A stretch of 64,000 bases of DNA, taken from Octopus vulgaris. Taxonomy: Eukaryota. Below, one piece after another: positions 1-64,000 of this stretch. A model generated the notes under the pieces. The model was not told the DNA's origin. It saw nothing but the letters and a program-made list of their open reading frames with translations, and did not search any database. Position 1 is the first letter of the stretch. Each line of letters begins with the position of its first letter. A program made the position numbers and the translations under genes. The stretch spans positions 22,506,001 through 22,570,000 of the forward strand of contig OX597825.1 of assembly GCA_951406725.2 (NCBI GenBank), written 5' to 3'.

Positions 1-124
1 CACATGAGACCCGACTTAATTGAAACGAGATAACTTTATGCAAAATTTCCTGCAACGAACGATGACATTGTTTTTGAGAAAGTCGCTTAGTTACAGGCTG
101 CACTTTCCAGGAGTTGGCGTAGCC

Positions 125-172
<48 letters not shown>

Positions 173-344
173 TTCTCTCTCTCTCTCTCGTTTGTTGTTC
201 TACTCTTCGTGCTTCTTAAAGTCAACCGTGAAAGATTCAGAGAAATAGCCATAGAAGACATAGAACAGACATGTCTTCTATGGCTATTTCTAAAATTTGA
301 AAAGTACTGAAGAAGCTTTCTATAATTAATTATTCTGCTCATGG

Positions 345-480
345 GCTTTGGGAATGTGTGTGCCACTCACGATCGGAAAATCGCTGTTTCGATTCCCAGA
401 CCGGGGTGTGCGTTGTGTTCTTAATCAAAGCATTTCCTTTCATGTGGTTCTAGTTTACTCAGCTGTAAAGGAATAAAGCT
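345..480 (+). mobile_element. Diverged tRNA-derived SINE (minor family C type)
   Basis: B-box-like GTTTCGATTCCCAGACCGGG followed by a tgtgttctt..caaagcatttcctttcatg CORE-like block; resembles 47345-47580, 14500-14662 and 60064-60180. Confidence 0.5.
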
Positions 481-925
481 GCAATGATTTAGCATCCCGT
501 GCACTGACTATGTGACCTCTGCTACTTACGCCCCAAAGAATCCAAATTCACAACCGAGTCCTAGAACATGAGATACTGACGTCCACGGCTTGAATATGAA
601 GAAGATTAGAACAGCATTCGATAATAGAACCACAAGCGTTTCAACTAAGATTTTCTCAGGTAAATATTGGAAGCACAGTTTAATGGATCATTGCAATCAT
701 GATGCCAGAGCATGGAAATATATATTTGGACGTGATTTGTCCCTCCGCGTGCGATAAAGTACCAACGACCAGCTGGGTACGACTGATTTTCCCCCTTCTA
801 TTTAATGACAATTCTTATGCCCAAATTAGAAGCGATTATTCTTTGACAGAAAGAAATAAGATGGCTCTTTGTTGGAGGAGCTCTATCTCTCTCTATCTCT
901 CCCTCTTACACAAAAAGAACATTTA

Positions 926-960
<35 letters not shown>

Positions 961-1404
961 CTATATTTGTATGTATGAATGTATACACATAAATATATTC
1001 ATACATACATTTACATACATACATTATTCAGAGTGTGTGCATGAGTAGGCATCGCAGAGATAATATCGTAGTTCGTTAAATATTTCGATTTCTCAAAGAA
1101 GGAAAACAAATGAATCGTAAACCGAAAATAATATGGTTAATGAAGTAAATGCTATTTTCTATCACTGTCAATAACGTTTCGCTAATTTCTCAAGTGAAAC
1201 TATTTGCCAATCTTATAAAATCATTTGATTTTATGGCTGCTTTAATGGCCGAATTTATAAGGTGTTCAATGAATATGTTTTATTCTTAACTGAAATAGTA
1301 CAATGAGTTTCTGAAATTATACCAATTCGAATAGAGGAAATTGAAAATACGGCGTAGTTTCTCCACATACATATATTAATCTCTCTTCCCTCTGCCTCTC
1401 TTTC

Positions 1405-1650
<246 letters not shown>

Positions 1651-2219
1651 ATTGTGTATGTATACATCCACAAGCGCATATCTGTATTGTTTCTTTATTT
1701 ATTTAAGTTTTGATAACGCATCGTTTTATTCCCGAAAAATAGCCTCATAGGCTTTTTGTTAAATTTTACTTCTTGCAGTTAAATACAGTGTACTTTGTTT
1801 ATCGTTTTTGATGCATCATTTCCCATTATCTTTATTTCCATTTTGGTTTCCATTCCACAAACTTGCCAAAAAGCTAACGAAACTATTCAAAGAAATGAAA
1901 TGGGTCTCCGATATATCCTTATGGATAAATGAATTAACTGCAAAAGTGTAATAACAATATAACCGAAACAGCCGGTAGTAACTACACAGAATGTAACAAC
2001 TATCTTTTAAGAACCGAGTATCTAACATGCTAACAAGAACTGTAAAATTTGAAGTATCAACACATAAACTGTGGAAGTAGCACGGACCCCCCACCCTTAC
2101 TCAGACTGCTATTATTTATGTGCAGTGGTCTAGTCCATTCTTACCAGGGGGTGTCGTACTCTTGCAGAACATTTCCCCTTGTCAGATTTCGTGTTCCAAA
2201 GGATTAAAGAAATTATATG

Positions 2220-2269
<50 letters not shown>

Positions 2270-4555
2270 CATAGTATCTCTTTTGCTTAGGCATTATCTC
2301 AAGATGTTCGGTCTGTTCTCATTTTCTCATGCTAGTTCTACGGGACTCTATTACATTTAGTACTGGTACATCGAACATTTCACAGAATACTTCCATGGGA
2401 ATTTCTTCCTGATATTGAACACCCCTCTTCCGTAGTTGGTTTATACCTCTCTTATGTTTACCGTGTGAGCCTTTAATTTGGTACACCATACCTCCATTTT
2501 TCTGGTAACAAAACCATTTTCACAGCCATCTTCCCATTTTTACCGTTTCTAGAGATTTTGAAATGCACTTTATCTCAACGTATTTGCTCGGCTCTTTCGT
2601 ATTTTCTATACCACTTATTTCTTTGGTAATAGCTTATCAAAAATTGATTTTACTCTTCTTGCGAACATCAATTCTGCCAGAGAGTTACCTAAATTTGTAC
2701 TTAGATTTAGGGTTCACTCTTTATATTCTTAAGAAATTAGCTAGCGCGAAACATGAATCACTGGTTTTGTACTTTCGTCTTCATATTTATGAAGTAGAAC
2801 TGCTCCGAATCTGATCACGGAAGGATCATACGCTACAATGTCCATTTCGGGATCGTAATGTGCGAACGACAAGCCTTCGATTAGAATTATTTTTATTTCT
2901 TCAAAAGTGTTCTGGAAATTAGTGTACTAATTCCACTTTACTCGTTCAATGGAGCTCTTTTAGCAATGTAGTTTTGATAATAGTTTGCCAACCCAAGAAA
3001 TGCGCTTGTAGATTTGGAATATTTGTCGGTTCAGGCAAATTCCTTATTGCGTCTGCCCACGACGGTTCAGGACGCCTACCGCTTTTATCAATTATTTGCC
3101 CTAAGTATTAAATTTAGGGTAGACAAAAATCGCATCTTTAGTCACTCAAACTGAACCCGAAAACTCTAATTTACCTAAACGCAGCTTTTATGTATCTCAC
3201 ATGTTTACGAGAATTACTCTCGATCAAAATATCGTCCAAGTATGGGATTGCAAATTCACAACCCGATAACATATTATCTATAATTTTCTGGAATACTGCT
3301 GGGACCACTTTCAATCTAAAATATAATCGTGTGTATCTGTACAATCCTCTGTATTTATCTTCAAATATTTTAAGCATTTTTCGTTTACTTTCATCTGTAA
3401 ACAGGTTTCACACAGAACTAATTTGGAAAATAATTTTCTAACATTTAACTTTGAAAAAATGTCCTCTGCAGTCGGGAGTGGATGGTGGTATGTTTATTAA
3501 GCAATCCTGTTCAATCCTGTAAAGAAATCGGCGCACAGCCTAATCTTTTTTATTTATTAAATTACATACCGTGGGTGCCACCCACCTTTTTGATGACTCT
3601 ACTCTTTTCGAGTCTATCCAAATTTTCATTTACGGTTTCAGTTGCCGCCAACGGTAATTTTCTGCTTGCTTTAAATACAAATACAACGTTTTCAATTACT
3701 TGGAAATAGGCTACCGTCATTCTACATAGATTTAAATCCACTGGTAACACTTGCGGGAACATTTATTTTTATTTCAGTTCTTTCTCCAGTTCTCCCGAAA
3801 ACTTGTTTTTAACGGGACAACCATTTATGTTATTGCAATAAAGATTTATGGGGAGGTGCCATAAATCGAATATTTCTAACCAATCTCTGTCAAAAAGATT
3901 GATTCTATTTTCAACAACGAATAATTTTGCTTCGCGTGTCTCTTCTCGAAGTGTGGCGTCGACACAATTTATAAAAAAGGTGACGTCGATGTAATTTATT
4001 GCCTGTTACACCACGCGCTATTTTCGCTGTTTTAAATAATCTCGGTTCGCCTTTTTTTTTTCCAAGTATCCGCATTTATAATCGAGATGTCACTACTTGT
4101 GTCTAACTGTAATTTGGTATTCACAGAATTTATTTTTACGTGCACGAATTTTTTTCATTTCCCGTAACAATCAATCTCTGCTGAAAACTCCTTAGAACTT
4201 TTTGTACTTGAATGTCGTAATCTTGTTCTGCAATGAGAACTCCTGTGACCCAGCATCCGACAACTATAGTACCTTTTGTTTGTAAACGGACAATACTTTT
4301 TGTAGTGTATGCCTCCTCAGCCATTACACAGATTGGGGCCTGACACATTATATTTTTTGTGTTTCTTGGGACGACACATTTGAATTTTTGCAGAACCATT
4401 ATTTTGTATTTTTTCCACATCATGTTTAAGACTTACCGTAGTTCGATTTTCTTCAGTGAGGGTCTGTAGAGATAAACTTTGGTTCGCTTCCTCCATTTCC
4501 AATATCTGCAGGTGCTATGGTCCTTCGGCGAAGATAAGTGAGGACACTGCCAAAG
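2270..4555 (-). mobile_element. Decayed Ty3/Gypsy LTR retrotransposon internal region (gag-pol pseudogene) with an internal deletion
   Basis: Minus-strand peptides in Gypsy order: zinc knuckles (HYKKYCPF..SCRMLGHRSSHC ~4230-4325), protease KLQLDTSSDISIINADTWK (~4065-4118), RT (HPLPTAEDIF; PAVFQKIIDNMLSGCEFAIPYLDDILI), LGLANYY, RNase H start (HYDPEMDIV; FGAVLLHKYEDESTKPVIHVSR), then integrase tail (NSLAELMFARRVKSIFDKLLP; NQLRKR); many stops and frameshifts. Confidence 0.9.
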
Positions 4556-5000
4556 ACACTCGTTACTCAAACTTAATCGTTATATAGAAATAGCCGATGC
4601 GGTGCTTAGTAAGACAGACCACATTATGTCAAGTCTATCGCTGATAAGTTTTCAATGCTTTTGTTGTCTTTATTTAACTCCCATTGCTTGGGTTGTTTAA
4701 CGTTATGCTGTAAAACAGTTGTCTAACGAGACGGAGAGGACAGATACGTCCAAACCTCCGGAAGTTGAAACAAGTTCGTAAAAATTTACCAGAAATATAT
4801 TACATACATAATTGGGAGTAAATGTAAGTATTGATTAATCGGATGTTGTACTGAGATCAAAGCTGAAAATTGATTAAACACAAACTTTTTTATGTAACTC
4901 ATCTCAATTCGGATAAATGATGATTTTAATCTTCATAGATTATTAATTTGATAAATATATAAGAATATGTAATAGACAAATAGATATATATGATAAATAT

Positions 5001-5408
5001 CTGTGTGGTAAGACGCTTGCTTCCCAACCACATGGTTCCGGGTTCAGTTCCACTGCGAGGCACCTTGGGTGGGTGCCTTCTTCTATAACCTCGGGTTGAC
5101 CACAGCCTTGTGAGTCGATTTGGAAAACTGATATTGAAAGAAGCCCATCGTATATATTTATATACGTATATATTCGTGTGTGTTTGTGTGTGTCCCCCAC
5201 CCCCGCAATAACTTGACAACCGATGCTGGTGTGTCTATGTTCACTTAACTTAGCGGTTCGGCAAAAGTGACCGATAGAATAAGTACTAGGCCTACAAAGA
5301 ACATGTCCTAGTGGGGGGCGGGCTATTCCTTCGACTAACACCCTTTAAAGCGGTACACCAGCATGGACGCGGTCACGTGACTGTCACAAGTAAAAGAATA
5401 TAAGAATA
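5001..5408 (+). mobile_element. SINE family A (tRNA-derived, CORE-type), 5'-clipped
   Basis: ctgtgtggtaag..GGTTCAGTTCC B-box, caccttggg CORE-like block, internal (TA)/(TG) tract, gtaaaaga tail; matches other A copies in the window. Confidence 0.85.
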
Positions 5409-5444
5409 AAATGATGTTGATATAAATGTTTATATTCTATGTTT

Positions 5445-5625
5445 TCTTCTTAAGCCTTTCTCTACTCATGGAGCATGAGTTAGTGACCCATATCCTCCAC
5501 TGTTCCAGATATTAGGATGTCTTTTCTGCTTCCCTCCAGATAGATTACTGCATTTTTACCTCTGCTTCTATAGTTTATATGTTCCCATGAGGGGTCATCT
5601 TTCTTTCCCATGTCCTATTACTTTT
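5445..5625 (-). mobile_element. Probable RTE-clade LINE 3' end remnant
   Basis: Minus strand reads TIEAEVKMQ*SIWREAEKTS*YLEQWRIWVTNSCS, resembling the RTE ORF2 C-terminal W.E...A..R..WR..V..LC motif, followed by an aagaagaa tail. Confidence 0.45.
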
Positions 5626-6095
5626 GCCATGTTGTCAATGATTCTCTATATTTGCTTTATAATCGGTAAGGTTGTTGGCCCTAGGCAATCCTACTTTTAC
5701 CTTTCGGAACACTTGATCCATATTAGTATTTGACAGTCAGCATGGGAAGCCCTACCAAGGTTTAGCGCTCTGCTGATATAGTTCTCGATGTTATTACGAC
5801 ACACAAGCCTCACATACAAAAAAGGGCAGGACATTCTGGTGGCCATTCTATACCTCTCACTTTTTATTTCCATTTCGTTTTTGGTTACATGAGCACGAAA
5901 AATAAACATTGGTTAATTGACAGTTTAATTAAAGACTGAATGAACGACGTAAAAAGTATACATCTTTAGAACTATTCTAAAATTGCTTATCTATAGAGCG
6001 TATTACAGCTACACACCTATCGTTAGTTTTCCGAACCTGGGGTTTCTCTGATTATTAAATATTACACCCTAGTTTATATTTTGACTTTATTTACA

Positions 6096-6589
6096 ATAGG
6101 CGCAGGAGTGGCTATAGGCGCAGGAGTGGCTATAGGCGCAGGAGTGGCTATAGGCGCAGGAGTGGCTATAGGCGCAGGAGTGGCTGTGTGGTAGTAGCTT
6201 GCTAAACAACCACATGGTTCCGGGTTCAGTGTCTCACTGCGTGGCATCTTGGGCAAGTGTCTTCTGCTATAACCCCGGGCCGACCAATGCCTTGTGAGTG
6301 GATTTGGTAGACGGAAACTGAAAGAAGCCTGTCGTATATATGTATATATATATGTGTGTGTGTTTGTGTGTCTGTGTGTCTGTGTTTGTCCCCTAGCATT
6401 GCTTGACAACCGATGCTGGTGTGTTTACGTCCCCGTCACTTAGCGGTTCGGCAAAAGAGACTGATAGAGTAAGTACTGGGCTTACAAAGAATAAGTCCTG
6501 GGGTCGATTTGCTCGACTAAAGGCGGTGCTCCAGCATGGCCGCAGTCAAATCACTGAAACAAGTAAAAGAGTAAAAGAGTAAAAGAGTA
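6096..6589 (+). mobile_element. SINE family A, full length, with a 5x tandem-duplicated 18-bp head
   Basis: (ataggcgcaggagtggct)x5 at 6096-6185, then the complete body and a (gtaaaaga)n tail. Confidence 0.92.
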
Positions 6590-7577
6590 TGCGTCTATTA
6601 TTCACCAACATAACTCTCTTTCCATTTCTTTCTGAATACCTCTTCTGAAGTTTTAGCAATGTTCCTAGCTTCAAGAAGATGTAGTTCTTTCGGATTTTCA
6701 ATATGTCTGTAGGCAAATACGATAAAGTTAAAATTGCATTATATTTTTTTTTTGTTTTGAATTATAATCAATTTATATTTATTTACATATTTATTCTATT
6801 GTTTCATTGTAACTGCGCATGTCATTCACAACTCCTCAGTACTGTTCATTTTTTCATTGACTGTGTTTCTTTCTCTAACAGTCCACCAAAAATTATAACC
6901 TTTAAATATTCTATTAATGTTTATTTCTCTTTACAAAAAAATATGTTTAGTAGTTGTGTATAAACTGTGCTAAACTGCAACTACTGTACTGTGGGTACGC
7001 TGAGAACGAATTACATTGTAAATATGATTACTATCAAGCAAGCCAGATATCAGTATGTGTATGTGTGTCTAGTTATATTTGTAGAGGGCTGTGTACGTAG
7101 ACATTATATAAATAGACCAGAGACAGAAAATGGAATTCACAAGATTCTTTTTTTTATAACCCCTTGAATTCTTTCAACTCATTTTTGTCCTTATAGCCCA
7201 TAGATGAGATGCTCTACCTTTTTTAGGTGACTTTTAAAAATTTTGCTTGCTATATCATCTTGCCGTTTCACTTTGTCGTATAATAATGTATAGCTCGGAA
7301 GATGTTGCATTCTAGCAGTTCTCAGTGGGAACTGAATGACACGATACACTTACAGTCAAACAGAATAAATAGAATACACAGATAAAAATATATGTATATC
7401 ACCCGAGGAGGTGCATGCTACACCAATGTTGCAAAACAGTTGATTGTACAGCATCTCGACTATGAGTTACAGGTGGGTGAATGAGTCGAAACAATTGCGG
7501 TTTTGGATGAAGAAAATCGGGAATTCTATTTTCTGCCTCTGAACTATTTGTGTGTATTAACACACACGCATATATAC

Positions 7578-7618
<41 letters not shown>

Positions 7619-7708
7619 CACATACTCTTATTTTGACAAATGGGCAGTAGAGCAAGAAGTACTAACAAAGAATTCGGCGTAAGTGTGAAGAAAAACCGCA
7701 CAAACAAC

Positions 7709-7829
7709 ATGATTAAAATTCGGGGCAAAGAGAAAGAAAACGCAAAAATACAACTCCGTGATATTTTTGTTCTCCCTCCAAAGCCCTTCCTCTATTTTCT
7801 TTACATCGCTATCATAAAATATGCCCCAG
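7709..7829 (+). repeat. ~120-bp direct repeat, copy 1 (copy 2 at 9518-9635)
   Basis: atgattaaaattcg.ggcaaagagaaa...ttttctttacatcgctatcataaaatatg.ccca present in both copies. Confidence 0.85.
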
Positions 7830-7989
7830 ATTCTTTTGTTTTCTATTTTGACTTATTTAGTTTCCTTGTACACTTCTTTAGCCTTTGTGTGTATGTTACC
7901 TTTTTGCTTTATATTTCTACGCATTTCAGACACGTGCTTTCGCCTGTCTGAGTACGTGTAGTATTTTGTTTGCTTCTGTTTTGCCTCAG

Positions 7990-8431
7990 ATCCCTACTTC
8001 TTAACATAGTCACCGTTTCCCTCAATAGCAATATTCCACCTTCGAATGAGAGCATATATCCCTGCCTCGTAAAATTCTGCTGACTGTTCTTTGAGCTACT
8101 TCTTCACTACAGTTTTCACTTCATCGCCACTGGACTAACATCTCTTCGGCCCCATGAAAGATTGTTTGGGAGGCAAACATTATTCCAGTAACGAGGAAGG
8201 GAAAACTGTAGTGAAGAAGTGACTCAAAGGCCAGTCAACAGAATTTTACGGGACACAGATACATTATCTCATTCGAAGGTGAAACATTGCTATTGAGAGA
8301 AACGATGAATAGGTTGAGAAGTAGAAATGTGATCCACAGAGAACCAGCTTCATTTTGATGATACATGTTCCTGTGTTGGTAATTATTCCTGTCCTAAACA
8401 AAATGGCATTACTTTTTGACTCACCCTTGTA
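7990..8431. mobile_element. Mariner remnant: two diverged transposase 3' ends in inverted orientation plus a right TIR
   Basis: + strand 8140-8324 HLFGPMKDCLGGKHYSSNEEGKTVVKK*LKGQSTEFY..IRR*NIAIERNDE*VEK*; the same C-terminus on the - strand at 7995-8134 (EVKTVVKK*LKEQSAEFYEAGIYALIRRWNIAIEGNGDYVKK*); end gcattactttttgactcacccttgTA is mariner-TIR-like. Confidence 0.85.
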
Positions 8432-9060
8432 CAAACTCAGGTAAATACACACGCACACGCACACAGACACCTATATTTATATAGTAGGAAATTCTCATAA
8501 AAATACCGTCTGATATTATTATATGACTTTCATACTTCCTAAATATTTCTATTCGTTTATTATATTGCAAATTATATAAGACTATATATTTTCTTTCTAT
8601 TAAACTCATGTATGCATTTGTTTCGTCTATAGAATACGAACAGAGAATTATAATCTTTGGAAAGAAAATTCCGGTGAGCACAGTTGTTACGATAAATCAG
8701 TCTTACAGGACTACACTATAAATACATGTAAGTTCACACTCTCTTTCTTGCTTAGTAAACTTATTATGGAAAGCACATTTAATGATATATTTTTAACACG
8801 GTGATTTTTTACTTGGTACTAACATTTTCGTATGTCTCGTGAGAGTCACGTTCGTAAAATATAAATTATCTTAAGAGTATAAAAAGTCTGTGTGGCTCTG
8901 TAGTAAGAAGTTTGCTTAACAACCACATTAAGAAATATTCATTTTATTACCTGAAAATAATTTTACGCTCAGAGTAACAGATTGAATAATCAGTTGTTTG
9001 AAAATAGACAAACATGACCGCAAGAACCGTCTGTTCTTTCTCCACTTTCTCACAATAAAG

Positions 9061-9450
9061 GTAGCTATGTGGTAAGAAGCTTGCTCTCCAAACACATTGT
9101 TCCAGATTCAGTCTTCTTATTTGAAACCTTGGACATGTGTTTTCTACTATAGCTTCGGGCCGACCAGAGTCTTGTGAAAGGATTTAGTAAAAGAAGCCCG
9201 TCGTATATACACATGTGTGTGTGTGTATGAGAGAGAGTGTCTGCCTTTGTGGATGTGTTTGTCTGCCACCACTTGATAACCAGTATCGGTGTGTTTACAT
9301 CCGCATGACCTAGCGGTTTGGGAAAGAGACTGATAGAATAAACACCAGGCTTTAAACTGTATGTCTGGGGGGTTGATTCATTGGACTATAAGTTCTCCAA
9401 GGCTGTTTCCCAGCATGGCCACAGTCTAATGACTGAAGCATGTAAAAGAA
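9061..9450 (+). mobile_element. SINE family A, old diverged copy
   Basis: Colinear similarity to 6168-6589. Confidence 0.8.
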
Positions 9451-9517
9451 ATTGTAAAGATAGAAATCGCCTCACCCGTAACTACTATATGACTGAATAA
9501 TTTTTTTGAATCCACCA

Positions 9518-9635
9518 TGATTAAAATTCGAGGCAAAGAGAAAATAAAAGCAAAAATATAACTCGTGATATTTTTGTTCTGCCTCCAAAGCTCTTCCTTT
9601 ATTTTCTTTACATCGCTATCATAAAATATGTCCCA
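9518..9635 (+). repeat. ~120-bp direct repeat, copy 2
   Basis: Matches 7709-7829. Confidence 0.85.
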
Positions 9636-10720
9636 ACTATCATAAAATATGTATACCAACGTCACCTGTTATGTTTTATAATCACTCACAATATAAATCT
9701 ACAATAATATTTAAGTAAACATTGCATATTTTCACCCACCTCCACCAGCTTACCTAAAGAATGGTATTACTTTCTTTTCAGTTCGTAAATATGTATTAAA
9801 CATCATTGCATGTGTGTTCGCTATTACTTTTCCAACAGTAGAATGTTTATAATAATAGCTGTATATATAATTCGAGCAAAATTTCAGAAATGAATTATTT
9901 CACGTTCTATCAAAACTTTCTAAATTATATATGAACCACATTTTGCAAATAATATTTATTTTACCATTATATCAAAGAAGAAAAGCCTGCTTCGCACCTT
10001 TATCGAACATAAAGAACGAAACACAAATCCGGCTTTTACTGAAATTTGTATTAACAATGAAATTTCAATACGACAATGCAATTACTCCAGCGACTTCGCA
10101 GTTCTCTCTAAACAATTATAGTTTTAAGAATCTGTCTTTGAATTTCACTTTGGCAAAATTTATTACACAGATGCCTCAAGCATATATGCATTTCTAACTA
10201 ATATTTATCAAATAATTTACGCTATATTTACCAGCTACAATGGCGAACATATATGTGCTTACAATAATATCAATCGAGAATATAGAATATCGTTCTTATT
10301 AAGTTTACATTGATAATAGTCCAATTTGGTGAATAACATATTCTAAATATGAACATATTTTATGAATGTTTGTTTCGTTGTATGTATTATAGGGAAATAT
10401 ATCAGATCGTAGAATTAGTTTTCGTTCATCTACCAACTAAGATTACATATCAAGCGATATATGTTCCTGTTGTTCAGTACAGGCTTGCCTTAATTGTGCA
10501 TTGATATAATAAACAACAGCTCATTCCGCATTCTCTAGTCATGATTGTAAATTTACTTTACTTAGGACCAGATAATCTAAGGTGTTTTTATTCTGAAGAC
10601 AGTAGCACAAATTTGAAGGGAAATCTTCTTGCTATTTCTGTTCGGTCGAATGACTCATCAGAAACCTCGTCATTGACACCTCTGGCTTTCATCAAATGAT
10701 TCCATTAACATATCTTGATC

Positions 10721-10754
<34 letters not shown>

Positions 10755-11359
10755 TTGCCATGGTGCAGCATAACACCCTGATGCAGTAGTTGGCAGTGGC
10801 TCTCAATGCCTTGATTCAGTACCAGGTTGTGGCTCACATGGCCTTTGATTGGAAGTGTTTTCATCTCACATGTTTTGTATTGGTATGAAAATATAGGCAA
10901 CAGCAAATATTTCACTCAATAACAAAGGTTCGTTTGTCAGTTGCTTGATCTTAACCAATTGGTCAGTCCCTAATTGGCTGATGATATGTGCATCTCTGAT
11001 CAAGAGCAAAAGTATTGGAGAAGCACCATAGCCATGTGTTGAGAGGAAATCTTTGTGGTTTAAATAATTCATCTCTAGAAACATAGGTGTTTCATTTATC
11101 ATCCTTAAACAAAATTTATTCAGGGGTCTTTTGAGCAAGAGGGGTTACTCAACCTGCAGAAAAATTCTAACTGGGTCGCATCTGCAAGGTCATGTCCTAG
11201 TTATCTTGATATGAATTCACCATTTCGCGCACATACGGTTGTGATGCATGTGTCTGGTGCACGCTTGTCAGACAGGTAGTCGTGTTGGGGATATTGGGCT
11301 TCGCATATTTGTACCCCAGGGTCACTTTGATGGCATGCGCTGCTTGTCGAATAATCCTG

Positions 11360-11507
11360 GGATTTAGCTGGTACTAATTTTACCGTCTCCGAAAGGATGA
11401 AATGCAAAGTCGAACTCGGCAGCATTTGAATTCAGAACGTAAAGACGAACAAAATACCGCTAAGCATTTTCTCCGGAGCGCTAACAATTCTGCCAGTACG
11501 CCGCCTT
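11360..11507 (-). mobile_element. SINE family B, older subfamily
   Basis: Reverse complement begins ggcggcgtactggcagaattgttagc..ggtatttt..gttctgaattcaaat..ctttgcatttcatcctttcgg. Confidence 0.8.
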
Positions 11508-11888
11508 ATTTTCAAATTTTAAATTAAGGCCTTCAAAGAGAATAGAAGTTGCCTGATAATTGACTTTACAGTCCCAAATGAAAAAAAAAACACATCAATA
11601 TGAGAGTTATAGAAAAACTAGCAAAGTACCAGGACCTAGTCATTGAGTTACAGAGACTATGGAAAGTGCAGGTAAAATGTATCCCAGTAGTTATAGGTGC
11701 GTTAAGACCTATCCCTAAAAATTTGAACAGATGGATAAAGGAAATGGGCATAAAACCCAGTCCAGTACATCTCCAGAAAACAACGTCATTAAGGGCAACT
11801 AGGATACTTTGGAAGGTTCTTGGCATCAAAGGTTACTTGTTGTAGCCCGATGTTAGGAATTTTTCTTTTCAAACAATCTAATCTATTG

Positions 11889-12026
11889 ATGCAGCACGGA
11901 TTTTTGTCAGTGAACAGGTCGCGGATTTTAGCGACGAAAATATTTTGACAAATTAAATTAAATGTTGAAGTGAATCGAACGGCTTTTGTGTGTTTCTTAA
12001 ATGGCTTACAAACACCTTCCACGCTG
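11889..12026 (+). mobile_element. 138-bp hammerhead-bearing mini-element (Penelope-like pLTR derivative) with a 10-bp TSD
   Basis: Flanked by taatctattg at 11879-11888 and 12027-12036; homologous to both arms of 51546-51832. Confidence 0.85.
11903..11952 (+). ncRNA. Minimal type-I hammerhead-like motif, G3-C8 variant
   Basis: TTTGTCA|GTGAACA|G|GTCGC-ggatttta-GCGAC|GAAA|ATAT|TT|TGACAAA: 7-bp stem I, 5-bp stem II, palindromic stem III. Confidence 0.65.
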
Positions 12027-12038
12027 TAATCTATTGTG

Positions 12039-12119
<81 letters not shown>

Positions 12120-12159
12120 TATAATAATAACAACAACAATAATTTCTTTTATTTAATCA

Positions 12160-12372
12160 TTTCTACTAAAGGCTCAAGACCTGTCATTTGGTGAGAAAGC
12201 ACTAGTCGATTAGATTGACCCCAGGATTCAGCTGGCATTTTTCTTATCGAAGCCGAAAGGATGAAAGGCGAAGTCAAACTCGGCAGCATTTGAATTCAGA
12301 ACGTAAAGACGGACAAAATGCCGCTTAGCATTTCTGTCCGGAATGATAACAGTTGTGCCAGCTCGGCGCCTT
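12160..12372 (-). mobile_element. SINE family B, older subfamily
   Basis: gaaaggatgaaaggcgaagtc..tttgaattcagaacgtaaagacgg..gctcggcgcc. Confidence 0.8.
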
Positions 12373-13757
12373 AGTTTCAAATTTTAACTTAAGATCTGTA
12401 ACTTCAGGACAGATGGAGTAGTCAATTGCAATGAAGAGCAAAATAAACTCCATTCTCATATAAACCTCACCTCTTTAAAAAAACATTTCTCTGACTGTCT
12501 AACAATTCTACCATCTCACCTACTTATTATTGATATTGACAATAAAATAGGTAATGTGATGAAATTACAAATATGAAGCAAAATTATGAAGCAAGAACTG
12601 GAATTAAATATTGCTAATAAAAAAAAAAATTCCAAACAATCATGACGAGAGAAAATTAATTAATCAGAAGTAATGAAGTAAATAATTTTTTCAGATCTAT
12701 TTATTATCTTACTTTAAAAGACGAAAGTGAATAGGCGGAGTGAACAGGAAATGAAAATAATGCTGACGTGCTGGATATCAAAAATTTCTATAAGTATTTT
12801 TTTTTCTGAAGTTTGGAACGCAAAATCTCTCCTTGTCTTGTCGTTTTTGTGTTTGCTTTGCAAGATTCTTGTTATGAATTCGTGTACTGAAAGGTTTTGC
12901 TTGATGTTTCAGTAATTAACCGAATGTTTATCGAAACGAACGATAAGTTAGTTACGTAAATAACTAACACGTTGACGAATAAGAAATACGTGAAACGCAA
13001 CCTGTGCATGTTATTATTGGCGTTAATAACACCCCAGACATGCAACGAAATATTGCAACCTTTTATTAATGATACTTGATTGTGACAAGATTTTGAATAA
13101 GGATTCTTCAGGGCACGCAAAGTTCAACATGCATTCTCTAGAACTTTATGTTATGTTTTGTTAAATTATGTGGCTCAATGTGCCTTGGTGTATAATTTTG
13201 AACCACTAAGCTAGCGTGCAGTATAGAATGCCATGAACTATTGGTTTCGAGTTTCTAAACTCTGAGTTCAAATGACGTCATTACAAAACTTGGTATCAAT
13301 CAGTGAGATCGTTAAAGAAAATATCACTCAAATACTGATGTCAATTTCTCTACCGAACACGCACACACACACACACATACTTTCTATCTCACTCTCTATT
13401 TCACTCTCTATCTCACTCTCTCTCTCTTTCAATCTTTCAAACAAACACACGCACGCACACACGCACACACACACATACACACACCATGTTTTAATTTGGT
13501 CTCGCTTCAAACATGCCTCGTAAGAAGTCTCAAAACAAGTGTGTTCGCAAACGTTGGCCCACAAAATAATGACCAGTATGTATCTACATCAAACACTTTC
13601 TTATCTTATATTATGTCGGTGGGCTTAAACTAACATATTGAATTCAGGTTCGTAATATCATCAGCGTGGTCCAATGACTGGGTAGTACATTGCAACGTTG
13701 GCCAAAAGACTCTACTTCATTTTATTTCACTCCGTTGAGCTGAAGCATGCGCAACAT

Positions 13758-14023
13758 AGGCGGAGGCATTGCTGTGTAGTAAGTAGCTTGCTTACCAACC
13801 ACATGGTTCCGGGTTCAGTCCCACTGGATGACATCCTGGGCAAGTGTCTTCTACTATAGCCTTGTGCAGACCAAAGCCTTGTGAGTGGATTCGGTAGACC
13901 GAAACTGAAAGATGCCTGTCGTATATATATGTATCTATACGTGTGTGAGTAGGTGGGTGGGTGTCTATGTAGATGTTTGTGTTTCTGTTTCATCTTCACA
14001 TCTATTGACAACTATAGGTGTGT

Positions 14024-14064
<41 letters not shown>

Positions 14065-14118
14065 GCAAAGAATATCTTGAGGTCCATTTGTTCGACTAAA
14101 GTCACTAGCATGGCCGCA
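13758..14118 (+). mobile_element. SINE family A with an internal (TCTA)n replacement
   Basis: Head and CORE block intact; 3' part disrupted by ATCT repeats. Confidence 0.85.
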
Positions 14119-14499
14119 TCTATCTATCTATCTATCTAATGTTTCATCTCGCTGTCACATTACTGACTTTTCAAATGGGTCAAGATTAGAAGTGTTCAGA
14201 GGCTATTTGTAACGAATGGTGACTTCGCAGCATCTTAAAATATCGTTAAAAAAACATGGTACACAATTCCGTGTGATGGCTACGGTGCATCCTGATCAAG
14301 AGACGGAGCACATGACTTCGGTACTTGCTTTGCTCTACAATGTCGTATTATATATTATATCACGTTATTACATGATCGACCAGGGTATCGGACGTTGCTA
14401 TACACTGCGGGTCACAATACGGTTCGCAATGTTATCCCCTTTGAGTGATGACACCCCCGCTGGTTAGGTATGCAGACCAACATTCCCCACTGATCGGAT

Positions 14500-14662
14500 G
14501 GTTGATCCGTGGCAGGGTTACCTCGTTTACAGCTGAATTTCCTGGAGCAACATGAAAGGAAGAGTTTTACTGAAGAAAATAACGCACCGCCCGATACGTG
14601 AATCGATCCTACGATCTGGCGATTGAGAGTGCGACATCCTGACTACTAGGCCATATGCCTTC
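14500..14662 (-). mobile_element. Diverged tRNA-derived SINE (family C type)
   Basis: Reverse complement gaaggcatatggcctagtagtcaggatgtcgcactctcaatcg..gatcgattc.. then ctttcatgttgctccag..tcagctgtaaa, as at 345-480. Confidence 0.55.
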
Positions 14663-15704
14663 ATATATGTAATAAACAAATATTAGCATAATTTGTAGAT
14701 CATGTAACAAAATGATTTGCTCTATTAATCAAAATATAGCCGGGATCTTATTTTAAATTTCACCACTGATGTATAAAATTAGCATCGGTCAAATATTTGA
14801 GCAATTTAAATCTTTTGTGATCTTGTGTACATATATGCTGTGTGTCAAAGGTGTACTCAATAATATATATATATATATGTGAAGAGAGAGAGATGAAGAG
14901 ATAGATTTTGTTTCACTATTGCTACCAATAACATTCAGATAAACGTGGACATTAAAACTGTCGCTTTACCTTTGACATGAATTATATTGAAATGTTCGCG
15001 CTAACAAATGCAATACTTCTTCCCATACGGAATTCTGTTTTGTTCGGGGAAAAAAAAAACCCTAATTCTTGTATAAAAGGATTCTATCAATTATCAGAAT
15101 CATCTATATTCCTAAACATTACGAATACATTCCCTACACTTCTACTTGTTTATCTCCCGAGTCTAGAAGCGTTGGGATCAAGAACCTGCGTAATCTCCAG
15201 TTCCAGCTGCAATTTATCGCTTTACTCGGCCAGTGTCAGAGAAACTAGCTCACAGCTTTGTAGTCTTTCCGCCTTTGGTGATCAATGATTTCAACCTTTT
15301 GTCTCTACGTTCTTCAAAAGCTTTTAGATAATCACTGCTCGCCTAAGAACTAACGTTTCTAGTTCGATCTGCAAAAGACATCACCAGCATTCCTCTTAGG
15401 TATCGTTTCTCTGTCTCATGAATCTTCTGACTTTTACTATTAACTGAAATATATAATGCAACCGTGTTATATAGCAAATTGTCAAACACAACTTCTAAGT
15501 TATAGCTCTCACAGCGCATCTACCCATCATCTTTATTGAATTTCTCATAAATTTCAAATATTTATCATTATGATACAGAGAGGATATTATATTTATTTAC
15601 ATTGACTCTGCACCTACCCTTCATTCTCCATCTCTCTCCCTTGCTCCATCTCACTAGCTTTACGTTCCAGTATCTCACCGTCTTCTTAACATTCTCTCCT
15701 TCCA

Positions 15705-15739
<35 letters not shown>

Positions 15740-16550
15740 TTCTCCTATCTCTATCTCTGCCCCTCTCTCACTGGCTTTAAGTTCCATTGTCTCACCATCT
15801 CCTTAACATCCTCTCCTTCCGTCTCTCTCTCTCTCTCTCTCTCTCGCTCTCTCTCTGTCTCCCTAGTTCTCACGTTGTTTCTCTCTTCGTACGCTGTTAT
15901 GCTCACTTTCTTCTATTTGTTTGACTTGGAATAAAGTTTAACATAGAAAATAGAATAAATCATTCCTCGTAGATTACGGACATTGAATTCTAAATTGAAG
16001 TTTTATGTCTGACTTGCCCGTATCAGTCATACTTTGGTCTTTGTATCTATTTATGTTGCTAAATCATTTCTTTTACCCTTGCAGAAATCTTTCTCGTAAT
16101 CCCATTACTTTTCGTTTTACTTCCTTACCCTCTCTCATCTTCAAAATTCACATCTTATACCAAGGCAATGCAGACAAACACATATACACAAATGTACACG
16201 CACACACACACATACACACACACACTCACATACACACAACACACTTACACGCATACACAGGCAGATACACGTAAAAACGTCCTTATACCCAACTGACAAC
16301 CATGAAATTCATATAAAATTAGTTACGCCAGTGAAAGTAAGACGTTTTTTGTGGGGGTATATGTTTTTTACTAAATTTAAGTATTTCTCTTTTTAGACAT
16401 ATTTATATAAGTACATTGGCTATTTATCTTTTTCTGTATTGATTATATTTCTTACCGTCCACCCTCATAATAATGGATCGAACGATCGAACCTTCAGTTC
16501 ATCCATCCATCTATCCATATTCATCCATAATTCCATCCATCCATCAATCC

Positions 16551-16619
<69 letters not shown>

Positions 16620-18672
16620 CCTATCTATCTATCTACATATCTATCTATTATCTACTTATTATCCACCTCTCTCTCCCTCTCAAACTTTCTGTGTCCTCTT
16701 GAAGAACATCTGTGTCTTCTTGAAGCACATCTGCTTATTTCAAAATCCAAAATTTGTATGTAGACGTTATATTTGTGTGAGGTATGCATGAGCTTTGAAA
16801 ATACTCTAAGATACTTACTGGAGCGTGATAATATTGAAGTGGGAGAGTGTAAATTTTGGGGATATTATTTATGCAACATGTATTTCATTAGCTAATAAAA
16901 GTTATAAAATTGCACACGTCGTAGAACACATATAAGATATTGCTTTTGCACAGAGAATCACATAAAACAAAATTTCCATTTTGATGTAGTGGAAAGTATA
17001 GACGCACAAGTTTGTAACTCCTATTAGCTAATTAAACGCACGTAATGTAGAATAAATATCCATTAATTTTCCACTATGCTCTTTTTTCTACAGACAAACA
17101 CACACACACATTCACACACAAACATACATACATTACCCACATACATAGTATCTGATATATTTTGAGGCAAGGTTAAAACTAGTTTCTATTGGTCAAATAT
17201 TTTATTTCAAATTTATTGTCCAATATTTATAACCTATTTTGCCGTAGAACCTCGTTTTCTTTAGAGATTATTTAGACAATCCAAGTTAGTCAAGAACAGG
17301 TATAGTAAATTTTCCTTTTATTTAATGAAATTCAAGCGACTATAAATTCGTGGATCTGAACTAAAAGTCAAAAAGTGACTATGTCTCGAAAATTTTTCAC
17401 TTCTCGCCGTTAAGGACAACCGTAAATGGTTTATCTTTTGTGAATTCGTGATAAATAATTCTATGATTTTAAGAGACGGTTATGTATTATTATGATTTGT
17501 ACTTTCCCCAGGGACATTCATACTAGATAAACAAAAATAACTTTAATAAAGATCAAATAATTTTAGCTGTGTAGAAAACTGCATCAAAGTGGCTTCTTGC
17601 CAGAAGCTTGTCTCTTTTTGCACTGCGTTCGTCGTCTTAGTAGATAATTATAGCTACAGAAGTTCCATTTAAAATACGCCGTTGAGCTTCGATATTACTC
17701 CACACCAAACTCTTGCCCTGGCATATATCTGAAAAAAAAGTCTTTTTTTTATTTCTGTAGTAAGCTATTCAAACTGCATTGGTGATTAACTGCCGTTGGC
17801 AGGGCACATACATTACTGATTTTTGTTTTCACCGAAAGAAACATTTAAATGCAGGCAGCAAAGAAGATATTTCAATTAATGTTTGGAGATTATAGATCCA
17901 AAGTATGTCCATTACCTCTGTATATACGTGAGTGTCTCACTAAGCGTATGTATGTACCGTATTATTCATAAAAATATTCCGATCCCAGCAATAACTGAAG
18001 GCATTTCAACGTTTTGATTTATAAATGTAGAGAAGAAATGAAAGAACAGTAAATTGATTCACACTTTCAGTGTTGGCAATTTATTTTAGGAGTATTTTTT
18101 TCCTTGATTTATCATACAGAACGATGGATGGCATAAATTTAAAGTAACCTTCCAATCTGCAAATTTCTGACACTCTGTTCTGACTCTCACGTTTTCGGTA
18201 TTTCATCTCTAAGCTGATAAACCTCTTTAGAAAGACATGAACAGCACTTATTCAATTTCAATTTCACTCTCTACTAAGTTGCAACAGTTGAGAACTACTT
18301 GTTATATTTTGTGTTATAGCAAGGTGCTGAGTTAGGTATAACGTTTTATTGCTCGTTATATGTCCAGGTGTAATTAACTTCAACGAATTGATTTTACCCA
18401 TTTCATGTAAAATTTGCTATAAAAGCAATGATAGGATTTCGGAATATATGCCTTTTATGATTAGAATTTTAATTCTCTACTCATAGAATTTATGTTGTGC
18501 TATAGTTGCATTTGACTTTCAACACGCTCTTTGGCACATATGTAAATGTGATATAATGGAGTTTAGAATGATTTTTAACATTTCAGTTTAAGGATGTACA
18601 AATGTATGACTAATTATTTTATATCGCATCGACGTTAGGGGATCGGTAAATTTTAATTACTGTCACAATGAA

Positions 18673-18712
<40 letters not shown>

Positions 18713-18936
18713 ACAGGGTGGAAAAATTTTAGAAATATTTCTACAAGTGGCTAGCATGTATAAAATAGTCAATAAACAGCATATTTTTCATATATATATA
18801 AATACACACACAAATACATACATTTACAATATTTACCTCCCAGAAATTGCTCTTAACTGTAGGATGGACGGTAATTGTTCCTTCTAGCATGTAAGGTGTC
18901 CTGTTAGGGTCCCCTCTTGTGTGTTTAAATGTACAC

Positions 18937-19050
<114 letters not shown>

Positions 19051-20700
19051 GAGAGACAAAGAGAGGGAGGATTAAAATTATGCAGTTATGTTCTTTTTTG
19101 TCAACTGATGCTGTAGTAATTTGTTGATTAGTATTTTTACCAGCAACATAACGATATATATGTTACAGACTAAACTATGTGCATACGATATAGACCATGG
19201 AAAATCATCTGTGGTTAAGAGGTTAGTTATATTGGAGTAAAGTCTTGCTCTATGTTTTGATATGATTAAATACACTTTATTCAGGTTCCAACTGCCTTTG
19301 GAATAGCTGCATATTTCATAAGGCTCTTCGATGAATTGATGGGTAATATTTCTCTGTTAAGCATGTAAAGACGCATACGTCAACCATTTCTTCACACACG
19401 TGTGTGTGAAAGAGAGAGCTGAGCATATGAGTGTGTATGCGTGTAGGTTACAGTCAGCCGATATAATAGGAATTGAGGATACTGATCGAAATGGATTGGC
19501 ATTAAATGATATCCTTCTCCTGGATAATATTAGTCATATTTTTAAACACAGGTCTTCCAATAAGGAAAGTTACTGGTAGCTATAAAGGCCTAATTTAATT
19601 AGTCTCAACCTTCAAATGCTTGTGCAGTTATAACTTTAAATGCATTTAAAGTTCTCCTGACACTCTGTCGTTAACTAGCTTTATATAGCAATCGTAGGAT
19701 TTAACGACACGCGCCTGATGTTGTTGAAGATAATTGTCTTTCCTTTTATAACAAAGTTCTCTTATCGTATTATCTTACATTAAGTAAAGTACTGATATGG
19801 TATTTTCCTTCTGCATGTTTATGGCCATCGTGTGGTCAGTAGTAAGAGAGAACAATTAGCTGGCGAAGCTGTACAATTTTCAATTACATATAGCGGATAA
19901 TTTCATATAGTCTGTATGCATTAACGCGTGTAAACGTGAGATGGACTTACTAATCCATTTGTATATAATCCCATATGAACAAAATTTCTCACAAATGAAT
20001 TATGCCTTTGATGGAGCAGTGTACAGTAATTTATCTGACTATCATTTACTGCAAGAAACAGCATTTTGATCGATAAATTGAGCGGATGTACTTTATCCGA
20101 CAGAGAATATTATAATAATTAGATTAACAGTTAAAGGAAAGTTACACGAGTTAATCCTTTGCTTGTTTATTTCACACGTTTCTAACATCATAAATTATCG
20201 GTCATTTTCGACCATTCAAGCGTACGTTTTGTATGAGTTCTACAAATGTTCGTACGACTAGAAAAGTTATATGAAGTAAGTTTAAATGTGATTCCTTTTG
20301 TCATAAATAATCGATTCATTGTGATTGATCAAATGATTGCAAATAAATCTGTATTTCCTATTCAAACGAGATAAATGTTATGCAATATTCTTCTTCCAAT
20401 CGATTTTCTTGATTCTTGTATATGAATCTTGATTTTTTATCTTCTCTATAAATGCTTATAGCTTAACAATTATTTGTTCATATTTTTTATATGTGTTCCA
20501 AATCTATAAAGGAAAAACCTCTATAAACATGTATCTCTAATTTATTTCGTCTTGGTCACTATTGTAAATATATTTATATGTAAATAAATGTTGAAAATAA
20601 GAGCTTTCATATGTATGCTCAAAGCGTATCCTGTAAACGAACTTAAGATCACGCAAACACGCACACACATACGTATACACATACAAATATATGTGTATAA

Positions 20701-20765
<65 letters not shown>

Positions 20766-20849
20766 CATGTGTGTGTATGTATGTATGCATGTATGTCATA
20801 TTATCATATGTTATGGTAACATGAATGTACAATTGTATGGTTTGTAGCA

Positions 20850-21300
20850 ATACCAGGCTTGTAAGGAGGGTGGCTAGAAACCCAGCAGGATTAAAAATAA
20901 GACCTGTTGAAAGGGCGGATGAGCCTAGTGCAGGCTCAACTCTAATCTAGCAATAGCACGAGTACGCTGAAATTCCGGGATGGTGTCTGGCATGCAAGAA
21001 AACCATTGGGAGTGAGATACTCCTCAGTTTCTGCTGAAGCATGTCTCTAGGAGAAGGTCACTCTGATATAATAGCAGATATGCAGGGAATGGCATTGGAC
21101 ATTTTGGGTATCTTTGGTTTGTGCTAGAGATCATGGCGCTCCTATATCCCTGAGCCTACGACTCATATTGACACCAGACATCTCGCTCTGGCTTGTCTCT
21201 GGATAATGTCATTACAGCGGAGAGGGTGTATGAGGTGTCGTGCAAGCTTTATTGGACCTAAAACTCTGCACAGGCATTGTCGACTTCTGCTCGATATGTA
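20850..21300 (+). mobile_element. GC-richer interspersed-repeat remnant, possibly an RTE-type 5' region
   Basis: Composition shift; the motif ctaggagaaggtcactctga recalls RTE 5' leaders; no second copy in the window. Confidence 0.3.
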
Positions 21301-21313
21301 CTGCTTTTTTTCT

Positions 21314-21388
<75 letters not shown>

Positions 21389-21419
21389 GTATGTATGTAT
21401 ATAAGTATGTATGTATGCA

Positions 21420-21455
<36 letters not shown>

Positions 21456-23487
21456 TAAAATAATGTGTGTATACTGTTTTGTCAAAAGAAATGACTTGAT
21501 GCAATCGATGGAATTGAACCCATCTATTATTTTGCATGGTTATAGCAAGGATTCTATATTAATCAAAAAGCGTAACAAATGCGTCTGATAGGAAGGAATG
21601 TCTATCAGACATACACTAATACCTCGACTATCGCGGTTGTTATGTTTCAAAAACCCTGGAATAGGGTAAAATCCGCGAAGTAGAAAAAGTACTGTACTGT
21701 ATATATTTTTTTTAAATTATTTTTATAATGTGTATATATTTATTTTATTATAAATGCAAACAACACCACGAAAGAATCGACGTAAGCTTAAATAATAAAC
21801 TGCAATAGGCTCACCCGCGACATGGCGAGAGATTATACTTTTATATAAGTAAATTTTTTTTGTTTAAATAGATGTTTTTTATGATATATTAATTAATTAC
21901 TACTAAATTAATTACTATCAAATTTCAGTTCATGATTTAAAATATTTCAACGACCTTTGGCATTGTCAAAAGTAAAATCGAAGAAATTTATATATATATC
22001 TCAGTAAGGCGTCATTAAACAAAAGGTGTTTTTTTTTAATTACCATTTTGACAGTTTTACCTGCGGTGCTCCGATCAAGCACAAGTTTAATGGTAGGAGA
22101 AAAACAGGTACAATTGATGCAACTGAGCTTGTCTATTATTTTACATGGTTATATCAAGGCTTGCATATCTGCTGAGGTGACAGTATATTATGTCTATTTA
22201 CTGAGGAAGTAACGATTATTTTTATTCAGAACATATGTTGAATGCAATAACTTTTTACCACAGTATCTTCACCTAAATTAATTTCAAATTCTTCAACTCT
22301 AGTGATGTATGTAAAATGCAGCCAAGCACGTTACTAGCATCACCACCTGCAGCCATTTTCGATAATTTTGCTTTGCTTCGGTGATATATGATAGTTTTTA
22401 TCTGAATGCAATCAAATAAATGTCGCACATAATTTCATAACCTAAGGTGGCAATTGATTATTTGTTGGACTCCTTTCGTATTACTACATGGTATTACTTC
22501 CCACCTATCACAGCTTCTATTTTAGTCATTAAATCTTGCGTTAAATATCTCACGGTATTCAGACTCGTCTCTTTATTTCTGGTTTCAATTTCTACTAAAA
22601 TTATTTTATATTTCACTGCCACAGGTATTAAACAAGATTACAGAAAATAAACTATTTAGTTTAAAATCAAATCTGCACTCTACAAAGTTTTCCGTACAAA
22701 TTTGATATATGTAAGTTATAAGTTTTAAAATATTTTTGTTTCGTGTCTTCATTAATGCGCCTGAAACAAACATATTCCACATAGCTATCGGTGAAGGGAT
22801 TAGAAGCAAATAATAAATTCAAGATAGATTTATAGTTTAAAGTGTTACCGTGATAGTCAAGAGTCTTTGCATTTTACTTTGATTCCTTTCTGTAGCAGAT
22901 TTAATAAATGTCTTCTGTGCGTAAGTTTAGCCGAATTATACTTGGAACCAAGTTGTCTGAACTGTAGATTAACTGAGCAACTATACTTAATCAGTGCCAC
23001 GGTTTAGCACCAGCGGTACGGTGCTATGGCTGAAGCCTTTCTGTCGCATGTTTTCCGTCTCATCAAAACCCTTCTCACAGAATAATCCAAGGGCAGCGAT
23101 GGCTGCTTCTTCCTCCTCGTATTTCAGTTTCGCCATACACGCTACCATCCATCCTCAACCTAATTCAAACAATATGGAAAAGATTATTTAGTGGCAGGGG
23201 TGGGTCAGGCCGCTGAAATTTTAATGGACGGTGTAAATAACCGGAAAAGAAGGTTAAAGGTGAAAAGTATTCAACTGTCGTTCGAAAAGTTGAGAACGGT
23301 CTGTATTTTTCTGTAGATCAATAGGATCTCTTTGTGACTCGAAAAGGATCATAATAGTAATAAACTTGAATAAAGGAGACGGAATTGCTGCAGAGGAAGA
23401 AACAAATGAATATTAATGGAAGAGAAATTCAAATCAAATGTAATATAGAATATGATACAGAAAATCGATGGAACAGTATCATTCATT

Positions 23488-24003
23488 CTTTTCTTCTTCT
23501 TCTTCTTCTTCTTCTTCTTCTTCTTCTTCTTCTTCTTCTTCTTCTTCTTCTTCTTCTTCTTTCTTCTTTTTCTTCTTCTTCTTTTTCTTCTTCTTCTTCT
23601 CTTTTTTTCTTTTTTTCTTCTTCTTCTTTTTCTTTTTCTTTTTCTTCTTTTTCTTCCTCTTCTTCTTCATCCTCTTCTTCTTCTTTTTCTTCTTCTTCTT
23701 TTTTCTTCTTCTTCTTCTTCTTCCTTTCTTCTTCATCTTTATCTTCATATTCTTTTTCAATTTCTTCATCTCCTCCTAATTTTCTTCTTCTTTTCATCTT
23801 CTTCTTCTTCTTCTTCTTCTTCTTCTTCTTCTTCAATTTCTTCATTTTCTTCTTTTTCATCTTCTTCTTCTTCTTCTGCTTCTTCTTCTGCTTCTTCTTC
23901 TGCTGCTTCTTCTTCTACTTCGTCTCCTTCTACTTGTTACCACCACCGTTACTATAACTGTTACTACTATTCCTACTACTACAGCTGCTGCTGCTACTAC
24001 TAT

Positions 24004-24058
<55 letters not shown>

Positions 24059-24066
24059 CGCTACTA
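23488..24066. repeat. (CTT)n-derived polypyrimidine tract (~450 bp) followed by (CTA)n
   Basis: Direct reading. Confidence 0.95.
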
Positions 24067-24447
24067 TTTTTCTTCTTAGTTTCTGCTTTACATACTAAAT
24101 ATTATCAATATGAGATCTGTATCTCTAAGACTATTAATCAAATCAGCTTATAGAGTCCAAGTAAATCGTTAAGTCTCAGAGCAAAACGACTAATAGGAGT
24201 TATAAGCCAATGAGTTTCTTAAACCAAGTTCTGCTACGATACTTGAATTATATATACGATGGGAAATCCAAGGAAATGAAGAATATTATATGAAATACTT
24301 CATCAGTTTTAAGATAATCTTTCTTAAACAGGAATGCAGACACAAAGAATATTTCTCCATAACACAGATACTGTAGGCTGATTCTTATAGGCGCGAGAAC
24401 GCACGCCACACACACACATACACACAAATAAACACACACTATATATA

Positions 24448-24991
24448 TCTATTATATAAAATCCGTTCTGTCTGTCTGTTTGTGTGTCTTCTACGATCCT
24501 CCATCCGATTGCGTTTAAATTAGATATGTAGATACCGACGGTATCAGGGCGTGTATAAGTATTGAAAAAAATTACAAAAATCGATTCCAGGTGAGAATAC
24601 GATCGATAAAGCTGTTTTTGTCCTGCTTTTCTTCCGTCAACCGGTACATAACTGCACCTTCCATTTTTTGTTGTTTTTGTACTGCTTAAAGGCACGTTTC
24701 TTTCCTACCAAACTTACTGTTTAAACCATGTTTGTGTTCTCCCAGTCAACAGCCTTATCATTACTGGTACTTTAAACTCTTCGGTTGCATATTTGTGTGA
24801 ATAAAATCGATTTTCTTTGGAATAGACAAAAAAATCTATCTTTATTTCTTCTTTTGCTGATACCTCAAATTTAGGTTAAATAAGATTTTCTCAAAGGGGA
24901 TGCCTATGGGACGGTTGGACAAGTTGTATTGAGAAAATTTGGTTTAAATGTTTGACAACTCAGCACCGTTCATGGGACGGGGTGCGTTTTG

Positions 24992-24995
<4 letters not shown>
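24448..24995 (+). mobile_element. Non-autonomous Helitron-like element
   Basis: 5' A|TCTATTATATAAAA then (ctgt)n; 3' GC hairpin gcaccgttc..gacggggtgc about 10 nt before gctca|t; first ~170 bp repeated at 57685. Confidence 0.6.
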
Positions 24996-25033
<38 letters not shown>

Positions 25034-25125
25034 TACATATATATATATATATGTATACATACATATAGGAAGAGAAAGAGGAAAATGGATATCTATAGAT
25101 ATTTTTGTATATGTATGTATGTATG

Positions 25126-25160
<35 letters not shown>

Positions 25161-26656
25161 ATATATATATATATATATATACAGTATATATTCATACGTG
25201 TGTGAGTGTGTGTGTGTGTGTGTGATGTCAATACAATTTTCTCTCAATAAATCCAAGTATATTTTAGAAATTTGTACAGTGTGTGATAATATATAGATTT
25301 TAAAATTTATTTTCAGTAATATAACCTCTTTTCTTGGACAATATCACATCCTGTGAATACAAGCACAGACACACATTCTCTCTCTCCCTCAATCCCTCCC
25401 TCTCTCTCTCTCTCAATCTATCTATCTCATGCGTGTATTGTTTTATTCTGTTACTTGTTTTACTGACTGGACAACATTTTCGCGCTTCATTCATCAAGGT
25501 GCGTTTGTTCTGTCGTACCAGTTACAAGACTTTAGTCACTCACATATGCATGAGTCTGTATTCCAGAAAATGAATAAATAAGGGCGTGGGTGGGGTTAGA
25601 TGTCATAAGATAATTGCAGGCATCAGGATCAGCCATTCCTATTTGGGAGTTAATTATAATTAGAGTGATGAGAACGAAGTAACTAATTAACTTTACAAGA
25701 TAGAGATTTAGAGTTAAATGTCAGGTCCCCTCAGTGCACTATTCTCTGATGTTCATATTGTACATGTGTGAATACCTGGACACTAAGATATCTGTTGATA
25801 TTAACCAGAGTCACTTAGCCATAGCCTCTAACCTATAATTGCGTTGCCTTCAACCAATCCCACAGTACAATCTCACAAATTTGAAAATTAATTGCAGGGA
25901 TATTTCTGTGCAAATTGTGTTTATGTGTAAGAGGAGGAATTGACAGTTAAATGAGTCTAAACCCTATAGATCCACATAGGTCGGTACTTATGAGCCTTCA
26001 ATTTCACGTGGATTGCATATAACTGAAGTGATTGTACGTAACAGTCCACTTCGCTTCCATTTTTTCTAGTCCCTTAAAATAAACACCACTTACATTTTGA
26101 ATTACTTTCAGCTGGATACAACATTTGCGACTCCATGTGCTTCCTTTTGTTAAATATCGCAACTACATCCAAATGTCGCAACCAAAAAATAAATAGATAA
26201 ACCTACCTCATTTCCAGCTTTCGTAGCTATATACTTTGCAATAATCTCTCCCAAAAGACGGTTATAGTATGATGATATTTTTTCGGAGCTGTCTCAAAAG
26301 TTGTGTAATTTATAACAAAAGACGTGGTTATGCTTTTGTCTTTCCAAGGTGGTTTAGCTGTGTAAGTAATGAGAATTGATTCCGACATCTTATGATTCAA
26401 TAAATATTCATTTCATTGATCTATACGGGACAGCAGTAGTTTATAGATAAATACACACATATATTTGTATACGAATGTATGTATGAGTCAAATTTACTCT
26501 CTCTCTCTCTCTCTGCAGGACGAATATATATATCTTATATTCTATCGTGGCACTGTGGTGTGTTGTTTCTCAATACAATTTTCTCTCAATAAAAATATAT
26601 TGTTATACGAAATAAATGATGAAATAAATAAATAAAAAATAAATGTGTATCTAGAT

Positions 26657-27068
26657 AGGCGCAGGAGTGGCTGTGTGGTAAGTAGCTTGCTAACCAACCG
26701 CATGGTTCCGGGTTCAGTCCCACTGCGTGGCATCTTGGGCAAGTGTCTACTGCTATAGCCCCGGGCCGACCAAAGCCTTGTGAGTGGATTTGGTAGACGG
26801 GAACCGAAAGAAGCCTGTCGTATATATGTATATATATGTATGTGTGTGTTTGTGTGTCTGTGTTTGTCCCCCTAGCATTGCTTGACAACCGATGCTGGTG
26901 TGTTTACGTCCCCGTCACTTAGCGGTTCGGCAAAAGAGACCGATAGAATAAGTTCTGGGCTTACAAAGAATAAGTCCCGGGGTCGATTTGCTCGACTAAA
27001 GGTGGTGCTCCAGCATGGCCACAGTCAAATGACTGAAACAAGTAAAAGAGTAAAAAAGAGTAAAAGAG
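26657..27068 (+). mobile_element. SINE family A, young full-length copy
   Basis: Near-identical to 6168-6589 and 59622-60037. Confidence 0.92.
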
Positions 27069-27625
27069 ATAGAGGGATTAATAGGTAGGTTGTTAAAGAG
27101 ATATGCAAGTAGATAAGCTGTATCCCACCCCGAGGTAAGAAAATTTCTTGATATATAAGTATACATTGCCAATGTCACATACTTTATGAATAAATTTTGT
27201 TTATGCGCCTATTGACTATGAGAGTCAATCAGGTAAAGTTACCTTTGAAACTTCGAATGTTAAAAAAACAATGAGTATCTGTGCAAATCACTGTGTTTAT
27301 GTGTAAGAGAGAGGATACGTTATCAGTTTAGCTGCAATAGTCCGTCATGATCTCGAAATTTCGACGTGGTGTAGGACATATATGCAGATAGCGTAAAATT
27401 TATCTCCGCATGTGCAAAACGCTGCACAAGTAAATCGAGATCAAATTTTGAACTTGAATCAGCTCTAAAAATATATGCATTACCCATGTCATATACGCAC
27501 GTATGCGTTACATTTATATACTTACACGCATGCACACACGCATACACACTCACGCATACACGCTCCGAATCACACATACACACACGCACGTACACACTCA
27601 CACACACATACACAGACACGCACAA

Positions 27626-27678
<53 letters not shown>

Positions 27679-27679
<1 letters not shown>

Positions 27680-27959
27680 AATATTAGGGAATAAATCCAA
27701 ATTTACAGGGGAAAAAAATCAGATTTAGGATTAAATCCAATTTTATAGTAAAATATTATATAATATTAATTAGAGACAAAACCACTATTTTGCAAAACAA
27801 ACAAGGAAAGACTTAATCAATACATAAAATTTTAATAAAAAGTTACTTTTTTTACTTTTTATTAAATTTTTTACTTTTTATTAAAATTTTATGTATTGAT
27901 TAAGTCTTTCCTTGTTTGTTTTGCAAAATAGTGGTTTTGTCTCTAATTAATATTATATA
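27679..27959 (+). mobile_element. Fold-back element in (TA)n: 87-bp inverted arms plus a left tail
   Basis: Arms 27757-27843 and 27873-27959, tail 27679-27756; fragments of the same family at 57981-58057 and 63718-63741. Confidence 0.85.
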
Positions 27960-27977
27960 TATATATATATATATATT

Positions 27978-28149
27978 CATCATGTTGAACTGTTAAGCCC
28001 AGAATATTTTTTTCTCTTGTTTTTTTTTATTATTTTCTTATCCTTTCTATCGAAGAGTGTAGGCTTGAAACGTCGAAGACATTTCCATTCTTCCCGCACC
28101 TGCTTCTTGTTCTTTCACCTGTCTTTGTCATTTTGTCTGAAAATTTGAA

Positions 28150-28152
<3 letters not shown>
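27978..28152 (+). mobile_element. TA-flanked mini-element with a degenerate hammerhead-like motif
   Basis: 28043-28078 cttt|CTATCGA|A|GAG-tgtagg-CTT|GAAA|CG|TC|gaag; same layout as 50167-50201. Confidence 0.5.
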
Positions 28153-28195
<43 letters not shown>

Positions 28196-28835
28196 GCACA
28201 CATCTATCTATCTATATATGTGTGTGTGTGTGTACGTATCAAAAATGTATGATATATCTATATATTTAGATATAGCCCACTTAACGCTCCAAGACGTACA
28301 TTATTTAGTATCAATTACAATTGATTGAAAGATTCAGACACCAATAGATACAAAATATCGCGCTATACCCGCAAAACCCTATAATATATAAATGCGTCGA
28401 ACAATCCAGCATGCACAGTAAATGACTGAAACAAGTAAAAGAGTAAACAATAAAGAATGAAAGATAATATACTAATTCTAGGTACGATACTTTAAGATTT
28501 GCCACAAGCAAAAATAGATATTACAAGATTCGCCATTTAAGCTCAAATCTGTTGTATTCATGATGGTGATTGTCAATGAAGTTTGGTTAGTAAATTACTG
28601 GAAGATTCCATCTGATTTTTCTATTGTGTATCAAATTTCTGTTACTGTAAATATGTCACATGACCAATCATTGTTATATCAACTTAAACGGGATTGGAAT
28701 TTTCGCCACTGAGGAGAACACTTAGGTTGAAAGAACGTGATCTGGCTGTTCCGGTACCCGTAGCTGACGCTCGACGTGAAACTTTAAGTCACAATGTATA
28801 AAAAGCAGACGTTAGGAGTCACACGTTCATACAGA

Positions 28836-28868
<33 letters not shown>

Positions 28869-28940
28869 TCTCACACACTCTCACACACACTCTCACACAC
28901 ACAAATATACCCATACACAGATATGGAGATATATATATAA

Positions 28941-29304
28941 ATTGAGATAGGGGTTGTAAATGCAACCCTCCATGGGTTAACATATATCCAATATACCGCT
29001 AGTGAAGTATCCAACAAAGTTAATACATAAATGTTAATGATTGCGATGACATCAATTCATTTACTGTATTATATGGGCAGAGGTAAAATGATTTACCACA
29101 AATTACTAATACAAGATAATACAACATTACTCTTTTATCTACACTTTTTTATGTACATTCCTTTATGTACACTGATTTGTTCTGCTTTTTATATTTAACC
29201 CTACAGTCTCGTATGTGGTGGTTTAATAAAGTATGTGATTGAGCATTATCTGGTAATTGATATTTGATTTAGATGTATTTCTCCATTTTCTTATCTTGTA
29301 TTAG
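28941..29304 (+). mobile_element. TA-flanked element with a left tail and short inverted ends
   Basis: ctaatacaagataa (29106-29119) vs ttatcttgtattag (29291-29304); TA tracts on both sides. Confidence 0.5.
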
Positions 29305-29319
29305 ATATATATATATATA

Positions 29320-29678
29320 AAATTAAACAATAAGGGTAGAAATTGCTATTAATCAATTACAACCAGTGGCTTAGCATATTTAAAAAAATCCGAAGATTAA
29401 ATATTGTTACATACAAAATTTTGAGGAATGACCACTAAAAGTGGACAGCCTATATGCTAAACTTAGACGTCAAATAGCCATTAGCCCGAACAATGTGTTC
29501 AAAAGAAAAATCTCAGCAAAAAAGTAAAATGTAAAAATATAAAAATGTAAAAATATAAAAAATGATTTCTAGGTGAGATTTTTCTTGAGAACACATTCTT
29601 CGTGGTAATGGCGATTTGACGTCTATGTTTAGCATATAGGCTGTCCACTTTAGTGGTTATCCGTCTAAATTCTGTATA
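29320..29678 (+). mobile_element. Fold-back element in (TA)n with ~105-bp imperfect inverted arms and a left tail
   Basis: Arms ~29411-29516 and ~29574-29678 (accactaaaagtggacagcctatatgctaaac / gtttagcatataggctgtccactttagtggt); a further right-arm copy at 30302-30437. Confidence 0.8.
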
Positions 29679-29712
29679 CACACACACACAAATATATATA
29701 TATATATATATG

Positions 29713-30254
29713 CAATAAAGGGTGGAATGTAATTAATTTAATAAAATTAATCAATTTCACCTAGTAGATTTGTCGGTATGGAAAAGACCATATTAGGTAA
29801 GGGTTATAATAATTATAATTAAGGGTTAAATGCAACAAGTTGCTCAAAACCACATGCCGAAAATATTAGAAATAGCAGCCAAAATTGGTCACTATTTCCT
29901 CTACTAGTAAAAAGTCTCCACAAACAAATAGAATTTGTAAGCTGTATATGGCAAAAAAGGCAGAAAATAACGAAAACCCAGCCTGTGGATTAATTATAGA
30001 CGACTCGTTTCTGGATTAGAACCGAAGTTCATTTCCTTGTCAATATAATATTTCCTATAGATCTAGAAATCCTAGGAAAAAACTTACCCGTTACACCAGT
30101 ACGATCAGCGACATCGGACGGCCTAACGGAACTGCTAGCATTCCTACACCTATGCCGACATGCGAATTCATATTTCCCTCCAAAATTTACCACGTGAGCT
30201 ACAAAAACGTTACCAACGAAACGAAAAATTCTTTTTTGCCATATAAGCTTACAA
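29713..30254 (+). mobile_element. TA-flanked element with a left tail and inverted termini
   Basis: ttgtaagctgtatatggcaaaaaag (29935-) vs cttttttgccatataagcttacaa (-30254); - strand GAAA-CGAG-TC half-hammerhead near 30000-30011. Confidence 0.55.
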
Positions 30255-30258
30255 TATA

Positions 30259-30303
<45 letters not shown>

Positions 30304-30470
30304 TTCTTGCTGAGATTTTTTCTTGAGAACACATTCTTCGTGGTAATGGCGATTTGACGTCTATGTTGTCAAGCGATATAAAGACAGATACACAAACACT
30401 TTATATACAAATATGGTCATCCGTCTAAATTTTGTATATAGTAGAAGACACTTTCCCACACACACACACA

Positions 30471-30520
<50 letters not shown>

Positions 30521-31173
30521 TAGATATATATATATGGTATTTTATTCTCAATGAGATATGAAATGTTGGTATGATAGTAGCAGACGCAGTATTTGGATTA
30601 ACCAACTTCTGCATATATAATTATATTAAACAATTGAAAATAAACCGGACATTGTAATATTTCAACATAAAAACACCACGTATCCATACGTGGCATTTAT
30701 ATCTATACATGGCATCTATGAGTTTCATGTGGACTTGTGAATATGTTTCTTAATATGTATTGCGATTAAAATAAACAGGGACACACAATTGACTCCATAG
30801 CTACAGGATCACGGTTGATGCTGTTAACCCTTCTAATACGTTGTGCTAGTGAATGTGCTTCCGCTAGGGTGAGATCGAAATTCGCAGTTTACGGCTATTT
30901 GATCCTTGATACTATACCGGTGCTTATGTAACAAGCAAATCACAAAACTTGACAATCAAGTTGTTTCCTCTAAAAGCTCCGTCTTGCTTTCCTGATTATC
31001 TTCTTTAAACATGGTAAACGTTGATGTGAAGTTACACGTCAAAATTATTGAAAAGTTTGTGATTTCAATATTTCATTTTCGATCATGGAATTTTTCTTGA
31101 TTTATAATTAAAAATTTTTCACTTCATATATTGGGTTGTCAGGCTATCAGATAAATTAATTTTGTGTTTTCAT

Positions 31174-31360
31174 TTATTTCAATGCAACTGAATGCTGCTG
31201 ACGGGTGACCGTATCGTTGAGAGCATCCTGTTGTTGAACCAATTCCCCACTGAATTGTTGCGGATCCCCGTGGATGCGCTCGTTCAATTGATCATCATGG
31301 AATTGGTCAGGTTGACTGGAACACGGAGAGACTCTAAGGCCGAGCTTATCTCCCTTGAAA
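31174..31360 (-). CDS. Candidate terminal coding exon of an unknown protein
   Basis: ggttttctAG acceptor, then a 62-codon open frame FKGDKLGLRVSPCSSQPDQFHDDQLNERIHGDPQQFSGELVQQQDALNDTVTRQQHSVALK*; GC-richer than the flanks; no homologue recognised. Confidence 0.35.
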
Positions 31361-31402
31361 CTAGAAAACCAAGAAGTTCTGTGTCGTTGTTTTGGTAATA
31401 GT

Positions 31403-31633
31403 TATTTGTTTGCTAACCACAAGGGGCTAAACATAGAGGGGACAAACAAGGACAGACAAACGTATTAAGTCGGTTATATCGACCCCAGTGCGTAACTGGT
31501 ACTTAATTTATCGACCCCGAAAGGATGAAAGGTAAAGTCAACCTCGGCGGAATTTGAACTCAGAATGTAATGCCAGACGAAATACGGCTACGCTTTTCGC
31601 CCGGCGTGCAAACGTGCAAAGGCTCGCCGCCTT
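31403..31633 (-). mobile_element. SINE family B with a 16-bp TSD
   Basis: ttgttttggtaatagt at 31387-31402 and 31634-31649. Confidence 0.92.
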
Positions 31634-32514
31634 TTGTTTTGGTAATAGTGTTGTCTCTACACATAGCCCAAATGCATCGTGGAAGTTTGGAACCTGGATT
31701 GAAGAAACGGCAAGCATTTGTTGAAAGTACTCGTTCCCTTGACATTCCATCAATATATGTTTGAAAAGTGTTAAACTACATTTATGTTTCAAGAACAATA
31801 CACAAAATATTGTAGAGGAAGACGAGCGGGACGAAAATCCTTAAAACATTACGATAAAAATATAATACAAATAACCTTACGTAAAAACAAATGGATGTAT
31901 TTGACTACGCAATATATTGCTAATTTATCTGGGATTATTAAAAGTATATGTACCAATAATATATTCATATTCTCGCTTCGATTTCATTGCAGATATAATC
32001 ATAATTGCAACTTTATTAAACTGAAATGTTGCTCAACAACATCTTTGTCACGTTACTTAATCTAACAGGCTGTTATATCCAGCCCCAATTAGGAGAATTA
32101 TTTCTACACATTTCAGTTAATTAACTAATGGCATTTTCATGATAGCTTCATGGCTTCCTCCATATAATTGCATTTGAGATCACCTTCTCTAGCGGAACAT
32201 TCTTCCCGATATCGTTAGCCATTTCGATTCTCAGCCTGCTGTTGTAATGTAATTAATGGTAATTTGTTGAATGCTAAAAATACAGACACGTCTACGTATA
32301 TAGGCCTGCAACGAACAGTCGTACAGAGAAATCACAGTGAAATATACGCAAACTATATATTCGAAAAAAGATATAAGAGTATAAATATAGCAGACGTTTG
32401 CAAATTGCTTCAAGCATTGCGGAATATGTTAAAAATCAGAGTTTTTAGAAGACGATTGCAATGCACATGCAATGTAATTTCCAGTAAATAACAATAACAA
32501 AGAAATTGACATGT

Positions 32515-32665
32515 TGGCTCTGTAGTTAAAAAGTTCGCTTTGCAAACACGGAGTTTCGGGTTCGGTCAAACTGTGTGTCGTCTTGAAGTGTCTTCTACGA
32601 AAACCACAGGAAGATCAACAGATTTTTAGTCAATTTGGTAGATGGAAAGTGAACGGAAACCTGTA
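32515..32665 (+). mobile_element. SINE family A, old 5' fragment
   Basis: tggctctgtagttaaaaagttcgct..cgggttcggtc..aagtgtcttctac..tttggtagatggaaagtgaa. Confidence 0.65.
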
Positions 32666-32753
32666 ATTCATCCACACACACACAAAATCATACAAACACA
32701 CCACACACGCTAGTACACATACACGCCAACACACATGCGTGCGTGTGCATAAA

Positions 32754-32802
<49 letters not shown>

Positions 32803-32809
32803 TATATAT

Positions 32810-32865
<56 letters not shown>

Positions 32866-32990
32866 TATAATTAATGATTTAACCGGTTTTACAGTTTATA
32901 ATGATTTTTAAAAATTTGAAATGGAAACACCTGGCTTACGCCGCGGCTGTTTTGCTTCTGACTAATGTTTGGAGCTGGTCCTATTTGTAT

Positions 32991-33052
32991 ACTTGCCCAA
33001 GGTGCCACGCAGTGGGACTGAACCCGGAACTATGTGGTACGTAAGCAAGCTA
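32991..33052 (-). mobile_element. SINE family A head fragment
   Basis: acttgcccaaggtgccacgcagtgggactgaacccggaac. Confidence 0.8.
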
Positions 33053-34281
33053 CTTTTCTACAAAAGATACAATTAGAGTAAAAGAATTCGTATAGGGAGG
33101 GACAAGGGTAGCAAAAGAAGGAGACATGTTTCGTGGATCAAGGATTGTTTCTTTCTGGGTTTGGAAAAGAAAATCTAAATTGCCGATTTTTGGTGCGGTA
33201 TTATCTAGAAATACATCACGTAACGAATGTATAGAATGGTTTATTAGAAAATGTAGAAGGAATCGAATAACAAGGATGAAGGAAACAATTATAGTTAAAA
33301 TAAATAAATCTTCAAGTTGATGTTGCCGTCAGCTAGGGTATACTTTGGAAATAAACAGGGAATTATCTGTGTCATTTATCTTCAAGATCCTATAGAATAT
33401 CTAACAGGTTCAGTAATCTCCCGTAGTGGATTGTTTGAAAGATAATCTACAGCATGCAGTTACAAGAATGACAGTAGATATCAATCAACCCATGGAATAA
33501 CATTTACAGTGATGTTACATTATCATTCTCTCACCTATTATCATTCTTAAAGAGAAAAACACTACATCGCCGGGATTGCTGATCTGCCTAGCCACACTAC
33601 ACACTATTTTGTATGTGCAGCTTAGATTTCTTTGGCCTCGGGGATAATACGTCATACGTATCATCTTAATTTTGCTTAGATTTAGAATAAAGGTTTTTGT
33701 AAATTTCGAATACAAATTTGAAAGATAAAGATTCTACAGTTCATATAAAATCACTCAGTTATTGGATCGAGAATATACATTATTTACTAATCATGGGGTC
33801 AGGTAATTATTAATCAATGAAATTCTAGAGAAGGTTAAAAAATAGTCTGTATACAAAGAGTGTAACAACTTCGCTATTGAGATTTCCTGGTACCATTTAT
33901 TGCACTCCAGGTAGGTTTTGGTAAAGTGCCGCCCAGTTTATTCCATTCAGGAAAGTAGTTCTAGTGTCTATATCGATTGATAATATTGAAATTTTCAATT
34001 ACTACATCGTTATTAATATACAAAAAAAATGGAAATACATACACAAACACAGATACACGCAAACACATATAGGTACGTACATACACATACATACACTCAC
34101 TGACACACACAGACACGGATATCCGTATAATGTCAAAGGCAAATACACACACACACATACACATTCTTTCAAACATATTTAACAACATTCGCCACACCAT
34201 TCATATACATCCCTTAACATCTCTTAATCATTCCAAATTTTAATTCTATGAAATATGCATTTTCCAAACCAGTGATTTCAG

Positions 34282-34536
34282 TTCAATATCCAGCAGATAA
34301 CGCTTTGCTTTCGTCTAGGAATCCTGGAACTTGTAGTAGAATCCGAATTTCTGATATCTTCAGAGGAAACACCACAAGCCGGACTAATTCTCCGTTGTTG
34401 GAATCCACTTTGCAATATTTCGAAATCTTCGATCGACAGGAAAATTTTCCTGGGGCTATATATATACGTAATTATTCAATAAAAATTGATGATAAAATTT
34501 CAGCTCAACTTGTAACTAATGACGTTCTCCAATGCG
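34282..34536 (+). CDS. Candidate internal coding exon (255 nt, phase 1-1)
   Basis: gatttcAG|TT CAA TAT CCA ... CAA TGC G|GTaaat, open throughout; QYPADNALLSSRNPGTCSRIRISDIFRGNTTS...IRNYSIKIDDKISAQLVTNDVLQC; two N-glycosylation sequons. Confidence 0.45.
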
Positions 34537-34931
34537 GTAAATTAATTTTTGCATACACTGGAACAGTTTGTCTTTTGAAAATTGAGAAGCAGAAACAAGT
34601 GGGGAGGGGAAGCAGTATTTTGAGAGGAAGAGAACTTAGTGAAAAATATTAAAGCAATTGAACACCCAAACCTACAGAAATAACCACATAAATACATATA
34701 GACATACGCACATACATTCACGTGTTCCTTTATAGAGTACAGTTAATATATTCCTCACAAAATGTTGATATAATGCACGTTCCTCACTGCTGGTTTTTCT
34801 AAATAAGCCAAAACAAAAATGCTCGCTTAGTAACAGAGTGAATCATCGACTGATTCCAACTGAATATAGTATCTTTTGTATATATATATACATACATATG
34901 CGTGTATGTGTGTGCATGTGTGTATATATGG

Positions 34932-34962
<31 letters not shown>

Positions 34963-35039
34963 TGTATATATATATTATGAATATGTGTATTTATATCTCT
35001 AGGAATATATGCATGCTTATGTTTGTTCTGGATAAACGT

Positions 35040-35041
35040 AT

Positions 35042-35129
<88 letters not shown>

Positions 35130-35163
35130 GTATATATATGTATATATATGTATATATATATGG

Positions 35164-35197
<34 letters not shown>

Positions 35198-35310
35198 GTT
35201 TATATATGTATATATATATATGGATATATATGTATATATATGTATATATATATGGATATATATGTATATATATATGGATATATATGTATATATATATATG
35301 TAAATATATG

Positions 35311-35381
<71 letters not shown>

Positions 35382-35436
35382 GTATATATATGTATATATA
35401 TATATGTATATATATGTATATATGTATATGTATATA

Positions 35437-35478
<42 letters not shown>

Positions 35479-35513
35479 GTATGTATATATGTATATGTAT
35501 GTATATATGTATG

Positions 35514-35544
<31 letters not shown>

Positions 35545-35769
35545 GTATGTATATATATATCTATATATATGTATATGTATGTATATATATATGTATATGT
35601 ATATGTATGTATATATATATATATATGTATATATATATGTATATGTATGTATATATATATATATGTATATGTATATATATAGATATATATATATGTATAT
35701 ATATATATATGTATATGTACGTATATATATATATATATATATATGTATATGTATATATGTATATGTATG

Positions 35770-35805
<36 letters not shown>

Positions 35806-35828
35806 GTATGTATATATATATATGTGTG

Positions 35829-35859
<31 letters not shown>

Positions 35860-35874
35860 GTATATATATATATG

Positions 35875-35906
<32 letters not shown>

Positions 35907-35938
35907 TATCTATATATGTATATATATCTATGTATGTA

Positions 35939-35990
<52 letters not shown>
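35040..35990. repeat. ~950-bp (TA)n/(TATG)n compound microsatellite
   Basis: Direct reading. Confidence 0.95.
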
Positions 35991-35992
<2 letters not shown>

Positions 35993-36441
35993 CGTACATG
36001 AAAAGTGAGATTCCTATGGCATGTGTGTTTCTATTTATAAGTTTTTAACCTTAGAATGTCTCTAGGAAACCTTTATTCATTCGAAAACTTAGTTTTATAC
36101 ACAAATATAATATTGATTTTCCGTATGTTGTTTAAGAATTATTAATTTGATTATATGCATTCTATCGAGTTGCTGTAGACTATACAAGTTTATGCAGAAA
36201 CCAATGCTACGATTTATATTTATTTGAATATATATATATTATTCGCTACATATATATCTATGTATATGCATATATACACATACATACACACACACACATA
36301 CATATATAGAGATAGATAGATACGTACATACATATCGATATATGTACATATATATTTATATATAGAGATAGATAGATAGATACGCATATATGTACATGTA
36401 TATATATGTATATATATATGCATATATATTCATATATATAT

Positions 36442-36489
<48 letters not shown>

Positions 36490-36944
36490 GATAGATAGAT
36501 AGATAGATAGATAGATTGATAGATAGATAGATGTATATATGTATATGTATATATGTGCATATATGTGTATATATATGTATATATATATTCATATATGTAT
36601 ATATGTATATACATACACATATATACGTTTATACACATATATGTATGCACACACACACACATATATACATATACATAAACAAATACATGTGCGTGTATGA
36701 TTTTTTCTACGTATGTGGGGTGTATCCGTACGTATGATCGCGAAGTGCATATTATGCATAAATGTCTAAAATAGTTACTAATTTGATAAAATAGTGTTAT
36801 CCTATTGTTGTCGTGTTCTTTCTTTACTAACAGCTAATGTCCTGTTCATTCAGTTATGTTTCTAAACAACGAACTTTCTCTTCAATCATCTGGTTACTAC
36901 TACTGTTGTATAATTTGTTTTAAGATCATATCCGTGTCAGACAG

Positions 36945-37158
36945 TTACTCTTTACTTTCTTTTACTCTTTTACTCTTTTAATTGTTTCAGTCATTTGACT
37001 GCGGCCATGCTGGAGCACCGCCTTTTTAGTCGAGCAAATCAAGCCCGGGACTTATTCTTTGTAAGCCCAGTACTTATTCTATCGGTCACTTTTGCCGAAC
37101 CGCTAAGTGACGGGGACGTAAACACACCAGCACCGGTTGTCAAGCAATGCTAGGAGGA

Positions 37159-37214
<56 letters not shown>

Positions 37215-37395
37215 ATATATACATATATACGACGGGCTTCTTTCAGTTTTCCTCTACCAAATCCACTCACAAGGCTTTGGTCGGCCTGAGGCTATAGCAG
37301 AAGACACTTGCCCAAGATGTCACGCAGTGAGACACTGAACCCGGAACCATGTGGTTGGTTAGCAAGCTACTTTCCACGCAGCCACTTCTGCGCCT
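36945..37395 (-). mobile_element. SINE family A, full length
   Basis: Reverse complement of the A consensus with a (ttactctt)n tail at left. Confidence 0.92.
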
Positions 37396-37714
37396 GAGAT
37401 ATTTTGAGATATTTTGTTAGTGATCTTGTGTTACACTTTAAAAACAGCTTCATATAAACGACAGTAGCATCAGCAGCAGTAACTTGAAGTAATCAACTGA
37501 TAACCAAAATTGTCACACGCCAATGAACCTGTGAAAGACCTTCGACAGAGTAGTACGATTTGCTTCTCGAATTTATAATTACTGGCTTTCTTAATATTTT
37601 GAGACAGTTGACAATAATGAAGCCCCGGAGAGAAAATATCTGAAGCAATACACCGTTTAGTCTAGGGTTACAATAAGTTCAAATAAAACTAATACATCCA
37701 TAATAAACATACAC

Positions 37715-37789
<75 letters not shown>

Positions 37790-37798
37790 TATATATAT

Positions 37799-37847
<49 letters not shown>

Positions 37848-37922
37848 CCTATACACATGTATATATGTATACATATATACATACATACATATATATATGT
37901 AAATATATATATAAATACCTAT

Positions 37923-37990
<68 letters not shown>

Positions 37991-37992
37991 AT

Positions 37993-38432
37993 AAGGGTGA
38001 AAAGGAACACACGAGTTGATATATATGAAAAAACAAGTCAAAATAGAAAATGCTAAAATAATTTTATAAAGAACATTTCAGTACCGGTTTCGGTCATTTT
38101 GAGACCTTTTCAACTGTAACGATTAAATAATTAAATTTAGAAAAATTAAATGAAAAGTTTTTTAAAAGGAATATTTGTATAGTGTTCAAATATAAGTGGC
38201 ATTCAAATATAAGTGGCCTCGAACACACAAGTGCAAACAAGGGAGACAAAGAAAGGCAGATTGCCACTTATATTTGAAAACTATACAAATATTCCTTTTA
38301 AAAAACTTTTCATTTAATTTTTCTAAATTTAATTATTTAATCGTTACAGTTGAAAAGGTCTCAAAATGACCGAAACCGGTACTGAAATGTTCTTTATAAA
38401 ATTATTTTAGCATTTTCTATTTTGACTTGTTT

Positions 38433-38437
<5 letters not shown>
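37993..38437 (+). mobile_element. Young fold-back Penelope-like element: 176-bp near-perfect inverted arms plus a left tail, in (TA)n
   Basis: Arms 38026-38201 and 38262-38437 (one mismatch seen); tail 37993-38020; diverged single arm at 61844-62007. Confidence 0.9.
38347..38384 (+). ncRNA. Minimal type-I hammerhead-like motif, U3-A8 variant (mirror copy 38079-38116 on - strand)
   Basis: CAG|TTGAAAA|GGTC-tcaaaat-GACC|GAAA|CCGG|TA|CTG. Confidence 0.7.
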
Positions 38438-38480
<43 letters not shown>

Positions 38481-38814
38481 GTATACCTATATACATACAT
38501 ATATATATATGTATATATGTATATATATATCATATGAGTATTTATATATATATATATATATATATATACACTTATAAGTGCATATATGTATATGTTTGTG
38601 TGTAGCTATACATATCCATACATATATATTGTTATAAATTTATATATGTATGTATGTATATATGTATGTATGCATTCATGTATGAATACTGAACCTAAGT
38701 TAAACGGAAGCTCTGAAGTTGACTAGCAATCATGCTTCACACACTGTACAAAATAGAATACTACCTGTCAGGGCGACCAGTTTGAAGAAGACCCCGAATC
38801 TAATTAATTTGCAG

Positions 38815-38972
38815 AGTGTAATCTCTACACACTAAACGAGGTGTCTTGGGATATCTGTAAAATACCAGGAACGCCCTCATCAGACAACCACTCTTTAGAC
38901 ATTGATACTTTCATTATATCGTTCTATCTATTTATGTTCATTGATTTTTATGCTGGTGGTCTGCGAGATTGA
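38815..38972 (+). CDS. Candidate terminal coding exon (phase-1 acceptor)
   Basis: ctaattaatttgcAG|AG TGT AAT...; (E)CNLYTLNEVSWDICKIPGTPSSDNHSLDIDTFIISFYLFMFIDFYAGGLRD*; phase-compatible with 34282-34536. Confidence 0.35.
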
Positions 38973-39329
38973 TGTGGTATTCTTAGTGTATAATGCTAAC
39001 GAGCTGAGAATTGTCTTAGACGTTATATGTAGAAATATAGACTTAGATAAGTATTAAAATTAACGTCTTTGCCTCATCAGAACTAATAACATAGACCTCT
39101 GGTGACCAGGTAAAATAACCCCAATTGACACTTTGATCGAGAAAGCAGATGCATACAAATCCATAGAACCGTTGGAGCTGGTATGAAAAGAATACTTAAG
39201 AGATACATTTCTAAATAAGTTAAATAAACTATATAACTCAAAATACCAGAGAAGATCGTCTATGAATAGTGTAACATATCTTAGTATATTACATGAGTGA
39301 TATCGCAAATATTTGCATAATAGTCTGAT

Positions 39330-39510
39330 TAAGAGTAGCAGAATCGTTAGAGCGCAGAAATGTTTTTGCGATATTGTTTTTGAGTATTTACACTTCTAGT
39401 TCAAATTCGGTCGGGATTAACATTGCATATCATACCTCATTATTGTATCGTCCGATAAAAGAAGTATCATATACTGGGGTCGATGACATCGATTAAACCA
39501 CACAACTCTC
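39330..39510 (+). mobile_element. SINE family B, heavily diverged
   Basis: agcagaatcgttagagcgc..agttcaaattc..gataaaagaagtatcatatactggggtcgat. Confidence 0.55.
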
Positions 39511-40269
39511 AGATTTAATGGCCACATGCCAAAATCAGAAACCGTTATAGTTTTCCTGATTATAAAGACATCGATACTATTCTGTATAAGGGTCGTTGGC
39601 ATCGGCTAATTCCCCACACTTCAAAATTGGTGGCTTTATTCCAACATCAGGAACAATTATTTTCTACTTGTTTATAATGCCATTAATAGTACTGACTTGC
39701 TTAGATTATACTATCAACATTACAACAATAGGCCTTCAATATCACTGCAAGAATTTTCAAAGTTCTATCATTGAAAACAATACTGTCACAGAATTTCTGA
39801 CTCTAGATTCACAATTGCCCTTACTTGATTAGCACCATTCATATCCCTGGGGACTGAATGGTATTTCTTTCAATTCCAATCTTCTGTATACAATATCTAA
39901 CTCGTAGTTAAGAAACAATGGACTATATGTATTTCATTTAAAGGGGAAAAAAATTAAATCCTATTGTTAATGGATTTCACAACTTTTTTCTTGGTTAATT
40001 ATTTTCATATAAGATTTATTTTCCATTCTTTATATTTTCAATGGAAATGTCTGAAATATCTTTCTTTTCATCAATTTTGTTTCAGTACCTCAAACCCACT
40101 CCCCATGCACACACACACAGACACGCACGCACGCACGCACACACGCACCCACCCGCCCACACACACACATATATGAATGTATACATATATGGATATATAA
40201 ACGGGTGTGTGTACATAGCAGATATATGTACGCACATATATGAGTCCATCTATCTATCTACCACACTCT

Positions 40270-40709
<440 letters not shown>

Positions 40710-41274
40710 CACAGACGTATATGTAATAGTTATTTTCAAATTTTGAAATATTAGTTTTACATTTTTGTGTAGGATAATTTCCTGAAATACGAATATAACA
40801 TTTTTTTTTCGTCTCTTCCGTATTTCACTAGTATATTGTGTTACAGTCATTCTTATGCGATTTTGTAAAAGAAAAAAATAAATTTCGTTTTCTGTTATTT
40901 TAGGCATAAATCTTATACGTCTATTCAATATTCATTCAAGCATATTTTTTTTTTACTTTTTTGCATATCGTTGCAAGTTTCTTATGATATTTTCTCAAGT
41001 TTTCAATCTGTTGAATGAAGCATAGAAATCGTGGTTGCTGCTATAGCCTTACTTGTATTATAACCATAGAAAACATTAAAGACAAATATATATGTGTTTG
41101 TGTATATGTGCGTGTAGATGTCTGTGGATCGTTTCAGGAGGCTCATAATAATATCAATAATATAACACAGAAACTGGTTTTAGTTTCACTTCGTTCTTTA
41201 TACTTTAGTCAAATTGTCAACCTTTTGACTAATTAATTATTTGATACCTTAAAATTAATTATTTGATACCCATT

Positions 41275-41681
41275 AAATTATCAACCATCGTACAAACAAT
41301 AACTCTGAGCACCTTTTCAAACTCCACCCATCTAACACCCGTGGGCATATTTACAAAGTCAGAAAACAGGACAGCTCCCATGACTTCAGGAAACATTTTT
41401 TCATGCTAAGTGTTGCTGAAGCATGGAACAAACTGCCGGCATCAGTTGTTAGTTGTCGGAGCACTGCATCCTTCAAAACTTCCATGCTTCCTGAGAGATT
41501 CGCCAAAACTACACCTCATTTTCTCCCCTCCATGCACACACAAGCATGTATCTGACTCATATATTGTTCGCTTTCCAGAGATTTTTACATTACTGCATGT
41601 AATTTATATGCACTTTCTGACAAGTTGTGGTGCACCTGAGCACTGTATACAATAATTTCATTATTATTATTATTATTATTT
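41275..41681 (+). mobile_element. CR1-clade LINE 3' end with an (ATT)n tail
   Basis: NTRGHIYKVRKQDSSHDFRKHFFMLSVAEAWNKLPASVVSCRSTASFKTSM matches the CR1 ORF2 C-terminal TRGH..K..R..FF..RV...WN.LP..VV...S...FK motif. Confidence 0.85.
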
Positions 41682-42185
41682 TAACTGCTCTCTGTGAATC
41701 AACCGATCAGCTGCTTTTGTCAAAGTGGTTTCAGCGCCAATCCTGGTCTCACCCATCAGCGCCATGCTCTCTTTACTCCAAGCCGGCTTCACGCAACTTC
41801 ACATCAGGAAACTTGCATACCAAATACCACAGACAAATAGACAGATAGACACACACACACACACACATACACGTACACATGCACATGCAAACACACGTTG
41901 ACACACTCACATTCAAGTTTATAATAAAAATATTTTTGCATTAAACTAAAGACTTACCCAATACTTTGTAGAATACAAAATTTTTATTCTTTAACAAGCA
42001 TAGTATTGACCGTCTTCGAAGTTTAGGTCAGCTAATCCATAATCCGGCTGTCTGATGACGTCCTATTTGAACGAAACTTTGGTTTCACTAAACTCTTTTT
42101 AACACTAGAAACCCGGACTTTTCACCTACTTTAAGGACCAAAATGTATCAAATGACGAAAGAAATTTATCCTTACGAAATAAAAA

Positions 42186-42813
42186 GGAGTGGCTTTGTGG
42201 TAGGTAGCTTGCTTCCGAAACACATGGTTCCGGGTTCAGTCCCACTGCGTGTCACCTTGGGCAAGTGTCTTCTACTATAGCCTCGGGCCTACCAATGCAT
42301 TGTGAGTGTATTTTAATTTGAAGACGGGAACTGAAAGAAGCCCGTCGTATATATGTATGTATATATATTTGTGTGTGTATATGTTTGTGTGTCCATGCCC
42401 CCCCCCCCCAACATCGCTTGACAACCAATGCTGGTGTGTTTACGTCCCCGTAACCTAGCGGCCCGGCAGAAGAAACCGATAGAATAAGTACTAGACTTAC
42501 ACAAAGAATAAGTCTTGGGGCCGATTTACTCAGCTAAAAGGCGGTGCTCAAGTATGGCCACCTGGCAGAAACGTTAGAGCGCCGGGCGAAATGCTTAGCG
42601 GTATTTCGTCTGTCATTACGTTCTGAGTTCAAATTCCGCCGAGGTCGACTTTGCCTTTCATCATCTGGGGGTCGATAAATAAAGTACCAGTTTCGCACTG
42701 GAGTCGATGTAATCGACTTAATCCCTTTGTCTGTCCTTGTTTGTCCCCTCTGTGTTTAGCCCCTTGTGGGCAATAAAGATATACACATTCAAATGTCTGA
42801 AACAAGTAAACAG
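42186..42813 (+). mobile_element. SINE family A with a family-B copy (42562-42783) nested in its 3' end
   Basis: A body to ..tatggcca, then B from ctggcagaaacgttag to caataaagat, then the A tail aaatgtctgaaacaagtaaa resumes. Confidence 0.85.
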
Positions 42814-42829
42814 TAAGAGAGTATTCATC

Positions 42830-43420
42830 ACAAGTTTTTTATAGACCCCATATATTTCTGTGGTTCTGTTTCGGAATTTTGTTTTCACACATGTACGTCT
42901 GACTTTGATTCTAGAGGTAGATGTTTCCACAATAGGGCGTTTGATTGAACTTTAACAACCGCCAAGGGAATCACCAAAATGTACTTCAGTAACTTTTGGG
43001 ATCATCGACTAATGACTGAGTTCGAAACACTTCTGTATATCACCCAGAGCGACATCCAAAATATAGTAAAAATACTTGCTTTGACTGAATAAAACCATTT
43101 GGTCGAACACGTCTACGCCTAACTTACCTTTGTCATAAAAATATATGGTGCCAGGATTCTTGGGGCTATTTTCAGAAGGATCTTCTACATGATGATGTAA
43201 GATACTCCAAGCAACAGATTTTGCATTGGTACGATGCAAGTGTGGGAGTTAGGCTTCTCTATGGATTTCATAACAACAGCTCCGTGTACTTATTTCAACT
43301 GTTTTACTGCTTCTGATAATACTCTTCTGTTCTGACAAATTGTTTCGACTATACTGCAGTTTTGTTTTCCCACCTGTAAAGCCTTACTGAATATCTAAAG
43401 CTTTGTCACATGCATTTATA
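42830..43420 (-). mobile_element. piggyBac-like transposase remnant
   Basis: KNPGTIYFYDKGKLGVDVFDQM and YFYYILDVA resemble piggyBac KP..I..YN..KGGVD..DQ and F..LD.A motifs. Confidence 0.7.
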
Positions 43421-44636
43421 AACAAAAGCAAGTTTTCAAAAGTTTCAAAAGTTCCCCATGAGTCAATTGACGGTTGTGGTCCTTATAGGTAGTTTGTGGT
43501 TTATGTTTTTGTTTTTTTACATTTGGTGCAAACAAACTATAATTTATAGTATGTATCGATATCACAAAACTATGAAAATTCAAGAACCATGATGTCAAAA
43601 TCTACAATAGTTTTTGAATTGTGTGCAATTGAGGTTCCAAAATGGGTCAATTGATATATTCGGTTCTATATGTGCGTGTGTGTATGTGTATGGTTATGTA
43701 TGTGTATGTGTGTGTTTGAGTGTGTTTGTGTGTGCGTATGTGTGTGCATGTGTGTGTATGTATATGTAAGTATGTATATATTATATTACATAAAATATGT
43801 ATTAAGTTAAAAATACAATGCCCGGTTAGCCAGATGGGTAAGGAGAAAGATAAGAAGAAATTAAATACAGATTAAAATAAAGCAGAATAAGATACAATAG
43901 AGGGGAAAAAAAGGAAAATAAAAAGAATTAAAACAATACAAAATACAATAAATATAGTGGAGTTTTAATTTTCAATAAAGGTTTTATCTTGTATAATAGG
44001 TGGATGGATATAATTTTTTTTAAAGCTCAAGGATATGAAAGCTATATAGATTCTTGGATGTGAATGTATATATTTTTCTTGAGAAAAATTCTTAGTTTCA
44101 CACACTCTCAATCCATTCAAGTGGGAAAAGGAATGATACTAGAACGGACCGCCAAAGGTGAGAATATATATAGGACGCAGAATCCAGGATTCTGTTCTTA
44201 TGAGCCTACGATTCCGTTAAGGCTTTTGATACTTTCTGTTTTTTATACGGTTTATTAAAGTTATATTTAATCTTGTTGGGAAAAGCTCGATTAAACCACG
44301 AATAGAGCTCGATTACTCGCTTCTGATGACAAGGAATAGATTATACTATTACACTAATTTGTTTAATTCCCAAAATAGTGCAAGTACTACGACGTGGGAA
44401 TTGTTGAATGCAAGCGGCATAATATAGTGGCATGGTACGTAGCTATGTAATGCAAATAAAGACACACACATACACACACATACACACACGCACACACACA
44501 CACACACGCATATTCCTGGATATAGGGGGAAATAGACAAAATATGAAGATGCAAGGTCTCTATTAAGTAACTGATTTTACATGCGTAACTAGAGAGAGAA
44601 ATATCTCTTTAGGTTTAGTTTTACCCAACCTTCATC

Positions 44637-44806
44637 AGGCGTAGGAGTTGCTGTGTGGTAAGTAGATGATTTACGAACCACATGGTTCCGGGTTCAGTCC
44701 CACTGCGTGGCACCTTGGGCAAGTGTCTTCTACTATAGCCTCAGGCCAACCAAAGCCTTGTGAGTGGATTTAGTAGACGGACACTGAAAGAAGCCCGTCG
44801 TATATA

Positions 44807-44861
<55 letters not shown>

Positions 44862-45078
44862 ATACGTTTGTGTGTCTGTGTTTGCCCTTCCAGCATCGCT
44901 TCACAACCGATCCTGGTGTGTTTAAGTCCCCGGAACTTAGCGGTTCGGCAAAAGAGACCGATAGAATAAGTACTAGGCTTACAAAGAATAAGTCCTTGGG
45001 TAGATTTACTCGACTAGAAGCGGTGCTCCAGCATGGTCACAATCATATGACTGAAACAAGTAAAATAGTAAAAGAGTA
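44637..45078 (+). mobile_element. SINE family A, full length
   Basis: Colinear with other A copies. Confidence 0.9.
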
Positions 45079-45544
45079 GGACCGGTTAGAGTGGAAACAG
45101 TAGCTTCTTTCTATTTGCACCATTGAACTGGGCCTCGAGTATATTAACCGAGTCACGAGTATTAACAACACTTTATAATTAACTCTTAAAAGAAATATAC
45201 GGTAATGCGATAAACAAATGTGGAGTATTTTTCCTTATAATAACATGCGATTGTTTTCTTGTTGGTATATTTCAATTTATAAATTACTCGTTAGTAATTA
45301 TTTCACGTTATACTAATTAAAGAAAGTTGCTCGTGTTCGAGTGTAAACGTACTACGTATAATTTTTTTTTTAAAATTCTTTTTATGAGCAAGAATACTTA
45401 TTTTTCTTCTCTGATTAATTAATATATTGTAGGATTTTGTTGCCAGAGGTAATATGAAAATGACTACGCCATGAATATTATGGGTCTCTGTTCACAGAAA
45501 GAATCAATATATCATTGCTAGAAAAACACGACGCACATATAATT

Positions 45545-46308
45545 CATTCTACTTAAAGCACAAGGCCAGAAATTCGGGGGAAGGAGGCTAATCCATTACA
45601 TAGACCCTAGTGTTTCATTGGAACTTAATTTATCGACCATGAAAGGAGTGAAGGCAAAATCCACTTCGGTGGAAGATGAATTCAGAACGAAGCGACGAGC
45701 GGAATACCTATTTCTTTACTACCCACAAGGGGTTAAACACAGAGAGGACAAACAAGGACAGATAAAAAGGATTAAGTCGATTATAGCGACCCCAGTGCGT
45801 AACTGGTACTTATTTAATCGACCCCGAAAGGATGAAAGGCGAAGTCGACCTCGGCGGAATTTGAACTCAGAACGTAACGGCAGACGAAATACCTATTTCT
45901 TTACTACCCACAAGGGGTTAAACACACTGAGGACAAACAAGGACAGAAAAACGGATTAAGTCGATTATAGCGACCCCAGTGCGTAACTGGTACTTATTTA
46001 ATCGACCCCGAAAGGATGAAAGGCGAAGTCGACCTCGGCGGAATTTGAACTCAGAACGTAACGGCAGACGAAATACCTATTTCTTTACTACCCACAAGGG
46101 GTTAAACACACTGAGGACAAACAAGGACAGAAAAACGGATTAAGTCGATTATAGCGACCCCAGTGCGTAACTGGTACTTATTTAATCGACCCCGAAAGGA
46201 TAAAAGGCGAAGTCGACCTCGGCGGAATTTGAATAATGAACGTAGCGGCAGACGAAATACCGCTAAGCATTTCTTCCAGCGCACTAACGATTCTGCCAGC
46301 TCGCCGCC
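45545..46308 (-). mobile_element. SINE family B: three head-less ~184-bp units nested inside an older B copy
   Basis: Junction aatacctatttctttac at 45703, 45888 and 46072; old-type head 46261-46308 and old-type body/tail 45545-45702. Confidence 0.88.
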
Positions 46309-46340
46309 TACGCACGCACACACACACACACACACACACA

Positions 46341-46381
<41 letters not shown>

Positions 46382-46686
46382 TTGATGATATGTAAAGGTG
46401 AAAATACGGTACACATATACATAATATGTAAAAGTGAAAGTATGGTAGACGTTACCAAAGCACATTTTTTGTGAGTGATAGCCAGCTGTGGCTGTTTCTT
46501 TTGATCGAAGGATCAAAAGTAAGCTTCGAGTAGTCTATAGAATATACAAAAACAACTTTCGGGAACAATAGTGGTTTATTGGCGTAGAAGGATGTAATTT
46601 TTTCCCACATGGAGATTCGATATGTTGAAAAAAGTTATTTTACAGTTTACAGTTTGAAACTAGGATTGGAATATATGCTAGTAAAA

Positions 46687-47118
<432 letters not shown>

Positions 47119-47344
47119 CGTCTGTATGTGTTTGTGTCTTCCTGGGAGCAAACATTATTGCGTGTATAGTGGACACATGCTTGTTTCTTATATCAAAGAG
47201 ATGACAAGCTACTTTCACATTTGGTTTGGTTGATTACGAGTATCGACAATGGCTAGTAGCAGAACTCGAGTAGAATCTCATTCTTTTGTTATATTAAGCA
47301 TATTCACAGACACATATACACACACCTACAGATTTATGAATGTA

Positions 47345-47580
47345 TATGTTGCTACACATCGCTGGTCACAATGCGCTTCGTATTGTTTTAGCTAAGCGAG
47401 CAGGCCAACAGAAGTAAGTGTGGCGAAAGAGTACAGTAGGGGTCACAATCATCCCCTGCCGGAGCCTCGTGGAGCTTTGGGTGTTTTCGCTCAATAAACA
47501 CAACACCCGGTCTGGGAATCGAAACTGCGATCCTACGACCGCGAGTCCGCAACCCTAACCACTGGGCCATTGCGCCTCCA
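47345..47580 (-). mobile_element. tRNA-derived SINE (family C type)
   Basis: Reverse complement ggaggcgcaaTGGCCCAGTGGttagggttgcggactcgcggtcgtaggatcgcaGTTTCGATTCCC: A and B boxes but no tRNA acceptor stem. Confidence 0.75.
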
Positions 47581-47642
47581 CATATATATATATATATATG
47601 TATACACAAACAAATACACACACATATATATATATATGTATG

Positions 47643-47702
<60 letters not shown>

Positions 47703-47723
47703 ATACATACATACATGCATACA

Positions 47724-47776
<53 letters not shown>

Positions 47777-49285
47777 CGATTACGGATTACATCAGTTGTT
47801 CTTTATTATAGAAAATTCACCACACCGTATTGATTTATGCTTTATGACGTGTGCAGTTTACAAACGGATTAGAGATCATGTAACTCTACCTAGAAGCGAA
47901 AGTAGCGTATGACGGTCAGGAGTTCAACATTGACAGAAGCACCCACCTTTCAGTTGGAAGATTCAAGTGCACATCGCAAGTGCTCAACTATTTTTAGTAT
48001 CGTAATGTTATGTTGTTTTAGTGATTTAGCTCTTACTTAAAGCCTCAATGTGACAATGCTTTCTTATTATTGTTCACCTCTTATCATTTCATCCAATGCC
48101 TACGTGTCTGTGTGATTACATACGTATAAATATTAAAGTATGGTTTTTGTTTTAATGTAAGTTCAAGAATAACAATGGAAGATTTTCTGAGCTGTTAACT
48201 TTATACTTAAAGTAGATCCACATGGTTCGTGAAGATCAAATTCACTAGGAATTTTACTGTGGATTATGATACAGATATATTTCCATATATGAACACAAAT
48301 AAATATATTTCACGTCCCAGCATTGCATCAGTCTTCATACTGTCACCAGTAAGTGATTACAATAATAAAGACTAGAAACGAAAATAACATTTTTCTTTCG
48401 TATATTATTTTAATTCTCGATGTGAAGAATTACTAATGTGAGAAGATTTACATATTTTGCGACATGTATACCTGTACAAATCCTATTAGTTATGAAACAT
48501 TCGTGATGCGGAGATAAATCATACCCAAATGATTACCAGTTTTATTTTTTGAAGGAGGATAACGAAGGAGACATTCCTTCAAATTTTCAGGAACAAGTCT
48601 CTACCGTTACTCGCTGCTAGAATTTAGTAGACATATGCTTCAAAACAAAAGTCTTAGACATGTACCGGGCGTGGACCTTTTCTACTTGGCTTTAGCTTTT
48701 CAATTTCTTCAATTTTTGTTCCATCTGATTTCATATTTGGTGCATGGAAGTAGTTTTGTATGGTAATGGAAAATAATTTCGTCTTACATCATAAATAAAG
48801 TGTTAATAATTTCCAAAGTTTGCAAATTGAGTGTAATTTTAGTCAGTCGAAAGCCGGACATATAAGTGCTTGTTTTTATAGTTACAAACGAAGCAGTTAC
48901 TAAGTTTCTTACCCTGGTGGTCACACACGCAGTCACACACAAAATGACCGCATCGAAATACTGTTTCCTGACAGGGTAAAAATTAACTTAAACCTCTGTA
49001 ACTTAAAAAAAAGAATTTTCTGGAAAATGTGGATTACCTTCTGTGATTCAGCGTGAAAAATTAAATCAATACACCAAATTTTGAAATTTTCATTAACTTT
49101 AAAATTTCCCCACGTTTCCTAACAAAATGATCCCAGAGTGTAAAATTAAATTACTGACAAGGAACGTGATACGTCATCAAATTCATTAGTTTGCATCTGT
49201 CTTTTGCTATTTGCTATGAGAGGAAGCTTCTTAGAGTAGAAATACTGCTACGTTATTGAAGTTTACTACGTAATCCTTGGTCTTT

Positions 49286-49444
49286 GAGACCATCAAATCT
49301 TCCAGTAACACCAAGGATGAACGGAAGGCAAGGACTATGGCAGCATTCACCAGCTTAGAAAAGGATTCTGTGCAGTAGAAATGCAGGAGATTCGGAAGTC
49401 GTCTGGAGGCCGTGGCTGAAACCAGTGGCGATTTTATTAAATAA
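49286..49444 (+). mobile_element. Tc1/mariner-superfamily transposase C-terminal remnant
   Basis: SNTKDERKARTMAAFTSLEKDSVQ*KCRRFGSRLEAVAETSGDFIK* matches the Tc1/maT C-terminal pattern (C..F..RLEAV....G..I). Confidence 0.7.
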
Positions 49445-49596
49445 ATTTACTCTTTAGTATTTGAAGATATTTATATTTAATTTTGGTAAATATATCTCTT
49501 AAAATGAGATGTCAGTGCTACTTTCCTTTTTGCGTAATTTTGATAATTTCTTCACCGCCCCCTGTATATATAGATACGTTTATATGCATATGTATG

Positions 49597-49640
<44 letters not shown>

Positions 49641-50036
49641 TACGAACATACACACACACACACACACATATAATTTTAAATGTGCATTCTCGTTCGCTTG
49701 AATGTACTTAAATTGAAACTTATAAATTCCTGAAATATTGGAAATATATTTTCTCATTGTTCGGCATAGTGTATTTATATGTGTATATGCGTGTCTATAT
49801 ATATAAATGCGTGTGTATGTGTGTGTGTGTTGGCGTGTGGGTGTATGCGTTCCTGTGCATATATGTGAGCGTATATATATCTATTTATAGTAGGCTGTGT
49901 ATATTCGTAAATTTAATATTGTTAATGTATCAGGTTTTAAATTAGATTCCGAACACATCATTGCATATATATCTTGTCCCAACAAAGTGTCAATTTATTT
50001 CTCACCACTTTATTAAACTAAGCCAGTTGCGAAACT

Positions 50037-50068
<32 letters not shown>

Positions 50069-50272
50069 CTTAATCCAAACAAGAAAACACGAAAAAACAC
50101 AACAACGCGAGGACGTGGAACAAATATAGTATTATTGGACGCGCAGGAAAGAAGGTAAGAAGGAGGGTTTAACGTTTCCAGCGGAGCTCTTCGTCGGAAA
50201 CAGAGGAGAAGGAAAGATCCAGAGAAGGGAAGACAGAGGAAAAAAATCGCCAACGGTACACACGAGGTCACA
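50069..50272 (-). mobile_element. TA-flanked mini-element with a hammerhead-like motif
   Basis: 50167-50201 reverse complement GTTT|CCGACGA|AG|AGC-tcc-GCT|G|GAAA|CG|TT|AAAC; TA tracts on both sides. Confidence 0.6.
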
Positions 50273-50305
50273 TATATGTACACATATATATATATATATA
50301 TATGC

Positions 50306-50353
<48 letters not shown>

Positions 50354-50445
50354 GTATATATATATATTCATATATATATATATATATATATATAACATAT
50401 ATATATATATATGCGTGTATATATATATATATACACATATATATA

Positions 50446-50477
<32 letters not shown>

Positions 50478-51409
50478 GAAATATATATAGAACATAGAAA
50501 TCCGGTAAAGGTGGTCAATTGGACCATCTCCAAGAACAACGTTCAACTCTACTAAATGTCACCACTCTGTTCGAAGAATCAAAACCATCGGAGAAGGAAC
50601 AAATAGTATGTACATATTTTTATTCGTCGCCCGACATCGGTATTTTATCCACACATAGAGCACGCTTGTGTCTAAAAGACCTATAGAGCAACGATCTCGT
50701 ATGTAGCCTTTTTGTTGTTGGCGTATATGTAGTTTCAAACTTCTTTGTTTTACAACTATGAGATGTATTGTTATTGTCACGATTTTTTCTTACTATAAGC
50801 AACAACGAACACGTTTCGTCAATATAAAAGTCTTTATTAGACAAAAAATAACATTATCAAAACATGAAGGAAAAACAAAATAAATTGCGGCTTATAGACC
50901 AGTAATTGTAACGGTAGTAATTGTAACTTCACTCGCTAGTTGCTAGTAATAGTGTCGAAGTGAGGGAAAGAGTAAGGAATGCACAATGCTGACTTAAGAG
51001 GAAGAAAGGATAAAGGTGGCATTGTCTTCGCACGCCACACGAATAGAACAGAGTGGCGTCATTTAGTGAAGATGACCTGGAAGATGCTCCTCTTCGACTA
51101 CTATCGTAAATAGCAGTAGCTTTCTTTAACCGAATGCACGTCGTTGATTGGTTGAAATTACCCAAATACGACAACTTCTCACATACGAAATATTGTCCAA
51201 AACGTTCAGAGTAAACCGTGTTCTACGTGGGAATTTCTACGGGTATCCGAAGTTTCAGTAAAAAAAAAAATAATCAATTAAAATATCTGTGATTGAAATG
51301 GAATAGATCGAAATTGAAAAACGTGTAGTTGGATTTAGATAGACTTATTCTCATATATAACGGATACTAAGTAGTTAAATGAATATATACCTCCCATACA
51401 CCTCCCGAA

Positions 51410-51489
<80 letters not shown>

Positions 51490-51491
<2 letters not shown>

Positions 51492-51832
51492 CGGAGATGC
51501 ACTTGCATGACAAGTGATTTGATCTGAAATCGTGTTTCTGAAACGAAAACAATTGCAGCGTGGAAGGTGTTTGTATGCCAATTAAGAAACACACAAAAGC
51601 CGTTCGATTCACTTCAATATTTAAGTTTAATTTGTCAAAATATTTTCATCGCTTTGAGACCGCGATCTTTTCACTGACAAAAATGCAGCACGGATTTTTG
51701 TCAGTGAACAGGTCGCGGTCTTAAAGCGACGAAAATATTTTGCCAAATTGAACTTAAATATTGAAGTGAATCGAACGGCTTTTGTGTGTTTCTTAATTGG
51801 CTTACAAACACCTCCCACGCTGCAATTGTTTT
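51490..51832 (+). mobile_element. Fold-back Penelope-like element: ~139-bp arms, 9-nt loop, left tail, in (TA)n; G3-C8 hammerhead-like motif at 51697-51747
   Basis: Arms 51546-51684 and 51694-51832, loop gcagcacgg, tail 51490-51545; same family as 11889-12026. Confidence 0.88.
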
Positions 51833-52012
51833 TATATATATATATATATACACATATATATGTTATATATATACATATATATGTTATATATATACATATA
51901 TATTATATATATATACATATATATATTTTATATACATATACATATTATATATATATACATATATATTATATATATATATATATACATATATTTTATATAT
52001 ATATACATATAG

Positions 52013-52050
<38 letters not shown>

Positions 52051-52109
52051 TTATATATATATATATATTCAATGTAATGATATCGTTTAAAATTTTGTCA
52101 AAAGGCCCT

Positions 52110-53332
52110 CTATTCCAGAGGAGGAGGTAAGTCAAACGAGTTTGACATTGTCTTTCATACTTTCGGGGTCGATAAAATAAGTACTTGTTGCATACTGGGG
52201 TCGATCTAATTGACGGGTTCTCTCCACCAAAATTTCGGGCTTTGTGCCTAGAGTAGTAAACATTCTGCTAGCTCGCCGCCTTGAACTTGCATTTTATTCT
52301 ACTTTTAATAATTAAACTCCATGTTGCCTGTAAACTTTTGAAAGCGACACATTAGCTGCCATCGAACCCGAAAAGATAAAGGGAAAAGTCGTGCACGGCG
52401 AAATTTGACCTTAGAAGGTAAAAACGGACACAATGCCGTTAAGCTTTTTGCCCAGCGCGCTAACGTTTCTGCCATCTCGCCAAAGTGGTGAGCTAGCATA
52501 GCAGAAACGTTAGCTTGCCGAGGCAAAGTCAACCTCGGCGGAATTTGAACTCAGAACGTAGCGGCAGACGAAATACCTATTTCTTTACTACCCACAAGGG
52601 GCTAAACATAGAGGGGACAAACAAGGACAGACACACGGATTAAGTCGTTTACATCGAGCCCCAGTGCGTAACTGAGGATAAATTAAGTACCAGTTACGCA
52701 CTGGGGTCGATTAAATCGACTTAATCCGTGTGTTTGTCCTTGTTTGTCCTCTCTGCGTTTAGCCCCTTGTGGGTAGTAAAGAAATAGGTATTTCGTCTGC
52801 CGCTACGTTCTGAGTTCAAATTCTGCCGAAGTGGACTTTGCCTTTCATCCTTTCGGGGTCGATTAAATAGGTACCAGTTACGCACTGGGGTCGATATAAT
52901 CGACTTAATCCGTTTGTCTGTCCTTGTTTGTCCTCTCTGCGTTTAGCCCCTTGTGGGTAGTAAAGACATAGTTATTTCGTCTGCCGCTACGTTCATAGTT
53001 CAAATTCCGCCGAGGTTGACTTTGCCTTTCATCCTTTCGGGGTCGATTAAATAAGTACCAGTTACGCACTGGGGTCGATATAATTGACTTAATCCGTTGT
53101 CTGTCCTTGTTTGTCTTCTCTGTGTTTAGCCCCTTGTGGGTAGTAAAGAAATAGGTATTTCGTCTGCCGCTATGTTCTGAGTTCAAATTCCGCCGAAGTC
53201 GACCGTGTCTTTCATCCTATCGGGAGGTCAATAAATTAAGTAACAGTTGCGCATGGGGGTTTGTCTAATCGACTTATACCCCTTCCCCACTCCCCCAAAA
53301 TATCGTGCCTTGTGCCTAGAGTAGAAATGATT
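52110..53332. mobile_element. Complex family-B SINE cluster: old copies, head-to-head heads, an inverted segment and a head-less tandem array
   Basis: Minus head ends ~52482 and plus head starts ~52486; inverted body 52522-52673; plus units with gaaataggtatttcg-type junctions near 52785, 52970 and 53153; old-type tail to 53332. Confidence 0.85.
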
Positions 53333-53579
53333 GTGCCGTCTGGAATTTGCATTTTATTCTTCTTTGAATAATTAAATTTCATATTGCTTGTAAATCTGTA
53401 AAAGAGATATTTTGAGAGCGAGGCTTTAGCTGCCAAAGATAAAGAAAAAGTAGAATATTTAGAATGAGTGCAGTTCATAGTTCAATTTCTATTAATTTTA
53501 TATAATTTTAAGAGGCGTGTCCAGAAGATTTGTAAAGGTAATGAATACGCTCAATAATATCCCCGATTGCCTACATGTA

Positions 53580-53639
<60 letters not shown>

Positions 53640-53980
53640 TACACGTACACACACATGGATACATATACACAAACTTTGTGACTTGGCAAATCGTAATTAT
53701 AAATTCACACACGAAATGCCACAAATTCAAAATATCTGGGATTCTAAGTTAGATTTGCTGACCGAAGCCATCTTAGTTATTTTAATATATCCATATTTCA
53801 TTTATTTCACGCACGCACGGGCATGTGTGTTTGCGCATGCGTGTGCGTGCGTATCTATGTGACCGTTTATTTGATAATTAAATTATATTTGATAGCCTTA
53901 TCAATATTTCAATGACTGATTCATCTGTTTTAAATTATTTCAATTCGTTTCTCTCCTGTGTCTTTTACAGTTGTTACCTG

Positions 53981-53984
<4 letters not shown>

Positions 53985-54044
<60 letters not shown>

Positions 54045-54049
54045 CATTA

Positions 54050-54128
<79 letters not shown>
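53985..54128. repeat. (ATT)n microsatellite
   Basis: Direct reading; continues after the B SINE at 54343-54419. Confidence 0.95.
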
Positions 54129-54341
54129 AGGGCGGCGAGCTGGCAGAAACGTTAGCACGCCGGGCGAAATGCTTGGCGGTATTTCGTCAGCCGCTGCGTT
54201 CTGAGTTCAAATTGCGCCGAGGTAGACTTTGCCTTTCATCCTTTCGGGGTCGATGAAATACATACCACTTACGCACTGGGGTCGATATAATAAACATAAT
54301 CCGTTTGCCTGTCCTTGTTTGTCCTTGTGGGTAGTAAAGAA
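54129..54341 (+). mobile_element. SINE family B inserted in (ATT)n
   Basis: ggcggcgagctggcagaaacgttagcacgccgggcgaaatg..GAGTTCAAATT..gtagtaaaga. Confidence 0.9.
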
Positions 54342-54375
54342 CTTATTATTATTATTAATTTTATTATTATTAATT

Positions 54376-54420
<45 letters not shown>

Positions 54421-55846
54421 TGGCTGAAATAATGAATAAGTGATTTTTCAATAATAATATTGTATAATTTTGTCAATAAATATTTGTAACAGTTTTACGA
54501 TTAGATATTGATAAATAATCACGAAAATCTGTTCAATTTGGTTAAGAAATTTGATTTGTTTTCTCTTTTTGTATTTTGACATTTGTAATTGCCGATTGGC
54601 TTTTTTTTTTTGGTGGCTGAAGGAATGGCAATAATACACATATTTCGTGACTTAATCCTATCACAGATCGATTATATTAATTTTATTACCGGTTGTATTC
54701 TGAAGGAGATGCGGAGGAGAAAGATCGTTTAATCTCCATTTCTAATGTCCATTGTTAAAATGTCTATAGCTTAGAAAATCTTGTAGCCTATGACAAACTG
54801 AAATTATATTTACTTAATGTGTTTTAGAAACAAAATAATTTCTTTTCGTGTTATGCTCTTATGGAGAAAAGAGAGGAGAGGAAAAAAAATGGAGAAAAGA
54901 AATGAAGGTAAAATGTACACTTTCCATCGAAATAATATAGTATGAAATCAAGAAAATCTTTTTGTTTTGCGTCTTCGATTTACGTCCGAAACTTTCAATG
55001 CATTTTAATGTTTCCGGGCACTTTGCGGGGCGAAAGGTCTTCTAGTTGTTTATTTAAAGATAAATTATGCTTACACGTGCAAAAATCAATGGAATTAGTG
55101 TCAGTTTTTATTATAACTTATTTACAGAGTTTCATACCGTAGAATTGTTACAGTATTGAAAATACATTTTCCGTATTTTATTATGGGGTTCCTTTTTTTC
55201 TTTTGCAATCTGATTAAATATCTTTTCAGAAAGCAAAAATATCGTCCAAGATTCTGTTCTGTAAGATCATGCGTAGAAGAAAAAATTGCTTTTAGCGGAA
55301 TTTGTCTCAGCCGTGCCGGTATTCGTGACATCAGAGAAGATTTTATGCACTTTTCCGATATTAGGGACGACGAATTCTAACCCTAGCATGTGGCTGGCTG
55401 CCAGCACACATCATTAAAAGGGTCAGAGAGGCTTAAATGTAATAGGCCTTCTCTCCGGTCGCTAATGAAAGGAATATTCGCCTCCTTCCGATACTGTGCT
55501 TTTAACGCAGCAAGTCTATTAGAGACAAGCACTTCAGTTAGTGGCCAATTAATATATATTCATAATATGTGATATGTAGATGACTATTTCAATTAAATAA
55601 TGCTTTGATTGCGTATACCTGGTATTTATACATGTATATTTACCGAAACAGATAGGCGTACATCGCCGTCGAAAATCACTTTGGTTGATAGTTACCTAAA
55701 ATTAACTATATTAAGAGTTCAATGTGGTACCTTCTCTCAAATATTAGAGGAATTTATGCAATGGAGAATGACATGGCGTTTACAGAGAATAAGTTGCCGG
55801 CACCATACATGACGTCATATGCCTATATCGTAGGCATATATATATA

Positions 55847-56076
55847 AGGCAGCGAGCTGGCAGAAACGTTAGCACGCCGGGCGAAATGCGTAGCTGTATT
55901 TCGTCTGCCGTTACGTTCTGGGTTCAAATTCCGCCGAGGTCGACTTTGCCTTTCTTCCTTTCGAGCTCGATAAATTAAGTACCAGTTACGCACTGGGGTC
56001 GATGTAATCGACTTAATCCGTGTGTCTGTCCTTGTTTGTCCCCTCTGTGTTTAGCCCCTTGCGGATAGTAAAGGAA
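55847..56076 (+). mobile_element. SINE family B, full-length monomer
   Basis: Complete head, B-box GGGTTCAAATTCC, body and tagtaaaggaata end. Confidence 0.92.
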
Positions 56077-56800
56077 TATATATCGTAGCAGCGATTTGAA
56101 AGCTTGACTTAATGAAAATGACATAAAAATCTATACCAAATCATACACAGATTCATTAAATAGAAAGTTTGAAAATGAGAAGTAAGTCACCCATATAAAA
56201 CTCCATGAAACAAAAATTATTCATCGACGCTGATAACTATCTGGTTTCTCAATCATGTTGACAGGTAACCGAATAGCCATCAAAAACAGTATCACGATAT
56301 TAAGATATTTGACCAAGAAGATATTCTGCTGAGCCTTCAATCTGAAAGTCCTGTCTTTATATTCACACAAAAACGTTCAACTCTTGACCTACATAAAAAC
56401 AAACCGAGTTTAAGTATAAAATAACATGTTATCTAATCCGCTTGTCAACTGCATTTTATCTTATAAAACACAAGTCAATATGTAACGAAGAATTTTTTTA
56501 TAAGCTGCGTATTTATATTCAGAAATCGGATTAGATACAAATAAAGACAAAGCATTTGAGAAGAGAAAATACAGAAATGTCAATATTTTTGCAAAACAAA
56601 TACCTACACATGCCACAGTCAAATTGAGTATCAGAAGTAAGATGGCGCCACAACACACACACTTATACAGCATCTGTGCATATCAATGCACGCAATCTGT
56701 TTGTGTCTCAACGTATCTATCCAACTATACACACACAGACACACACACACATACACACACACACATACACACACATACACACATACACACACACGTATAC

Positions 56801-56861
<61 letters not shown>

Positions 56862-56866
56862 AGATT

Positions 56867-57032
56867 AGGCGCAGGAGTGGCTGTGTGGTGAGAAGCTTGC
56901 TTCCGAACCACATGGTCCTGAGTTCAGTCCCACTGCATGACACATTGGGCAAGTTCCTTCTACTATAGCTTCGTGTCGACTAAACCTTTGTGAGTGGATT
57001 TGGTAGACTAGACGGAAACTGAAAGAAGCCCG

Positions 57033-57086
<54 letters not shown>

Positions 57087-57270
57087 CCTCCACCACCAGC
57101 ACCATCATTGTTTGACAACCGATGTTGGTGTATTTACGTCTACGTAACTTAGCAGATCAGCAGAAGGGACCGATATTATAAGTACTACGATTAAAGATTA
57201 AATCCTGGGCTCGATTTGTTCAACGAAAAGCGGTGCTCCAGCATGTCCACAACCAAAAGAATAAAAGAAT
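56867..57270 (+). mobile_element. SINE family A with an expanded internal (TA)n
   Basis: Colinear with the A consensus. Confidence 0.88.
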
Positions 57271-57684
57271 ACAAGATCTATTTCTTTCGGTCTCTGCCAA
57301 CTAAATCCAACAACTGTTATACAATACTTAAGACTAGACGTTCATTAAAAACACACACAGACAGAAAAAAACAAACTCAACACAAAAATAAAACTAATAA
57401 AACGTGCAGTAGTTTCTGCTCGAGAGAATTCAAAACTACTAATGACTAACTTGTTAAAGTTATACGTTTGTAAATAATATTAATTAGAAGGAAAATACGG
57501 AGCTTGTGGTAATTATAATAAAGTAGAAAATTCTGAAATGCAAATGTGTAGCGAATTAGTTGAACGAATGCAACCAGATACACACGCGCGTTCACACACA
57601 CACAAACACACACACACACATACACAAACACACACACAAACACACAAACACACACACATAAGGATATGTAAATACTATTACATA

Positions 57685-57925
57685 TCTATTATATAAAATC
57701 CGTTCTGTCTGCCTGTGTGTGTGTGTGTGTCTTCTAGGATCTCGGGCATCCTCCATCCGATAAATTTGATATGTAGATACCAACGGTATCAAGACTTATA
57801 TGAGTCTTGAAAAAATTAGAAAAATCGATTCCAGGTGAGAATGCGATCGATAAAGCCGTGGAAACGTGCATTTGTACGCGCAAGTACATCAGCTGTTTCG
57901 ATCGGTACTATGTACGATGCCAAAA
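57685..57925 (+). mobile_element. Helitron-like element, second (3'-divergent or truncated) copy
   Basis: TCTATTATATAAAATCCGTTCTGTCTG..aaaaatcgattccaggtgagaat.cgatcgataaagc shared with 24448. Confidence 0.6.
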
Positions 57926-57926
57926 A

Positions 57927-57966
<40 letters not shown>

Positions 57967-57980
57967 TATATATATATAAT

Positions 57981-58055
57981 AATAATATTAGGGAATAAAT
58001 CCAAACTTACAGGGAAAAATTTGATTTGCCTAATAGTGGTTTTATCTCTAATTTA

Positions 58056-58057
<2 letters not shown>
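57981..58057 (+). mobile_element. Internally deleted copy of the 27679-27959 fold-back family
   Basis: Tail start atattagggaataaatccaaa joined to terminus aatagtggtttt.tctctaatt, TA-flanked. Confidence 0.8.
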
Positions 58058-58117
<60 letters not shown>

Positions 58118-58764
58118 CTGAAAGAGATACTGTATTGTGTGCTTAACAAAATAGTTGTTCAAAAATAAATATCGGCAGCACTGCCCAAAGGATGTAATAA
58201 AGAATTTAGAAGGGAAATCATATTATTTGATTCTTTCATCTTCACTTATACAACACATATGAAGGACCATAAAACCATTTGATGGTGAGACTTATTCAGG
58301 GTCTGCAAAAATTTGTGTCCGTGTGTTTGAATGTATGTCTCTAGGATTGACATCATGAAAAGTGATGTCAATCCTAGTTTAATTTAGTTGGCCCTGCATG
58401 ACGAAATCTTTTATATAACCGATTGAAACAGCTATTATATTTTGATAAGCGATGTAAATATTTTATTTGATCCGTTCAAACATTTCATAACACGTCTTTC
58501 TGTTTTTTAATGTTTCCTACTCTCTCTGTCTCTCTTCCTGTCTCTCTCTTTTCCGTGCATATAATATGTGTGTGTGTGTGCAAGCTAGAGAGCTTATTTT
58601 TCTGATTTAAAAGTTACTCTCTTCAACTTATGGAACTAAAAAACAAAAAGCTTTACCTTCATCGAACATGACTAAGTTGTATTCGGATGCAAATATGCTT
58701 GGTTTGCAGAAATGATTGTAATGACACATTGTTTCACACGTATACATGCATGTATATATAAAAC

Positions 58765-58859
<95 letters not shown>

Positions 58860-59007
58860 GTCGCTCTCTCTCTCTATCCGCGTATATACATGTGTGTACA
58901 CACGCATACTTATATATATATATATATATATACATACACGGAGCGTGTGTTTTTATATGTATAGATATATGCGGTCATGCAACTATGATACATTTGTTTG
59001 TGTATAT

Positions 59008-59244
59008 TCTCTTTTACTCTTTTACTCTTTTACTTGTTTCAGTCATTTGACTGCGGTCATGCTGGAGCACCGCATTTAGTCGAGCAAATCGACCCCGGGG
59101 ACTTATTCTTTGTTAGCCCAGTACTTATTCTATCGGTCTCTTTTGCCGAACCGCTAAGTGACGGGGACGTAAACACACCAGCATCGGTTGTCAAGCAATG
59201 CTAGGGTGACAAACACACACACACACAAACACACATACACACAC

Positions 59245-59281
<37 letters not shown>

Positions 59282-59437
59282 CATATATACGACAGGCTTC
59301 TTTCAGTTTCCGTCTACCAAATCCACTCAGAAGGCATTGGTTGACCCGGGGCTATAGCAGAAGACACTTGCCCAAGACTGAACCCGGAACCATGTGGTTG
59401 GTTAGCGAGCTACTTACCACACAGCCACTCCTGCGCT
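59008..59437 (-). mobile_element. SINE family A (small deletion in the head)
   Basis: Reverse complement of the A consensus. Confidence 0.9.
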
Positions 59438-59621
59438 TATATTGAATTCTTAGAAATCTAGGAAATTTCTTTTTGTTTGACGTATAAAATGCATTTGAAT
59501 ATTGTGACGCTGTTCTCACAGATTTGCTATATGGAGGAGATCAAATAATTACGTAGAATATCAAATGTTCAATCACTAAATACAACAAAACAAAGCTGAA
59601 TTAAATATAATTTGTACATAC

Positions 59622-60037
59622 AGGCGCAGGAGTGGCTGTGTGGTAAGTAGCTTGCTTACAAACCACATGGTTCCGGGTTCAGTCCTACTGCGTGGCACCT
59701 TGGGTAAGTTTCTTCTACTATAGCCCTGGGCCGACCAATGCCTTGTGAGTGGATTTGGTAGACGGAAACTGAAAGAAGCCTGTCGTATATATGTATATAT
59801 GTATATATATGTGTGTGTGTTTGTGTGTCTGTGTTTGTCCCCCTAGCATTGCTTGACAACCGATGCTGGTGTGTTTACGTCCCCGTCACCTAGCGGTTCG
59901 GCAAAAGAAATCCGACAGAATAAGTACTGGGCTTACAAAGAATAAGTCCTTGGGGTCGATTTCCTCAACTAAAGATGGTGCTCCAGCATGGCCGCAGTCA
60001 AATGACTGAAACAAGTAAAAGAGTATAAAAAAGAGTA
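59622..60037 (+). mobile_element. SINE family A, full length
   Basis: Near-identical to 26657-27068. Confidence 0.92.
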
Positions 60038-60063
60038 TACAGCTTTATTGGTTGTTGCATTAT

Positions 60064-60180
60064 GAAGGTACTTGACTCAATGGTTAGAGCGTTGGGCTCA
60101 CAATCATGAGGTAGCGATTTCGATTCCCATACTGGGCTGCATTGTGCTCTTGAGCAAGACACTTTATTTCATGTTGTATT
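60064..60180 (+). mobile_element. tRNA-derived CORE-like SINE (family C type), 5' part
   Basis: tgactcaatggttagagcgttgggctcacaatcatgaggtagcgatttcgattccc..tgtgctcttgagcaagacacttt. Confidence 0.65.
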
Positions 60181-61199
60181 GCTGACGTTTCTATGACCGA
60201 CTAGCTCGGCATATGTAACCGATAGATTAAGTTACAGACTTTAAAAATAAAACTCAACTGTAGAAATGAATTGTGACGTCACTGTTGCGAGGATTATCGG
60301 CGTTTTTCTTTTCCTTGGATAACAGCTGTTGAGAGGGGTGGCTGGTATGCTTGGGAAACTGCTGCTCTTCTATAGCCACCTTCCCCGGACTTGTGACTTT
60401 GATGGTAAGATTCTACGTGCCATACCATGATCATTCATGACCAAAGGGAGGGGGGTTTCTCTCTCTCTGTCTCTTTCTCGCTGTATTCAAAGTGATAAAC
60501 TGGCGCTCATCGAGTCTAATCTATCAAATTCCTTTAAAATTTAATATGCACACTATTGCAACTTATTTCAGAATGTTTAATCTAATAAAGTCTTTGAGAT
60601 TTCAACACCTACATTCATACCATTCTCTAATCACTGCTTATACATTTAGTTGGTGATACGTTTACGTTGTCGAAACCAAAAAGAAAAACAAACGAATCAA
60701 GATACAATTGGTTTAATTTAAAGTTTACGTTACTTTTTTAAGTTTCACAAAATTCAGACGAAATTCTACAAAATTTTGTTGTCAGCTAGAATTTGGTTTC
60801 TGAATGAAGATGCTAAAAATAGCGAATTTTAAAGTAATTTCAATTAAGTCCAATATATGGTTTTGACATCAGGTTAGATGAATTAATTAAAGCAATTAGC
60901 CAACATGCAACCAGATAAATTGTAAATACCATTATATGATCGTATATTTAACAAAGATATATTTCAATTTAATTTGTAAATACTACGTACGGTCAAGATA
61001 TATGTTACTTTCGGTACGGAAGAACGAAGAAAGAGTTCATATAACATCGCGGATAATTATCAGCTACTCAGATATACATATGTCAACCGATCGGAACAAA
61101 ACGGCAGTTGCTTGCAGCTACGTGTAAGGAATCTGAGGAAGAGCCGATACTGCCATTGTCAATGCCATGCAAATGCGGTTAGTTACGCACACACGCACA

Positions 61200-61293
<94 letters not shown>

Positions 61294-61294
61294 G

Positions 61295-61337
<43 letters not shown>

Positions 61338-61338
61338 G

Positions 61339-61379
<41 letters not shown>

Positions 61380-61843
61380 GATATAAATGTATATATATAC
61401 ATATACATATATTTTACAAAATACAGACACTCTTGAACGCATCTACAAAAAACGACATTTCCACCTCGGCCTTAGAATAACACAAACACACACGCAAATA
61501 TTAAAAGTGATACACTCAAAAGATTCATAAGAATACATTACAAACAGTCCCAATTACTGCTATAATCGATAACATACCAATTTTAAGTCACTTGACTATT
61601 TAACACCTCACTACTGTCATACTACCTATATTCCTTCTTATTCTCCATTCTCTTTCTTCTTCTTCTTCTTCTTCTTCTTCTTCTTCTTCATCTTTATTCT
61701 TATTCTTATTATCTTTATTATTATTCTCTTCCTCCTTCTCTTCTTCTTCTTCTCCTTCTTCTTATTGCCTACCAAGCATTCACAACGACCTCCAACCCAC
61801 ATGAGTAAACAAGAGAGACAGAGACAGGCAGAAATACGGAAAG

Positions 61844-62007
61844 TGCCACTTGTATTTGAACACTATGCAAATATTCTTTAAAAACATTTTTCTCTTAATT
61901 TCTCCAAAATTTAATTGTTTTCCATACTTACAGTTGAAAAAGTTTCAATGATTGAAACTGGTACTGAAAATTATTGTAGCATCTTCTATCTTGACTACTT
62001 TTTTCCA
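61844..62007 (+). mobile_element. Diverged single arm of the 38026-38437 family
   Basis: tgccacttgtatttgaacactatgcaaatattc..cagTTGAAAAagtttcaatgattGAAActggTActg..ttttccatat. Confidence 0.8.
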
Positions 62008-62050
62008 TATATATATATATATCTGTATATATATATATATATATATATAT

Positions 62051-63905
<1,855 letters not shown>

Positions 63906-64000
63906 ATGAATTTCAGTATGTATCTATTATCTATCTGTGTCTGTACTTGTGTTCTTGCAAGTGTGTATGCGTGTGAGTTTCTATACGTGTACGTATGTAT

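Follow-up and report, generated by a model that had tools for sequence, protein, structure and literature searches.

Structure of the locus

The window is the whole 64,000-nucleotide stretch of Octopus vulgaris contig OX597825.1 that was analysed (positions 22,506,001 to 22,570,000), and all coordinates below refer to it. The 3' end of an RT-bearing LINE ORF, with its stop codon at 11840-11842, and the adjoining 3' UTR occupy 11582-11878 (+), as identified from the ORF, its protein matches and the RT domain. The rest of the 3' UTR and an (AAT)n tail are read directly in the sequence at 12037-12120 (+). Between these two parts lies a 138-bp insert (11889-12026, +). The end of the LINE ORF is similar to the C-terminal ends of proteins that reach ca 1100 residues (HMMER, 150 matches listed of 1299, E up to 0.001), and an RT domain was found in all five long relatives that were scanned. 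Matches were given by the full HMMER search alone; the peptide had none in Pfam, in the PDB or in a word-index search. We take the host LINE to belong to the R4/Dong clade. The ORF end, the RT-bearing relatives and the (AAT)n stretch downstream place the insert in a LINE 3' UTR and not in (TA)n, as an earlier reading of this DNA, made from the sequence only, had proposed. Dong-R4 and Penelope families are listed as recently active in O. vulgaris (PMC13282606; this and the other papers are cited here from excerpts). An abundant SINE-like repeat, with 70-84% identity, is present on both sides of the LINE fragment (11365-11530 and 12224-12393) and at no fewer than 10 further places in the window.

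The insert is bounded on each side by an exact copy of TAATCTATTG (11879-11888 and 12027-12036, +), again in agreement with the sequence-only reading. With both strands counted, these are the only two copies of the 10-mer in the window. Base composition gives a probability of about 5e-5 that it would recur this close (11 positions or fewer) to the homology edge. The last G of the left copy coincides with the G of the ...CAG that precedes the family sequence in the contig consensus described below, and the first four letters of the right copy overlap the (c)aat of the family. The 3' junction (acgctg|taat, compared with acgctgcaat in the family) thus has the microhomology noted earlier, and given this microhomology the duplication could alternatively be read as 6 bp with one substitution. 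ATT is present on each strand of the duplicated target. A joint from 11888 to 12037, as expected of an empty site, was absent among the 15 joints listed of 63, the reference used holding 16 bases of the right flank.

From alignments and contigs, the insert is best described as a truncated copy of a hammerhead-bearing terminal repeat, likely of a Penelope-like element (PLE) family. Its 3' part (11983-12026, +) consists of a hairpin followed by an AC-rich stretch. Rfam gave no match at gathering score anywhere in the window. For the insert itself, six chance-level matches were returned (E 1.7-10), none of them a hammerhead; nor did these Rfam searches, with nothing below E = 1.7 in the insert, point to a Pol III head of tRNA, 5S or 7SL origin.

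A predicted hammerhead with a G3-C8 core

A descriptor scan combined with folding predicts a minimal type I hammerhead at 11903-11952 (+). Predicted helix I has 7 bp (11903-09/11946-52, +). The core G3-U-G-A-N-C8-A9, with G3 at 11910 and C8 at 11915 (+), reads GUGAACA. An extra unpaired G (11917, +) would lie between positions 9 and 10.1. Helix II is predicted to have 5 bp closed by G-C (11918-22/11931-35, +) and is followed by GAAA at 11936-39. A palindromic AAUAUU (11939-44, +) takes the place of helix III, and cleavage is predicted after U17, at 11945.

The descriptor was of our own design and accepted any Watson-Crick 3-8 pair. It gave a single match in the window (11910) and none in 40 simulated windows. 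A relaxed version added the antisense arm described below and a second, unrelated palindrome, against 0.06-0.09 matches per simulated window. The 50-mer folds with z = -3.4; values for the whole unit range from -1.8 to +0.5. The helix III duplex by itself amounts to -0.2 kcal/mol, and co-folding of two copies did not recover a dimeric hammerhead form.

Minimal hammerheads of PLEs have an unpaired base between positions 9 and 10.1, a G10.1-C11.1 pair and a palindromic helix III (PMC4209133). The predicted anatomy of the insert's hammerhead is this PLE minimal type, except for G3-C8 in place of C3-G8. The same G3-C8 core is found in two of the three copies in the window, the third having G3-A8, and in a consensus built from the loose ends of 40 run X11 contigs. 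The natural core variant described is U3-A8 (PMC3088659, PMC4209133), and G3-C8 appears as an engineered, partly active mutant (PMC11167929, PMC3884650). No natural G3-C8 hammerhead was found in the literature excerpts, although Lunse et al. 2017 and the supplements of PMC4209133 and PMC3088659 may report one.

Two further copies form an inverted pair

The other family copies in the window lie near 51.5 kb. They form a head-to-head inverted pair within (TA)n, with a tail on one side. The sense arm (51683-51832, +) is 92.9% identical to the insert over 140 columns. Its first 16 letters are identical to those of the insert, so that the two share their start base, as had been noted before. It has a G3-C8 core at 51704 and one helix I mismatch, and ends in (TA)n without a tail. 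The antisense arm (51546-51684, -) starts at the equivalent of 11900 and is 90.7% identical to the insert (aligned part 51684-51556). In this arm the core is G3-A8, which leaves the two positions unpaired, and the closing pair of helix II is changed on both sides, from G-C to A-U (51666 and 51648, -). Between the three copies, 8-12 of 129 columns differ; their starts are at the equivalents of 11889, 11889 and 11900. None of the three is arranged in tandem, and no ORF adjoining any of them was found within the window.

Only the antisense arm carries the 57-bp tail (51489-51545, -); at least the first 14 bases of this tail are found again among the loose ends of public contigs. The tail opens with a look-alike 3' splice site (TTTTCGTTTCAG, 51532-51545, -), the second in the family. 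A possible splice donor, GTGAAT, occurs in the insert at 11970, about 75 bases before this site when the insert (11970-12026) is continued into the tail.

The family extends beyond both ends of the insert

Contigs of four public runs, of 24 listed, were compared with a reference covering 11560-12052. Two are DNA runs and two (X8 and X20) are RNA runs by our guess; the four come from two organisms and four studies, and run X6 shares its sample with a possible source of the window. Contig counts represent variants and not copies, and depth is affected by gaps in the reference.

Contigs clipped just before 11888 numbered 92 of 8692, 63 of 10104, 4 of 240 and 7 of 390 in the four runs. In all four, the consensus upstream of the clip ends in TTACTTTCTCA, which indicates that the family continues 5' of the supposed end of the insert. 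The two DNA runs agree with each other over 20 bases upstream of 11888. Within the clipped contigs the agreement is 0.48-0.66 over 30 letters and fades within about 20 bases. The clipped contigs are therefore a mixture, and some may start at 11888. Few family copies seem to extend far upstream and long elements seem rare; given the fading consensus, it looks unlikely that most copies are part of long ORF-bearing elements. On the 3' side, loose ends after 12030 match the tail in 143, 128, 8 and 11 contigs of the four runs, and the family extends up to 57 bases past the end of the insert.

Splice acceptors are composed of a branch point, a pyrimidine tract and an AG. The 20-base upstream consensus, together with the G at 11888, reads like such a site, and the two sense copies of the window thus begin at a look-alike 3' splice site. 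In Penelope of Drosophila virilis, an intron lies 46 bases past the start site (PMC2377424) and ends at helix I of the hammerhead (PMC4209133).

Junctions inside the family were read from two tables of joints (15 listed of 63 and 12 listed of 34). Among the joints listed, 11 touch the 5' edge of the family. They enter at nine positions between 11887 and 11902 (11887, 11888 twice, 11891, 11893, 11895, 11896 twice, 11900, 11901 and 11902). Joints located upstream of 11888 cannot be placed on the reference, which inflates the edge at 11887-11888; three of the 11 enter there, and two of these may be one locus. The partner ends occupy eight distinct positions from 11917 to 12021 (11917, 11925, 11947 twice, 11952, 11957, 11958, 11983 twice and 12021 twice). 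Two rows of the tables are labelled as opposite-strand and the others carry no strand label. No pile-up of ends was listed for the contigs of the four runs, which show RNA ends poorly.

Five of the 11 partners listed fall at 11947-11958, at or just past the predicted hammerhead cut after 11945. This is a weak hint that cleaved RNA may serve as a template.

The sequence-only reading had described a discrete mobile unit with a fixed 5' end, and had named scattered 5' ends as evidence against it. The 5' ends are in fact scattered (nine entry positions for the 11 joints listed), and a fixed start is true only of the two sense copies of the window, since the family extends upstream. With family sequence beyond both ends of the insert and variable junctions, the discrete unit does not hold either. 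What survives of the proposal is an insertion that has no ORF, carries a hammerhead, arose by retroposition and relies on the machinery of PLEs.

Copy number and compound forms

Summed depth on the insert reaches 1.2-3.6 million in the DNA runs, compared with 35-78 for single contigs. Depth is not copy number, but these values suggest that family copies number on the order of ten thousand. In all four runs, summed depth climbs from the 5' part to the 3' part of the insert, which is what 5' truncation would give.

The summed depth of two junctions, 1588 for one and 3227 for the other, is some 30-60 times that of a single locus, which argues that some compound forms were amplified as units. The first, from 12021 to 11900 with ATAT in between, can only be head-to-tail and represents about 0.1% of the family depth (at least 1.2 million). 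Together with a joint from 12021 to 11893 in run X6, it would point to head-to-tail repeats of about 126 bp, each with a complete hammerhead, the same-strand reading being deduced from geometry. The second junction, from 11957 to 11901 (depth 3227), spans exactly the hammerhead, so that the ribozyme alone would be either inverted or duplicated in tandem.

A probable truncated terminal repeat of a Penelope-like element

Several features are directly seen: an AT-rich duplicated target, the hammerhead geometry, sequence past both ends, variable junctions, and an inverted copy with a one-sided tail. The insert is probably a short, 5'-truncated insertion of a PLE terminal repeat (pLTR) and not a unit with ends of its own. 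As a PLE terminal-repeat stump it is a known kind of object; the family to which it belongs is probably undescribed.

PLE insertions are highly 5'-truncated, often carry an inverted copy, have a tail at one end and prefer (TA)n (PMC8557442, PMC3846280). Their flanking duplications measure 8, 9 or 10 bp (PMC8557442, PMC3846280) and their tails 30-40 bp (PMC8557442). Pairs of hammerheads on opposite strands are known, and single motifs have been taken as truncated PLEs (PMC4209133). With a PLE protein in vitro, both strands are cleaved at ATT, reverse transcription begins within the RNA at an AC-rich stem-loop, and a second start of reverse transcription yields the tail (PMC11167929). The anole element is cut at +26 and reverse transcription starts at +111 to +118 (PMC11167929), i.e. 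85-92 bases past the cut by subtraction. In the window copies, the distance from the predicted cut to the 3' end is 81-92 bases. General background is found in PMC6765202 and PMC6155905.

By analogy with this biochemistry, the insert may have arisen by target-primed reverse transcription by a PLE protein, acting in trans or in cis, that stopped early. The GIY-YIG nuclease of the element would nick the two strands 10 bases apart, with ATT on each strand. The reverse transcriptase would then start internally on the RNA, aided by a 3-base match to the target, in the AC-rich stretch that lies about 81-85 bases beyond the hammerhead cut site. From a template that was spliced or not, it would copy through the hammerhead and halt 14 bases beyond, at the look-alike 3' splice site. 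Templates could be transcripts of autonomous elements or short ORF-less masters. Two cDNAs, or one cDNA and its fold-back, joined head to head would give the 51.5-kb palindrome.

The partner encoding the RT and GIY-YIG domains was sought with family motifs, which gave no match in viral, prokaryotic and metagenome collections. Four family motifs likewise had no match in the Naiad/Chlamys/Hydra supplement of PMC8557442, where line breaks and cut runs can hide matches. As far as it is displayed in that supplement, the 3' end of Naiad_Obim is by eye unlike the insert's family.

Alternative origins

The insert could instead belong to a SINE-like, non-autonomous mini-PLE. Short ORF-less masters would then be transcribed and moved by proteins supplied in trans; as their insertions would favour a 5' start at the putative acceptor, a large part of the copies would be units of about 140 bp. 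Both sense copies of the window share their start base, three of the 11 joints listed enter at 11887-11888, the upstream consensus is lost within about 20 bases and two junctions are amplified some 30-60 fold, all of which would fit. However, family sequence extends on both sides, the other eight joints listed enter elsewhere and no pile-up is listed, though contigs cannot show RNA ends. In MFE structures the ends of the unit can pair and could stall or anchor the cDNA, but this pairing is weak (8 of 11 matches, equalled by 593 of 20,000 shuffles) and the whole-unit fold z (-1.8 to +0.5) is unremarkable. We consider this origin unlikely. Terminal pairing as the determinant of the 5' end, being marginal by the same shuffles, was rejected as a candidate in its own right. 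So was a SINE with a fixed 5' end, given the upstream extension and the scatter of the joints. The insert begins with TGCAGCACGG and ends with CCACGCTGCA, whose reverse complement is similar to the start; with the 10-bp duplication, this recalls the short imperfect terminal repeats of a MITE. The terminal match is marginal by those shuffles, the insert copy lacks the terminal CA, and the ends vary, which largely refutes this origin. Moreover, the hammerhead, the one-sided tail and the head-to-head arms are features of retroelements, so that a MITE is hardly credible.

A non-LTR retrozyme would be transcribed from a tandem array, self-cleaved to a circular RNA and reinserted as one monomer. The head-to-tail joints discussed above imply tandem units of suitable kind, and a preprint in which retrozymes are traced to pLTRs also describes solo monomers (bioRxiv 10.64898/2026.07.22.740005). 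However, no window copy is in tandem, and the strongest tandem joint listed represents only a trace of the summed family depth. The ribozyme is of the minimal PLE type and not of the canonical retrozyme type (PMC7229834). In addition, the family enters a different sequence at each end of the insert, and so the two ends of the insert cannot be those of one permuted circle. This origin appears very improbable, and the truncated pLTR insertion accounts best for the observations.

A more far-reaching proposal builds on the PLE origin. G3-C8 would be a natural core swap, invisible to CUGANGA descriptors and to Rfam and still cleaving, in a very high-copy PLE-dependent family. Insertions would start preferentially at two points of RNA processing, the 3' splice site of a pLTR intron and the site of hammerhead cleavage (with joints at 11947 twice, 11952, 11957 and 11958, near the cut after 11945). 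Taken as a whole, this proposal is speculative and we hold it to be quite unlikely.

Comparison with known elements

The insert's family has no linked ORF, and it is likened to EN+ PLEs (Penelope/Poseidon and Neptune) by the anatomy of the terminal repeat. Common to both are the minimal type I hammerhead with a bulge and the palindromic helix III (PMC4209133, PMC3846280, PMC8557442). In the excerpts of these papers, EN+ PLEs also resemble the family in opposite-strand hammerhead pairs, head-to-head inversion, the one-sided tail, duplications of 8-10 bp, and AT-rich and (TA)n targets. The cores found there in print are C3-G8 and U3-A8, whereas that of the family is G3-C8; the tails are 30-40 bp long, against 57 bp in the 51.5-kb copy.

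PAc, a Poseidon element of Anolis carolinensis, shares with the family 3' ends that lie past the cut at an AC-rich stretch, and ATT on both target strands (PMC11167929). It differs in that its ORF starts at helix II; here, the reading frame from the ATG before helix I is closed by a stop within 13-23 codons. The G3-C8 core, natural in the insert's family, is found in PAc as an engineered mutant with partial activity (PMC11167929). Penelope of D. virilis has an intron that ends just before helix I, where the family has only a look-alike 3' splice site (PMC2377424, PMC4209133). Animal non-LTR retrozymes are also small, ORF-less and related to pLTRs, with a type I hammerhead and longer duplications (PMC7229834; bioRxiv 10.64898/2026.07.22.740005). 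In the excerpts, however, they are defined by tandem units (10.64898/2026.07.22.740005), canonical hammerheads and circular RNA (PMC7229834). The family occurs here as solo or inverted copies, with tandem joints as a minor form.

As a PLE stump, the insert is ordinary. A natural G3-C8 core in a high-copy family, if confirmed, would mean that surveys built on CUGANGA and UUGANAA miss whole PLE families, and this would bear on reports of PLE clades without hammerheads. A map of the ends of many short insertions can test whether the template was cleaved, spliced or unspliced, and so address what the hammerhead does in PLEs and why their introns are kept. If starts at the splice site and at the cut are indeed preferred, tens of thousands of junctions would record the splicing and self-cleavage of PLE templates in vivo.

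Other palindromes in the window

A second head-to-head palindrome within (TA)n is found at 38019-38444. Its arms of 186 bp are 99% complementary and are separated by a 54-bp spacer. Each arm contains a minimal hammerhead motif with a U3-A8 core (38350, +, and 38113, -) and a palindromic ACCGGU. Its sequence is unrelated to the insert's family, and it likely represents a younger PLE family. At 62406-63180, inverted arms of 206 bp (87% complementary) surround 363 bp and give no hammerhead match. This region is likely an old PLE fragment; it includes a broken translation, LFYGLSKIY, which we take to resemble the start of a PLE RT.

Follow-up and report, generated by a model that had tools for sequence, protein, structure and literature searches.

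In squamates, SINE-derived satellites (sSat) consist of tandem units that are cut from a tRNA-SINE, are shorter than the element itself and keep fixed boundaries across many loci; the accessible part of PMC10702118 attributes these satellites to unequal recombination. Long homogenised arrays and a bias towards subtelomeres also characterise the class. As PMC10702118 describes, sSat3 of snakes begins at position 42 with box B retained, sSat3Ati2 of a whiptail (179 nt) spans part of the head, the body and the LINE-derived region, minor variants contain both SINE termini, and unit number varies between orthologous loci; the same part of the paper describes neither older-subfamily termini nor RNA-mediated spread. 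The clam Scapharca broughtonii carries TSD-(SINE)n-TSD multimers with a complete first head, head-truncated repeats and a last unit that has the same truncation and a complete tail, and their internal units, all of one family, lack the tail end (PMC11481361, accessible part). Dip, B2 and Ves frequently form head-to-tail SINE multimers of up to eight units, the origin of which the accessible part of PMC8466645 leaves open between insertion into a tail and multimeric templates; these units are full-length according to the accessible part of PMC10702118. Metazoan non-LTR retrozymes are non-autonomous units of 170-400 nt that form tandem copies via RNA and whose defining features are a type I hammerhead ribozyme in every unit and a circular RNA (PMC11722881, accessible part). 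Two tRNA-derived SINE families of octopus, OR1 and OR2, are named in the accessible parts of PMC4824008 and PMC4758252, and the family described below resembles these OR SINEs in combining a putative tRNA-like head, a conserved centre and exchangeable tails.

Here we describe two arrays, 6 kb apart and in opposite orientations, within a 64-kb window (the whole stretch of octopus DNA that was analysed), which is AT-rich, microsatellite-rich animal DNA. Judged from alignments, their anatomy matches that of known SINE-derived satellites, and their in-register entry into older relatives was not found described. Like sSat, they are built of head-to-tail SINE portions with SINE termini at one or both ends, and the unit boundaries are the same at the two loci. 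Unlike sSat, they hold 3-4 units only, and these units run to the natural 3' end of the element; their terminal unit belongs to an older subfamily with another tail, and one of them includes a 5'-inverted segment. With so few units, they would count as short loci under the sSat working threshold of at least four middle monomers (PMC10702118, accessible part). They share the layout of the clam multimers, but their internal tails are complete and their termini come from older hosts, and they differ from the Dip, B2 and Ves tandems in that the units are head-less and lie in register inside a relative. No hammerhead was found in the units, which sets them apart from the retrozymes.

Searching the window by BLAST with the head and one unit returned eight non-array copies in addition to the second array. 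The copies, one of them with a 15-nt target-site duplication, are dispersed short repeats, as expected of a tRNA-derived SINE, and fall into two subfamilies that have head and centre in common and differ in the tail. Four are free long-tail copies (31.6, 42.5, 54.1 and 55.8 kb): 31402-31633 on the minus strand, full-length and flanked by the duplication; 42562-42785 (plus), inserted in the tail of another SINE family; 54131-54341 (plus), in a (TTA)n tract and with a 17-nt tail deletion; and 55847-56078 (plus), full-length. The other four (11.5, 12.3, 52.1 and 52.4 kb) are of the older short-tail type, two of them being truncated before the tail and grouped by similarity. They comprise 11365-11507 (minus), 3'-truncated and assigned by head and body similarity, with 15/99 differences from 12154-12372; 12154-12372 itself (minus), full-length and followed by (ATT)n; 52137-52258 (plus), 5'-truncated; and 52361-52483 (minus), 3'-truncated. 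The copies at 11.5 and 12.3 kb, 0.9 kb apart, also have about 25 nt of upstream flank in common (11508-11530 and 12373-12395), which suggests another old local duplication.

The labels A-box and B-box given here to parts of the SINE head rest on what we take to be the Pol III consensus; the motifs presumably correspond to these boxes, with about 19 nt more between them than a plain tRNA has. No tRNA was found by ARAGORN in the window, and Rfam found no tRNA match over 45400-46500, where its one match was a chance scaRNA hit on (TG)n. The family centre resembles what we take to be the central domain of Nin/Deu SINEs, which presumably also combine a tRNA-like head, a conserved centre and exchangeable tails, and octopus is assumed to have a third tRNA-derived SINE family. 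Short-motif look-ups for the Nin/Deu, CORE or Meta superfamily in the supplements of four papers gave no informative match, and comparison by eye with the bivalve Meta and V consensus sequences showed no match. The 3' tail of a tRNA-derived SINE is shared with a partner LINE; no such LINE was found in the window, where the tails match only SINE copies.

The window also contains about 12 copies of a second abundant SINE of about 400-450 nt, at 44620-45075 and about 11 other places, including 5001-5405, 6170-6578, 9061-9447, 13758, 26657-27055, 36966-37397, 42185-42820, 56864-57269, 59018-59436 and 59621-60028. Its copies carry an internal (TA)n(TG)n tract, their 3' part resembles the centre of the junction-bearing family, and we take their own centre to be CORE-like. 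Two of them lie head-to-head about 185 nt apart at 59018-60028, where they form a long imperfect inverted repeat.

The first array (array 1, 45541-46309, minus strand) reads from a tRNA-like SINE head through three head-less long-tail units into a diverged body with a different tail, and Tandem Repeats Finder (TRF) reports it at 45619-46261 with a period of 184 bp, 3.5 copies and 93% matches. The head (46262-46309, 48 nt) is SINE nt 1-48 with the A-box-like motif. It is followed by U1 (46078-46261, 184 nt), U2 (45894-46077, 184 nt) and U3 (45709-45893, 185 nt), and then by the terminal body and tail (45541-45708, 168 nt), a copy of the old short-tail subfamily. A possible 3' target-site duplication copy at 45531-45537 is weak, consisting of a 7-nt match to 46314-46320 whose 5' copy lies inside a (TG)n tract.

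An earlier sequence-only reading of this DNA had proposed that in array 1 the natural 3' end of the SINE is joined directly to the interior of the head three times, about 45 nt in, and both TRF and minus-strand mapping of the units confirm the joint, which we place at nt 48|49. That reading also described the enclosing element as old and diverged. The description holds for the last body, which has 33/122 mismatches to the long-tail majority besides its different tail. It does not extend to the head, which differs from three of the four long-tail heads at 5-7/38 positions, from the fourth at 15/36 and from three short-tail heads at 6-11/38, and which has two short-tail and three long-tail states at five diagnostic columns; its subfamily appears ambiguous and its age not clearly old. 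Likewise, the B-box that was thought to be kept in every unit is intact in U2 and U3 but has its first G changed in U1.

The near identity of the units, also proposed earlier, is real and in part reflects a 249-nt exact repeat at lag 184. U1 and U2 differ at 6/184 positions, U2 and U3 at 4/184, and U1 and U3 at 10/184; because 6 and 4 add up to 10 and the exact repeat is present, U2 can be read as the 5' part of U3 joined to the 3' part of U1, with each of which it is identical over that part. From its letters, U2 is apparently a recent one-period duplication or an assembly expansion. Local unequal crossover or assembly error, which the sequence-only reading had named as a way to explain the whole away, can thus account for U2 but not for the junction. 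All units of array 1 have three private variants in common, and a two-base variant in the first 30 nt of U1 recurs in the third unit of the other array.

That second array (array 2, 52484-53333), overlooked in the sequence-only reading, is reported by TRF as a 184-bp array at 52679-53276. It opens with the decayed head stub of the host SINE (52484-52520, plus, about nt 1-32), followed by an inverted 154-nt segment (52521-52674, minus) that contains the 3' part of one unit, a junction at 52578|52577 and the 5' 57 nt of the next unit. The direct part, on the plus strand, begins with the 3' 109 nt of a long-tail unit (U1, 52678-52786) and continues through U2 (52787-52970, 184 nt) and U3 (52971-53153, 183 nt) to a terminal unit (53154-53333) of which the first 43-50 nt are of the young long-tail type and the remainder is an old short-tail body and tail. 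Array 2 thus holds two complete and three partial units, compared with three units between head and last body in array 1, and it contains a 48-nt exact run at lag 184.

A 25-nt junction motif occurs seven times in the window at up to three mismatches, against zero expected from 100 shuffles, with three occurrences in array 1 and four in array 2 (52569-53162). In all seven, at two loci of opposite orientation, the natural 3' end is joined to nt 49, so that variation in junction position among arrays, which the sequence-only reading had named as grounds for abandoning its proposal, was not seen. The natural 3' end is defined by the free copy at 31402-31633, which stops there and is followed by the 15-nt target-site duplication, and the copy at 55847-56078 ends at the same place. 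Every head-less start (7/7) directly follows a SINE tail, and BLAST over the 64-kb window found no head-less unit standing alone in unique sequence. At 31402-31633, 42562-42785 and 55847-56078, and also at the junction, a C stands immediately 5' of the apparent insertion point; these boundaries are ambiguous, and the observation is only a lead on endonuclease preference.

The junction coincides with a predicted structural boundary. A hairpin of 13-14 bp spanning head nt 32-61 (46249-46278, minus strand, in array 1) is predicted both from single folds and from the consensus fold of eight heads of both subfamilies, with slight compensatory change (2/24 pairs). The joint at 48|49 lies at the 3' edge of its loop, and each unit starts at the first base of the 3' strand of the hairpin. 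Furthermore, nt 3-8 of the unit complement the last six bases of the SINE. Among 169 possible starts, nt 48-51 alone give at least five complementary bases with the 3' end (p about 0.02 for one event). This suggests that the junction may have been made by fold-back or template switching, the match counting as one observation if the origin was single. The fold stability of the monomer and of the unit does not exceed that of shuffles (z -1.0 and -1.2).

We next consider the hosts, since the sequence-only reading had proposed self-targeting into relatives at one position. The terminal bodies of the two arrays are 54/162 apart. The terminus of array 2, together with about 120 nt of flank (53334-53452), is paralogous to 52137-52390, with 36/129 differences in the SINE part; the non-SINE flank alone (paralogous to 52259-52390) scores 86 against a shuffled maximum of 33. 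The two segments, 52137-52390 and 53194-53452, stem from an old duplication at this locus that took in the 3' part of a short-tail SINE, a head stub in inverted orientation and some 90 nt of unique flank, so that 52137-52258 is an old paralog of the array 2 host, and 52361-52483 lies head-to-head with that host. Because it shares unique flank with an old paralog, the array 2 host is older than its young units. Alignment thus supports two separate old hosts that carry young units in register, and this part of the earlier proposal stands. The probability that a random insertion falls within 5 nt of the position, on the same strand, in one of 10 non-array family copies is about 9e-4.

What is fixed is the joint between units, and not necessarily the crossover with the host. 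The last body of array 1 departs from the units at its seventh base, placing the switch within about 11 nt of the junction, and both switches of this array, on the head side and on the body side, lie within about 12 nt of it. The last unit of array 2 remains young for at least 43 nt, over which it differs from adjacent units at 1-2 positions and from old copies at 10-14. Over this stretch the two arrays differ in their distance from U2 of array 1 (2/43 against 11/43 for array 2 and array 1, respectively; Fisher p=0.014), while a position-free permutation test of the array 2 change-point is not significant (p=0.18), and later conversion by neighbouring units could have moved that point. If the data are taken literally, the junction was already part of the template, which joined its host by homology; crossovers that differ between arrays are as expected of such a template.

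The units themselves point to a mixed ancestry. Divergence is 5.4% and 6.0% within the arrays, 7.3% between them and 13.8% among free long-tail monomers. Array 2 units carry different multi-site haplotypes that are also present in free copies or in array 1, its 5' units having free-monomer states and its 3' units the array-type states common to array 1. At alignment columns 141 and 144 (5/6 units) and 213 (6/7), units of the two arrays have states in common that are absent from three of the four free monomers. This distribution argues for a common pool of array-type units that would lie outside both arrays. Neither array is the direct donor of the other, and the three private variants exclude array 1 as the direct donor of array 2. 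A tree of nine units supports the array 1 clade only; it places the free 54.1-kb monomer with the units of array 2, without support. Copying from one circular template, one of the mechanisms offered in the sequence-only reading, agrees with array 1 and not with the mixed haplotypes of array 2.

Two features bear on a possible RNA step. Runs of four T are absent from the direct part of array 2 and from all four free long-tail copies, and read-through of an array from one head is therefore possible; array 1 has T4-T5 runs, which it has acquired. The inverted 5' segment of array 2 has a gap of 20 nt where the orientation switches, and its left end matches the host head over a short, imperfect stretch; this is the form described for twin priming (PMC2912911, accessible part). 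According to the same part of that paper, 5' inversion is very rare in human trans-mobilised SINEs (Alu 1/5554, SVA 4/477). The segment has 10 mismatches to its adjacent mirror and 10 to the next repeat, and this equal distance does not favour fold-back duplication, which gives the same shape and may still be its source.

The reading that we tentatively prefer is that the junction arose once and that arrays were transcribed as multimers, re-inserted in register into relatives by homology and then expanded locally. It starts from the anatomy, the fixed junction, the two old hosts, the one local duplication and the mixed haplotypes, to which it would add transcription, reverse transcription and priming by homology. 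The junction would have been created once, when an insertion or a template switch took place at the edge of the loop in the head hairpin, the one place where the 3' end of the SINE complements its own interior. Pol III would then read through a head-bearing array, the long-tail unit and junction having no run of four T. Each tail in such a multimer RNA would run into sequence shared with every family member from nt 49 on. LINE reverse transcription could therefore be primed at a nick in a relative and resolved in register, to yield a host head, n young units and the host body, and the crossover could lie at any point of the region in common. Homology, and not a site-specific nuclease, would provide the targeting. 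Tandem duplication by one period, seen for one unit, would add further copies. Against the preferred reading, the arrays are two loci only, 6 kb apart, and local enrichment is possible; moreover, the placement of both array 1 crossovers so close to the junction is not something that the homology model requires.

Recombination at the DNA level is a close rival of the multimer-RNA reading, and we rate it as somewhat unlikely. The junction would go back to one nested insertion, and the many homologous SINE copies would have exchanged array segments by ectopic gene conversion or unequal recombination, which would also have changed unit number. The exact one-period duplication that yielded U2 of array 1, the 48-nt run at lag 184 in array 2, the proximity of the arrays and the older local duplication and inversion in this region all fit such a history, as does the attribution of squamate satellites, with their fixed boundaries, to unequal recombination in the accessible part of PMC10702118. 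Donor and host, however, are just about 73-80% identical. Identity of that order is low for homologous recombination. The failure of either array to serve as direct donor of the other also weighs against recombination at the DNA level, and the second abundant SINE, with its 12 or so copies in the window, forms no such array.

A bolder form of the RNA reading, conceivable and on balance unlikely, treats this SINE lineage as one that parasitises its own family by homing: array transcripts, in the form of linear multimers and perhaps also of 184-nt circles, would be reverse-transcribed in register into any of the many family copies in the genome. The joint between tail and nt 49 would then act as the transcript's own targeting sequence, and capture of a host's promoter head would make new sources.

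We consider it improbable that the arrays grew unit by unit through repeated insertion of monomer RNAs into family members nicked at nt 48|49. Such a nick would fall at the loop edge of a hairpin that both subfamilies keep, the shared head would resolve the 5' end without duplication, and both the tight array 1 switches and the heterogeneous array 2 units would be accommodated. Independent insertions would not be expected, however, to yield three private variants across the array 1 units or array-type units that differ from most free monomers, nor does the young sequence 43 nt beyond the last array 2 junction fit; furthermore, the single-unit (dimer) case is absent among the eight other family copies in the window.

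Still less probable is that a 184-nt circular RNA, formed when the loop of the head hairpin was cleaved and the paired ends were ligated, underwent rolling-circle reverse transcription. Pairing of the six 3'-terminal bases with nt 3-8 is predicted in four of the five full units (probability 0.5-0.99; 0.01 in U2 of array 2), and one template would explain the private variants found in all array 1 units. On the other side, array 2 haplotypes differ and are shared with other loci, the circular fold of the unit is no more stable than shuffles (z -0.49 and 0.11), and Rfam returned no ribozyme match in 45400-46500. A hammerhead core was rejected, the core-like word lying only on the antisense strand of two duplicated units.

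The last alternative, that the assembly is at fault or that head, units and short tail make up a composite SINE family moving as a single block, is very unlikely: a mis-assembled unit could produce the 249-nt exact repeat, and the weak 7-nt flank match around array 1 would suit a block, but six other junctions lie between diverged units, the terminal bodies differ by a third, and the unique flank shared with an old paralog takes the array 2 host out of any composite master, a dimeric family being rejected on the same grounds.

As a proxy for a genome count, we searched protein sets with junction-spanning antisense frames, which gave 13 matches in all. Twelve are SINE-derived, P0008 being dropped as an unrelated repeat protein, and the junction occurs in none of the 12; these are mostly diverged copies and cluster representatives, and the power of the count is modest. 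Nine of the 12 run on into the head (two weakly), and two suggest tandem long-tail units with other junctions. Those two, P0007 and P0011, resemble antisense translations of head-to-tail long-tail units with the head kept to about nt 22 and 46. Some of the protein searches with these frames returned no match, and one returned a single match that did not contain the junction. GTDB scans with the junction and a body motif gave 0 and 0, and six window motifs were found in no paper among the full texts searched. The protein count weighs against genome-wide spread, in that the junction may be rarer genome-wide than in the window, as far as translated sequence can tell.

The antisense translation of the repeat matches the SINE-derived segment of a predicted Octopus bimaculoides kelch-like protein (E 1.6e-5), and the SINE family is therefore present in that species. 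Residues 419-468 of this protein (P0001, kelch-like protein 10 isoform X1) appear to be an antisense exon, read in frame and derived from a short-tail copy, that stops at about nt 48-49, where the antisense strand appears to be one change from a good splice donor. The SINE-derived segment ends at nt 49, but judged from the reading frame of the protein the exon would end one base away from the junction. For this reason, and since the units keep the whole tail and have no acceptor at the antisense start, back-splicing of an antisense transcript was rejected as their source.

Tandem runs shaped like these have been described in reptiles and in a clam, and what is new here is their likely pasting into older relatives. 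Our literature search found neither older-subfamily termini nor in-register RNA-mediated insertion, which subscription papers, Repbase-type libraries or supplements may describe. The accessible part of PMC10702118 leaves unexplained the fixed boundaries that persist over thousands of sSat loci. The octopus arrays keep a record absent in sSat, as their older-subfamily hosts allow crossover points, unit lineage and insertion marks to be read locus by locus. If the arrays did not spread by RNA guidance, they are an ordinary short SINE-derived tandem in octopus. If they did, they would show a LINE reverse transcriptase aimed by RNA-DNA homology in nature, and the homing reading, if true, would amount to retrohoming of a non-coding element under the guidance of homology, and would give SINEs a direct path through RNA to satellites.
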